From contig JAUWGH010000007.1 in NCBI GenBank assembly GCA_030606485.1, positions 1 to 32,000 on the forward strand: a stretch of 32,000 nt of DNA, written 5' to 3'. The stretch is from Promethearchaeota archaeon. Lineage in GTDB: Archaea; Asgardarchaeota; Lokiarchaeia; Sigyniarchaeales; SOKP01. This document shows positions 1-32,000 of the stretch, piece by piece. The position numbers and the translations under genes are program-made. How positions within the stretch are numbered: position 1 is the first letter of the stretch; the number at the start of each line of letters is the position of its first letter. Below the pieces are notes generated by a model. It saw only the letters and a program-made list of their open reading frames with translations. It did not search any database and was not told the origin of the DNA.

Positions 1-410
<410 letters not shown>

Positions 411-536
411 TTATTATATCTTAATTTTATTTAAATCTTTTTAGAAAAATTTACCTCAAATTTTCTTGTTAAATCAAAAAAACTTTTTAAATTAATTTTA
501 AATAATAAGAAAATTTTAATGTAATATGAAGTATAT

Positions 537-674
537 GGGCCTGTAGATCAGTGGAAGATCATTGGGTTCGGCCTCGAACCCAAATTTATGCTTGACTTGC
601 ACGTCAACTTGATTGATTTTCATTCAAGAGATCAAGAGTTCAAGAGGTCACGGGTTCAATTCCCGTCAGGTCCA
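537..674 (+). tRNA. tRNA-Ala(UGC) with two introns (561-589 at position 25/26; 602-638 at 37/38)
   Basis: Removing both introns gives GGGCCTG TA GATC AGTGGAA GATC G CTTGA CT TGC AT TCAAG AGGTC ACGGG TTCAATT CCCGT CAGGTCC A, a complete cloverleaf. The 37/38 intron has a clean BHB (CTTG/CAAG helix, bulges CA|C and AG|T). A T-run follows the gene. Confidence 0.95.
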
Positions 675-1068
675 TTTTTCTTATTGAATTCATATTAAAT
701 AGACCTTTTATTTTTTTGATTATATTCTCTGCTCTAATCATACATTTTCTGCTTGAAAATCCTTTTGGAAACTCAATCCAAACAATATATTTTTCAACAT
801 TAATGTTTAAAGGAAGTATTATTGAATACAAATTATTTGTTTGAATTATCAATTTTTTAAATAAATATAATTGTTTGTAGTTAATAGAATAAAAAATATC
901 AAAAATTTTTTTAAAAGATGCAATTAATTTTTCTCCCATTTTTAGGTTTGAAAAAAAAATTAAACCTTCCTCTGTTCCTAAAATAATTTTAAGTTTAGTG
1001 CTTTGAGGGTTAAATAAATGTTCTAGAATTTTATGAATTTCATCATAATTTGTGATTTTATTATACAT
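640..1068 (-). CDS. Hypothetical protein, possibly a divergent Roadblock/profilin-like fold
   Basis: 142-aa ORF; the segment KIILGTEEGLIFFSN resembles the Roadblock beta-hairpin. The last 35 nt are antisense to tRNA-Ala. Confidence 0.5.
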   Translation of the reverse strand: MYNKITNYDEIHKILEHLFNPQSTKLKIILGTEEGLIFFSNLKMGEKLIASFKKIFDIFYSINYKQLYLFKKLIIQTNNLYSIILPLNINVEKYIVWIEFPKGFSSRKCMIRAENIIKKIKGLFNMNSIRKMDLTGIEPVTS

Positions 1069-1234
1069 TTTTTATTAAACCCCATTTTTCCAAATAAGAG
1101 TTGTTAGAAAAATGTTATTTTTCATTTTTATTAATTTAGAATAGAAATATATAAACTTCACTTAAAAAAATTTTAATAAAATCTAACATTAAAATTATAA
1201 AAATAATCAATTTTTTAGAATTTAGTAGTCTATT

Positions 1235-1354
1235 ATGTTAATTCAAGTTCCTGGGATCGATGGAAATACTTATGAATTCATTATAAATCTCATAGGTGTT
1301 ATTTTACTAATCTTTATTTTAATATATATTGCATTAACATCTCGTTCAGAATGA
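1235..1354 (+). CDS. Small single-pass membrane protein (39 aa), not in the ORF track
   Basis: Hand translation ATG(1235)..TGA(1354): MLIQVPGIDGNTYEFIINLIGVILLIFILIYIALTSRSE, with one clear hydrophobic helix. Confidence 0.5.
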   Translation: MLIQVPGIDGNTYEFIINLIGVILLIFILIYIALTSRSE

Positions 1355-1363
1355 ATATTCAAA

Positions 1364-2616
1364 TCATATTGCTGAAAAAATTTTTATCACATCATTATCT
1401 TTCAAAATATAATTCTCTCCTAATTTCATTTTCGATTTTACCTCCATCCCGTAAATGAAATGTTTTGCTAAGTCAGAATGGATTTTTTCTCTAATAAATT
1501 CCCGTATTTTTATTCCCTTTCTAACTAAAAAAACATCAGGGAGTATGTTTCCATCTTTATCTGTTAAAGTATTTAGATTTGCAACAGGATATACAGTAAT
1601 TTGGTTTAATATAGAAAATACTGCGTAATTTAATGTTTTTTGAACTCCTGTACCTCCAATTCCTTGTAATAATTTTTTCCTAATCTTTTCTAGGGTTTCC
1701 AATTCATTTTTTTTTAGATTATTTTTTTTTATTATATTAAAATCAGTATCACCAGGCATATATTTGATAATACCTTCCTTATTATATCTCCTAAGAATAA
1801 ATTCTGCTAAGGCACTGCATGGAATAATTTTCTTCTTATATTTTTTCTTTAATTCATCCAGTTTTTTTATACCAATATCTTTATCAATTTTATTCGCAAT
1901 TATTATTATCGGTTTAGAGATTTCTCTTAGATTTTTTGAAAAAATATTTAGTTCTGCTTTATCCCATTCAGATATTGACTTTCCATCTAAATTAGATTTT
2001 TCAATTGATTTTTCTATATCATCCTTTTTAATTGATAATCCAGATAATCTTTGATATAATGCTTCAATAAGCTCACTCCTCCCCTTAATAACTCTATTTG
2101 AAAATTTTTTCCAATCCTCTCTTTCAATAATTCCTTTAAACCATAAATTTATTTCATCTTCTAAAAACATTATATCTTCATATGGATCATGGGATCCTAA
2201 CTCTACTGTATTTCCATTCGCATCCAAAGATCCAGTAATATCTATAATATGTAATAGTACATCTGCTTGACTTAAATCACTCAAAAACCTATTCCCAAGC
2301 CCCTTCCCCTCATGAGCTCCTGGGACTAAACCAGCTACATCCAATAATTGAATAGGAATAAAACGAAATTGTTCTATACATTTTGAATTCTTAGGATTAT
2401 CCTTAACATTTAATTCTTTGCATACGCACAGCTTTTTAACATAACCTATTCCTTTATTAGGATCGATAGTTGTAAAGGGATAATCTCCAACTTTAGCATG
2501 AGTTAAACAAGCACTATTTAGGAATGTACTTTTACCGGAAGAAGGTTTAGGGTTAAATTAGAATATTTCTTAATATAACTTTTCTAATATAATTTCCCTA
2601 CCACACCGATTAGCAC
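1364..2616 (-). CDS. ychF: YchF/Obg-family P-loop NTPase, intron-containing; exons 2616-2594 and 2546-1364, 401 aa after splicing
   Basis: The frame of the 1364..2344 ORF stays open upstream to 2546. With exon 1 it reads MLIGVVGKPSSGKST (G1), YPFTTIDPN (G2), LLDVAGLVPGAHEGKGLGNRFLSDLSQAD (G3) and NKID (G4), with a TGS-like C-terminus. Spliced length is 1206 nt = 402 codons. GTG start at 2616. Confidence 0.93.
2547..2593 (-). other. 47-nt BHB-type intron in ychF mRNA
   Basis: Central helix AGGG(2599-2596)/CCCT(2552-2549), each followed by AAA. Inner 11-bp helix TTATATTAGAA/TTCTAATTTAA with one mismatch. AA|A cleavage at both bulges joins GGG AA + A CCT = G-K-P. The intron carries an in-frame TAG and is not a multiple of 3. 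Confidence 0.88.
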
Positions 2617-2641
2617 ATATTTTCACTTATAATTAAATTTG

Positions 2642-2647
2642 TTTATA
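2642..2647 (-). promoter_or_regulatory. Putative TATA box of ychF, implying a leaderless mRNA
   Basis: TATAAA on the minus strand 26-31 nt upstream of the GTG start. The AT-rich context lowers specificity. Confidence 0.4.
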
Positions 2648-2962
2648 TTTAATTTATTGAATTTTAGTTAAATTAAAAAAAATATAATTATTAAAGTCTA
2701 TTAAAAATATTTTCACAATAAATAATTTGAATATTTTTAATTAAGTTATAGTTTTATTTATCTTTTTAATAAGATTGTTTAATAATAACAGTCTAATGGA
2801 TTTATTAAAATTAATTTATTCTTTATAATTTAAATTTTTTTGACTATCATTATTTATATTTTTAAGACCATTTATCTTAATCTATCCAGTTCTTAGTAGA
2901 TAATGTTAATAAATTTCTTGAAATCGTTTTTTCTTCGGTTTAAAGAAATATTAGTAAAGAAA

Positions 2963-5737
2963 TTAAAAAATAGTATTTTCAGAGACTATTTTTTTATTAG
3001 TTAAATTATTTTCTTTTTTTGGGTCAATTAAATTTTCAATTAATTGCTTTAAAAGTTCAAAATCTTGTTCTTTTTTGAGAGAAAATTCAAAATTTTTAAA
3101 TGATATAAAATAGGATTTTATTTTTCTGTTTAATTTAATAAAAATCTTTTTTAGAATTTTATAATTTTTAAGTATTTCCTTTTGATTAACTGATAATTTG
3201 GAATAATAGTTCGTTCTTTTTTGAAAATAAAAACCTTTAAAAATCATTTTATTATTTTTAATCTCGTTAATTGATGCATTTAATATATTAAAAATATTTG
3301 TATCATCAATTTCTTTTGAGATTTCTGTTTCTTTAAAAATTAAAGATAATAATATATTCTCTTTAAATTCTCTATTCCATTTAGATGAAATTTGAAATAA
3401 TTGATTATAGATATTATATCCTTCTTGAACAAGAATCTTACTTTCAACATTGTCATAAAAAGAAGAAAAGATAATTGACTGAAGTTTATCTGATAATTCT
3501 AAATTTGAAATTTTTAAGAACCGAATAGGTCCTTTTGTAATGTCAAAAATTGATAATAATAATTTATAATTTGGAATTTTTTTTTTATCTGTTTCTCCTT
3601 TCATCTCAACGTTGATAAGTTCCTTTGAATCGATGTCCTCTATTAATTCTTTAAAATAATACTCATACGCATTCTGAAATTTTCTATTTTTACCATTAAA
3701 TTTTTTTCCTAAATTATTTAATTTTAAAAATACTCTTTTGGTATATTTTAAAAGGAGATTAGCATCCTCGGCAGAAATCTCTCCTGTAGAATCGCTTATT
3801 TCAACAATTTTACTGAGTTTCTTCAATTCTGAATATATAATAAAACTCTTTTTTAATTGATTTTTTTCAATATTCTCTAGAAAATCATTAATATTACTGA
3901 ATTTGTAATTTAGTCGACATGCTATTTGTTCTAAAAGTTCCTCAATGATATTTTTGCATTCAAGCCCACAATATTCAAAAGATTTACTCAAATAATATTT
4001 TTGAGCATTCTTGATTCGCTCTTTTAAATTTTTAATTGTTATTTTCTTTTTCTCATAAAATTTTTTCATAATATTTTTTTCAGCGTTATTTGGAAACTTA
4101 TCCTCCGTATCTTTTTTAAACTCAACTAAATTTTTATTATTCCCATTAAAGAGTTTCAAATCATCTTTTTTATTTTTTCCAAATGAATTTTTAAAATCTA
4201 TTAATTTGAATTTTAATCCTTGTTTTCTCGAATTATATACTTTTTTCAACGTTTTGATAGGCTTTTTCAGTAAAATTGAATTATAATTTTCTAGCTTTGG
4301 TTCTAATTTTCTTTTTTTTTCTGCCATAAAAGGAATTTGAAGAACAAATGGGTCTTTAATTGAATTTACTCTTACAATACATTGACCTTCATTCAAATAA
4401 GATAAATAATCATAATGATCTTTTGGTAATGACAATAATTCTCCTAATATTTCCTTTTCATAATAATTTTTAAAACTTACAATAATTCCCGAATTTGCTA
4501 AAATCTCTTCACTTATATCAGGTCTAGTCGCAATACATATAAGACATTCACCAGTTCCCCTTTGTAATAAGGCAATATCCTCTAAATATGTACTTAATTT
4601 ACTTTTTTTAACTATACTTTTTGGTACAAAATATTGTGCGTCTTCTATGATAGTAATGTGTTTAATCCCTTGATATCCGCCAGATTCTAAGTTATAATCC
4701 CATAAATATTTAAGTATAACGTTTAAAAAGAAGAATATGTCCTCTTTATCCCCCCCAAGACGAATAATCGAACTTAAATCTAAAATACAATCTCTTTGTA
4801 AAATCTCTTTTATAGAAATTGATGTATTATTTTCAAAAACTTTTTTTAAAGGTCCTTCAGAAAACCTTCGAATCCTGTTCTTTATACTTATAATAGTTTG
4901 TTTTAATTGGGGAATTTGATTTTCATATTTTAGTAAATATTTTTCACAAAAATTATGAAATCCTTTCCAATTTCTTGCATTTTCTTTATTACAAACATTT
5001 ATCATGATATCTATTAAAACTTTTTCCATTTGTGGTGTATATTCAACATTAGATCCGAGAAATTGAGAGCTTTTTAAGATCTCAAATATTCTTTCAGCAT
5101 GAATAGATGGATTTATAAATTCTGGATTGAAAATATTAATTGAAAAATTTTCTCCAGGAGATAAAAGTAAAATATTCTTTAACCTTTTACATAGAAACTT
5201 ATATTCTCCTTTAAATTCTACTAATAAAAAGGGAATATTTTCTCTTTTTTTAAAATTTATTAAAAAATTTTGTACAAAATTGCTTTTACCTGTTCCCGTA
5301 AATCCACAAATAAATACGTGTCTTTCTAAGTCTTTTTTTGTCAAATAAAAATTAAATTTTTTCCTCCTTTTCCTGACCAACCGCCCAATTTTTATTTTAC
5401 CTTTTTTTGAATCCTTTCTAGCAGGAATCGGTAAATCTATAATTTTACTATTAACTGGATAAAAAGATGATAAAATTAGTGATGTAAATGAAAGAATTAT
5501 ACCAATTAATATAAGAGAAATAAATATATTTAGCGGAATTGATTCAGATTTTATATTATTTTGAAATATAAAATAAAGAATTAAAAAGAATACATTGGCT
5601 GTATTAAGAATTATTATCGATTTCTTATGGTTGGGTATTTTAAATCCTTTTTTTCTTAAAAGGAAAAATAAAAAATTAATGAAAATTAGAAAAAAAAAAA
5701 AACCGTAATAAAGTAAATGCCAAAAAATATTAACCAT
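2963..5737 (-). CDS. Membrane-anchored HerA/FtsK-like (DUF87-type) ATPase with long C-terminal extension
   Basis: About three N-terminal TM helices; ERHVFICGFTGTGKS (Walker A), LLVEFKGEY, ITIIEDAQYF (Walker B), LCIATRP; about 450 additional C-terminal residues. Confidence 0.85.
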   Translation of the reverse strand: MVNIFWHLLYYGFFFFLIFINFLFFLLRKKGFKIPNHKKSIIILNTANVFFLILYFIFQNNIKSESIPLNIFISLILIGIILSFTSLILSSFYPVNSKIIDLPIPARKDSKKGKIKIGRLVRKRRKKFNFYLTKKDLERHVFICGFTGTGKSNFVQNFLINFKKRENIPFLLVEFKGEYKFLCKRLKNILLLSPGENFSINIFNPEFINPSIHAERIFEILKSSQFLGSNVEYTPQMEKVLIDIMINVCNKENARNWKGFHNFCEKYLLKYENQIPQLKQTIISIKNRIRRFSEGPLKKVFENNTSISIKEILQRDCILDLSSIIRLGGDKEDIFFFLNVILKYLWDYNLESGGYQGIKHITIIEDAQYFVPKSIVKKSKLSTYLEDIALLQRGTGECLICIATRPDISEEILANSGIIVSFKNYYEKEILGELLSLPKDHYDYLSYLNEGQCIVRVNSIKDPFVLQIPFMAEKKRKLEPKLENYNSILLKKPIKTLKKVYNSRKQGLKFKLIDFKNSFGKNKKDDLKLFNGNNKNLVEFKKDTEDKFPNNAEKNIMKKFYEKKKITIKNLKERIKNAQKYYLSKSFEYCGLECKNIIEELLEQIACRLNYKFSNINDFLENIEKNQLKKSFIIYSELKKLSKIVEISDSTGEISAEDANLLLKYTKRVFLKLNNLGKKFNGKNRKFQNAYEYYFKELIEDIDSKELINVEMKGETDKKKIPNYKLLLSIFDITKGPIRFLKISNLELSDKLQSIIFSSFYDNVESKILVQEGYNIYNQLFQISSKWNREFKENILLSLIFKETEISKEIDDTNIFNILNASINEIKNNKMIFKGFYFQKRTNYYSKLSVNQKEILKNYKILKKIFIKLNRKIKSYFISFKNFEFSLKKEQDFELLKQLIENLIDPKKENNLTNKKIVSENTIF

Positions 5738-6163
5738 TTCAAGAAAAAATTTGGATATTTCATTTAAATACTAAACCATAAATTCTAATATCTTTTAATT
5801 TAACCTTGCCTTAGAAAAACGATAATTTTCTATTTTTATTTCGTTTTTGAACTTTTACAACTGGATTACTAATCATTATAAATCTTTTTTTTTAAAAATA
5901 CCACTCCATTAATTAATAAAGATGCGTCAGAACTGATTCTTCTTTAAGACCAGTCTTAAAAGACTAAAGAATGACAAGTTAATCATAAATTAATCAAAAA
6001 TATTGATTAATTACCACTAAAACATTTTTATAACATTGCTTTTATAAAATTTTCTAAATAATCTTATTAACATTTTACAATCTTTAAAAAAAGGAAATAT
6101 TTTTATGACATAGAGTTCTATAAATATAAAATATCAAAATTAATACTTTTAAAGGGAAAAAAA

Positions 6164-7795
6164 ATGGTACAATTCTCAGGAGTTCCAGTAATCGTTTTGA
6201 AAGAAGGTACTGAAAGAAGACAGGGAAGAAATGCACAGAAGAATAATATAGCTGCTTCTATAGCTGTTGCAGAAGCAATAAGAACGACATTAGGTCCAAA
6301 AGGAATGGATAAAATGTTAGTTGATTCTTTAGGAGATGTAACAATCACTAATGATGGGGCTACAATACTCGATGAAATAGATGTACAGCATCCAGCAGCT
6401 AAGATGATGATAGAAATTGCAAAAACTCAAGATAAAAGAGTCGGAGATGGAACAACAACAAGTGTAATAATTGGAGGATCACTTTTAAAATCAGCACAAG
6501 AATTGATTGATCAATCCGTTCATCCAACAATTATTTTGAGAGGATATAGAAAAGCTCTTATAAAAAGTAAAGATATATTAAAAAAAATTGCTGATAAAGT
6601 AGATAGTTCCGATAAAAAAATATTAAAACAAGCTGCAATAACAGCGATGAATAGTAAATCAATAGTGGGAGTGAGAGAGCATTTTGCAGAAATCGCTGTG
6701 AAATCTATACTCCAAATTGTTGATCTTAGAGGAGATTTAAAAATAATTGATATAGATCAAATTCAAATAATTAAAAAAGAAGGGGGAAGTCTGTCAGATA
6801 CTGAATTAATCAATGGATTAATTATAGATAAAGAAATAGTACATCCAATGATGCCTAAGAGCTTGAAAAATGTAAAAATAGCTTTAATCGATACTCCTTT
6901 AGAAATTGAAAAGACTGAGTTCGATGCTGAAATTAAAATTCAATCACCAGATCAAATAACACGTTTTCTTGAGGAAGAAGAAAATATGCTAAAAAGAAAA
7001 GTATCTGCAATTATTAATTCAGGAGCAAAAGTAATCTTTTGTCAAAAAGGAATTGATGATAAAGCTCAGAGTCTTTTGGCAAGAGAAAATATAATCGCAA
7101 TTAGAAGAGTAAAACGTTCAGATATGGAAAAATTATCAAGAGCTACAAAAGCTAAGATTATAACCAATCTTGTTGAACTTACCCCCGAAGATCTTGGAGC
7201 ATCTGGATTAGTTGATGAAAAAAAAGTCGGTACTGACAACATGATTTTTGTTTCAGAATGTTCAGATCCAAAAGCTGTAAGCATCTTGATTCGAGGTGGT
7301 ATTGCACATGTTGTGGATGAAGCAGAAAGAACTTTAAATGATGCTTTATGCGTTGTGAGAAATATAGTTGATAATCCATATATTCTAGGAGGTGGCGGAT
7401 CTTCGGAAATAGAATTATCAAAACAATTAAGAGATTTTGCCACAACTATCGGTGGTCGAGAGCAATTAGCAATAGAAGCATATGCTTATTCTTTAGAGGT
7501 TGTCCCAACTACTTTAGCAGAAAATGCAGGACTTGATCCAGTTGATTTATTAGTTGAATTAAAGGCGAAACATGATAGCCCTGATGGTAAAGCAATAGGC
7601 GTAAATATTCAAACTGGAAAACCGAGCAATATGATCGAAGAAGGTGTAATTGAGCCTTTAGTGGTTTTAATGCAAGCTATCCAATCTGCGACAGAAGTTT
7701 CATCGATGATATTAAAAATAGATGATGTAATAGCTGCCTCAGGTGGAATGAAAGCAGGAGCTGGTGGTCCACAAATGCCCCCGGATATGGATTAA
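6164..7795 (+). CDS. ths: Thermosome (group II chaperonin) subunit
   Basis: [50 protein letters not shown]. Alpha versus beta subunit not determined. Confidence 0.98.
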
Positions 7796-7855
7796 ATATT
7801 TTTTTTTAATTTTTTTTAATTTTTTTATAAAAAATTTCTCAATTTCTTTTTACAA

Positions 7856-8311
7856 ATGAATAAAATCAAACTCTTTGCATTACATTTTAATGAATGCGAC
7901 CCCGTAAAATGTACTTCACTAAAACTAAAAAAATTCGGTTTAGTAACAATCTCTAATATAGTAATTAATAAAATGAAAAACTCTATTCTTTTAGACCCCT
8001 TTGCAGAAAGAATTTTATCAGAAAAAGATATTATGTTGGTGATTAAGTATGGAATTACAGTAATTGATTGCTCCTGGAAAAATATTTTAAATATTACAAC
8101 TTTAAAATTTAAAAATAAAAGAAAATTACCCCCACTAATCGCAACAAATCCAGTAAATTATGGTAAATGGGAGAAATTAAGTTCGGTTGAAGCATTAGCC
8201 GCAGCTTTGTATATTATAGGGTTTAAGCCATTCGCAAAATTACTTCTCTCGAAATTTTCTTGGGGAACTGAATTTTTAAAATTAAATTTCGAAGGCTTAA
8301 CTAAAAATTAA
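7856..8311 (+). CDS. tsr3: 16S/18S rRNA aminocarboxypropyltransferase Tsr3 (DUF367)
   Basis: HFNECDPVKCTSLKL, IDCSW, RKLPPLIATNPVNYGK, LSSVEALAAAL, FSWG motifs. Confidence 0.95.
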   Translation: MNKIKLFALHFNECDPVKCTSLKLKKFGLVTISNIVINKMKNSILLDPFAERILSEKDIMLVIKYGITVIDCSWKNILNITTLKFKNKRKLPPLIATNPVNYGKWEKLSSVEALAAALYIIGFKPFAKLLLSKFSWGTEFLKLNFEGLTKN

Positions 8312-8313
8312 GT

Positions 8314-9315
8314 TTATTCGAATTTTGAGCTTGTAATGATATTTATAGAATTTATTAATTGTTCTGTGATATCATTAGTTCCAATTATTTCTAATATCGA
8401 AAATATTATATTTCGTGCTTCCCCCATTACTGGAATTCCACCAAATGTTAAAGGAAATAAAGCAACAAAAGAAACATTTTGTATATTTGATTCTTTTGTA
8501 ATTTCATCAGAAAACTGTAATTTTCCAGAATGACATGCTAAAATTCCATAAAAGGATTCAGAATTTTGCCCAGAAATACATATATATGATAAGAGTCTTC
8601 CCAAAGCAATATCTTGAGCTTCCTCTAACATTTTTTGGAAACCAACATTTGCATTTGCTGAGAAGGCTTCTATTGTTAAGGGTAAAGATTGGTCAGATAC
8701 ATCTCTTGCATCTAAAGTTAAACCAGAAAGATTAACCAAACTATATCTAGAAAAAACCGGATTTTTAATTGAATCTAAAATCTTTCCTATTGCTTGTAGC
8801 TTCTCTAAGTTCTTGTAATTATCACTATTATATGAAGTAAAAGAAATTTCTGTTCCCATTGAAAATAAATAAATTGCACTGCGAACTTTATTAGAGAATT
8901 CTTCTAAATCCTTTTCTGAATTGGGAAATCCACCAAAAAAATTACCAATTTCTCTTTTTAAGTGATATGTACTGCTTGCAAGATTATCAGGATCTAAGGG
9001 CCATTCGCCTTTATAGTTATGCACTATAGTTAATAATGTTTGATTTATTCTAATTGTAATTATACAAACTTTTTCAAAAAAAGAAAAGGAAATTATCTGG
9101 TCTTTAATTCCTAAATCATTCCAATTTTCTTCACTTGCAGAAAAAGCTATTGAAGCAAGGCCAGTAATTATATTAGCATCAAAATTAAGGTCACTTTTTC
9201 TGCCTATGTGAGCGATTGATAATCCATTTTCATCACACAATATTACCATCAAAGTTTCTTTTGAAGATCTTAAAATAGCTGTTAAATATTTAATTAACGA
9301 CTCTCTAATACTCAT
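8314..9315 (-). CDS. Tandem Roadblock/LC7-like domain protein
   Basis: Two similar units, VILCDENGLSIAHI...IITGLASIAFSASEENWNDL and YSLVNLSGLTLDA...AFSANANVGFQKMLEE, matching the Roadblock helix-strand pattern. Confidence 0.7.
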   Translation of the reverse strand: MSIRESLIKYLTAILRSSKETLMVILCDENGLSIAHIGRKSDLNFDANIITGLASIAFSASEENWNDLGIKDQIISFSFFEKVCIITIRINQTLLTIVHNYKGEWPLDPDNLASSTYHLKREIGNFFGGFPNSEKDLEEFSNKVRSAIYLFSMGTEISFTSYNSDNYKNLEKLQAIGKILDSIKNPVFSRYSLVNLSGLTLDARDVSDQSLPLTIEAFSANANVGFQKMLEEAQDIALGRLLSYICISGQNSESFYGILACHSGKLQFSDEITKESNIQNVSFVALFPLTFGGIPVMGEARNIIFSILEIIGTNDITEQLINSINIITSSKFE

Positions 9316-9462
9316 TTATATAACCATATAAACTATTTCTCTGTTTTTTTAATTCTTGTGGATTATTTTGTTAAAATTATATTGATTTTTATAAAATTTA
9401 AAGTTATTTTAATTTCAATAATGCTGTTAGATAAATTTTTGTATATACATCTTTTCTTAATT

Positions 9463-9564
9463 TGCAGGGAGGGGGATTTGAACCCCCGTACTCCTATGAG
9501 AGTGAATCCTAAGTCCACCGCCTTTAATCAACACTATTTTTTGACCAGGCTTGGCGATCCCTGC
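9463..9564 (-). tRNA. tRNA-Leu(UAG) with a 17-nt D-loop intron (9524-9540)
   Basis: GCAGGGA/TCCCTGC acceptor stem, GTGGA CT TAG GA TTCAC anticodon arm, long variable arm, TTCAAAT T-loop. Intron BHB: GGTC/GATT helix with AA|A bulges. Confidence 0.95.
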
Positions 9565-9740
9565 ATTTTTCAAATTATAATTATAATCCTATGATATTAT
9601 ATAGAAAATAATTTTTTCATTAAAATATTAATATTATGATAATTTTTGATTTGTTTTTTTTATTTTAAGAAAAAACCTCATAAATAAATTTTAATTTCAT
9701 TATTAATATTTTTCTATAAATTAATTAAAAAAAATTTTTT

Positions 9741-9834
9741 GCTCTCGTAGTGTAGCTCGGCCAAACTTTAAAACTGAGGCTAAGCATGCTAGGCTTTCAC
9801 CCTGGTGACCCGGGTTCGAATCCCGGCGAGAGCA
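9741..9834 (+). tRNA. tRNA-Glu(UUC) with a 19-nt D-loop intron (9765-9783)
   Basis: GCTCTCG/CGAGAGC acceptor stem, CTAGG CT TTC AC CCTGG anticodon arm, TTCGAAT T-loop. Relaxed BHB: GGCC/GGCT helix, bulges AA|A and AA|G. Confidence 0.95.
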
Positions 9835-10027
9835 TAAAAATATTATTCTTTAATCCTTATTATTTAAAAAAATCGAAAATTATTGCAGCTTTTGGTTACT
9901 TACAAATGTTAGTGATATAATTTTGATTTTATCAAAGAACAATGAAGATTCTTTATTTAAAGTTATAATTAAATTTAAAAATTATTTTCTATCATTGAAT
10001 TTTATAACCAAATCTCTCTCTCTTTTT

Positions 10028-10919
10028 GGGTGGATGCAAAATTCAGTGATGATTGGAATTTTAACTTAAACTTTAGATAAAAATTTAATAAATTCCTTAA
10101 ATTCATTACAGTATGAGTAAAAACAACATTAAAGAACATTGGAATTTAATAGCATTAGAATATCAGAAGAAAAGAAAGTTATCATTTGATGATATTGAAT
10201 ACGCTCCAGGTTATGCAAGGGAGTCTGAACTTAATCTGCTTGGGGATGTTGAAGAAAAAAGAATTGTAGAATTAGGATGTGGAGCCGCTGAAAACTCTAT
10301 TACTTTAGCAAAGAAAGGAGGTATTTGTACAGGAGTTGATATATCTTTAGAACAATTGAAATATGCTAAAAATTTAATAATAGAAAATAAAGTTAAAATT
10401 GAGTTAATAGAAGGTGATATAGAGAATTTAATAATGATCGATGATGATATATTTGATATAGCAATATCTACTTTCGCATTAGATTGGATGCAAGATTTGA
10501 ATGCGGCATTTAAGGAAGCTTATAGAATTTTAAAACCGAATGGTATTTTCGTGTTTAGTATGCAACACCCGATTTACAACCTTCTTGGTGCAGAGGATCT
10601 TGATCTTAAGGAGCTTAAAATATCGGTAAGCTATTTTGAAAAAGAAGTGACATTTGTAGAGTCTACAGGAATAGATCTTAGAGTTCACGCATCAAAAATT
10701 AGTGATATCATCAATGGATTAATCAGGATTGGCTTCAATATAGAAAACATACTTGAGCCTAAACCATTGGAAAGAGATGTCATCCCTCACGAGGAATGGT
10801 ATCAAGAAATAATAGAAATGATTCCTTCAACCTTAATTTGTAAGGTATTAAAAGTTCCAAAATAGAGTAAAAAATAATTTCTTAATTGATATATCCATCA
10901 CTGAATTTTGTTACCACCC
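10028..10919. mobile_element. Non-autonomous 892-bp transposon-like cassette with a passenger methyltransferase
   Basis: TIRs GGGTGGATGCAAAATTCAGTGATG (10028-10051) and, reverse-complemented, GGGTGGTAACAAAATTCAGTGATG (10896-10919), 21/24 identical. Direct repeat CTCTTTTT at 10020-10027 and 10920-10927. No transposase inside. Confidence 0.85.
10113..10865 (+). CDS. Class I SAM-dependent methyltransferase
   Basis: IVELGCGAAEN (motif I), TGVDIS, IEGDIENL, FDIAISTFALDW, RILKPNGIFVFS. Confidence 0.93.
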   Translation: MSKNNIKEHWNLIALEYQKKRKLSFDDIEYAPGYARESELNLLGDVEEKRIVELGCGAAENSITLAKKGGICTGVDISLEQLKYAKNLIIENKVKIELIEGDIENLIMIDDDIFDIAISTFALDWMQDLNAAFKEAYRILKPNGIFVFSMQHPIYNLLGAEDLDLKELKISVSYFEKEVTFVESTGIDLRVHASKISDIINGLIRIGFNIENILEPKPLERDVIPHEEWYQEIIEMIPSTLICKVLKVPK

Positions 10920-11013
10920 CTCTTTTTTCATTTAAATAGTTTCAATTTATAATTTTTTTAATTCAAGTTATTCAATAAAATAAAATTTGTAAAAATTGAC
11001 ATATTGATGTAAA

Positions 11014-13482
11014 ATGAGTGAAATTAGCGGAAATATATTTAGAGATACTAAAAGTGATAAAAAATGTGAAAAGAAATCAGATACTTCGAAAGAAGTTAGT
11101 GATAACTATGTTTCATATGAGGAATTTATGAAAACCGTTAAAAAAACGAGAATTTTGCCGTATTCTTATAAAAAGTTTCCACATTTTGATGAAAGATCTC
11201 CAGAACAACTAATAGAAGATATAGAAGCAGGTAAAAAGAAAGTTAAGATTGAAACTGAGCAGACTTTTGATATACACTCTGGTGTTCTTAATGTAGATAA
11301 GGCTGAAGAAAGTAACAAACACGTTTCTTATGAGGATTTTTTAAGAAGGGTTAAAAAAACCACAATAACACCTCTCTCTACAGAGAGTTTGCCAAATTTT
11401 GAAATGAAACTACAAGAACAAATCATTATAGATGGTATTGGTGTTAAAAAGAAAGTTAAAGGCGATAATAAAAATCTATTAGTATTTAAATCTAAAAATG
11501 ATTCAGAAAAAATTGATAAGACCTCAGAAAAAGTAGAAAATAAAACAAAAAAAGAGCCTATTAAAAATAGTGATGTAAAAGTAAAAGAGGAAAAATCAAA
11601 AGTTGAAGAGGAGAAGAGAAAAGAGACTTCAAAATCTTCAGAAGAAATTTTGGAAGAAAAGAAAAAATCCAAAGATATTAACCGAGAACGAAAAGAACAA
11701 AAAAAAGTTAAGGAAAAGGAAAGTAAGAAAAGTGAAGAAATAAAGGAAAAAAAATCAAAAAATATAGATACAAAAAATAAGCGAGATATTTCAAGCGAAA
11801 AAAAGAAAATTAGTGAACCCAAGAAAGAGAAGGAGAAAGAGATTGAGAAAAAGAAAGTGACGAAGGAACATTTAGAAAAGCACAAAGAAATTAAAGATAT
11901 TACAAATAAAATTAATGATTTAGAAAAACGACGAAACAACAATAACAATTTAATTGATCATAGTAAAAAGAAATCACAAGAGGGAATTTTTAACGGAATT
12001 ATAACGCGTGAAGGATACGAAAAAAAATTCAGAGAATTAACAAAAGAAAACGCACAAATTGAGAAACAATTAAGAGAATTTAACGATAATTCTTCACACT
12101 CTGAAAGATTAAACAATGAAAAATTAAGAGTGAAAAAAGGAGAGGTATTAGAAAAGAAAATTACTGAGCTGAAACAAAAACAAAAAAACGAAGAATTGAA
12201 AGAACAAGAGCAAATTTCAAAGGAAAAGGCTAAAGAATTAAAAAACCTACTTTCTAACCAAGAGAAACAAGAGCAAAAAAAGCAAGAATTGAATGGAAGC
12301 GAAAACATATCAAATAAAGATAACTCGGATTTTAAAAAGGTAAAAAATAATGAAAAAATAGAGAATAAGATGACTTCGGAAACGATTGAAAAAAGGAGAG
12401 ATGTAAATATAAAGCAAGAGGAAAACAAGAAAGAAACCCTTACAGATAAGGTTTCAAATGAATTTTTAGAACCAAAGAAAGAATTTGAACAGTCTTATGG
12501 ATATATTTATAAAGCAACAAACACAGTAAATGGAAAAGTATATATTGGACAAACTACAAGAAAAAAATTGGAAAAAAGATGGAAAGAACACATAAAAGAG
12601 GCTAAAGATAAGAGTTATAGTTCTACACATTTGCAAAATAGTATTAGAAAATATGGGGAAAAGGCATTTTCTATTAAAAAAATTGATACTGCAAATAATC
12701 AAAAAGAATTAGATGGGAAAGAAAAGGATTGGATTAAGAAATATAATTCAATGAATCCCAAAAAAGGTTATAATATGAGAGATGGTGGAGAAGGCGGAAA
12801 ATTACGACCAGAAGTAAAAGAAAAAATAAAAAAATCTATGGAAGAGAAGTGGAAAGACCCAGAACATCAACGAAAAGTAAGTAAAGCAGTGAGTAAAGCA
12901 ATGAAAAAGAAGTGGAAACACCCAGAACATCGAGAAAAAGTAATCAACGGAGTGAGTAAAGGAATGAAAAAGAAGTGGAAAGATAAAAAATATCAAAAAG
13001 ATCAGAGAAAAGTAAGAGAATCTCCCGAATTTAAAGAAAAACATAGTATGTCAATGGTAAATAAGTGGAAAGATCCAGAACATCGAGAAAATGTGAGTAA
13101 AGGGGTGGAAAAGAGGTGGAAAGATAAAGAATATCAAAAAAAGCAGAAAAAAGTAAGAGAATCTCCCGAATTTAAAGAAAAGATGCGTAAAGCATCGAAA
13201 AAAAGGTGGAAAGATAAAGAAATATCTAATATGAAAGATTTTCTAACTGATATAAAAAATTTGATCCTAAAGAAGGATTTAGAAAAAAAATATAACATCA
13301 CTGGTCCAACAATAAATAGTAAAATAAAAGATATATTAGGTCCAAATGGCCCAAAAAATTATAGAGAAGCAAAACAATTTCTTAAAGATAGAGATATTGA
13401 TAACATTTTAAAGATTTTAAAAACAAAAAAAAATAAAAAGCAAAATAAAAAAAAGCGCCCCAGACATGGATCGAACATGTGA
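11014..13482 (+). CDS. Large GIY-YIG endonuclease-domain protein with K/E-rich N-terminus and helical C-terminal repeats
   Basis: YGYIYKATNTVNGKVYIGQTT...RWKEH...LQNSIRKYG...E...KGYNMRDGGEGG, followed by repeated KWKDPEHREK/KWKDKEYQ units reminiscent of NUMOD3-type DNA-binding repeats. Confidence 0.88.
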   Translation: MSEISGNIFRDTKSDKKCEKKSDTSKEVSDNYVSYEEFMKTVKKTRILPYSYKKFPHFDERSPEQLIEDIEAGKKKVKIETEQTFDIHSGVLNVDKAEESNKHVSYEDFLRRVKKTTITPLSTESLPNFEMKLQEQIIIDGIGVKKKVKGDNKNLLVFKSKNDSEKIDKTSEKVENKTKKEPIKNSDVKVKEEKSKVEEEKRKETSKSSEEILEEKKKSKDINRERKEQKKVKEKESKKSEEIKEKKSKNIDTKNKRDISSEKKKISEPKKEKEKEIEKKKVTKEHLEKHKEIKDITNKINDLEKRRNNNNNLIDHSKKKSQEGIFNGIITREGYEKKFRELTKENAQIEKQLREFNDNSSHSERLNNEKLRVKKGEVLEKKITELKQKQKNEELKEQEQISKEKAKELKNLLSNQEKQEQKKQELNGSENISNKDNSDFKKVKNNEKIENKMTSETIEKRRDVNIKQEENKKETLTDKVSNEFLEPKKEFEQSYGYIYKATNTVNGKVYIGQTTRKKLEKRWKEHIKEAKDKSYSSTHLQNSIRKYGEKAFSIKKIDTANNQKELDGKEKDWIKKYNSMNPKKGYNMRDGGEGGKLRPEVKEKIKKSMEEKWKDPEHQRKVSKAVSKAMKKKWKHPEHREKVINGVSKGMKKKWKDKKYQKDQRKVRESPEFKEKHSMSMVNKWKDPEHRENVSKGVEKRWKDKEYQKKQKKVRESPEFKEKMRKASKKRWKDKEISNMKDFLTDIKNLILKKDLEKKYNITGPTINSKIKDILGPNGPKNYREAKQFLKDRDIDNILKILKTKKNKKQNKKKRPRHGSNM
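12847..13220 (+). repeat. Coding tandem repeats in the GIY-YIG protein C-terminus
   Basis: Several copies of (A/G)GTGGAAAGA(T/C). The stretch AAAGTAAGAGAATCTCCCGAATTTAAAGAAAA (KVRESPEFKEK) is duplicated. Confidence 0.85.
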
Positions 13483-13578
13483 CCGCTCGGTGTCTTTACA
13501 ATCTATTTGATTGTTTAACAGCCGAGTGCTTTTAGCACACCATTTTTAACGGTGCCTACCAAACTGAGCTACTGAGGC
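13456..13578 (-). tRNA. tRNA-Asn(GUU) with two introns (13531-13555 at 22/23; 13492-13515 at 37/38)
   Basis: Spliced sequence GCCTCAG TA GCTC AGTTTGGTA GAGC A CTCGG CT GTT AA CCGAG CGGTC ACATG TTCGATC CATGT CTGGGGC G. Both inserts form hairpins with BHB-like junctions. A T-run follows the gene. Confidence 0.95.
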
Positions 13579-13695
13579 CTGTATGAAATTATTATTTTTA
13601 ATGATATCTTAAATACATCTTCAATTTTAAAATTTTATTTTTATACTTTAAAGCTTAATTTCCACGTCTAAATAGATGAATAGATAAGTCTTGAA

Positions 13696-14223
13696 TTATT
13701 TTTCAAGAGACGCATAGTAAATCAACCATTTTGCCATTGCTTGAAATGATTCATTAATATTTAATTCCATCTTTGAGGAAGTAAAAACAGATTGATTACA
13801 TTTGGCTTGTTCAGCGTATTTTTGAGCAGTTTCAATATCAATTTCATGATTAGGTAGATCCCATTTCATTCCTAATAAAATAATTGGAATAAAACCAGCG
13901 GTTTTTCTAATGATTGTTAACCATTCCGGTAGCTGCCTAAAAGTATCATAATCAGTGACATCAAAACAAATAAAAGCACCACTTGCTCCCTTACAATAAT
14001 CAGATAATAAACTTCTAAACCTTTCCTCTCCTGCAAAATCCCATAGCTGCATTTTGCATTGTTCACCTGTATCTAATTTCTCTTCTTTAGTATAAAATGC
14101 AGCCCCGATTGTCATCTTATGATCTTCTATAAATTTCCCAGTACAATATCTTGTAACCAGTGCTGTTTTTCCCACACCACCAGAACCAGCTACTATCACT
14201 TTAAATATCCATGAAATTGACAT
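13696..14223 (-). CDS. Rab-like small GTPase (Ras superfamily)
   Basis: GSGGVGKT (G1), MTIGAAF (G2), LWDFAGEERFRSL (G3), GMKWDL (G4 variant), TSSK (G5). No C-terminal Cys prenylation motif. Confidence 0.93.
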   Translation of the reverse strand: MSISWIFKVIVAGSGGVGKTALVTRYCTGKFIEDHKMTIGAAFYTKEEKLDTGEQCKMQLWDFAGEERFRSLLSDYCKGASGAFICFDVTDYDTFRQLPEWLTIIRKTAGFIPIILLGMKWDLPNHEIDIETAQKYAEQAKCNQSVFTSSKMELNINESFQAMAKWLIYYASLEK

Positions 14224-14402
14224 TTGATATCACTTTTATCAATTTTTTATATAAATTTAAAAAAATTCTACTTATTTTATTTTATTTATTTTTACTTGAC
14301 ATCATATAAATAGATCCTTAATTTGGAGTGAAAGATTTTTATAAGATTTAATTCTAATAATAATTATATTTTAAAAGTACTTTTTTAAAAAAAAGTAAGG
14401 TA

Positions 14403-14765
14403 GTGTATAGAACAATACCTAATGACCAAAATATCTGCCCAAAATGCTCTTTTCCTAAGGATTTATGTATTTGTGAATCGTTAGGTCAAGAGGAACAGCG
14501 TGTTGATATTTATACTGAAAGAAGGAAATGGGGTCGATGGGTTACTGTTGTTTCTTTTCTAGGAAATATTGATATAAATTTAAATGATTTCTCAAAAAAA
14601 GCAAAAAAGTTTTGTGCTTCCGGTGGAACAGTTAAAAACAAAACAATAGAACTCCAAGGTGATCATCGACTTAAAATAAAAAAATTTTTAATAGATAATG
14701 GTTTTCCAGAAGAAAATATAGAAATTCGGAATGTTGTCAAACAAAAATATAAAAAAAGAAGATGA
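14403..14765 (+). CDS. sui1: Translation initiation factor SUI1 (aIF1)
   Basis: N-terminal CxxC...CxC, ERRKWGRWVTVV, KKFCASGGTVKNKTIELQGDHR. GTG start. Confidence 0.95.
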   Translation: MYRTIPNDQNICPKCSFPKDLCICESLGQEEQRVDIYTERRKWGRWVTVVSFLGNIDINLNDFSKKAKKFCASGGTVKNKTIELQGDHRLKIKKFLIDNGFPEENIEIRNVVKQKYKKRR

Positions 14766-15201
14766 TAGAAAGTTTTATAAAGTTCTATTTAAAGGATTTT
14801 TAGATTCGGAGGAAAATATTTTAAATTTAACTTTTGAAGTGTTATCTTTAAAAGAACCAGTAAAGATTGAGCCAGCCTTTATCAATAAAATAAAAGAATT
14901 AACAATAAAGAGAGAAAACATTTTCTTTTTTCAAAATATTAAGGAAGTTCACCAATTGGGAAAAGACTTTCAATTTAATAATTGCCCTTATTATTATATT
15001 TTTCTCTATACATTGAAATCAAATAGTATGAGAAAGGGAATTTTAATAGGTAATGTAAAATCAATTGGAGATGTTATTATTGGAATTTGGCCAATTGAAT
15101 TCAATTTAAAAAAGAGTTTTGATTTAAAACAATTACTCTCTGAAATAAATCATATTATTAATAATCCAGATGATTTCATAAATATAACTTTGATTAATTA
15201 A
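14731..15201 (+). CDS. Hypothetical protein
   Basis: 156-aa ORF directly downstream of sui1; no motif recognised; start codon uncertain. Confidence 0.55.
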   Translation: MLSNKNIKKEDDRKFYKVLFKGFLDSEENILNLTFEVLSLKEPVKIEPAFINKIKELTIKRENIFFFQNIKEVHQLGKDFQFNNCPYYYIFLYTLKSNSMRKGILIGNVKSIGDVIIGIWPIEFNLKKSFDLKQLLSEINHIINNPDDFINITLIN

Positions 15202-15299
15202 ACATTAAGGAGTTAAGATTTAACGTAAAAAAGAATTAAGAAAATTACGGTAAGAAACATTTAGCACCTAGTAATGGCAAAAGAACATACTCTGGAAGA

Positions 15300-15914
15300 T
15301 TAAAAAATCAATAGAGAAATTCCAGGAGAAACTCCTAGAATAAAGAAAATTATTACACTTGTAATAATTATTTTTATTCCTTTATGTTTTCCATAAAAAC
15401 CTTGTCCTATAATTAACGTAGCCCCATAAATGAATAAAAAAAATCCTATCATTGAAATAATTCCAATCAATAATAATATTATTTGCTCTATTTGAGTCAA
15501 ATTAGACCATTCAGGAGTTAAAGGCATGACCATAGTATGCAGTTCCACTATGTCATTCATAGATATGATATTAAAAATTAACATCGGTGGCTCCAATCTA
15601 GATAAAAAATAGACAATTAGTAATAAAATATTAAAATAAAATCCTAAAGCAATTATTACACAAATTATTGCGCTTATTAATTTTATTGGGCGTTTTAAAT
15701 TCTTATAATTATCTTTTGCTTGAAAATAATCATTGTTTTCATTCCAATGTTTGTCTTTATTTAAAAACATCAAAATTCCAAAAATTAAAAAAATCGTCCC
15801 AACAATATATTTTACGTATGGTAAAAATGCAAGTATATTAGTAATTATCTCATCAAAATATTCATTAGGATTACCCATAAAACTTTTGAAAAAATCAAAT
15901 CCTTCAAAAATCAT
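15300..15914 (-). CDS. Hypothetical multi-pass membrane protein
   Basis: 204-aa ORF with about four hydrophobic helices. Confidence 0.7.
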   Translation of the reverse strand: MIFEGFDFFKSFMGNPNEYFDEIITNILAFLPYVKYIVGTIFLIFGILMFLNKDKHWNENNDYFQAKDNYKNLKRPIKLISAIICVIIALGFYFNILLLIVYFLSRLEPPMLIFNIISMNDIVELHTMVMPLTPEWSNLTQIEQIILLLIGIISMIGFFLFIYGATLIIGQGFYGKHKGIKIIITSVIIFFILGVSPGISLLIF

Positions 15915-16369
15915 TAATGTCTTTGTTTTATTTTGAAAAAGCTATTTAAAGCTCTTTTTTAAAAGTAATAATATTATCAGAAATTTTTTTTATAACATTT
16001 TTTCAATTATGGGATTATAATTTTCTATTAAAAATAGTAAAATATATCTTCTTTTTTTGCTTTCTTCTTTCTTTTTTTACTCTAGGTGAAGTAATATTCG
16101 CTGACTACAAACCCAACCCTTAACACAATATGGGAACTCTCAAATTTGCTCCTATGGCGTTTTACTAAAGCAAAAATGCTATATAGATAAAATAAAATGG
16201 GTCGTTTTTAATGGCTCCAAAACGTGGGTATTTGAGCTAAGACTTTTGATGAAAAAATTTGATGATATTTTAATAAATGAGAATAACCAAAAAAATTTAC
16301 CTTGGCGAAATTACTTGAAACTCGACTAGCATTAAATAATAGAGTGAAATTATGAACTTAATAAACGAG

Positions 16370-17047
16370 CTACTCAGAAAATGAATAATGTCCTAGCAAT
16401 GGTACGAAACGAACACTACATACCTTGTCGACCTTAAATTTATCTTCCTTTATTTTGGTATATAAGTACAAGTCTTGGGAGAAATTCTTTGATCCCGCAG
16501 GGATACACATAATTCCTCCGACTTTTAATTGATCTTTAAATGGTTGAGGTATAGGGAGTGATGAGGCGGCTGTTACAAGAATTCTATCATAGGGTGCTTC
16601 TTTTTCATATCCTAAGGTTCCATCAGAATGAATAACATCAATTTTCTTACCAAACCCTCCTTTTTCAATATTTTTTCTAGCATTATCAGCCAACTCTTTA
16701 ATTCTCTCAACTGTATAAACATGACCTGGGTTTTTTGAATGTTCAGGAGCAATAATATAAGCACATAATGCTGCATGATATCCAGAACCAGTTCCAATTT
16801 CAAGTAACTTGTTTCCTTCATTTAGATCCAAATATTCACACATCATAGCATTCATATGGGGGGCACTTATTGTTTGTCCATAACCAATTGTTAAAGGGGT
16901 ATCAATATAAGCCATTTTTTTTTTATCCTCTGGAAGAAATAACTCTCGAGGAACATTTAACATTGCGTTTATTACCGATTTTTTATTTAAATACCTTCCT
17001 TTTTTTAATCCTTCGATTAATTCATACCTTTTCTGAATAAAATCCAT
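16370..17047 (-). CDS. pcm: Protein-L-isoaspartate O-methyltransferase
   Basis: VPRELF, GQTISAPHM, LEIGTGSGYHAA, DGTLGYEKEAPYDRILVTAA, VRFVPL. Confidence 0.97.
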   Translation of the reverse strand: MDFIQKRYELIEGLKKGRYLNKKSVINAMLNVPRELFLPEDKKKMAYIDTPLTIGYGQTISAPHMNAMMCEYLDLNEGNKLLEIGTGSGYHAALCAYIIAPEHSKNPGHVYTVERIKELADNARKNIEKGGFGKKIDVIHSDGTLGYEKEAPYDRILVTAASSLPIPQPFKDQLKVGGIMCIPAGSKNFSQDLYLYTKIKEDKFKVDKVCSVRFVPLLGHYSFSE

Positions 17048-17066
17048 TTTTTTTTACCCCTTTTTT

Positions 17067-18017
17067 TTAAAATAAATTTTCATTCCTCTCTTCTAAAAAA
17101 ACCAAAATTTCATTATGTGTTGGCATACCTGTTCGAGCCCCAAGCTTACCAATTTTAATTCCCGCTGCTGCATTTGCATATTTACATGCTTTAACCAAAT
17201 CCCATCCCTTAATCCAATAGGCAACTGAAAATGCACCAATAAAAGTATCACCAGCACCAGTAGTATCTACTACTTTATCTATGTTATAGGATGAAATTAC
17301 TTTTTGAAAATTCTCTGTGGAAATTAATGCACCTTGACTCCCAAGAGTAATTATCACGAGAGGTATTCCTTTTTTTGTAAGAAAACTCGCAGCTTCCTTG
17401 GGGGAATTTGTTTTAGTTATTGACATTGCCCCTTCTTTATTAGGTAATAAAACATCTACATTTTGAATTATTTTTTTTAATTTATTCCATCCCCTCATAG
17501 CAATTTGTGATTCAAGATCAAGAGAAACCTTAACATTGTTTTTCTTTGCAATTTTGATTGTCTCCTCCGTCAAATCATGATGAATTGCTGTAGTATGTAA
17601 TAATTTTGAGGAAGCTATATAATCATTATCTAAATCCTTTATTGAGAGAGAATATTGCATATAAGGAGATTGAATTATTATTTTTTCTCCACTATTTGAC
17701 GCTACAATAATGAAATTAACTGGTGTTTTAAGATCTCCCCTTTTAAAAGTATATTTTGTATCTACACCTTCATTTTTAAGATCTTTAATTAAAAACTCAC
17801 CATTCTCATCTTGTCCTACAGCTCCAATAAATCCAGAAGATACTCCTAATCTTGTTGTAGCAACTAAAAAGTTTGCTGTTACTCCACCACCAAATATTTC
17901 TTGGTGAAAAGAATCAATTTTTTCATCTGGCTTAGGAAAATGAGGGATCTGAGCTACCCAATCTACTACAATTTCTCCTAATCCTAATATTTCTGGTGAA
18001 TTTGGCATATTATTCAA
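17067..18017 (-). CDS. PfkB/ribokinase-family carbohydrate kinase
   Basis: FGGGVTAN, GFIGAVGQD, LPNKEGA, ITLGSQGA, VVDTTGAGDTFIGAF. Confidence 0.95.
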   Translation of the reverse strand: MNNMPNSPEILGLGEIVVDWVAQIPHFPKPDEKIDSFHQEIFGGGVTANFLVATTRLGVSSGFIGAVGQDENGEFLIKDLKNEGVDTKYTFKRGDLKTPVNFIIVASNSGEKIIIQSPYMQYSLSIKDLDNDYIASSKLLHTTAIHHDLTEETIKIAKKNNVKVSLDLESQIAMRGWNKLKKIIQNVDVLLPNKEGAMSITKTNSPKEAASFLTKKGIPLVIITLGSQGALISTENFQKVISSYNIDKVVDTTGAGDTFIGAFSVAYWIKGWDLVKACKYANAAAGIKIGKLGARTGMPTHNEILVFLEERNENLF

Positions 18018-18151
18018 TTTAATGAACTATTGAATTACAATTAAATTGATTAGCTTAATTAGATTTTTATTTTAATCTAATTATGTTTTCATTTATATTA
18101 TTTGTGGAAAAAAAAAAATTCAAATAATGAATTAAAATATAAACTATTGAA

Positions 18152-19873
18152 TTAACTTTCAATTTCTTTAACGATATGTTTCAATTCAAGTATTGGATCT
18201 ACTTCTTTAAAATCATATACGTTTATTTCATAATTATTACTAAAATCATTAAACTTGCATTTACCTTTGATAATAATTTCTTTACCTAATAATTTTTCAG
18301 AGATTTTTTTTAAAAAATCTTCAAACTCAGGAGTTTCTTTTATTAAAATCAAATCAGATGTTTTCACTCCTAGAATTTTTTCTGCCAGATCTCCAATAAA
18401 ACTCCCTCTTATTGTCCCGGATTCATCATCTAATGTTAAATTCAAAATCATTCTGGGAATAGAATCTTTTTTTATATCACAGGTGCAATTCTCAACCTTC
18501 TTGAAACAATCAGGACAAGAATTATAAATGGTAATATTAGAAATTTCTTTTGCAATAAAGCCCTTTACTTCGAATCTCCCAGAAGAATTTATTTCTGAAA
18601 TATTTGTATATTTTCCCGAAAATTTAGTTTTATCTGTTCCTTGAGTTGAATAATCTTGGGAGATATTTTTAACGTCTTGAATTTCTAAATCGATTTTATT
18701 AATTTCTGATGTTGTAGAAAATGAAACCTCATTTCTTGAAGAAAATGAATTAAATTTAACTAAGACATTTTTTAATGATACACCATCACCCAATTTAAGA
18801 ATATCTGAAAATCTTTCTGCGACATCTCTCCACAATGATACTCTAATTGCGTCAGTGTCATCACTCACGATAAAATTTAAAAGGGAAATTTCTTCATTAT
18901 TTTTTAATTTGACTTTTTTAAGATTATCGATTTGAGTAATAATTCCTTGAAAATTGACAAAACCTTGATGTTTTTGGAGCAGTTCAATTTTTAAGAGTTT
19001 TTTCTCCTTTTTTTTAATTTTTTCTTTTTTTATTTGTGAAGTTTTTCCAAAATATAAATCAATTTTTTCTGGATTTCTATTATTTTGTTTAGGATATAAA
19101 TTTGATATATTAACAAAATCTCCCATATTATAATCAGATAATTTTTCCACATCTAGATTCCAAAAAGTAACTGTTATTATTCCTGTAGAATCACCAATGA
19201 TTAGAGAACGAACTTTTCCAATTTCACCATCATTCCTCTTAAATTCATGTTTTGGATATATTTGCGAGATTTCTCCAGAGATCGTAATTAATCTTAAATT
19301 TAAATTAATATCTTTAATAGAAATTACTTGTTCTTTAATTTCTGGATATTTCTTATAATCAACATCATCAGGAGATAGAATAATTCTACCATTTCTACCT
19401 ATGTGGACTTCTTTTTCATTAAATCTTCCTATTTTAATATTAGCATTAATAATTTTAACTAATTCATTTTTCTGAAAATAATCATTTTCTATTATTTTTG
19501 TTTTCTCATCCCAAAGAATAATACGTATATCTCCGGTTGAGTCATGAAGTAAGAAAGAACCAACCAAGCCTAAAGTTCCATCCTTTCTTGTAAAATTATT
19601 TACTGGATAAGTTTCTCTTATTCTTCCGATCAATGAAAGATTTTTCATATTTAACGATATATCACTAATATTTATTTCTATTTTCTCTGAAGTAATTTTA
19701 TTTCTATTTTGTATCTCCACCCCCAATTCCTTGGCAACAATAAAAAGAGCTCCTTCATCAGAAATTAAACCTTTTAGGGCTAATTTTTTTTCTTCCATTC
19801 GTTCTTGTATATCTTTCTTACTTAAACCCGTTTTTTGGATAATTTTATTTATATATTCTTCGTTTTCGGTCAT
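18152..19873 (-). CDS. rpa: Replication protein A (multi-OB-fold ssDNA-binding protein with Zn site)
   Basis: N-terminal LISDEGALFIVAKELG; repeated OB folds (DSTGDIRIILWD, DSTGIITVTFWN, DDTDAIRVSLWR, DDESGTIRGSF); CPDC...C-x-C cluster. Confidence 0.92.
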   Translation of the reverse strand: MTENEEYINKIIQKTGLSKKDIQERMEEKKLALKGLISDEGALFIVAKELGVEIQNRNKITSEKIEINISDISLNMKNLSLIGRIRETYPVNNFTRKDGTLGLVGSFLLHDSTGDIRIILWDEKTKIIENDYFQKNELVKIINANIKIGRFNEKEVHIGRNGRIILSPDDVDYKKYPEIKEQVISIKDINLNLRLITISGEISQIYPKHEFKRNDGEIGKVRSLIIGDSTGIITVTFWNLDVEKLSDYNMGDFVNISNLYPKQNNRNPEKIDLYFGKTSQIKKEKIKKKEKKLLKIELLQKHQGFVNFQGIITQIDNLKKVKLKNNEEISLLNFIVSDDTDAIRVSLWRDVAERFSDILKLGDGVSLKNVLVKFNSFSSRNEVSFSTTSEINKIDLEIQDVKNISQDYSTQGTDKTKFSGKYTNISEINSSGRFEVKGFIAKEISNITIYNSCPDCFKKVENCTCDIKKDSIPRMILNLTLDDESGTIRGSFIGDLAEKILGVKTSDLILIKETPEFEDFLKKISEKLLGKEIIIKGKCKFNDFSNNYEINVYDFKEVDPILELKHIVKEIES

Positions 19874-20125
19874 ATCTCTTAAACATCCTTTTGATTATTA
19901 TTTTCATTAATAAAATGATTGGTTTTAATAAAATTTCATTATTACAAATCTTTTAAAAAGTATTACTTCTGTAAATTAATAATTTATTATTATTATCAAA
20001 ATAAGTAAAAAAATGAATTGAAAAAATTTTTTAAAAAAAAAATGCTTGACAATTTATTTTTCCTATGATTTTATTAATTTTTAATTATTGATCTTTTTAA
20101 ATTAAAAAGAGATTTTTATTTCCTA

Positions 20126-20881
20126 ATGAGAATTATACCAGTCATTGATCTCCTAAATTCAATAGTTGTACATGCCATTGCTGGTAAAAGGGAAACTTAT
20201 TCTCCATTATTCTCAGTTTTAATAAAGGATTCTTCAGACCCCATTAAATTAATTGAAGCGTATATTGAAAAATTATCAGTGTCCGAAATCTACATTGCAG
20301 ATTTGGATTCAATACTTAAAAATACTCCAAATCTTGATATAATAAAAAATATCATTAATATTTTTGATATAGATATATTATTAGATCCTGGAATAAAATC
20401 TGAGCAAGATCTTTGGAAATTCTATGAATTAGGAATAAATAAGTTAATACTTGGAACGGAAACAATTCTATCTATGAAAATTATTGAAAATGCTCTCGAT
20501 ATTTTCAAGCAGAGAGATATTATTGTAAGTATTGATTTAAAAAAAAATAAACTTTTAACACAGAGTCAAGAACTTAAAAATCTTAGCCCTTTTCACTTTA
20601 TTAAGCAAATTCAAAAATTTGGAGTTTCAGAAGTTATTCTTTTAGATTTATCAAGAGTAGGTAAAAAAACAGGAAATATCCCTAGAGAATTTCTCGAAAT
20701 CCGTAATAACACAGAAATTTCTCTCTTAATTGGAGGTGGTATTAAAGATTTTAATGACATTCTTAAAATTGAAAAATATAATTTTTCAGGAGTCTTACTT
20801 GCTACGGCAATTCATGAAGGATTAATTAAACCTCAACAAATCAAAAATTATCTATTATCTTCTCTTAGGGTGATTAAATAA
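20126..20881 (+). CDS. HisA/HisF-related TIM-barrel protein (type associated with methanofuran/H4MPT C1 clusters)
   Basis: MRIIPVIDLLNSIVVHAIAGKRETYSP, IYIADLDSI, VILLDLSRVG, LLIGGGIK. Confidence 0.85.
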   Translation: MRIIPVIDLLNSIVVHAIAGKRETYSPLFSVLIKDSSDPIKLIEAYIEKLSVSEIYIADLDSILKNTPNLDIIKNIINIFDIDILLDPGIKSEQDLWKFYELGINKLILGTETILSMKIIENALDIFKQRDIIVSIDLKKNKLLTQSQELKNLSPFHFIKQIQKFGVSEVILLDLSRVGKKTGNIPREFLEIRNNTEISLLIGGGIKDFNDILKIEKYNFSGVLLATAIHEGLIKPQQIKNYLLSSLRVIK

Positions 20882-21415
20882 TTATTCTGTCATATAAATC
20901 TGGTTATCTTCAGATATTTCTAGTGCTTTTTTACAAACTGGACAGGATTTTTTCATCTTAACCCATTCGAAAAAATGATTTTTATGAGCTTTTGCACCAC
21001 AAACTGGACAAATTACCTGCTCATCGAAAATTTCTATACTTTTTTCACAAACTGGGCATTTAATCCTAGATGCAGTTGATATTTTTATTAAATCTTTTCT
21101 TGGATCTAAAATTACTTTTTCTGTATTATCAGGCGATGGAGTAATTGTTCTCATCTCACTACCTGTATCAAAACAGAATATACTTCCCTCACTGGAATCT
21201 TTTCGGTTTCCCAACCACACGAGCTTTCCTTTTGCGAAAATATTACCATTTCGTTCTAATGCTAAATTTATATTTTGATTTTCTATAACATAGGTTTGAA
21301 TAACCTTCGTAAACGTCACGCTATCAAAATTTTCAGTCATTTGCTTTATTACCTCTAATGGCTCTTTAAATACTTCCTTTGATATTTCTATAACTGACTT
21401 TTCTTTTGCAGGCAT
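20882..21415 (-). CDS. RING-finger-like protein (candidate E3 ligase)
   Basis: C-terminal CPVC-x11-CPVC-x4-H-x2-H-x3-W-x6-CPVC pattern, including the RING-type Trp and CPxC. Confidence 0.75.
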   Translation of the reverse strand: MPAKEKSVIEISKEVFKEPLEVIKQMTENFDSVTFTKVIQTYVIENQNINLALERNGNIFAKGKLVWLGNRKDSSEGSIFCFDTGSEMRTITPSPDNTEKVILDPRKDLIKISTASRIKCPVCEKSIEIFDEQVICPVCGAKAHKNHFFEWVKMKKSCPVCKKALEISEDNQIYMTE

Positions 21416-21679
21416 AAATTTAAATCACATTTCTTTTTTATAATAAGATAATCTAAATTTGGGTTTTTAATTATTTTTAAATTTTATTAATCTTATAGAT
21501 TTTTTTTTAATATTATTTAAGAGCTTTAAAAATAATGAAGCAAATAAGAAATAAAAAAATTTTATATTATTTTCAATAAATTTTAAAATTAAGTAATAAA
21601 ATAAAAAATAATTTAAGGTTTCTGTTATTTTAATCTAAAGTTATAAATTAAATTATAGATTCCTCCAATAGATTAAAAA

Positions 21680-22414
21680 ATGAAGAGCAATCGAATATTA
21701 TTACTCGTGAGTCCACGAAATATTGAAGAAGCATTAGAAGTTATTAATTCCAATGCAGATTTTATTGATTGCAAAAATCCATCTGAAGGATCTTTGGGAG
21801 CTAACTCTCCAAAAATGATTCAGAGTATGAAAAGCATAATTCCTAAAAATAGTAACAAATTATTAAGTGCAACAATTGGTGATTTTCCAAATTTACCTTG
21901 TTCTGCTGCTTTAGCGGCATTAGGTGCTTCTTATTCTGGTGCAGATGTAATTAAGGTCGGAATAATGGGGCCTAATAACCTACAAAAAGCAATTTTATTA
22001 ATGAAAAGTGTTGTTGATGCAGTAAAAAATTATGATAAGAGAATTTTAGTAGTGGCTGCCGGATATGCTGATCAAAAAAGAATAAACACATCTCTTGATC
22101 CCATGTTAATTCCAGAAGTTGCTACAAGAGCAGGTTGTGATATTGCAATGCTTGATACTGCCATAAAAGATGGAAAAGGCTTATTTGATTTTTTAAGTAT
22201 CAAATCATTAATTAAATTTAAAAATAACGCAAAAAAGAAAAGATTATCTGTTGCCTTAGCTGGAAACCTAAAAATGAGAGATATTGAAAATATTAAGAAA
22301 ATCAAACCAGATATTATTGGTGTCCGTTCAGTTGTGTGTACTAATAATGATCGTAATAATGGAAGTATTAAAAAAGAACTTATCGAAAAATTGTGGAAAG
22401 AATTAAATTACTGA
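21680..22414 (+). CDS. mfnB: (5-formylfuran-3-yl)methyl phosphate synthase (DUF556, methanofuran biosynthesis)
   Basis: LLVSPRNIEEA, DCKNPSEGSLGAN, SATIGD, VVAAGYAD, MLDTAIKDGK, ALAGNL, DIIGVRSVVC. Confidence 0.92.
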   Translation: MKSNRILLLVSPRNIEEALEVINSNADFIDCKNPSEGSLGANSPKMIQSMKSIIPKNSNKLLSATIGDFPNLPCSAALAALGASYSGADVIKVGIMGPNNLQKAILLMKSVVDAVKNYDKRILVVAAGYADQKRINTSLDPMLIPEVATRAGCDIAMLDTAIKDGKGLFDFLSIKSLIKFKNNAKKKRLSVALAGNLKMRDIENIKKIKPDIIGVRSVVCTNNDRNNGSIKKELIEKLWKELNY

Positions 22415-22920
22415 AGATAACGATGTATAATAACTCAAAACAAAAAAAAATCAAAGTAGCGGAACCAAGTGACTATTTTTTTATAGAACTTTGTGCCAAA
22501 GAATGTATTGATCTAATAAAGAATTTTAAAAAAAAATTTGAAAATAATGACTTTTTTATTCTGATTGACTCTTATGAAAATAATGTTGCAGGAGTTTTAG
22601 TAAGTGAAAAAAATAATGTAATTAAATCTATCAAAGATATTTTACCAGCTATGCAAATTCATTTTGTATATGTTAATCCAGCATTTAGAGGTAAGAGAAT
22701 AGGTCATAATTTACTAAATGAATTTGTAAATATTCAAAAAAAAAATAATATTGCTTTAATATTTGCAGAACTCTTTAAAAATAATAAAAAAGGAATGAAA
22801 TTTTTTGAAAAATTTGGTTTTCAAGAAATAAAAATTACTGCTGCTAAAATTATTCTTACAAAGAATATTTGGGATGACCTAGGTATAAGTTCTCAAGAGT
22901 TCTTTGACATTTTTACATAA
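22393..22920 (+). CDS. GNAT-family N-acetyltransferase
   Basis: VYVNPAFRGKRIGHNLL (acetyl-CoA motif A), N...KFFEKFGF. True start may be ATG 22423. Confidence 0.88.
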   Translation: MERIKLLKITMYNNSKQKKIKVAEPSDYFFIELCAKECIDLIKNFKKKFENNDFFILIDSYENNVAGVLVSEKNNVIKSIKDILPAMQIHFVYVNPAFRGKRIGHNLLNEFVNIQKKNNIALIFAELFKNNKKGMKFFEKFGFQEIKITAAKIILTKNIWDDLGISSQEFFDIFT

Positions 22921-23153
22921 ATTCTTTTTTTTTCCGAATTAAATTAAAATAACTCAAAATTAAATGGATTAAAAATTTATTAGTAACGGGAAAATGATGG
23001 GCGACACTTCCTAAATACTAAAAGAAAAATTTATTAAGATTGTTGGTCTAATCATATTGTTATTTATTTTGTTCAGAAATGATAATAATTCAATTTCTTA
23101 GCGCAAGTAAAAAATAAATTTAAAAGAAAAATTAAAATATTTGGTTGATAGTG

Positions 23154-25076
23154 ATGGGAAGCACTTTAACCGAAAAAATTTTAAAAAAACATCTTATTAA
23201 GGGTAAATTAGAAAAAGGTAGTAATATTAGTATAAGGATCGACCAAACTCTAACTCAAGATGCTACTGGTACCATGGCTTATTTGCAATTCGAAGCTATG
23301 GAAGTACCTCACGTTCTAACCGAATTATCTGTTAGTTATGTGGATCACAACACTCTACAAACAGACTATAGAAATGCAGATGATCACAGATATCTACAAA
23401 GTATTGCAGCAAAATATGGTATCTACTTTTCCCGTCCAGGAAATGGTATATGTCATCAGCTTCATCTCGAACGTTTTGCTATTCCTGGGAAAACCTTATT
23501 AGGAAGTGATAGTCATACGCCAACTGGTGGAGGTGTGGGTATGATAGCAATTGGCGCAGGTGGTCTTGATGTTGCTGCTGCAATGGCTGGAGAACCCTTT
23601 TACCTTAAGATGCCAAAGGTCGTAAATGTGCACCTTACGGGGAAACTCCCTGATTTTGTATCAGCAAAAGATATTATTTTGGAAGTTTTACGTAGAATTG
23701 GTGTTAAAGGGGCTGTAAATAAAGTCTTAGAATATACAGGATCGGGAATACAAACTTTAACTGTTCCTGAAAGAGGAACGATTACAAATATGGGAACTGA
23801 AACAGGAGCGACAACTTCAATATTCCCTTCTGATGAAATGACTAAAAATTTCTTAGAAGCCCAAGAGAGAGAAGATCAATGGATTCCTTTAGAACCCGAC
23901 GATGATGCTGTTTATGATGAATTTATTGAAATAAATTTGAATAAGCTTGAACCACTTATTGCTTTACCGCATAGTCCAGGAAATGTAAAGTTAGTAAGAG
24001 AGGTTGAGGGTAAGTCTATTGATCAAGTTTGTATAGGGAGTTGTACGAATTCCACGTTAAGAGATCTAAAAATTGTTGCTAATATATTAAAGGGAAAGAT
24101 AATCGATAAACATGTTAGCCTAACGATTTCACCTGGATCTAGACAAGTTGTAGATCATCTCATTAACTCTGGCGAAATGTCCTATTTAGTAAAAGCAGGA
24201 GCAAGGATACTTGAAAATACATGTGGTCCTTGTATAGGAATGGGACAAGCACCTTCTACTGATGCAGTATCTCTCAGAACCTTTAATAGAAATTTCCTTG
24301 GAAGATCAGGAACAAAAAGTGCTAATGCATATTTAGTCAGTCCTGAAACTGCTGCAGTATCGAGTATATTTGGAAAAATAACAAATCCGAGAAAGTTAGG
24401 TAAGTATCCCAAAATAGAAATGCCAGATAAATTTATTATTAACGATAATATGATTATTTCGCCTTTAGAGGATGGTGATTCAATTCAAATCATCCGAGGA
24501 CCTAATATCAAACCTCTACCTGCATTTGAACCTTTACAAGATAAACTAACAGGAGAAGTTCTATTAAAAGTAGAGGATGACATAACTACCGATCATATTA
24601 TGCCAGCAGGTGCAAAAATACTCCCATTACGAAGTAATATTCCTGAAATAAGTAAATATGTTTTCAATATTATAGATCCCACATTTCCAGATAGATCCTT
24701 ACAAAAAGAAGGGGGCTTTATTATCGGAGGTGATAATTATGGACAAGGCTCAAGTAGAGAACATGCGGCCATCGCCCCGAAATACCTAGGACTCAAAGCT
24801 GTGATAACAAAATCATTTGCTCGTATTCATCTAGCTAACCTTGTTAATTTCGGAATCGCACCTCTTACTTTTGTAAAAAAGGAAGATTATAATAAGATTG
24901 ATCAAGGTGATCTCCTTGATATTGAGTTAAAAACCCTAGATAGTAAAAAGATCATCATGAAAAATCTAACAAAGAATTTAGAAATACCTCTTACCCATTC
25001 TCTTAGTGAGATGGAAATAGTAGTATTAAAGGCAGGAGGAAAACTGCCATTTATAAAAAAAAAGTATGCGAGTTAA
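23154..25076 (+). CDS. acn: Aconitate hydratase (short, about 640-aa type)
   Basis: QDATGT, VDHN, GICHQ, GSDSHT, IGSCTN, CGPCIGMG, NRNF, ITTDHI, NYGQGSSREHAA, SFARIH. ATG 23154 preferred over TTG 23145. Confidence 0.95.
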   Translation: MGSTLTEKILKKHLIKGKLEKGSNISIRIDQTLTQDATGTMAYLQFEAMEVPHVLTELSVSYVDHNTLQTDYRNADDHRYLQSIAAKYGIYFSRPGNGICHQLHLERFAIPGKTLLGSDSHTPTGGGVGMIAIGAGGLDVAAAMAGEPFYLKMPKVVNVHLTGKLPDFVSAKDIILEVLRRIGVKGAVNKVLEYTGSGIQTLTVPERGTITNMGTETGATTSIFPSDEMTKNFLEAQEREDQWIPLEPDDDAVYDEFIEINLNKLEPLIALPHSPGNVKLVREVEGKSIDQVCIGSCTNSTLRDLKIVANILKGKIIDKHVSLTISPGSRQVVDHLINSGEMSYLVKAGARILENTCGPCIGMGQAPSTDAVSLRTFNRNFLGRSGTKSANAYLVSPETAAVSSIFGKITNPRKLGKYPKIEMPDKFIINDNMIISPLEDGDSIQIIRGPNIKPLPAFEPLQDKLTGEVLLKVEDDITTDHIMPAGAKILPLRSNIPEISKYVFNIIDPTFPDRSLQKEGGFIIGGDNYGQGSSREHAAIAPKYLGLKAVITKSFARIHLANLVNFGIAPLTFVKKEDYNKIDQGDLLDIELKTLDSKKIIMKNLTKNLEIPLTHSLSEMEIVVLKAGGKLPFIKKKYAS

Positions 25077-26369
25077 TTGGATATGGCACAAAAAAATATA
25101 TATGAATATGATGCAAAAAAATTTGTTGCGAGTCAATTACCTAATTATTTTCCAGAATTTAATTATCATGGAAAATTAGCAGTAATTACTCCTGAGAAAT
25201 TAGCTAATTTTGATAGATTTGTAGCAGAAAACCCATGGTTAAAAACAGATAAATTAGTAGCAAAACCAGATCAACTTTTTGGAAAGAGAGGTAAAGCTAA
25301 TTTAATATTACTAGACGCTAATTTAGAACAATTAAAGAAATTTGCCGAAGAAAAACTAGATCAGGAATTAAAAATAGGAAATATTAAAGGTGTTCTCAAT
25401 CGTTTATTAATAGAACCATACATTCCCCATGAAACTGAATACTATATGTCAATAACATCTAATCGGTATAATGATTTAATTCATTTTAGTTTTGAAGGAG
25501 GTATTTTTGTAGAAGAAAACTGGGATAAAGTAATTCATATTCCAATTCCATTTGGGACAAATATCGAATCTTTCGATTTGGAAACAAAACTTCCTAATTT
25601 AGGAAAATTTAATGATGTATTAATTCCTTTCATTAAAGGTCTTTTTCAAGTTTATTGTGCTCAAGATTTTGCTTTTTTAGAAATTAATCCTTTTGCAATT
25701 ACTGAGGATAAAAAAATTGTTCCGCTAGATTTAAAAGCTAGATTAGATGATACTGCTGCATTCTTACATATTGATACTTGGGGGAATCCACATAACCCAA
25801 TTGAATTTCCAATTGGTATTGGGCAAAAAATGGCAAAGGAAGAAGGTCTTATTAAGGATTTAGATGAAAAAACAGGTGCTTCTCTTAAATTTCAGATTTT
25901 AAATAGAGATGGACGAATTTGGACGATGGTGGCGGGTGGGGGTGCATCAGTTGTATATACTGATACAATAGTTGATCTAGGATATGGAGATGAATTAGGC
26001 AATTATGGTGAATATTCTGGCAATCCTTCTCGTGAGCACACTGAAATTTATGCTCAAAATATAATTGATCTTATTTCAACCAACCCAGATCCCCAAGGAA
26101 GGGAGAAATATCTTATTATTGGTGGTGGAATTGCTAATTTTACAGATGTTAAGGCAACCTTTACCGGAATTGTTAGTGCAATAAGAAAATCTGCTTACAA
26201 ATTAAAAAATGCAAATGTTAAAATATTTGTTCGTAGGGGTGGTCCTAATGAAAAACAAGGTCTAGAACTCATGAAGCAAGTGGGAAAAGAAACTGGCGTT
26301 CCGATTGAAGTCTACGACCGATATACACATATGACTCGAGTTGTGTCAATTGCACTTAATAAAAATTAG
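25077..26369 (+). CDS. aclB: ATP-citrate lyase beta subunit (ATP-grasp plus citrate-binding domains)
   Basis: KPDQLFGKRGK, LEINPF, ASLKFQILN, WTMVAGGGASVVYTDT, NYGEYSGNP, IIGGGIANFTDV, VRRGGPN. Confidence 0.95.
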   Translation: MDMAQKNIYEYDAKKFVASQLPNYFPEFNYHGKLAVITPEKLANFDRFVAENPWLKTDKLVAKPDQLFGKRGKANLILLDANLEQLKKFAEEKLDQELKIGNIKGVLNRLLIEPYIPHETEYYMSITSNRYNDLIHFSFEGGIFVEENWDKVIHIPIPFGTNIESFDLETKLPNLGKFNDVLIPFIKGLFQVYCAQDFAFLEINPFAITEDKKIVPLDLKARLDDTAAFLHIDTWGNPHNPIEFPIGIGQKMAKEEGLIKDLDEKTGASLKFQILNRDGRIWTMVAGGGASVVYTDTIVDLGYGDELGNYGEYSGNPSREHTEIYAQNIIDLISTNPDPQGREKYLIIGGGIANFTDVKATFTGIVSAIRKSAYKLKNANVKIFVRRGGPNEKQGLELMKQVGKETGVPIEVYDRYTHMTRVVSIALNKN

Positions 26370-26382
26370 AAGAGGTAATAAA

Positions 26383-28218
26383 ATGGAAAGTTATAAACTT
26401 TTTGATAAAAATACTCAAGCAATTATTTATGGTTTTCAAACAAGACCCGTCCAGCGAATGCTTGATTTTGATTTTGTTTGTAAAAGAAAAAAACCATCAG
26501 TTGCCGCAATAATTAGGCCAACTCAGACGGCAGCCATTGGCTATCATAAAGTCTTTTGGGGCAATAAAGAAATTGTTATTCCTATTTATAAAACACTAGC
26601 ATTAGCAACTAAAAAGCATCCAAAAGCCGATATGATGATTAATTTCTCGTCTTTTAGATCATCTTATCCCACTAGCAAGGAAGCTCTTGAGTCAGATACA
26701 ATAAGAACAGTTGTTATAATTGCTGAAGGTATTCCAGAAAGACTAAGCCGCGATTTGATTAGAATCGCACGTGAAAGAGGAAAATTTATTATAGGTCCTG
26801 CAACAGTAGGTGGAATAGTAGCAGGTAATTTCAAAATTGGAAATACAGCTGGAACTCTTGAAAATATAATTCTTTCAAAACTCTATCGTCCAGGTTCAGT
26901 TGGTTTCGTTTCAAAATCAGGCGGTATGAGTAATGAAATGAATTTTATGATTTCTCAATGCACTAATGGTATATACGAAGGTATAGCTATAGGTGGTGAC
27001 CGTTATCCGGGTTCTCGTTTAATAGATCACCTTCTACGTTATGAAGCAAATCCCGAAATTAAAATGTTGGTAGTACTAGGAGAAATAGGAGGAACAGATG
27101 AGTATGCAATTGTAGAAGCAATGAAAAATGGATCTATCAAAAAACCATTGGTCATATGGGTAACTGGTACCGCTGCAAAAATTTTACCTCAAGGATTACA
27201 ATTTGGTCATGCTGGTGCTATGGCTGGAAGCGAGAAAGAAACTGCTGATGCGAAAAACCAAGCTCTTAGAGAAGCTGGAGCAATTGTTCCAGATTCTTAT
27301 GAAGATTTAGATAAAAAAATTAAAGAAACATTTGAAAAATTAAAAAAAGAAGGAAAAATCGTGCCAATTGATGAATTTGAACCACCTAAAGTTCCAATGG
27401 ACTATTCCGAAGCCCAGCGTTTAGGCTTAGTAAGAAGGCCTACAAGCGTTATTGTTACAATTTCGGATGATCGGGGTGATGTTCCCACTTTTGCTGGTGT
27501 AGGATTAGATAAAATTATTAAAGAAAATAAATCAATTGGATATGTAATTGGTCTTTTATGGTTTAAACGAGAATTACCAGAATTTGCCCAACAATTTATT
27601 GAAATAGTAATTAAATTAACCGCAGATCACGGTCCAGCTGTAAGTGGGGCACATAATGCGATTATCACTGCTCGAGCGGGTAAGGATCTTATGTCCTCAC
27701 TTGCTTCTGGTATATTAACGATTGGACCTCGATTTGGAGGTGCTATTTCGAACGCAGCGAAATATTTTAGAGAAGCTTTACAAAAGAGAATGACTCCCTT
27801 AGAATTCATTAATTATATGAAAAATACGGTTCAAATAAATATACCAGGGATTGGTCATAGAATTAAATCCGTTCAAAATCCCGATGTGCGAGTTCAATTA
27901 CTCAAAGAATTTGTGTTTAAAAATTTCTCTAAACACCCCCATCTTGATTATGCTTTAAATGTAGAAAAAATTACTACTTCAAAAAGAAATAATCTCATTT
28001 TAAATGTTGATGGATGCATTGGTATCTGTTTCTTAGATCTTCTTGAAAACTTAGATTTTACTTCTGAAGAAATTGAGGATGTAATATATAGTGAGGCATT
28101 AAATGGTCTTTTTGTCCTTGGAAGATCTATTGGCATGATGGGACATGTTTTCGATCAGAAACGTCAGCGAGCTGGGCTTTTCAGGGAACCTTGGGACCAA
28201 ATATTATTTATAGATTAA
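26383..28218 (+). CDS. aclA: ATP-citrate lyase alpha subunit (CoA-binding, phospho-His and citryl-CoA lyase domains)
   Basis: RMLDFDF, IGPATVGG, SKSGGMSNE, IGGDRYPG, QFGHAGA (phospho-His), ADHGPAVSGAHN, IPGIGHRIKS, LILNVDG. ATG 26383 follows a GAGGT ribosome-binding site. Confidence 0.96.
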   Translation: MESYKLFDKNTQAIIYGFQTRPVQRMLDFDFVCKRKKPSVAAIIRPTQTAAIGYHKVFWGNKEIVIPIYKTLALATKKHPKADMMINFSSFRSSYPTSKEALESDTIRTVVIIAEGIPERLSRDLIRIARERGKFIIGPATVGGIVAGNFKIGNTAGTLENIILSKLYRPGSVGFVSKSGGMSNEMNFMISQCTNGIYEGIAIGGDRYPGSRLIDHLLRYEANPEIKMLVVLGEIGGTDEYAIVEAMKNGSIKKPLVIWVTGTAAKILPQGLQFGHAGAMAGSEKETADAKNQALREAGAIVPDSYEDLDKKIKETFEKLKKEGKIVPIDEFEPPKVPMDYSEAQRLGLVRRPTSVIVTISDDRGDVPTFAGVGLDKIIKENKSIGYVIGLLWFKRELPEFAQQFIEIVIKLTADHGPAVSGAHNAIITARAGKDLMSSLASGILTIGPRFGGAISNAAKYFREALQKRMTPLEFINYMKNTVQINIPGIGHRIKSVQNPDVRVQLLKEFVFKNFSKHPHLDYALNVEKITTSKRNNLILNVDGCIGICFLDLLENLDFTSEEIEDVIYSEALNGLFVLGRSIGMMGHVFDQKRQRAGLFREPWDQILFID

Positions 28219-28336
28219 AGTTACAGTTTCACATATTTAGCGTAAAGTAATTAAAATTTCATTTAAATCAGAAATAACTTAAATAAAAAATTAAAAAAGA
28301 AATGTTAAATAAAATAATATCTGAGGTTTAAAAATA

Positions 28337-29527
28337 ATGGATGAAATTATAGAAAAAGCAAAAGAACATTTCGAAATAATAGTAAGAGAGCAGTTAGAAA
28401 GAGTAAAAAGGTTAAAAAGTGAAAAGGATTGGATTGATTATTCTAAGTTAAAACCCATTATTATAGGGATTGTTGGAGGAGATGGTATTGGTCCTGAAAT
28501 TTCAAAGCATGCTAAAACAATATTTGAATTTCTTTTACAAGACGAGGTAAAAGATGGCAAAGTTGAATTGAGAGAAATTGAAGGATTAACAATTGAAAAT
28601 AGAGCAAAAGTAATGAAGGCAATACCAGATGATATTCTTGAAGAAATTAAAAAATGTCACGTTCTGTTAAAAGGTCCTACAACGACTCCTAGAAAGGGAG
28701 ATAAATGGCCTAACATTGAAAGCGCTAATGTATCAATGCGCCGTGAATTAGATCTTTTTGCAAATGTACGCCCCGTGAAAGTTCCCGAACTTGGTATTGA
28801 TTGGATGTTTTTCCGAGAAAATACTGAAGGAGCTTATATTTTAGGATCCAAAGGGGTAAACATCACTGAAGATCTCTCATTTGATTTTAAAGTAATTACA
28901 ACACAAGGAGCAGATCGTATAATCAGGCTAGCTTTTGATTATGCTAAAAAGAATAATATTAATAGAGTCACAGTTGTGACTAAAGCTAATGTAGTAAAAG
29001 CAACTGACGGGAAATTTCTTGACATGGCTGAAAAAATTGCTAAGGAATATCCCGAAGTTGAATGGGACGATTGGTATATTGACATTATGACTGCAAAATT
29101 AATAGACCCCGCTCGTCAATCTCAATTTAAGGTATTAGTAGCTCCCAATCTATATGGGGACATTATTACCGATGAGGCTGCACAAATCCAAGGTGGCGTT
29201 GGAACGGCAGGTAGTGCTAATATAGGTAAGAGATACTCCATGTTTGAAGCAATTCATGGATCAGCTCCACGTATGGTTGAAGAAGGTCGCTTAAAATATG
29301 CTAATCCCTCAAGTCTAATAAAAGCTTCAGCATTATTACTTAATCATATAGGTTTCATAGAAAAGGCGAAGAAATTGGAAATGACACTTGATATATGCGC
29401 AACATATGAGAAGAAATTAGTAATAACGGGAAGATCAAATGGCGCAACTGGGGAAGTTTTTGCAAAATATATAATGGAAACTCTCCAACATCTAAATTTA
29501 GAGGAAAAATGGAAAAGTTATCAATAG
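28337..29527 (+). CDS. Isocitrate/isopropylmalate-family dehydrogenase, probably isocitrate dehydrogenase
   Basis: GDGIGPEI, LKGPTTTP, SANVSMRRELDLFANVRP, TKANVVKATDG, NLYGDIITD, FEAIHGSAP. Substrate inferred only from gene context. Confidence 0.88.
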   Translation: MDEIIEKAKEHFEIIVREQLERVKRLKSEKDWIDYSKLKPIIIGIVGGDGIGPEISKHAKTIFEFLLQDEVKDGKVELREIEGLTIENRAKVMKAIPDDILEEIKKCHVLLKGPTTTPRKGDKWPNIESANVSMRRELDLFANVRPVKVPELGIDWMFFRENTEGAYILGSKGVNITEDLSFDFKVITTQGADRIIRLAFDYAKKNNINRVTVVTKANVVKATDGKFLDMAEKIAKEYPEVEWDDWYIDIMTAKLIDPARQSQFKVLVAPNLYGDIITDEAAQIQGGVGTAGSANIGKRYSMFEAIHGSAPRMVEEGRLKYANPSSLIKASALLLNHIGFIEKAKKLEMTLDICATYEKKLVITGRSNGATGEVFAKYIMETLQHLNLEEKWKSYQ

Positions 29528-29637
29528 ATTTAGAAATATTTCAAGAATTATTATATTTTATAAAATGTTTTTTTAATGAAAGAACTCTCTATTTAAAATT
29601 TTAATAATTTACAATAAGAAAAACAAGGAAAACAAAA

Positions 29638-30996
29638 ATGCCTAAAAAAAAAATAATTATAATAGGAGCACTTGGAATGGATTTTCATATTTTTAACACT
29701 GTCTTTAAAGATAATGAGGAATATGAGGTGATTGCATTTACAATTGCAGGAGAACAGAATATTGGAACAACTGAAGATGCAGAGAGAAAATATCCAGCTG
29801 AACTTGCAGGGAAATTATATCCTAATGGAATTCTAATGGTAACAGAGGTAAAATTGGAAGAATTAATTAAAACATATAAAGTAGATGAGGTGGTTTTTGC
29901 ATATTCTGATGTCTCACATGAAGAAGTCATGCATAAAGCTTCACGAGCTCTTGCTTCAGGAGGAGATTATCGTTTAATTTCAGGTAGAAATACTATGATT
30001 AAAGCTAATAAACCAATTATTTCAATTTGTGCTGTAAGGACTGGATGTGGGAAAAGTCAAGTATCTAGGGCTGTATATCGCTATTTAAAAAATAGAGGTT
30101 ATAAAGTTGTTGCGATCCGCGAACCAATGCCTTATGGAAATTTAATTGAACAAAATGTAATGCGTTTTGAAACTTATGAGGACTTGGATAAATTTAAATG
30201 CACTATTGAAGAGCGAGAAGAATATGAACCGTATATTAAACAAAGATTGGTAATTTATTCTGGAGTTGATTATGAAAAAATTATTCGGGAAGCAGAAAAA
30301 GAAGCAGATGTAATTATTTTCGATGGAGGCAATAACGAAATATCTTTCTATATTCCGGATTTACTTTTTGTTGTTGTAGATCCACTAAGACCCGGCCATG
30401 AAACGAAATATTATCCAGGGGAAGTAAACGCACGGATGGCAGATGCATTTGTTATTAACAAAATGAATAGTGCAAAAATAGAAGATGTTTTAAAAGTTGA
30501 AAAAAATCTCCAAGATTTAAATCCTGATGCGAAAAAGATTTTTACAAATTCTGTTGTTAGCTTAGAAAATTCTTATAACTTGAATGGTAAAAAAGTAATT
30601 GTAGTTGAAGACGGTCCTACTCTAACCCATGGGGGTATGTCGTATGGGGCAGGGTATGTCGCGGCAAAAAATAAAGGAGCTGTTATTATTGACCCAAAAC
30701 CTTATCTCACGGGTACATTGATAGAAATTTTTAAAGAATTCCCCCAAATTAAAGAAATTGTGCCTGCAATGGGATATAATGATCAACAAATAAAAGCTAT
30801 GGAAGAAACGCTTAATAAATCAAAATGTGATCTTATTGTTAATGGGAGTCCAATTGATCTTGCGAAGTTAATTAATTGTAACAAACCAATAGTTAGAGTC
30901 ACTTATGATATAGAAGCGGTAAGTAGTCCTACAATTGAGGAAGTTCTTGATGAATTCATTCAAAAGTTTTTAAAAAAACAAAACGGTAAAAATTAA
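29638..30996 (+). CDS. Cyclic 2,3-diphosphoglycerate synthetase-like P-loop protein
   Basis: AVRTGCGKSQ, IREPMPYG, TIEEREEYEP, DGGNN, EDGPTLTHGGMSYGAG, PAMGY. Confidence 0.82.
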   Translation: MPKKKIIIIGALGMDFHIFNTVFKDNEEYEVIAFTIAGEQNIGTTEDAERKYPAELAGKLYPNGILMVTEVKLEELIKTYKVDEVVFAYSDVSHEEVMHKASRALASGGDYRLISGRNTMIKANKPIISICAVRTGCGKSQVSRAVYRYLKNRGYKVVAIREPMPYGNLIEQNVMRFETYEDLDKFKCTIEEREEYEPYIKQRLVIYSGVDYEKIIREAEKEADVIIFDGGNNEISFYIPDLLFVVVDPLRPGHETKYYPGEVNARMADAFVINKMNSAKIEDVLKVEKNLQDLNPDAKKIFTNSVVSLENSYNLNGKKVIVVEDGPTLTHGGMSYGAGYVAAKNKGAVIIDPKPYLTGTLIEIFKEFPQIKEIVPAMGYNDQQIKAMEETLNKSKCDLIVNGSPIDLAKLINCNKPIVRVTYDIEAVSSPTIEEVLDEFIQKFLKKQNGKN

Positions 30997-31095
30997 AAAA
31001 AAAGAGAAAGAACAGAATTCAAATAGAAGTCCTATTGTTAATTAATAATTATTATTTTTTATTTTTTATAAGACAAATTTGAAGAAATTAATAGA

Positions 31096-32000
31096 ATGAA
31101 AATGTTGATTTTAGTAGAAAAAAAATATGAATTAAAAAAAATAGCAAGAGGTTATACAAATCGGACCCTTTATATCAATTTAACAAAAAATGAAATCGTA
31201 ATTAAACCAATTACCAATGAAATGAAAGATAGATTTATTGGTGGCAAAGGATTCGATCTTTGGCTTATGTGGAATGCTCTACCTAAAGACCGAATTGTAA
31301 AATGGGATGATCCAGAAAATGAAATTTGTATCTCATCTGGTCCGCTTGGAGGTAACACATTTTACCCGGGTTCTGGAAAATCAATAGTCACAACAATATC
31401 TCCATTAACAGGTATAATAATTGATAGTAATGTTGGTGGTTATTTTGGGCCATATTTGAAATTTTCTGGATTTGATGCACTGGAAATTCATGGAAAAGCA
31501 AAACAAGAAATCATAATTTTTATTGATGGAATAAATGGAATTATTCGCATTGAAGAAATAAATGATTTTGAAAATCTTTCAAATGACTCTCATTTACTCA
31601 CGCAACAATTAACGGAAAAATATGCAAAAGATGAAAATGAAAAAACTCAAATTTCTGTTGTAAGTACTGGTCCAGCTTCTAAACATACCAAATGGGGAAT
31701 GTTAAATTTCTCTTGGTATAGTCGCAAGCGTAAATGGGCTTCATGTAAACAAGCAGGACGCGGTGGAGTTGGAACTGTCTTTGCTGATAAAAATATCAAA
31801 GCTTTAATTTGTCGGTCTCCAAAAGTTGATTTAAAAATAAATAATCCAGCAGATTTTGATACAGCTCGTAAGATCGGTAAAAAATATAACCAAGAGATTA
31901 TTAAATATGATCCAATACAAAATGAAATGAGATCTGTGGGAACAGGACATCTCCCAGGGATCATGAATGTATATGATCTTCTCCCAACTGAAAATTTTCG
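31096..32000 (+). CDS. aor: Aldehyde:ferredoxin oxidoreductase family protein, partial (runs off the window end; absent from the ORF track)
   Basis: Hand translation from ATG 31096: GYTNRTLYINLT, FIGGKGFDLWLMW, SGPLGG, ISPLTGIIIDSNVGGYFGPYLKFSGFDALEIHGK, KQAGRGGVGTVFADKNIKA. Confidence 0.92.
   Translation, partial: MKMLILVEKKYELKKIARGYTNRTLYINLTKNEIVIKPITNEMKDRFIGGKGFDLWLMWNALPKDRIVKWDDPENEICISSGPLGGNTFYPGSGKSIVTTISPLTGIIIDSNVGGYFGPYLKFSGFDALEIHGKAKQEIIIFIDGINGIIRIEEINDFENLSNDSHLLTQQLTEKYAKDENEKTQISVVSTGPASKHTKWGMLNFSWYSRKRKWASCKQAGRGGVGTVFADKNIKALICRSPKVDLKINNPADFDTARKIGKKYNQEIIKYDPIQNEMRSVGTGHLPGIMNVYDLLPTENF

Follow-up and report, generated by a model that had tools for sequence, protein, structure and literature searches.

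The analysed window, that is, the whole stretch of 32,000 nucleotides, belongs to a Promethearchaeota metagenome-assembled genome with a GC content of 29%. Four tRNA genes carrying six introns and a coding gene with one insert were located in it, together with the end of a 16S rRNA gene. The features are as follows.

1..408, forward strand: 3' end of the 16S rRNA (Rfam RF01959, 379.5 bits, model positions 1071-1478)
537..674, forward strand: tRNA-Ala(UGC) with G3:U70 and two introns (Rfam tRNA 46.3 bits; solver score 70.5)
561..589, forward strand: non-canonical intron of tRNA-Ala, 29 nt, position 25/26 (H AAGA/ATTT, 3/4)
602..638, forward strand: canonical intron of tRNA-Ala, 37 nt, position 37/38 (H CTTG/CAAG, 4/4)
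1364..2546, reverse strand: GTPase exon 2, from PSSGKST to the stop codon (Pfam PF08438, 6.8e-32; PF01926; TGS)
2547..2593, reverse strand: predicted GTPase intron, 47 nt, within the Walker-A (P-loop) codons
2594..2616, reverse strand: GTPase exon 1, GTG start, MLIGVVG and the first two bases of Lys8 (read from the sequence)
9463..9564, reverse strand: tRNA-Leu(UAG), class II (solver; Rfam gives weak T-arm matches only)
9524..9540, reverse strand: D-loop intron of tRNA-Leu, 17 nt, position 21/22 (H GGTC/GATT; bulges AA|A and AA|A)
9741..9834, forward strand: tRNA-Glu(UUC) (solver score 66)
9765..9783, forward strand: D-loop intron of tRNA-Glu, 19 nt, position 21/22 (H GGCC/GGCT, 4/4; bulges AA|A and AA|G)
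13456..13578, reverse strand: tRNA-Asn(GUU) with two introns (solver score 69.5)
13492..13515, reverse strand: canonical intron of tRNA-Asn, 24 nt, position 37/38 (H CTGT/AAAG, 3/4)
13531..13555, reverse strand: D-arm intron of tRNA-Asn, 25 nt, position 22/23 (H TGGT/GCTA; bulges AG|G and AA|A)

The tRNA-Ala gene lies downstream of the 16S rRNA 3' end, and no 23S rRNA gene follows it. The seven inserts, six in tRNA genes and one in the GTPase gene, are very probably archaeal bulge-helix-bulge (BHB) introns. The initial annotation had listed seven such inserts, and each was recovered with the junctions written there.

Introns of the tRNA genes

The tRNA introns were placed by a purpose-built cloverleaf-plus-BHB solver, for which ARAGORN and Rfam results served as seeds only. 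The readings of the window tRNAs by ARAGORN (with or without the -i option) and Rfam contained wrong assignments: tRNA-Glu was called as Ala or Ser by ARAGORN, and tRNA-Ala was read as Lys, with the hairpin of its first intron taken for the anticodon arm.

According to the solver, the Ala, Leu, Glu and Asn genes each contain an intron outside position 37/38, and Ala and Asn also have a canonical one, as had been proposed. The non-canonical introns have 3-nt bulges and a helix H with 4/4 pairs (Leu, Glu and Asn) or 3/4 pairs (Ala). In the 25/26 intron of tRNA-Ala, the bulges are TC|A and AT|G and the inner stem has 10 bp. The outer and inner helices of the tRNA-Leu intron are 2 bp each, and Glu and Asn show only weak flanking helices: in the strict register the Glu motif consists of the 4-bp H with zero flanking helices, and the Asn D-arm motif is likewise a 4-bp helix only, with two G:U pairs within H. 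In both canonical introns the anticodon stem serves as the outer helix (5 bp in Ala); the bulges are CA|C and AG|T in Ala, and TA|A and AC|A in Asn, where the inner stem has 6 bp.

The non-canonical inserts are extra sequence relative to compact paralogues and orthologues, and the cloverleaf is regained on their removal. The spliced forms of the window tRNAs agree with intron-free paralogues found elsewhere in the genome, e.g., Ala(CGC), which is nearly identical to mature tRNA-Ala(UGC), and Leu(CAG). A motif-free single-deletion search likewise placed the extra sequence in the D-arm.

The window is not an intron hot spot and samples a genome with about 38 introns in 45 tRNA genes (~0.84 per gene; 76% of genes interrupted) and no fewer than five interrupted coding genes. 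In our census, non-canonical introns occur in about 25 of the 45 tRNA genes (in the D-arm in 18 of these), and 11 genes have no intron. The proposal that every tRNA has a non-canonical intron thus holds in the window but not genome-wide, where about half of the genes carry one; it is not the case that most other tRNAs lack them. The same H and site as in tRNA-Leu(UAG) are used by introns in Leu(UAA) and Leu(GAG), and Gln(UUG) is identical to Glu(UUC) in the H, bulges and site of its intron. The introns of Pro(CGG), Trp and Val(UAC) fit only with non-standard bulges. T-arm-plus-acceptor and D-arm-plus-acceptor scans of the genome for missing tRNAs gained Ile(UAU) only and did not find Arg(GCG) or Arg(CCG). 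A class II tRNA at C6:64031-64195 contains an 81-nt insert.

Syntenic orthologues of tRNA-Ala(TGC) have nearly the same exon sequence; their introns occupy five different positions or are absent. The 25/26 site is shared with the genus relatives L061-L063, in which the stem sequence is altered, and the orthologue of genome G010 has no insert there. The D-loop intron site of tRNA-Leu(UAG) is shared by G008 and G062 and not by G010. The D-arm intron of tRNA-Asn lies within full-length DNA matches in two close relatives (G008 and G019) and is missing from G034, a less closely related genome of the genus, and from another genus (G010). Intron turnover in the lineage is thus real, judging from the varying positions in tRNA-Ala and the patchy distribution of the Asn and GTPase introns.

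An interrupted GTPase gene and further coding genes

The interrupted coding gene, present in one copy in the genome, had been named ychF; its product is instead a YGR210-like Obg GTPase (PF08438) and not a classical YchF. The insert has the BHB core, namely, a 4-bp helix (AGGG at 2599-2596, CCCT at 2552-2549) and two 3-nt bulges on opposite strands, AA|A (2595-2593) and AA|A (2548-2546), each 3' of a helix strand. The inner stem h' has 8/9 bp. The outer helix h has zero pairs in the strict register and 3 bp (GGU/ACC) with a 2-nt 3' bulge; the minimum-energy fold also pairs the third base of the 3' bulge, leaving 2 nt. The folding energy of the motif does not differ from that of shuffled sequence (z = -0.02). 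The motif would thus be of the relaxed HBh' type.

The insert contains an in-frame TAG and its 47 nt are not a multiple of three; the unspliced frame would give only an 11-residue peptide, and there is no start codon between the intron stop and the P-loop. Removal of the 47 nt after the second bulge nucleotide restores GVVGK|PSSGKST, the same form as in contiguous orthologues, and no further frame break occurs in 392 codons.

All five genomes of the genus have the intron, and its site is identical in each (protein identity 92-99% and 72%). It is absent from 22 of 25 loci of the other family genera and MK-D1, the motif search having failed on the other three; the GTPases of the other genera read M..IGI[IV]GK|PSSGK unbroken. 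Across the five genomes, 90.8% of helix cells are paired, versus 25-52% in slid controls, and H is invariant. In the relative with 72% identity, both partners of two inner-stem pairs have changed and one mismatch has become a pair; this covariation comes from five sequences only, and the observed score was reached by 65 of 500 shuffles. The dN/dS of 0.11-0.23 among the intron-bearing genes, with dS up to 1.6, indicates purifying selection. Given the shared site, the retention of the helices through compensatory pairs and the purifying selection on the gene, the insert must leave the RNA.

When the GTPase intron was compared with the genome by BLASTN, no second copy was found, and nothing indicated that one intron had spread by copying; therefore, there is no evidence for a repeated mobile element or a tRNA-intron origin. 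Sequence similarity of the mRNA intron to any tRNA intron of the genome was not found either. Of the suggested ongoing proliferation reaching mRNA, the turnover is thus borne out, whereas a spread from tRNA into mRNA can only be inferred. The A-rich bulges cited as common to the tRNA and mRNA introns are indeed present, but they are a general trait of the BHB introns of this genome and not a special link between the two.

The expectation that more spliced coding genes would be found agrees, at the sequence level, with BHB inserts in four further coding genes of the genome, the removal of which restores conserved motifs:

dnaG: 32 nt, H GGGC/GCCT, bulges AA|A and AA|A; GAIFGQ|TEGLL restored
GH38: 30 nt, H CGTG/CACG; HWDRE|WY restored
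uppS copy 2: 30 nt; ILDGNRRWA restored
B12-mutase subunit: 32 nt, H GCAT/ATGC, 10-bp stem; DGHWRG restored

Chance alone produces many BHB-like folds in a genome this rich in AT (225,636 with true geometry versus 224,228 in a mirror-geometry control), so the evidence consists of folds that coincide with the exact restoration of conserved sequence. A homology-free scan for coding introns (H 4/4, inner stem of at least 5 bp, two open frames fused) showed no excess over the mirror control in this genome at any filter, e.g., 328 versus 338 loci, and missed the GTPase and dnaG introns; therefore, it cannot count mRNA introns.

Splicing enzymes and alternative readings of the inserts

Two paralogous genes encoding the splicing endonuclease EndA (PF01974) were identified in the genome. 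The alpha subunit shows the best match with that of A. pernix (3p1z_B, 3e-37), keeps the catalytic Tyr, His and Lys, and aligns without gaps over the specificity loop (NKPR versus EKPR, with equivalents of K44 and R46). In the beta subunit, Pro replaces the catalytic His. The enzyme is thus predicted to be of a two-subunit (alpha-beta)2 type with the crenarchaeal specificity loop, in accordance with the permissive EndA that had been postulated. Asgard archaea are known to have (alpha-beta)2 EndA with an L1 loop (PMC5829648), and the crenarchaeal specificity loop confers cleavage of D-loop introns (PMC3241643). The gene of the ligase RtcB is intact.

Each precursor RNA would fold into a 4-bp helix between two 3-nt bulges, heterotetrameric (alpha-beta)2 EndA would cut after the second nucleotide of each bulge, and RtcB would join the exons. 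In tRNAs, this would restore the D-arm and the anticodon loop. In the GTPase mRNA, splicing (2594|2546) would complete the Lys codon 8 (AA|A), place it next to Pro9 and rebuild the Walker-A loop G-K-P-S-S-G-K-S-T. Cleavage and ligation themselves are predicted from the geometry, motif restoration, conservation with compensatory change, purifying selection and enzyme presence observed here.

It is highly improbable that the GTPase gene is a pseudogene, or its 47 nt an assembly or insertion artefact, with nothing being spliced. The insert does contain an in-frame stop and shift the frame, and every genome compared is a metagenome assembly; however, the same insert occupies the same site in five independently assembled species-level genomes, dN/dS is 0.11-0.23 at saturating dS, the 392 codons have no other lesion, the gene is the sole copy, and compensatory changes preserve the BHB helices. 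Identical AAA triplets on either side of a gap that holds a stop and a hairpin could also be expected if the ribosome bypassed the 47 nt from the take-off AAA to the second AAA, as in gene 60 of phage T4. For the T4 hop, the take-off codon has to be followed at once by a stop, and a long signal in the nascent peptide is required. In the GTPase gene, the take-off codon is followed by TTA and only 8 residues have been made by then, and the BHB geometry recurs in the four further interrupted genes without matched codons (CAA versus TAA in dnaG, GAA versus GAT in GH38), which makes bypassing extremely improbable; the repeated AAA results from the two AA|A bulges. If the insert were retained and translation began downstream, the protein would be N-terminally truncated and would not begin at MLIGVVGKPSSGK. 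An open reading frame from TTG 2344 was listed, but this codon lies 67 codons into exon 2 and its use would lose the G1 motif. The 67 upstream start-less codons are open and conserved (PSSGKSTFLN..., 72-99% identical), as is exon 1 (IGVVGK) upstream of the insert, and such a truncated protein is very unlikely.

As for the tRNA genes, the D-arm inserts could be retained expansions, or the loci tRNA pseudogenes, without splicing. The relaxed motifs, with no flanking helices in Glu and two G:U pairs in the H of Asn, may speak for this, as may the fact that some Asgard D-arm inserts have no canonical motif (preprint 10.64898/2026.10.13.758758). Against it, no second gene was found in the genome for the anticodons of the window tRNAs, and the exons are near-identical between genera, while the inserts vary in sequence, length and position. 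Moreover, removal at 3-nt bulges with H 4/4 or 3/4 regains the D-arm exactly, and the genome encodes EndA of a type known to cut D-loop introns (PMC3241643). There is accordingly only a slim chance that these inserts are retained, and removal as BHB introns is the preferred reading.

Comparison with known systems and significance

To our knowledge, archaeal protein-coding genes are treated as uninterrupted, by gene callers as well, with the exception of cbf5 in Crenarchaeota. The GTPase intron resembles the crenarchaeal cbf5 pre-mRNA intron (Watanabe 2002; Yokobori 2009, PMC2738675) in being a short tRNA-type intron in a coding gene, lineage-restricted as one clade's gain, and breaking the frame unless removed. 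The cbf5 intron is cut by heteromeric EndA, and sequence suggests a likeness in this respect too. In contrast to cbf5, the host gene encodes a YGR210-like GTPase, the host lineage is Asgard (Promethearchaeia), and the genome contains at least five coding genes with an interruption, including this one; their splicing is inferred from sequence. The cbf5 gene (TruB_N) of this genome has no intron; C6:91866-92207 lies within one open frame of 326 aa without an internal stop.

The tRNA introns are similar to those of Thermoproteales and other Asgard archaea (Sugahara 2008; Valentin-Alvarado 2024, PMC11291895; 10.64898/2026.10.13.758758): they lie outside 37/38, many in the D-arm, two per gene are possible, their motifs are relaxed, standard search programs overlook them or assign them wrongly, and gains recur at different positions of orthologous genes. 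The 76% of interrupted genes is far lower than the 92-95% of Atabeyarchaeia and Freyarchaeia, and the ~0.84 introns per tRNA gene is close to the median of other Asgard families, 0.86 (10.64898/2026.10.13.758758). EndA resembles the A. pernix enzyme (PDB 3p1z; PMC3241643; Kaneta 2018, PMC5829648; CSL or L1 loop) in having two subunit genes, with catalytic Tyr, His and Lys in alpha only and equivalents of Lys44 and Arg46 in the loop. Unlike the A. pernix enzyme, that of this organism is known from its gene sequences.

The introns of HAC1 and XBP1 mRNA are cut at stem-loops by an endonuclease, and the exons are joined by an enzyme of the tRNA-ligase type (RtcB in animals), with no spliceosome. 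The process proposed here would likewise combine an endonuclease and such a ligase on mRNA; however, the eukaryotic nuclease is Ire1 and not EndA, and the eukaryotic event is stress-regulated. A further reading, speculative and rather unlikely, is that EndA and RtcB perform routine mRNA maturation in the genus as an archaeal counterpart of such unconventional splicing. Since the micro-introns lie in catalytic or binding motifs (the GTPase P-loop, DnaG, UppS, GH38 and the B12-binding DxHxxG), production of housekeeping proteins could then be gated by splicing capacity, and the same enzymes, working in reverse, may have inserted the introns where a GC-rich 4-mer precedes AA|A.

The tRNA intron and EndA findings are already published for Asgard archaea, and the tRNA side mainly carries the result of the 2026 preprint, obtained on other Asgard classes, to a Lokiarchaeial family. 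No publication on Asgard mRNA introns was found. Here, a single-copy GTPase gene and at least four other genes are readable only after removal of a tRNA-type intron, in an organism of the archaeal group nearest to eukaryotes. If RNA data confirm this, Asgard annotations systematically truncate or split such genes, and mRNAs count among the substrates of EndA and RtcB in these cells. The origin of the GTPase intron falls within a single genus, and that of the Asn D-arm intron within a part of that genus; with such confirmation, the gain of introns in coding sequences would become datable on a shallow tree, and the route of BHB-intron insertion would become testable.

The interrupted GTPase gene

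The studied genome comprises 3.75 Mb in 13 contigs (29% GC), and the window corresponds to C6:1-32000. Proteins of Promethearchaeota/Promethearchaeia MAGs are 92–99% identical to those of the window, and those of Promethearchaeum syntrophicum MK-D1 are 58% identical. The gene named ychF in the initial annotation was found to encode not a classical YchF but a YGR210-like Obg-family GTPase (PF08438, MMR_HSR1, TGS). Its Walker-A codons are interrupted by a bulge-helix-bulge (BHB) insert.

2616 (GTG) to 2594, minus strand: GTPase exon 1 (MLIGVVG and two bases of Lys)
2547-2593, minus strand: GTPase intron (47 nt, with an in-frame TAG inside)

Exon 2 opens with A-CCT-TCT-TCC-GGT-AAA-AGT, that is, (K)PSSGKS. 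The intron folds as AGGG / AA|A / 9-position inner stem / CCCT / AA|A, where the bar within each 3-nt bulge is the predicted cut site. At a site fixed by homology, the chance of 4/4 pairs in the central helix and at least 8/9 in the inner stem is of the order of 1e-4, assuming a pairing chance of ~0.4 for the local base composition (our own estimate).

A same-site insert was detected in four other genomes, three with 92–99% protein identity and one with 72%; the gene is contiguous in every other Promethearchaeota found. Among the 100 family genomes searched, the short open frame of 397 aa is present in only five, all of the window's genus. As for other genera, the unbroken motif M..IGI[IV]GK|PSSGK was read at 22 of 25 loci, and the motif regex gave no match at three. 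The central helix is invariant across the five intron-bearing sequences. Within the inner stem, both partners of two pairs have changed, and in the relative that is most distant one mismatch is restored to a pair. Intron cells are paired in 90.8% of cases versus 25–52% with the partner slid; the shuffle control for covariation is weak with five sequences, 65 of 500 shuffles reaching the observed score. The dN/dS values of the interrupted gene (0.11–0.23, with dS up to 1.6) indicate purifying selection, of a strength comparable to that between interrupted and uninterrupted genes (0.13).

An interrupted frame might also mean that the gene is a pseudogene, that the insert is an artefact, or that a truncated product is made. 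The same-site insert across the genus with its helices kept, the purifying selection, the lack of any further lesion in the gene and its presence as a single copy in the genome argue strongly against these readings. A truncated product is disfavored as well because exon 2 has its first start codon only 67 codons in, and the Walker-A loop takes its first Gly from exon 1. A ribosomal hop of the gene-60 type over the 47 nt is unlikely, since only eight residues are made before the gap, no stop directly follows the take-off codon, and matched codons are missing in the other interrupted genes. We infer that the GTPase intron is spliced out of the RNA.

Splicing machinery and further interrupted coding genes

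Exactly two homologues of the tRNA splicing endonuclease (EndA) are encoded in the genome (C10:66737-67336 and C10:670249-670869). One gives a gap-free alignment with the alpha subunit, the catalytic one, of Aeropyrum pernix (3p1z_B, 3e-37), retaining the catalytic Tyr, His and Lys and the crenarchaea-specific loop (NKPR vs EKPR); the other has Pro where the catalytic His is expected. In A. pernix this loop carries Lys44 and Arg46, and Lys44 is required for activity and for D-loop and relaxed-motif cutting (PMC3241643). The enzyme is thus predicted to be of the (alpha-beta)2 architecture with the L1 loop, as reported in Asgard archaea by Kaneta et al. (PMC5829648). The permissive EndA proposed initially agrees with this, the two subunits and the loop pointing by sequence to other than the strict type. 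An intact RtcB ligase is also encoded, at C6:118950-120257.

The initial annotation expected more spliced coding genes, and at the sequence level this was borne out by inserts checked in four further genes on other contigs of the genome.

C7:23173-23202: GH38, 30 nt; central helix CGTG/CACG; bulges AA|A, AT|T; inner stem 8 bp; restores HWDRE|WY
C2, ~142590-142621: dnaG, 32 nt; central helix GGGC/GCCT; bulges AA|A, AA|A; inner stem 4 bp (GATA/TATC); restores GAIFGQ|TEGLL
C12, ~126030, minus strand: B12-binding mutase subunit, 32 nt; central helix GCAT/ATGC; bulges AG|A, TC|A; inner stem 10 bp; restores KPGIDGHWRGG
C1, ~489540, minus strand: second copy of uppS, 30 nt; central helix ACGG/ACGT (3/4); bulges AA|A, TA|A; inner stem 7 bp; restores ILDGNRRWA

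Each of the five coding-gene introns breaks a highly conserved motif (P-loop, HWDREW, GAIFGQ/TEGLL, DxHxxG and DGNRRW), and the 5' bulge is AA|A in four of them. This pattern may reflect ascertainment bias, as motifs expose breaks, or a real site preference. A homology-free scan for frame-fusing BHB folds was unable to count such introns because chance folds were as common as in the mirror-geometry control.

For Asgard archaea, the literature already describes tRNA genes with many interruptions, introns in the D-arm that escape standard finders, and this type of EndA (PMC11291895, PMC5829648, 10.64898/2026.10.13.758758). A BHB mRNA intron has been published for one archaeal gene, cbf5 (PMC2738675), which is interrupted in crenarchaea, whereas cbf5 of the studied genome is uninterrupted. 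No report of BHB introns in Asgard protein-coding genes was found in the literature. Crenarchaeal cbf5 remains the sole published case, and the GTPase intron would be a further one, in an Asgard host.

Introns of tRNA genes in the window and in the genome

ARAGORN detected a single tRNA gene in the window, wrongly named, and Rfam only tRNA-Ala, with an intron hairpin read as the anticodon arm. A custom solver was therefore written, which strips candidate BHB introns and then scores the leftover cloverleaf.

1-408: 3' end of the 16S rRNA gene, opening the window
537-674, plus strand: tRNA-Ala(UGC), introns 561-589 (25/26) and 602-638 (37/38)
9463-9564, minus strand: tRNA-Leu(UAG), intron 9524-9540 (21/22)
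9741-9834, plus strand: tRNA-Glu(UUC), intron 9765-9783 (21/22)
13456-13578, minus strand: tRNA-Asn(GUU), introns 13531-13555 (22/23) and 13492-13515 (37/38)

The solver recovered the junctions proposed initially for all four tRNAs. The predicted mature tRNA-Ala(UGC) is almost identical to the intron-free tRNA-Ala(CGC) of the same genome. After intron removal, Leu, Glu and Asn agree in the D-arm with intron-free paralogues, and a BHB-blind search likewise places extra sequence in the D-arm. In every D-arm motif of the window the 4-bp helix is paired and the bulges are 3 nt long; the motifs are relaxed, as had been claimed, with flanking helices of 0–2 bp in Leu, Glu and Asn. After the 16S rRNA 3' end and tRNA-Ala, positions 1-1070 contain a minus-strand ORF (640-1068) and no 23S rRNA gene; the rRNA genes appear unlinked here.

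In the genome, 45 tRNA genes were curated from Rfam and ARAGORN matches, the solver and manual reading: 11 are intron-free, in nine the canonical (37/38) intron is the only one, and the other 25 carry one or more introns at another site, the D-arm in 18 cases; the counts are approximate, given the custom tool, some ambiguous boundaries and two Arg isoacceptors not found. D-arm introns lie at 21/22 (Leu UAG, UAA and GAG; Glu UUC and CUC; Gln UUG), 25/26 (Ala UGC and the three Pro genes) and 22/23 (Asn and an elongator-type Met(CAU), C7:37222-37359); the remaining sites are 59/60 (Lys CUU, Ile UAU), 52/53 (Arg UCG), 32/33 (Thr CGU), 28/29 (Gly GCC) and 34/35 (Ile GAU). The total of ~38 introns (0.84 per gene) is close to the median of 0.86 in non-focal Asgard families (10.64898/2026.10.13.758758). 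With such a load, the window's four tRNA genes, all of them non-canonical, form no significant cluster (hypergeometric p ~0.085). The A-rich bulges noted in D-arm and mRNA introns were confirmed, but a specific tie between the two was not: the 3' bulge begins with A in 31 of 34 tRNA introns, so this style is general in the genome.

Several individual genes are unusual. U is near-universal at tRNA position 33; tRNA-Gln(UUG) (C2:249915-250012, minus strand) has C there (anticodon loop CCTTGAA), and its 21/22 intron shares the central helix and bulges of Glu(UUC). tRNA-Ile(UAU) (C2:186808-186965, plus strand) has introns at 37/38 (53 nt) and 59/60 (30 nt); its T-loop, ATCGAAG, is odd. No more than two CAU tRNAs were found, so this UAU tRNA, and not a modified CAU, may decode AUA. 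A tRNA-Sec(UCA)-like gene (C2:189902-190018, minus strand) carries a 24-nt canonical intron. In a Leu-like class II tRNA (CAA expected; C6:64031-64195, minus strand), the anticodon region contains 81 nt of inserted sequence, possibly two introns. In tRNA-Val(UAC) (C6:166016-166115, plus strand) the variable loop seems to be 6 nt (AGGTTC), and the central helix of the D-arm insert is only 3/4. tRNA-Arg(GCG) and tRNA-Arg(CCG) were not found using Rfam, ARAGORN and custom scans; heavier interruption, a split gene or a gap in the assembly may account for this.

Intron turnover among relatives

The tRNA-Ala(UGC) gene adjoining the GTPase gene is syntenic across the family, with almost invariant exons (loci L061-L089; 100 family genomes). 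Its introns are at 25/26 and 37/38 in the window's genus, absent in G010 (another genus), and located in other genera at 32/33, 24/25, 25/26, 22/23 with 32/33, or 25/26 with 32/33. The 21/22 intron of tRNA-Leu(UAG) is found in the window's genus and in genome G062, differing in sequence and length, and G010 has a 32/33 intron instead. As for tRNA-Asn(GUU), full-length matches in two close relatives, G008 and G019 (91–99% identity), span both introns; G034, of the same genus, has one and G010 none. Together with the genus-restricted GTPase intron, this turnover supports recent lineage-specific intron gains, the direction being set by parsimony only, and the syntenic tRNA-Ala(UGC) set offers a compact natural series for dating them.

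What the first reader, a model, noticed from the sequence alone, without database searches (positions are those of the whole stretch)
2547..2593. BHB-type spliced intron inside the P-loop of a protein-coding gene (ychF) in an Asgard-like archaeon
Seen in sequence: on the minus strand, GTG CTA ATC GGT GTG GTA GGG AA is followed by a 47-nt AT-rich insert and then A CCT TCT TCC GGT AAA AGT ACA. The junctions form a 4-bp helix AGGG/CCCT, each strand followed by AAA, closed by an 11-bp inner helix (one mismatch). The outer helix is relaxed; GGT/ACC pairs if the 3' bulge is drawn as 2 nt, with the same splice product. Cutting after the second bulge nucleotide at both sites gives exactly MLIGVVGKPSSGKST and a 401-aa protein. 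Unspliced, translation stops at TAG after 10 codons. Established knowledge: this is the cleavage rule of the archaeal tRNA-splicing endonuclease EndA, and the well-known archaeal mRNA intron of this kind is in crenarchaeal cbf5, also near the 5' end in a catalytic motif. Inference: expression of this ribosome-associated NTPase depends on the tRNA splicing machinery, a possible regulatory switch linking tRNA maturation to translation. I know of no description of this in ychF or in Asgard mRNAs but cannot check the literature. The ORF track missed the N-terminal 75 residues.
Basis: partly seen in the sequence, partly recalled or inferred. Interest (0 to 1): 0.95.

Follow-up and report, generated by a model that had tools for sequence, protein, structure and literature searches.

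The report
tRNA-type intron splitting Asgard GTPase gene
The only YchF-related GTPase gene of this Asgard (Loki-type) archaeon is interrupted, inside the codons for its nucleotide-binding loop, by a 47-base insert shaped like a tRNA intron. Comparison with over 100 related genomes shows the gene is alive, so its mRNA must almost certainly be cut and rejoined, which published work has shown in archaea only for cbf5.

Summary
On the minus strand a 23-nt mini-exon (GTG start, 2616-2594) is followed by a 47-nt insert (2593-2547) and a 393-codon exon. The junctions form AGGG/CCCU with two AAA bulges and an 11-bp inner helix. Cutting by the archaeal EndA rule gives MLIGVVGKPSSGKST, collinear with 99 uninterrupted orthologues.

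The insert is real DNA, unique in the genome, and lies in the only copy of the gene. It is kept in all five genomes of the genus and two metagenome relatives, down to 71% protein identity. Exon 2 is under purifying selection (dN/dS 0.05-0.26), including 67 codons without any start codon. Mini-exon changes are all synonymous or start-to-start (GTG/ATG/TTG).

A second, unrelated 31-32-nt BHB intron sits 5 nt downstream in five genomes of two other genera, with five compensatory pairs. The host has EndA alpha and beta subunits and RtcB. At least four other protein genes here carry similar introns.

No RNA data could be had, so splicing is inferred. The regulatory-switch idea has no support. In the papers searched, coding-sequence BHB introns are reported only for crenarchaeal cbf5. 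This scan has already noted similar mRNA introns on other Asgard and DPANN DNA.

The parts
2623..2626 (-). Shine-Dalgarno-like GTGA, 6 nt upstream of the start of the mini-exon
   Evidence: The 16S 3' end in the window reads GGATCACCTCC. Relatives have GAGG or AGGTGG at the same distance. This is weak support only.
2594..2616 (-). Exon 1: start codon GTG plus codons for L I G V V G and the first two bases (AA) of the Lys codon
   Evidence: In relatives the start codon is GTG, ATG or TTG. All other differences (CTA/CTG, ATC/ATT, GGT/GGA, GTG/GTA) are synonymous.
2547..2593 (-). 47-nt BHB intron
   Evidence: It is unique in the genome. It is present in independent contigs of 4 studies. It is conserved in 7 distinct sequences.
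2596..2599 (-). Central 4-bp helix, 5' strand AGGG (exonic)
   Evidence: It pairs with CCCU 2549-2552. The helix is 100% paired in 7 sequences, with one G-C to G-U change.
2593..2595 (-). 5' bulge AAA; predicted cut between 2594 and 2593
   Evidence: The cleavage rule, between the 2nd and 3rd bulge residues, is stated in PMC2738675. The bulge is invariant in 7 sequences.
2582..2592 (-). Inner helix, 5' arm TTATATTAGAA
   Evidence: Three pairs carry compensatory changes, and 83% of cells are paired.
2564..2581 (-). Intron loop (18 nt), variable in sequence and length among relatives
2584..2586 (-). In-frame TAG that ends translation of unspliced mRNA after 10 codons
2553..2563 (-). Inner helix, 3' arm TTCTAATTTAA
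2549..2552 (-). Central 4-bp helix, 3' strand CCCT (intronic)
2546..2548 (-). 3' bulge AAA; predicted cut between 2547 and 2546. In the MFE fold, A2546 pairs instead, giving a 2-nt bulge.
2600..2602 (-). Relaxed outer helix, 5' strand GGU; it pairs with ACC 2544-2546 if the 3' bulge is 2 nt
2606..2610 (-). Further exon-exon helix AUCGG, pairing with CCGGU 2534-2538
   Evidence: It is 100% paired in 7 sequences, but both strands are coding, so this is not independent evidence.
1364..2546 (-). Exon 2: third base of the Lys codon, 393 codons (PSSGKST...SAI) and stop TGA 1364-1366
   Evidence: NCBIfam NF007171 scores 489 bits and covers profile positions 10-396 of 397. Pfam finds MMR_HSR1, YGR210-like_G4 and TGS.

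Best explanation
The 47 nt at 2593-2547 are a bulge-helix-bulge (archaeal tRNA-type) intron in the pre-mRNA of the cell's single YchF-related GTPase. The transcript folds so that exonic AGGG pairs with intronic CCCU, with a 3-nt AAA bulge on each strand and an 11-bp intron stem. The host's heteromeric (alpha-beta) splicing endonuclease EndA cuts after the second bulge nucleotide on both sides. RtcB then joins the exons, giving GGG AAA CCU and a 401-aa protein with an intact P-loop (GKPSSGKST).

Unspliced mRNA can give only a 10-residue peptide, so the GTPase is made only from spliced mRNA.

Shown here: the anatomy, the conservation, selection on both exons, the presence of the enzymes, and the absence of any other copy of the gene. 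Inferred: the cutting and joining themselves. The intron was gained once at the base of this genus. It is most simply a tolerated insertion at a site that can be spliced, not a demonstrated regulator.
For: 1. Anatomy and exact product. The spliced N-terminus MLIGVVGKPSSGKST matches that of cultured MK-D1 (MLIGIVGKPSSGKST) and of 99 uninterrupted orthologues of the order, residue for residue in length.

2. Real DNA. Contigs from 4 runs of 4 studies cover 2300-2800 at 18-62x with 0-1 differences and no gap or joint.

3. Not a repeat or mobile element. The insert is unique in the 3.75-Mb, 100%-complete genome.

4. Only one gene of this family in the genome passes the NF007171 cut-off.

5. The gene is alive.
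- Whole exon 2 has dN/dS 0.11-0.26 among intron carriers, the same as among intron-less genes.
- The first 67 codons of exon 2 have no in-frame start at all in G000 and G002, yet show dN/dS 0.05-0.20. They must be translated from upstream.
- The mini-exon differs between species only by synonymous changes and by GTG/ATG/TTG at the start codon.

6. Structure is kept. In 7 distinct sequences 91% of cells pair, against 25-57% when partners are slid. The central helix is 100% paired, and 3 pairs carry compensatory changes.

7. An independent second case in the same P-loop. A different 31-32-nt insert lies 5 nt downstream in G009, G052, G053, G055 and G153.
- It folds as a textbook BHB (z = -6.6, 0 of 200 shuffles fold as well).
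- It has 5 compensatory pairs, a value reached by only 5 of 500 shuffles.
- The same cut rule again gives KPSSGKST.

8. The machinery is present. There is an EndA catalytic subunit with Y/H/K, and a second EndA paralogue that lacks the His and hits beta-subunit models. RtcB is present. Asgard (alpha-beta)2 EndA with the L1 loop is the broad-specificity type (PMC5829648).

9. The same genome has BHB inserts that restore conserved motifs in four other genes:
- the MCM B12-binding subunit (exon 2 covers TIGR00640 positions 14-128 of 132);
- DnaG (exon 2 covers PRK04031 positions 27-418 of 419);
- MoxR (GEPG|TGKT);
- GH38 (HWDRE|WY).
Against: Spliced mRNA, a circular intron and a junction peptide have not been observed.

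The outer helix is weak: either a 2-nt 3' bulge with GGU/ACC, or a 3-nt bulge followed by a mismatch. The motif is therefore relaxed and needs a broad-specificity EndA.

The fold of the single sequence is not significant (z = -1.58).

Covariation for this intron type is modest. 26 of 500 shuffles reach the observed score, and most members carry one or two U-U mismatches in the inner stem.

Because both bulges are AAA, the same protein would also result from a ribosome hop from AAA to AAA.

My strict genome-wide BHB plus ORF-fusion scan showed no excess over frame-shifted decoys. The motif alone therefore has no predictive power in this AT-rich genome.
Confidence: 0.88

Rival explanations
1. 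Translational bypassing (a ribosome hop, as in phage T4 gene 60). Peptidyl-tRNA-Lys leaves AAA at 2595-2593, the ribosome slides over 47 nt and lands on AAA at 2548-2546. This gives the same 401-aa protein without any RNA cutting.
For: Matched AAA take-off and landing codons lie 47 nt apart and are invariant in all 7 sequences. A hairpin lies between them. The product is identical to the spliced one.
Against: - There is no stop codon right after the take-off codon; the frame reads UUA UAU UAG.
- What is conserved is the BHB geometry, namely a 4-bp helix, two bulges on opposite strands and a stem with compensatory changes.
- The second intron in the same P-loop has borders AA|G and AG|G, UA|G, AC|G or AA|G.
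- The MCM (AG|A and UC|A), MoxR (AA|A and AG|C) and GH38 (AA|A and AU|U) inserts also have no matched codons, yet obey the same BHB cut rule.
- Bypassing is not known from archaea (my own knowledge).
Confidence: 0.03
2. The gene is broken. The insert inactivated it, and either nothing is made or an N-truncated protein without a P-loop is made from an internal start.
For: Gene callers treat it this way: database proteins of this genus are 326-353 aa, against 401-405 aa for uninterrupted relatives. Unspliced translation stops after 10 codons.
Against: - The insert has been kept since the common ancestor of lineages now only 71-78% identical in protein.
- Every carrier keeps a 394-codon open exon 2.
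- dN/dS is 0.05-0.20 in the very 67 codons upstream of any possible internal start.
- Internal start candidates are absent in G000 and G002 and lie at different places in the others.
- Mini-exon changes are all synonymous.
- No other copy in a 100%-complete genome could take over.
Confidence: 0.03
3. Assembly or binning artefact, or a small mobile element (MITE-like) that landed in the gene.
For: The insert is short, AT-rich and has an inverted repeat, and the source is a metagenome-assembled genome.
Against: - Independent contigs from 4 studies are identical across the site.
- The same site is occupied in 5 genomes and 2 further metagenome contigs, with diverged sequence.
- No second copy of the 47 nt exists in the genome; the longest other matches are 18-25 nt with mismatches.
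Confidence: 0.01

Closest known systems
BHB intron in the cbf5 pre-mRNA of Crenarchaeota (Desulfurococcales, Sulfolobales; Watanabe 2002, Yoshinari 2006, Yokobori 2009 = PMC2738675)
   Same: Both are short BHB introns inside a coding sequence, at a codon of a catalytic motif near the 5' end. Both have often-relaxed BHB motifs that need the heteromeric EndA, with the cut between the 2nd and 3rd bulge residue. Both are patchily distributed, with gain and loss among relatives.
   Different: The gene (a YchF-related GTPase) and the phylum (Asgard/Promethearchaeota) differ. The intron sits at codon 8 and leaves a 23-nt mini-exon. Two different introns occupy sites 5 nt apart in the same P-loop in different genera. 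Splicing of cbf5 was shown by cDNA and in vitro cleavage, whereas here it is inferred.
BHB intron in the 5' UTR of Haloferax volcanii HVO_1309 mRNA (PMC7714728)
   Same: It is an mRNA substrate of the archaeal splicing endonuclease outside tRNA and rRNA, and intron removal appears to matter for expression.
   Different: That intron lies in the untranslated leader and does not interrupt the reading frame. Its host is a euryarchaeon with the alpha'2 enzyme, and the case is experimentally confirmed.
Non-canonical tRNA introns of Asgard archaea and Thermoproteales (PMC5829648; bioRxiv 10.64898/2026.10.13.758758)
   Same: The motif, the size range (tens of nt) and the AT-rich hairpins are the same. 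The same enzymes are presumed. There are repeated gains at sites able to form a BHB. This genome's tRNA genes are intron-rich: ARAGORN calls an intron in 24 of 38.
   Different: The host RNA here is a messenger. Those papers, as far as I read them, do not mention protein-coding genes as hosts.
Unconventional cytoplasmic splicing of HAC1/XBP1 mRNA in eukaryotes (IRE1 cut, RtcB or Trl1 ligation)
   Same: A protein endonuclease cuts an mRNA at two stem-loop sites, a tRNA ligase rejoins it, and the frame changes with splicing. This comparison rests on established knowledge; PMC13149111 lists the case.
   Different: The endonuclease (IRE1, not EndA/TSEN) and the recognition motif differ, and that system has a proven regulatory role. 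It is an analogy of mechanism, not membership.

Membership tests
Archaeal BHB intron (substrate of EndA, ligated by RtcB) | Two 3-nt bulges on opposite strands, separated by a 4-bp helix | tested here: met
   AGGG/CCCU with AAA after each strand. The MFE fold draws the 3' bulge as 2 nt. The central helix is 100% paired in 7 sequences.
Archaeal BHB intron (substrate of EndA, ligated by RtcB) | Flanking helices on both sides (h and h') for the strict hBHBh' form | tested here: inconclusive
   The inner helix has 11 bp with one U-U mismatch. The outer helix is only GGU/ACC, or G-C and G-U after a mismatch. This is the relaxed form.
Archaeal BHB intron (substrate of EndA, ligated by RtcB) | Cutting between the 2nd and 3rd bulge nucleotide yields a functional RNA | tested here: met
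   In silico, the cut restores GKPSSGKST and a 401-aa protein collinear with 99 orthologues. The rule is taken from PMC2738675. Because both bulges are AAA, the exact cut position inside them is not resolved for this intron; it is resolved in the site-B intron.
Archaeal BHB intron (substrate of EndA, ligated by RtcB) | The host encodes a splicing endonuclease able to take relaxed motifs, and an RNA ligase | tested here: met
   There are two PF01974 genes: one with Y/H/K, and one without the His that hits beta-subunit models. RtcB scores 579 bits. Broad specificity is inferred from PMC5829648.
Archaeal BHB intron (substrate of EndA, ligated by RtcB) | The structure is maintained by compensatory change | tested here: met
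   For the window's type, 3 pairs and 5 cells show compensatory change, reached by 26 of 500 shuffles. For the site-B type, 5 pairs show it, reached by 5 of 500 shuffles.
Archaeal BHB intron (substrate of EndA, ligated by RtcB) | The intron is actually excised and the exons joined in RNA | not testable with these tools
YchF-related putative GTPase (NCBIfam NF007171 / PRK09602; Pfam YGR210-like) | Score over the curated cut-off, with the domain set MMR_HSR1 + YGR210-like_G4 + TGS | tested here: met
   489 bits against a cut-off of 387, covering profile positions 10-396 of 397. Pfam domains were found.
YchF-related putative GTPase (NCBIfam NF007171 / PRK09602; Pfam YGR210-like) | An intact G1 / P-loop GxxxxGK[ST] | tested here: met
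   Met only after removal of the 47 nt, giving G-KPSS-GKS-T. In the genomic reading the first Gly and the Lys codon are separated from the rest.
Bona fide YchF/OLA1 (TIGR00092 equivalog) | Score over the equivalog cut-off | tested here: not met
   72.5 bits against a cut-off of 279. 'ychF' is therefore a loose name; the gene is the YchF-related paralogue family.
Programmed translational bypass (T4 gene 60 type) | Matched take-off and landing codons | tested here: met
   AAA at 2595-2593 and AAA at 2548-2546.
Programmed translational bypass (T4 gene 60 type) | A stop codon directly after the take-off codon | tested here: not met
   The next codons are UUA UAU UAG. In G004 they are CUA AUU UAG.

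The most novel reading that the evidence does not exclude
P-loop and other catalytic-motif codons near the 5' end of Asgard genes may be recurrent landing sites for tRNA-type introns, and the cell may use them as a gate.

The observations behind this reading:
- Two unrelated BHB introns entered the same P-loop, 5 nt apart, in different genera.
- A MoxR Walker A motif in the same genome is split the same way.
- All five mRNA introns I checked in this genome lie within the first ~50 codons.

On this reading, unspliced transcripts give only abortive peptides of about 10 residues. The output of a set of NTPases and enzymes would then be tied to the activity of the EndA/RtcB machinery, in the closest prokaryotic relatives of eukaryotes.
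Probability: 0.15. Interest if true: 0.9.

Novelty: new member of a known kind. Interest (0 to 1): 0.7.

Why it matters
In the papers I could search, endonuclease-dependent splicing inside an archaeal coding sequence is documented for one gene only, cbf5 in Crenarchaeota, plus one 5' UTR case in Haloferax. This locus extends it to Asgard archaea and to an Obg-family GTPase, with unusually good comparative support:
- two independent introns in one motif;
- gain at the base of a genus;
- precise loss inside another genus;
- selection on a 23-nt mini-exon.

Together with four further split genes in the same genome, it suggests that mRNA splicing by the tRNA machinery is a regular part of gene expression in these relatives of eukaryotes.

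There is also a practical consequence. Gene callers truncate such genes (326-353 aa instead of 401), so motif-based functional predictions and pseudogene counts for Asgard MAGs are biased.

Tried and rejected
1. RNA evidence. The run search listed no RNA holder for this stretch, so expression and splicing could not be examined. Only DNA contigs were laid.

2. Spliced-form proteins. The large protein collection holds no 401-aa near-identical protein among the best 120 hits. All relatives at 71% identity or more are N-truncated gene calls. This says nothing on splicing, because those calls come from DNA.

3. Genome-wide scan. A strict BHB core (4-bp helix, 3-nt bulges, at least 5 contiguous inner pairs) gave 326,152 candidates.
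- Requiring that excision fuse two open frames of at least 40 or 60 codons gave no excess over decoys shifted by 1-2 nt.
- The scan missed the window's own intron, which has a mismatch at inner pair 4.
- It is blind to mini-exons, so it cannot count mRNA introns here.

4. Ribosomal frameshifting is rejected. Frame 0 ends at TAG 2586-2584, and the exon-2 frame is closed by TAA 2560-2558, so two shifts and about 15 extra residues inside the P-loop would be needed.

5. TAG read-through or recoding is rejected, because 47 is not a multiple of 3.

6. A group I/II intron or an intein is rejected, because the insert is far too short and out of frame.

7. Copying from another locus. No similar sequence exists elsewhere in the genome, so the source of the intron stays unknown.

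8. A TATA-like TTAAATATAAA at 2652-2642 was seen but not used, because such strings are everywhere in this AT-rich DNA.
Full report
THE OBSERVATION. GTG at 2616 opens CTA ATC GGT GTG GTA GGG AA. Then come 47 nt (2593-2547), and then A CCT TCT TCC GGT AAA AGT. Translated as it stands, the frame gives ten codons and stops at TAG 2586-2584. The downstream frame is open from 2557 to the TGA at 1366-1364, but its first ATG/GTG/TTG is TTG 2344. Removing 2593-2547 gives 7 + 1 + 393 = 401 residues beginning MLIGVVGKPSSGKST.

The junctions form AGGG (2599-2596) with CCCU (2552-2549), each followed by AAA. The inner stem is 2592-2582 with 2563-2553: 10 pairs and one U-U mismatch. The MFE fold reproduces this, with GGU/ACC as a short outer helix and a 2-nt 3' bulge, plus a further exon-exon helix AUCGG/CCGGU.

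The fold by itself is not remarkable in this 29% GC genome. Its z-score is -1.58, and the strict-core scan found 326,152 BHB-like candidates over both strands. The significance lies elsewhere.

WHAT THE GENE IS. Exon 2 scores 489 bits on NCBIfam NF007171, the YchF-related putative GTPase (cut-off 387). It covers profile positions 10-396 of 397, so exactly the first nine positions are missing. Pfam finds MMR_HSR1, YGR210-like_G4 and TGS. The gene does not reach the true YchF equivalog (72.5 against 279 bits), so 'ychF' is a loose label.

The window lies in a 3.75-Mb, 13-contig genome rated 100% complete, with only this one gene over the family cut-off. Named relatives are Promethearchaeota/Promethearchaeia MAGs, and cultured Promethearchaeum syntrophicum MK-D1 is in the same order. 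'Asgard-like' is therefore right.

ARTEFACT, REPEAT OR DEAD GENE? Logan contigs of four runs from four studies (cold seep, subsurface, two marine sediments) cover 2300-2800 at 18-62x. They show 0-1 differences and no gap or joint. The 47 nt have no second copy in the genome.

All five genomes of the genus carry an insert at the same site, with protein identity down to 72%. So do metagenome contigs at 78% and 71% identity.

Selection is clear.
- Exon 2 has dN/dS 0.11-0.26 among carriers, the same as among uninterrupted genes.
- The first 67 codons of exon 2 hold the P-loop remainder and the G2 region. They contain no in-frame start codon at all in G000 and G002, yet have dN/dS 0.05-0.20. These codons are therefore translated, and translation must start upstream of the insert.
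- The 23-nt mini-exon differs among species only by synonymous changes (CTA/CTG, ATC/ATT, GGT/GGA, GTG/GTA).
- Its first codon is GTG, ATG or TTG, the three start codons. A Shine-Dalgarno-like GTGA, GAGG or AGGTGG lies 5-8 nt before it.

CENSUS. I read the N-terminal region of the gene in all 109 genomes of the order in which the search found it. I also read further TACK and Asgard contigs.
- 99 genomes are uninterrupted (G-x-[IV]-G | K-P-S-S-G-K).
- 5 genomes, the whole genus, carry the window's type at site A, inside the Lys codon.
- 5 genomes carry a different insert of 31-32 nt at site B, 5 nt downstream, after the first base of the Ser codon. These are G009, G052, G053 and G055 of one genus, and G153 of another.

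The site-B insert of G009 folds as a textbook hBHBh'. It has a 9-bp outer helix, AGCC/GGCU, bulges AAG and AGG, and a 10-bp stem with a tetraloop. Its z-score is -6.6, and none of 200 shuffles folds as well. Cutting after the second bulge nucleotide gives CCA AGU UCU GGC AAG, that is KPSSGK.

Across the five site-B sequences, the central helix is 100% paired with G-C, G-U and A-U at one position. Five pairs carry compensatory changes, and only 5 of 500 shuffles reach the observed values.

For the window's type, seven distinct sequences give 91% paired cells (25-57% when partners are slid) and three compensatory pairs. This score is more modest, reached by 26 of 500 shuffles.

On a protein tree the site-A carriers form one clade (100/99), which means one gain. 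Within the site-B genus, an intron-less pair is nested among carriers, which means a precise loss.

MACHINERY AND CONTEXT. The genome has two EndA paralogues. One has the Tyr/His/Lys catalytic residues and matches the catalytic repeat. The other lacks the His and hits beta-subunit models. This is the heteromeric arrangement that Kaneta et al. report for Asgard and TACK archaea and link to broad substrate specificity (PMC5829648). RtcB is present. ARAGORN calls an intron in 24 of 38 tRNA genes.

Leads from first-stage notes on the same genome were checked by sequence. Four BHB-bounded inserts restore conserved motifs.
- A 32-nt insert in the methylmalonyl-CoA mutase B12-binding subunit restores KPGI|DGHWRG. 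Its exon 2 covers TIGR00640 positions 14-128 of 132.
- A 32-nt insert in DnaG restores GAIFGQ|TEGLL. Its exon 2 covers PRK04031 positions 27-418 of 419.
- A 31-nt insert in MoxR restores GEPG|TGKT.
- A 30-nt insert in GH38 restores HWDRE|WY.

All five introns checked lie in the first ~50 codons. Four of the five have an AAA 5' bulge.

MECHANISM AND RIVALS. The best reading, at about 0.88, is an EndA-cut and RtcB-joined pre-mRNA intron. The main formal rival is a ribosome hop from AAA to AAA, which would give the same protein. Three points speak against it. There is no stop next to the take-off codon. What is conserved is BHB geometry. The site-B, MCM, MoxR and GH38 inserts obey the same cut rule without matched codons.

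A dead or N-truncated gene is excluded by the selection data. Frameshifting, read-through, a self-splicing intron and an intein do not fit the length and the stop codons.

A tolerated insertion at a splice-competent site explains the data equally well. That view agrees with the conclusion of a recent preprint on Asgard tRNA introns: repeated gains at sites able to form a BHB (10.64898/2026.10.13.758758).

COMPARISON WITH WHAT IS KNOWN. The cut rule and the precedent come from the cbf5 work. PMC2738675 states that cleavage lies between the second and third bulge residues. It also states that splicing was confirmed for no gene other than cbf5, although introns in other protein genes had been predicted. 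In 2020, Schwarz et al. still called cbf5 the only such case and added a 5' UTR intron in Haloferax (PMC7714728). Seven full-text searches found no report of BHB introns in Asgard protein genes or in this GTPase family. The library lacks most subscription journals, so this is not proof of absence.

This scan has noted similar mRNA introns before on other DNA: aEF-2 in a DPANN archaeon, and several Asgard genes. I did not test those notes.

The finding is a new member of a known kind. It has stronger comparative support than most, but no RNA-level proof.

Noticed in passing
L023:1980-2010 (-) (G009). The same site is occupied in L124 (G052), L123 (G053), L122 (G055) and L125 (G153).: A second, unrelated BHB intron of 31-32 nt lies 5 nt downstream of the window's site, in the same P-loop of the same gene, in two other genera. 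It has a textbook fold (z = -6.6), five compensatory pairs and a patchy distribution: the intron-less G020 and G054 are nested among carriers.
   Followed up: yes
G000 C12:126028-126059 (-) = L120:629-660: A 32-nt strict BHB insert (GCAU/AUGC, bulges AGA and UCA, 10-bp stem, 5-bp outer helix) splits the Asp codon of the DxHxxG cobalamin-binding motif of a methylmalonyl-CoA mutase small subunit, after codon 16. Exon 2 matches TIGR00640 positions 14-128 of 132.
   Followed up: partly
G000 C2:142590-142621 (+) = L121:291-322: A 32-nt insert splits GAIFGQ|TEGLL of archaeal DnaG primase. It has a GGGC/GCCU central helix, AAA bulges and only a 4-bp inner helix. Exon 2 matches PRK04031 positions 27-418 of 419.
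   Followed up: partly
G000 C1:76174-76204 (+) and C7:23173-23202 (+): A 31-nt BHB insert splits the Walker A motif of a MoxR-like ATPase (GEPG|TGKT). A 30-nt BHB insert splits HWDRE|WY of a GH38 glycosidase. Both have an AAA 5' bulge. They were read from sequence only, with no family search. A uppS case noted by a first-stage reader was not checked.
   Followed up: partly
whole genome G000: All five mRNA introns I checked lie within the first ~50 codons (codons 8, 16, about 44, about 50 and about 17). A scan for mid-gene BHB introns with flanks of at least 60 codons found no excess over decoys. This may be a real 5' bias, or a bias of detection.
   Followed up: partly
L124 and L204 (G052), compared with L123 and L205 (G053) and L023 (G009): The exon-2 protein of G052 is sister to that of G053 (100/99). 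However, its mini-exon and intron resemble those of G009, while those of G053 resemble G055. This could reflect recombination next to the intron, intron exchange or a chimeric MAG.
   Followed up: no
window 537-674 (+) and 9740-9835 (+): Rfam finds a tRNA spread over 138 nt for 71 model positions, so it holds about 67 extra nt, probably more than one intron. ARAGORN finds a 96-nt tRNA-Ala. The 3' end of the 16S rRNA lies at 1-408.
   Followed up: no
protein collection, P0003, P0004, P0007, P0008, P0010, P0013: Public gene calls for this gene in genus-like relatives are all N-truncated (326-353 aa instead of 401) and lose the P-loop. Annotation pipelines miss these introns systematically.
   Followed up: partly

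Follow-up and report, generated by a model that had tools for sequence, protein, structure and literature searches.

Passenger genes enclosed by the ends of an insertion sequence (IS), with the transposase left to another element, are a known kind of mobile DNA, the mobile insertion cassette (MIC; defined in PMC3129680). The closest described system is MIC231 of Bacillus cereus, which in the account given in PMC2266710 is mobilized in trans by the transposase of IS231A (Chen et al., 1999; De Palmenaer et al., 2004). As related there, IS231 generates target duplications of 10-12 bp (PMC2266710, table 1), and IS231A chooses its sites through a target consensus together with DNA bending (Hallet et al., 1994; PMC2266710). 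The methyltransferase cassette described here resembles MIC231 in having IS-type inverted-repeat ends around a passenger gene without a transposase, in a target duplication of the same length as that of its partner IS, and in belonging to a family in which MITEs and full IS copies coexist. It differs in its Asgard host, in a partner with an unclassified zinc-ribbon DDE transposase that is not of the IS4/IS231 type, in a duplication of 8 bp as against 10-12 bp for IS231 (PMC2266710), and in its oriented insertion beside a TATA-box-like motif; moreover, trans-mobilization was demonstrated for MIC231, whereas for the Asgard cassette we infer it. The kind of element is therefore known, and what is new is the Asgard host, the unclassified partner and the oriented TATA-like target. 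Our literature search turned up no description of mobile insertion cassettes or of MITEs from Asgard archaea, Lokiarchaeota included. The Asgard archaea are the lineage thought to have given rise to eukaryotes.

The window, by which we mean the whole stretch of 32,000 nucleotides that was analyzed, contains the following features of the cassette and its site.

10028-10919: methyltransferase cassette, 893 bp, transposase-free and non-autonomous
10020-10027, no strand: left copy of the 8-bp target-site duplication, CTCTTTTT, read directly from the sequence
10028-10051, plus strand: left 24-nt terminal inverted repeat (beginning GGGTGGATGC), from the sequence and a shuffle test
10084-10091, plus strand: TATA-like box of the cargo gene itself, TTTAATAA, placed 21 nt upstream of the ATG, read directly
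10113-10865, plus strand: passenger gene, a class I SAM-dependent methyltransferase of 250 aa, by Pfam Methyltransf_11
10896-10919, minus strand: right 24-nt terminal inverted repeat (beginning GGGTGGTAAC on the minus strand), from the sequence and a shuffle test
10920-10927, no strand: right copy of the 8-bp target-site duplication, CTCTTTTT, read directly from the sequence
10928-10938, minus strand: target motif outside the element, reading on the minus strand TATTTAAA-TGA and then the duplicated AAAAAGAG
9894-10013, no strand: older, degenerate MITE of about 120 bp from the same family, by end-to-end alignment with the 121-bp MITE of genome G019
Target-site sequence of the element family: TATTTAAAGAAAAAA

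An earlier note on this DNA had described 24-bp terminal inverted repeats beginning GGGTGG, a perfect 8-bp duplication and a single intact class I methyltransferase between them, and on rereading each of these holds. The two 24-nt arms both begin with GGGTGG and are complementary at 21 of 24 positions; with up to three mismatches, the left arm matches the window at these two positions and nowhere else, where 100 shuffles predict 0.00 matches. In 61 related genomes, the arm pattern was matched 44 times and the reversed control pattern not at all, and the left 24-mer also ends cassette copies in G002 (0 mismatches), G001 and G027. Within the cassette, the sole full-length-spanning open reading frame (ORF) of at least 50 aa encodes the Methyltransf_11 protein (PF08241, 80 bits against a cut-off of 21.2; PF13649, 68.6 bits against 27), and there is no transposase. 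IS-like terminal repeats, the absence of an internal transposase, a duplication of the partner's length and movement to other sites, all of which define MICs, are found together, and window 10028-10919 is thus supported as a non-autonomous DNA transposon of the MIC type. We regard it as very probable that the whole is explained by such a cassette, inserted in trans by the transposase of an IS of about 1.63 kb and directed to a TATA-like motif.

Evidence for movement comes from comparison of the window's genome (G000, 13 contigs) with three congeners (G001, G002 and G003), a genome of a different genus (G027) and metagenomes. The 893-bp cassette is present in G001 (98.5% identical, duplication TTTATTTT), in G002 (98.6%, AAAAAATA) and in G027 (96%, flanking octamers AGGTTTTG/AGGTTTTT), and at these loci the alignment with the window is confined to the element. 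Two further sites lie in cold-seep/sediment metagenome contigs, from runs X10 (perfect duplication AAATTTGG) and X15, bringing the total to six different insertion sites with flanking 8-bp duplications that differ by site. The window locus itself is represented by five empty-site alleles: in G001:C27, G002:C75 and G003:C355 the window flanks are contiguous around a single CTCTTTTT-type octamer, and the contigs of X10 and X15 omit 904 and 932 nt exactly at the element borders. Over the 9.7 kb left of the element, identity to the window is 98% for G003, 93% for G001, 92% for G002 and about 70% for G027. Since the cassette is 96-98.6% identical between genomes that are themselves 70-98% identical, it has spread laterally or very recently; and since G003, the closest relative by these flanks, is without the cassette altogether, the insertion in the window is recent and postdates the split from the closest sequenced relative. 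The age that the earlier note had proposed, fairly recent, is thereby borne out, as is its suspicion of a mobile insertion cassette, for which six sites, five empty alleles and elements with a matching transposase now speak. Searches along the lines that it had suggested returned what was sought: for the repeat, two more cassettes in the same genome, with MITEs, cassettes and full IS copies in relatives; for an empty site, the single-octamer alleles of the three congeners and two metagenome runs; and for an autonomous partner, ten to eleven independent elements of about 1.63 kb with the same 24-nt ends. None of the three findings that it had listed as contrary to its reading (no other copy of the repeat, no matching transposase, no empty allele) was made.

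The first hint of the partner IS was that contigs of G002 and G003 break off 117-140 nt inside identical ends, a sign of a multi-copy element, and reading inward from these ends led to a transposase-like ORF. Complete copies are present in G032, G003, G027 and G206 and on seven metagenome/MAG contigs, the latter found by exact-protein look-ups. They measure 1.61-1.64 kb and combine ends of the 24-nt cassette type with a single transposase reading frame. Copies in G032, G027, G206 and on the seven contigs have perfect 8-bp duplications, and that of G003:C275 is imperfect; the transposase ORF is intact in G003:C275 (376-1845) and in the seven contigs, and the copy in G032 has two in-frame stops. 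In G027, where a transposase copy lies on C6, cassette and intact transposase reside in one genome. The transposase is 470-490 aa long, with an invariant CxxC...CxxC zinc ribbon and invariant D206, D265 and E392, the last within TNNxxE and 127 residues from D265; for the N-terminal ribbon the sole match was a weak one to DUF6431.

Assigning this transposase to a described family is less straightforward. Among 18 aligned members, all 18 matched the IS66 model (NF033517), at 30 bits against a cut-off of 180, and 17 matched the IS6 model (NF033587), at 41 bits against 125 and over the core only (residues 167-265); the element, at 1.63 kb, is also at odds with the IS6 size of about 0.8 kb. The ISL3 model (NF033550) gave 19 bits against 180, and the ISH6 model (NF041731) gave 31 bits against 240 in a second subfamily, P0001. 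The likeness to single-ORF, ISBst12-like IS66 elements lies in a model alignment over nearly the entire protein (residues 73-392, aligned with positions 17-334 of the 387 in the model). IS66 elements make 8-bp duplications, and their ends typically open with GTAA. By comparison, the Asgard element falls short of the IS66 cut-off (30 bits against 180) and of that of PF03050 (15-20 bits against 23.1), is without TnpA/TnpB accessory ORFs, and has ends that open with GGGTGG or GATTGG. IS256 elements, for their part, make duplications of 8-9 bp, and in their transposases a large helical insertion separates the second D from the E. An AlphaFold model of the Asgard transposase (mean pLDDT 70.5) found its best Foldseek matches in chains of the IS256-family ISCth4 (PDB 6xg8; E 1.8e-10, probability 1.0, TM 0.40-0.47), which suggests a catalytic fold of the Mutator/IS256 type; a single ORF and short inverted repeats are further likenesses. 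The sequence models of IS256 nevertheless fail, with 28 bits against 150 (NF033543) and 17.5 against 21 (Transposase_mut, PF00872), both in subfamily P0001 only, and the Asgard transposase carries its N-terminal CxxC...CxxC zinc ribbon. Searching the PDB by sequence with the transposase profile yielded no meaningful match (best E 0.17). The partner IS thus passes no curated IS family cut-off, and its predicted fold is IS256-like; by analogy with IS256, its transposase may follow a copy-out/paste-in chemistry. The family is unclassified by NCBIfam and Pfam models but may already carry a name in ISfinder.

Its distribution is narrow. A feature search placed it in the neighborhood of IS66, IS6, IS256 and ISL3, in clusters that are mostly from Promethearchaeota, and its homologs, from sediment metagenomes and MAGs with a Promethearchaeota or Odinarchaeota label, are for the most part unnamed and, where named, mostly called 'hypothetical protein'. 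Across 301 genomes from the phylum, a search recovered the gene from 15 of 68 members of the window's family, from one of seven in a sister family and from none of those searched in other families, so that, as found in this set, the IS family is confined to the window's Asgard family and one sister family. As the family models provide no name for it, genome annotation misses it. The second subfamily, P0001 (485 aa, 27-30% identical to the main type), is represented by an element at about 2942-4608 of L054 (G003:C519), which has related ends (CAAATGTTAG core), uses the common TATA-like target and is inserted 8 bp from a 542-bp cassette with a 141-aa ORF. We also considered that the transposase might be expressed from the flanking host TATA-like box, by promoter capture, and set the idea aside: in eight independent full-element 5' regions, a TTTAAA/TTTATA about 24 nt before the transposase ATG is conserved inside the element, and an external promoter is not required. 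At L081 (JGI contig Ga0374083_1352479, 1440-3915), a full IS sits between a TATA-like box and the start of a 271-aa Methyltransf_11 gene, 35 nt upstream of the gene; that box may be the promoter of the gene, now displaced by 1.6 kb.

Target choice was examined by aligning the outer flanks of all unique element ends (n = 82). The consensus is one-sided, TATTTAAA-KAA-AAAAANNN, and the duplicated octamer opens with AAAA(A). Of the 82 ends, 41 have a TATA-like hexamer 2-4 nt from the duplication, against 3.7% of random genome positions, and 31 have the strict TTTAAA hexamer, against 0.85%; half of the ends is the proportion expected if each insertion bears the motif on one side only. In every complete IS (10-11 of 10-11) this is the side on which the transposase starts, and insertion is therefore oriented as well as site-specific, 10-11 nt from a TATA-box-like motif, which is new here. 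Empty sites already have the motif, and since insertion does not disrupt it, later elements can re-use it and elements stack. Its survival accounts for elements that abut with an 8-bp gap in G002:C249, G227:C64 and G003:C519, and likewise for the window, where the TATA-like box (10931-10938) is followed by one copy of the duplication, the cassette, the other copy, a (CT)n expansion and the old MITE, the cassette having entered between the motif and the older element, 14 bp from the end of the MITE. That MITE (9894-10013) is present in the empty-site alleles too and is hence older than the cassette. IS231A-type directed insertion is similar in its strong target consensus within intrinsically bendable, A/T-rich DNA; the present family differs in its archaeal TATA-box-like sequence with an A-tract at a fixed offset of 10-11 nt, in the fixed orientation of the transposase-proximal end, and in a target that survives and permits stacking.

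What recognizes this motif can be read more or less boldly. The safest reading is a sequence- or shape-specific site in intergenic DNA. A bolder one, which we consider rather unlikely though worth stating, is that the transposase targets a transcription-initiation site (a TBP/TFB-bound or TATA-shaped promoter), in fixed orientation and 10-11 nt away. The motif resembles an archaeal TATA box preceded by an A-rich stretch. As regards its direction, start codons reading away from the element were found about 20-90 nt from the box in 12-13 of 20 events, and in eight of 20 one that reads through the element lies downstream. The genome has only 59 occurrences of the strict motif, and their distances to start codons show no peak; no consensus could be drawn from the sequences upstream of 38 tRNA genes, which are too rich in A and T, and the flanks of TTTAAA hexamers before ORFs had no clear BRE-like asymmetry. 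The yeast element Ty3, which uses TFIIIB for targeting, offers a loose parallel, and a literature search for IS targeting TATA boxes in archaea found nothing. If initiation complexes were indeed recognized, a prokaryotic transposon would be choosing its target in a new way, one that might be put to use for placing insertions next to promoters; the motif would then be a reusable landing pad where single-gene cassettes, MITEs and IS copies accumulate, and Asgard archaea would have a means of acquiring genes beside promoters and of exchanging them between genera.

Together these observations suggest how the cassette may have arrived. A DDE transposase, supplied in trans by the 1.63-kb IS, would have inserted it by cutting, with an 8-bp stagger, an A-rich octamer lying 2-3 nt from the TATA-box-like motif; the octamer would be duplicated and the motif kept intact and available to later elements. 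The common ends, duplication length and target motif point to this trans-mobilization. Two observations count against it. Both ends of the cassette are like the transposase-proximal end of the full element, instead of one being of each type. The 13 contigs of the window's genome, searched with tblastn and by genome search, hold no intact transposase and only a relic (G000:C1:315985-316166), whose two fragments are 80% and 69% identical to the main-type transposase P0002 over 35 and 29 residues and are without recognizable ends. The copy that acted has since been lost or was not assembled, and the cassette is stranded in this genome unless a transposase re-enters.

Three other explanations were weighed against this one. 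That the repeats are chance or regulatory sequence around a resident, vertically inherited methyltransferase gene, with nothing mobile, might seem attractive in DNA of 29% G+C, where short direct repeats rich in A and T, CTCTTTTT among them, are common, and in a region for which many low-quality inverted repeats were reported; yet chance arm matches are absent from the shuffles and the reversed control is empty across 61 genomes, the cassette occupies six loci with its own duplication at each, and the orthologous locus is empty in three congeners, so that we give the idea practically no credence and regard it as already refuted. Movement by site-specific or homologous recombination, as in integron-like capture or MITE-MITE exchange, in place of DDE transposition, is scarcely more credible and in our judgment very improbable. 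It could draw on the older MITE of the same family that adjoins the cassette, on the tRNA gene 190 bp away and on the frequency with which elements of the family abut one another, but re-use of the target motif, which survives insertion, accounts for this adjacency, and at G001, G002 and G027 the bases adjoining the cassette are no element end. New sites, moreover, have different 8-bp duplications directly at the ends, the signature of staggered-cut transposition, and there is no associated recombinase.

The remaining alternative keeps transposition and changes its agent: a transposase other than the 489-aa type, from the second subfamily or an unrelated IS, would mobilize the cassette. This we consider improbable, though distinctly less so than recombination. 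Subfamily P0001 has related ends and the common target motif, and a perfect end match to the cassette is found in neither subfamily; the closest ends (GGGTGG..CAAAAT.CAGTGAT.), however, flank elements of the P0002/P0003 type in G002 and G003, and as both subfamilies form one family, the kind of explanation would be unchanged.

The cassette is one member of a varied set, in which the duplication length of 8 bp is common to cassettes, MITEs and IS copies. At least eight copies of the 121-bp MITE lie in G019; their ends are the same, and the 8-bp duplications of most are perfect. Other cassettes carry an ArsR-like HTH membrane protein (G024, duplication AAAAATGT), a PNPOx-like protein (G019), or three genes in 3.5 kb that include an alpha/beta hydrolase (G024). 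A permissive end search of the window's own genome (up to seven mismatches) amounted to noise, with 439 matches against 221 for the reversed control, and only three own-genome end pairs, with matching duplications, were retained. Of the two additional cassettes in this genome, that at G000:C10:819146-819895 encodes a 189-aa NADPH-dependent FMN reductase between decayed ends, with a duplication matching at seven of eight positions. That at G000:C3:22083-23226 encodes a 257-aa multi-pass membrane protein, and its left end abuts a TATA-like motif; no matching duplication was found at this site, and versions of the same cassette at two other congener loci have perfect duplications. A lineage-restricted IS family is thereby defined in three forms, namely autonomous copies, 120-bp MITEs and cassettes of varied cargo, and the methyltransferase cassette shows in detail, from occupied and empty sites, how a single gene moves within and between Asgard genera.

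The cargo gene is intact in every copy, with dN/dS of 0.16-0.28 against diverged copies, and is therefore a working gene that is able to become fixed. The diverged copies (90% and 80% nucleotide identity; L082 and L085) reside in decayed cassettes, one of which retains the target motif and a recognizable left end. Spread between genera and a dN/dS of about 0.2 suggest a selected function for the 250-aa methyltransferase, whose nearest solved chains, 3g5l and 3bkw, are putative, uncharacterized SAM methyltransferases. The TATA-like box at 10084-10091 probably serves as the promoter of the gene: it is conserved in both decayed copies, and TTTAAA-to-ATG distances in the window's genome peak at 15-30 nt. 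A source for the cassette was sought in the methyltransferase beside the full element on L081 and rejected, as the two proteins are unrelated (26% identity over 82 residues).

The neighborhood of the site has features of its own. The tRNA-Ala(GGC) gene upstream of the cassette (9740-9835) is 96 nt long and must contain an intron. Downstream, 76 nt past the TATA-like box, begins an ORF of 822 aa (11014-13482) without a Pfam match, which contains internal direct repeats 213 nt apart (e.g., 11092-11153 and 11305-11366) and has several partial paralogs, 79-84% identical, on other contigs of the congeners. Farther out, on the minus strand, are genes for a Roadblock/LC7-like (MAPKK1_Int) protein (8314-9315) and a Ras-family small GTPase (13696-14223), eukaryote-like signature genes that are consistent with the Asgard origin of the window.
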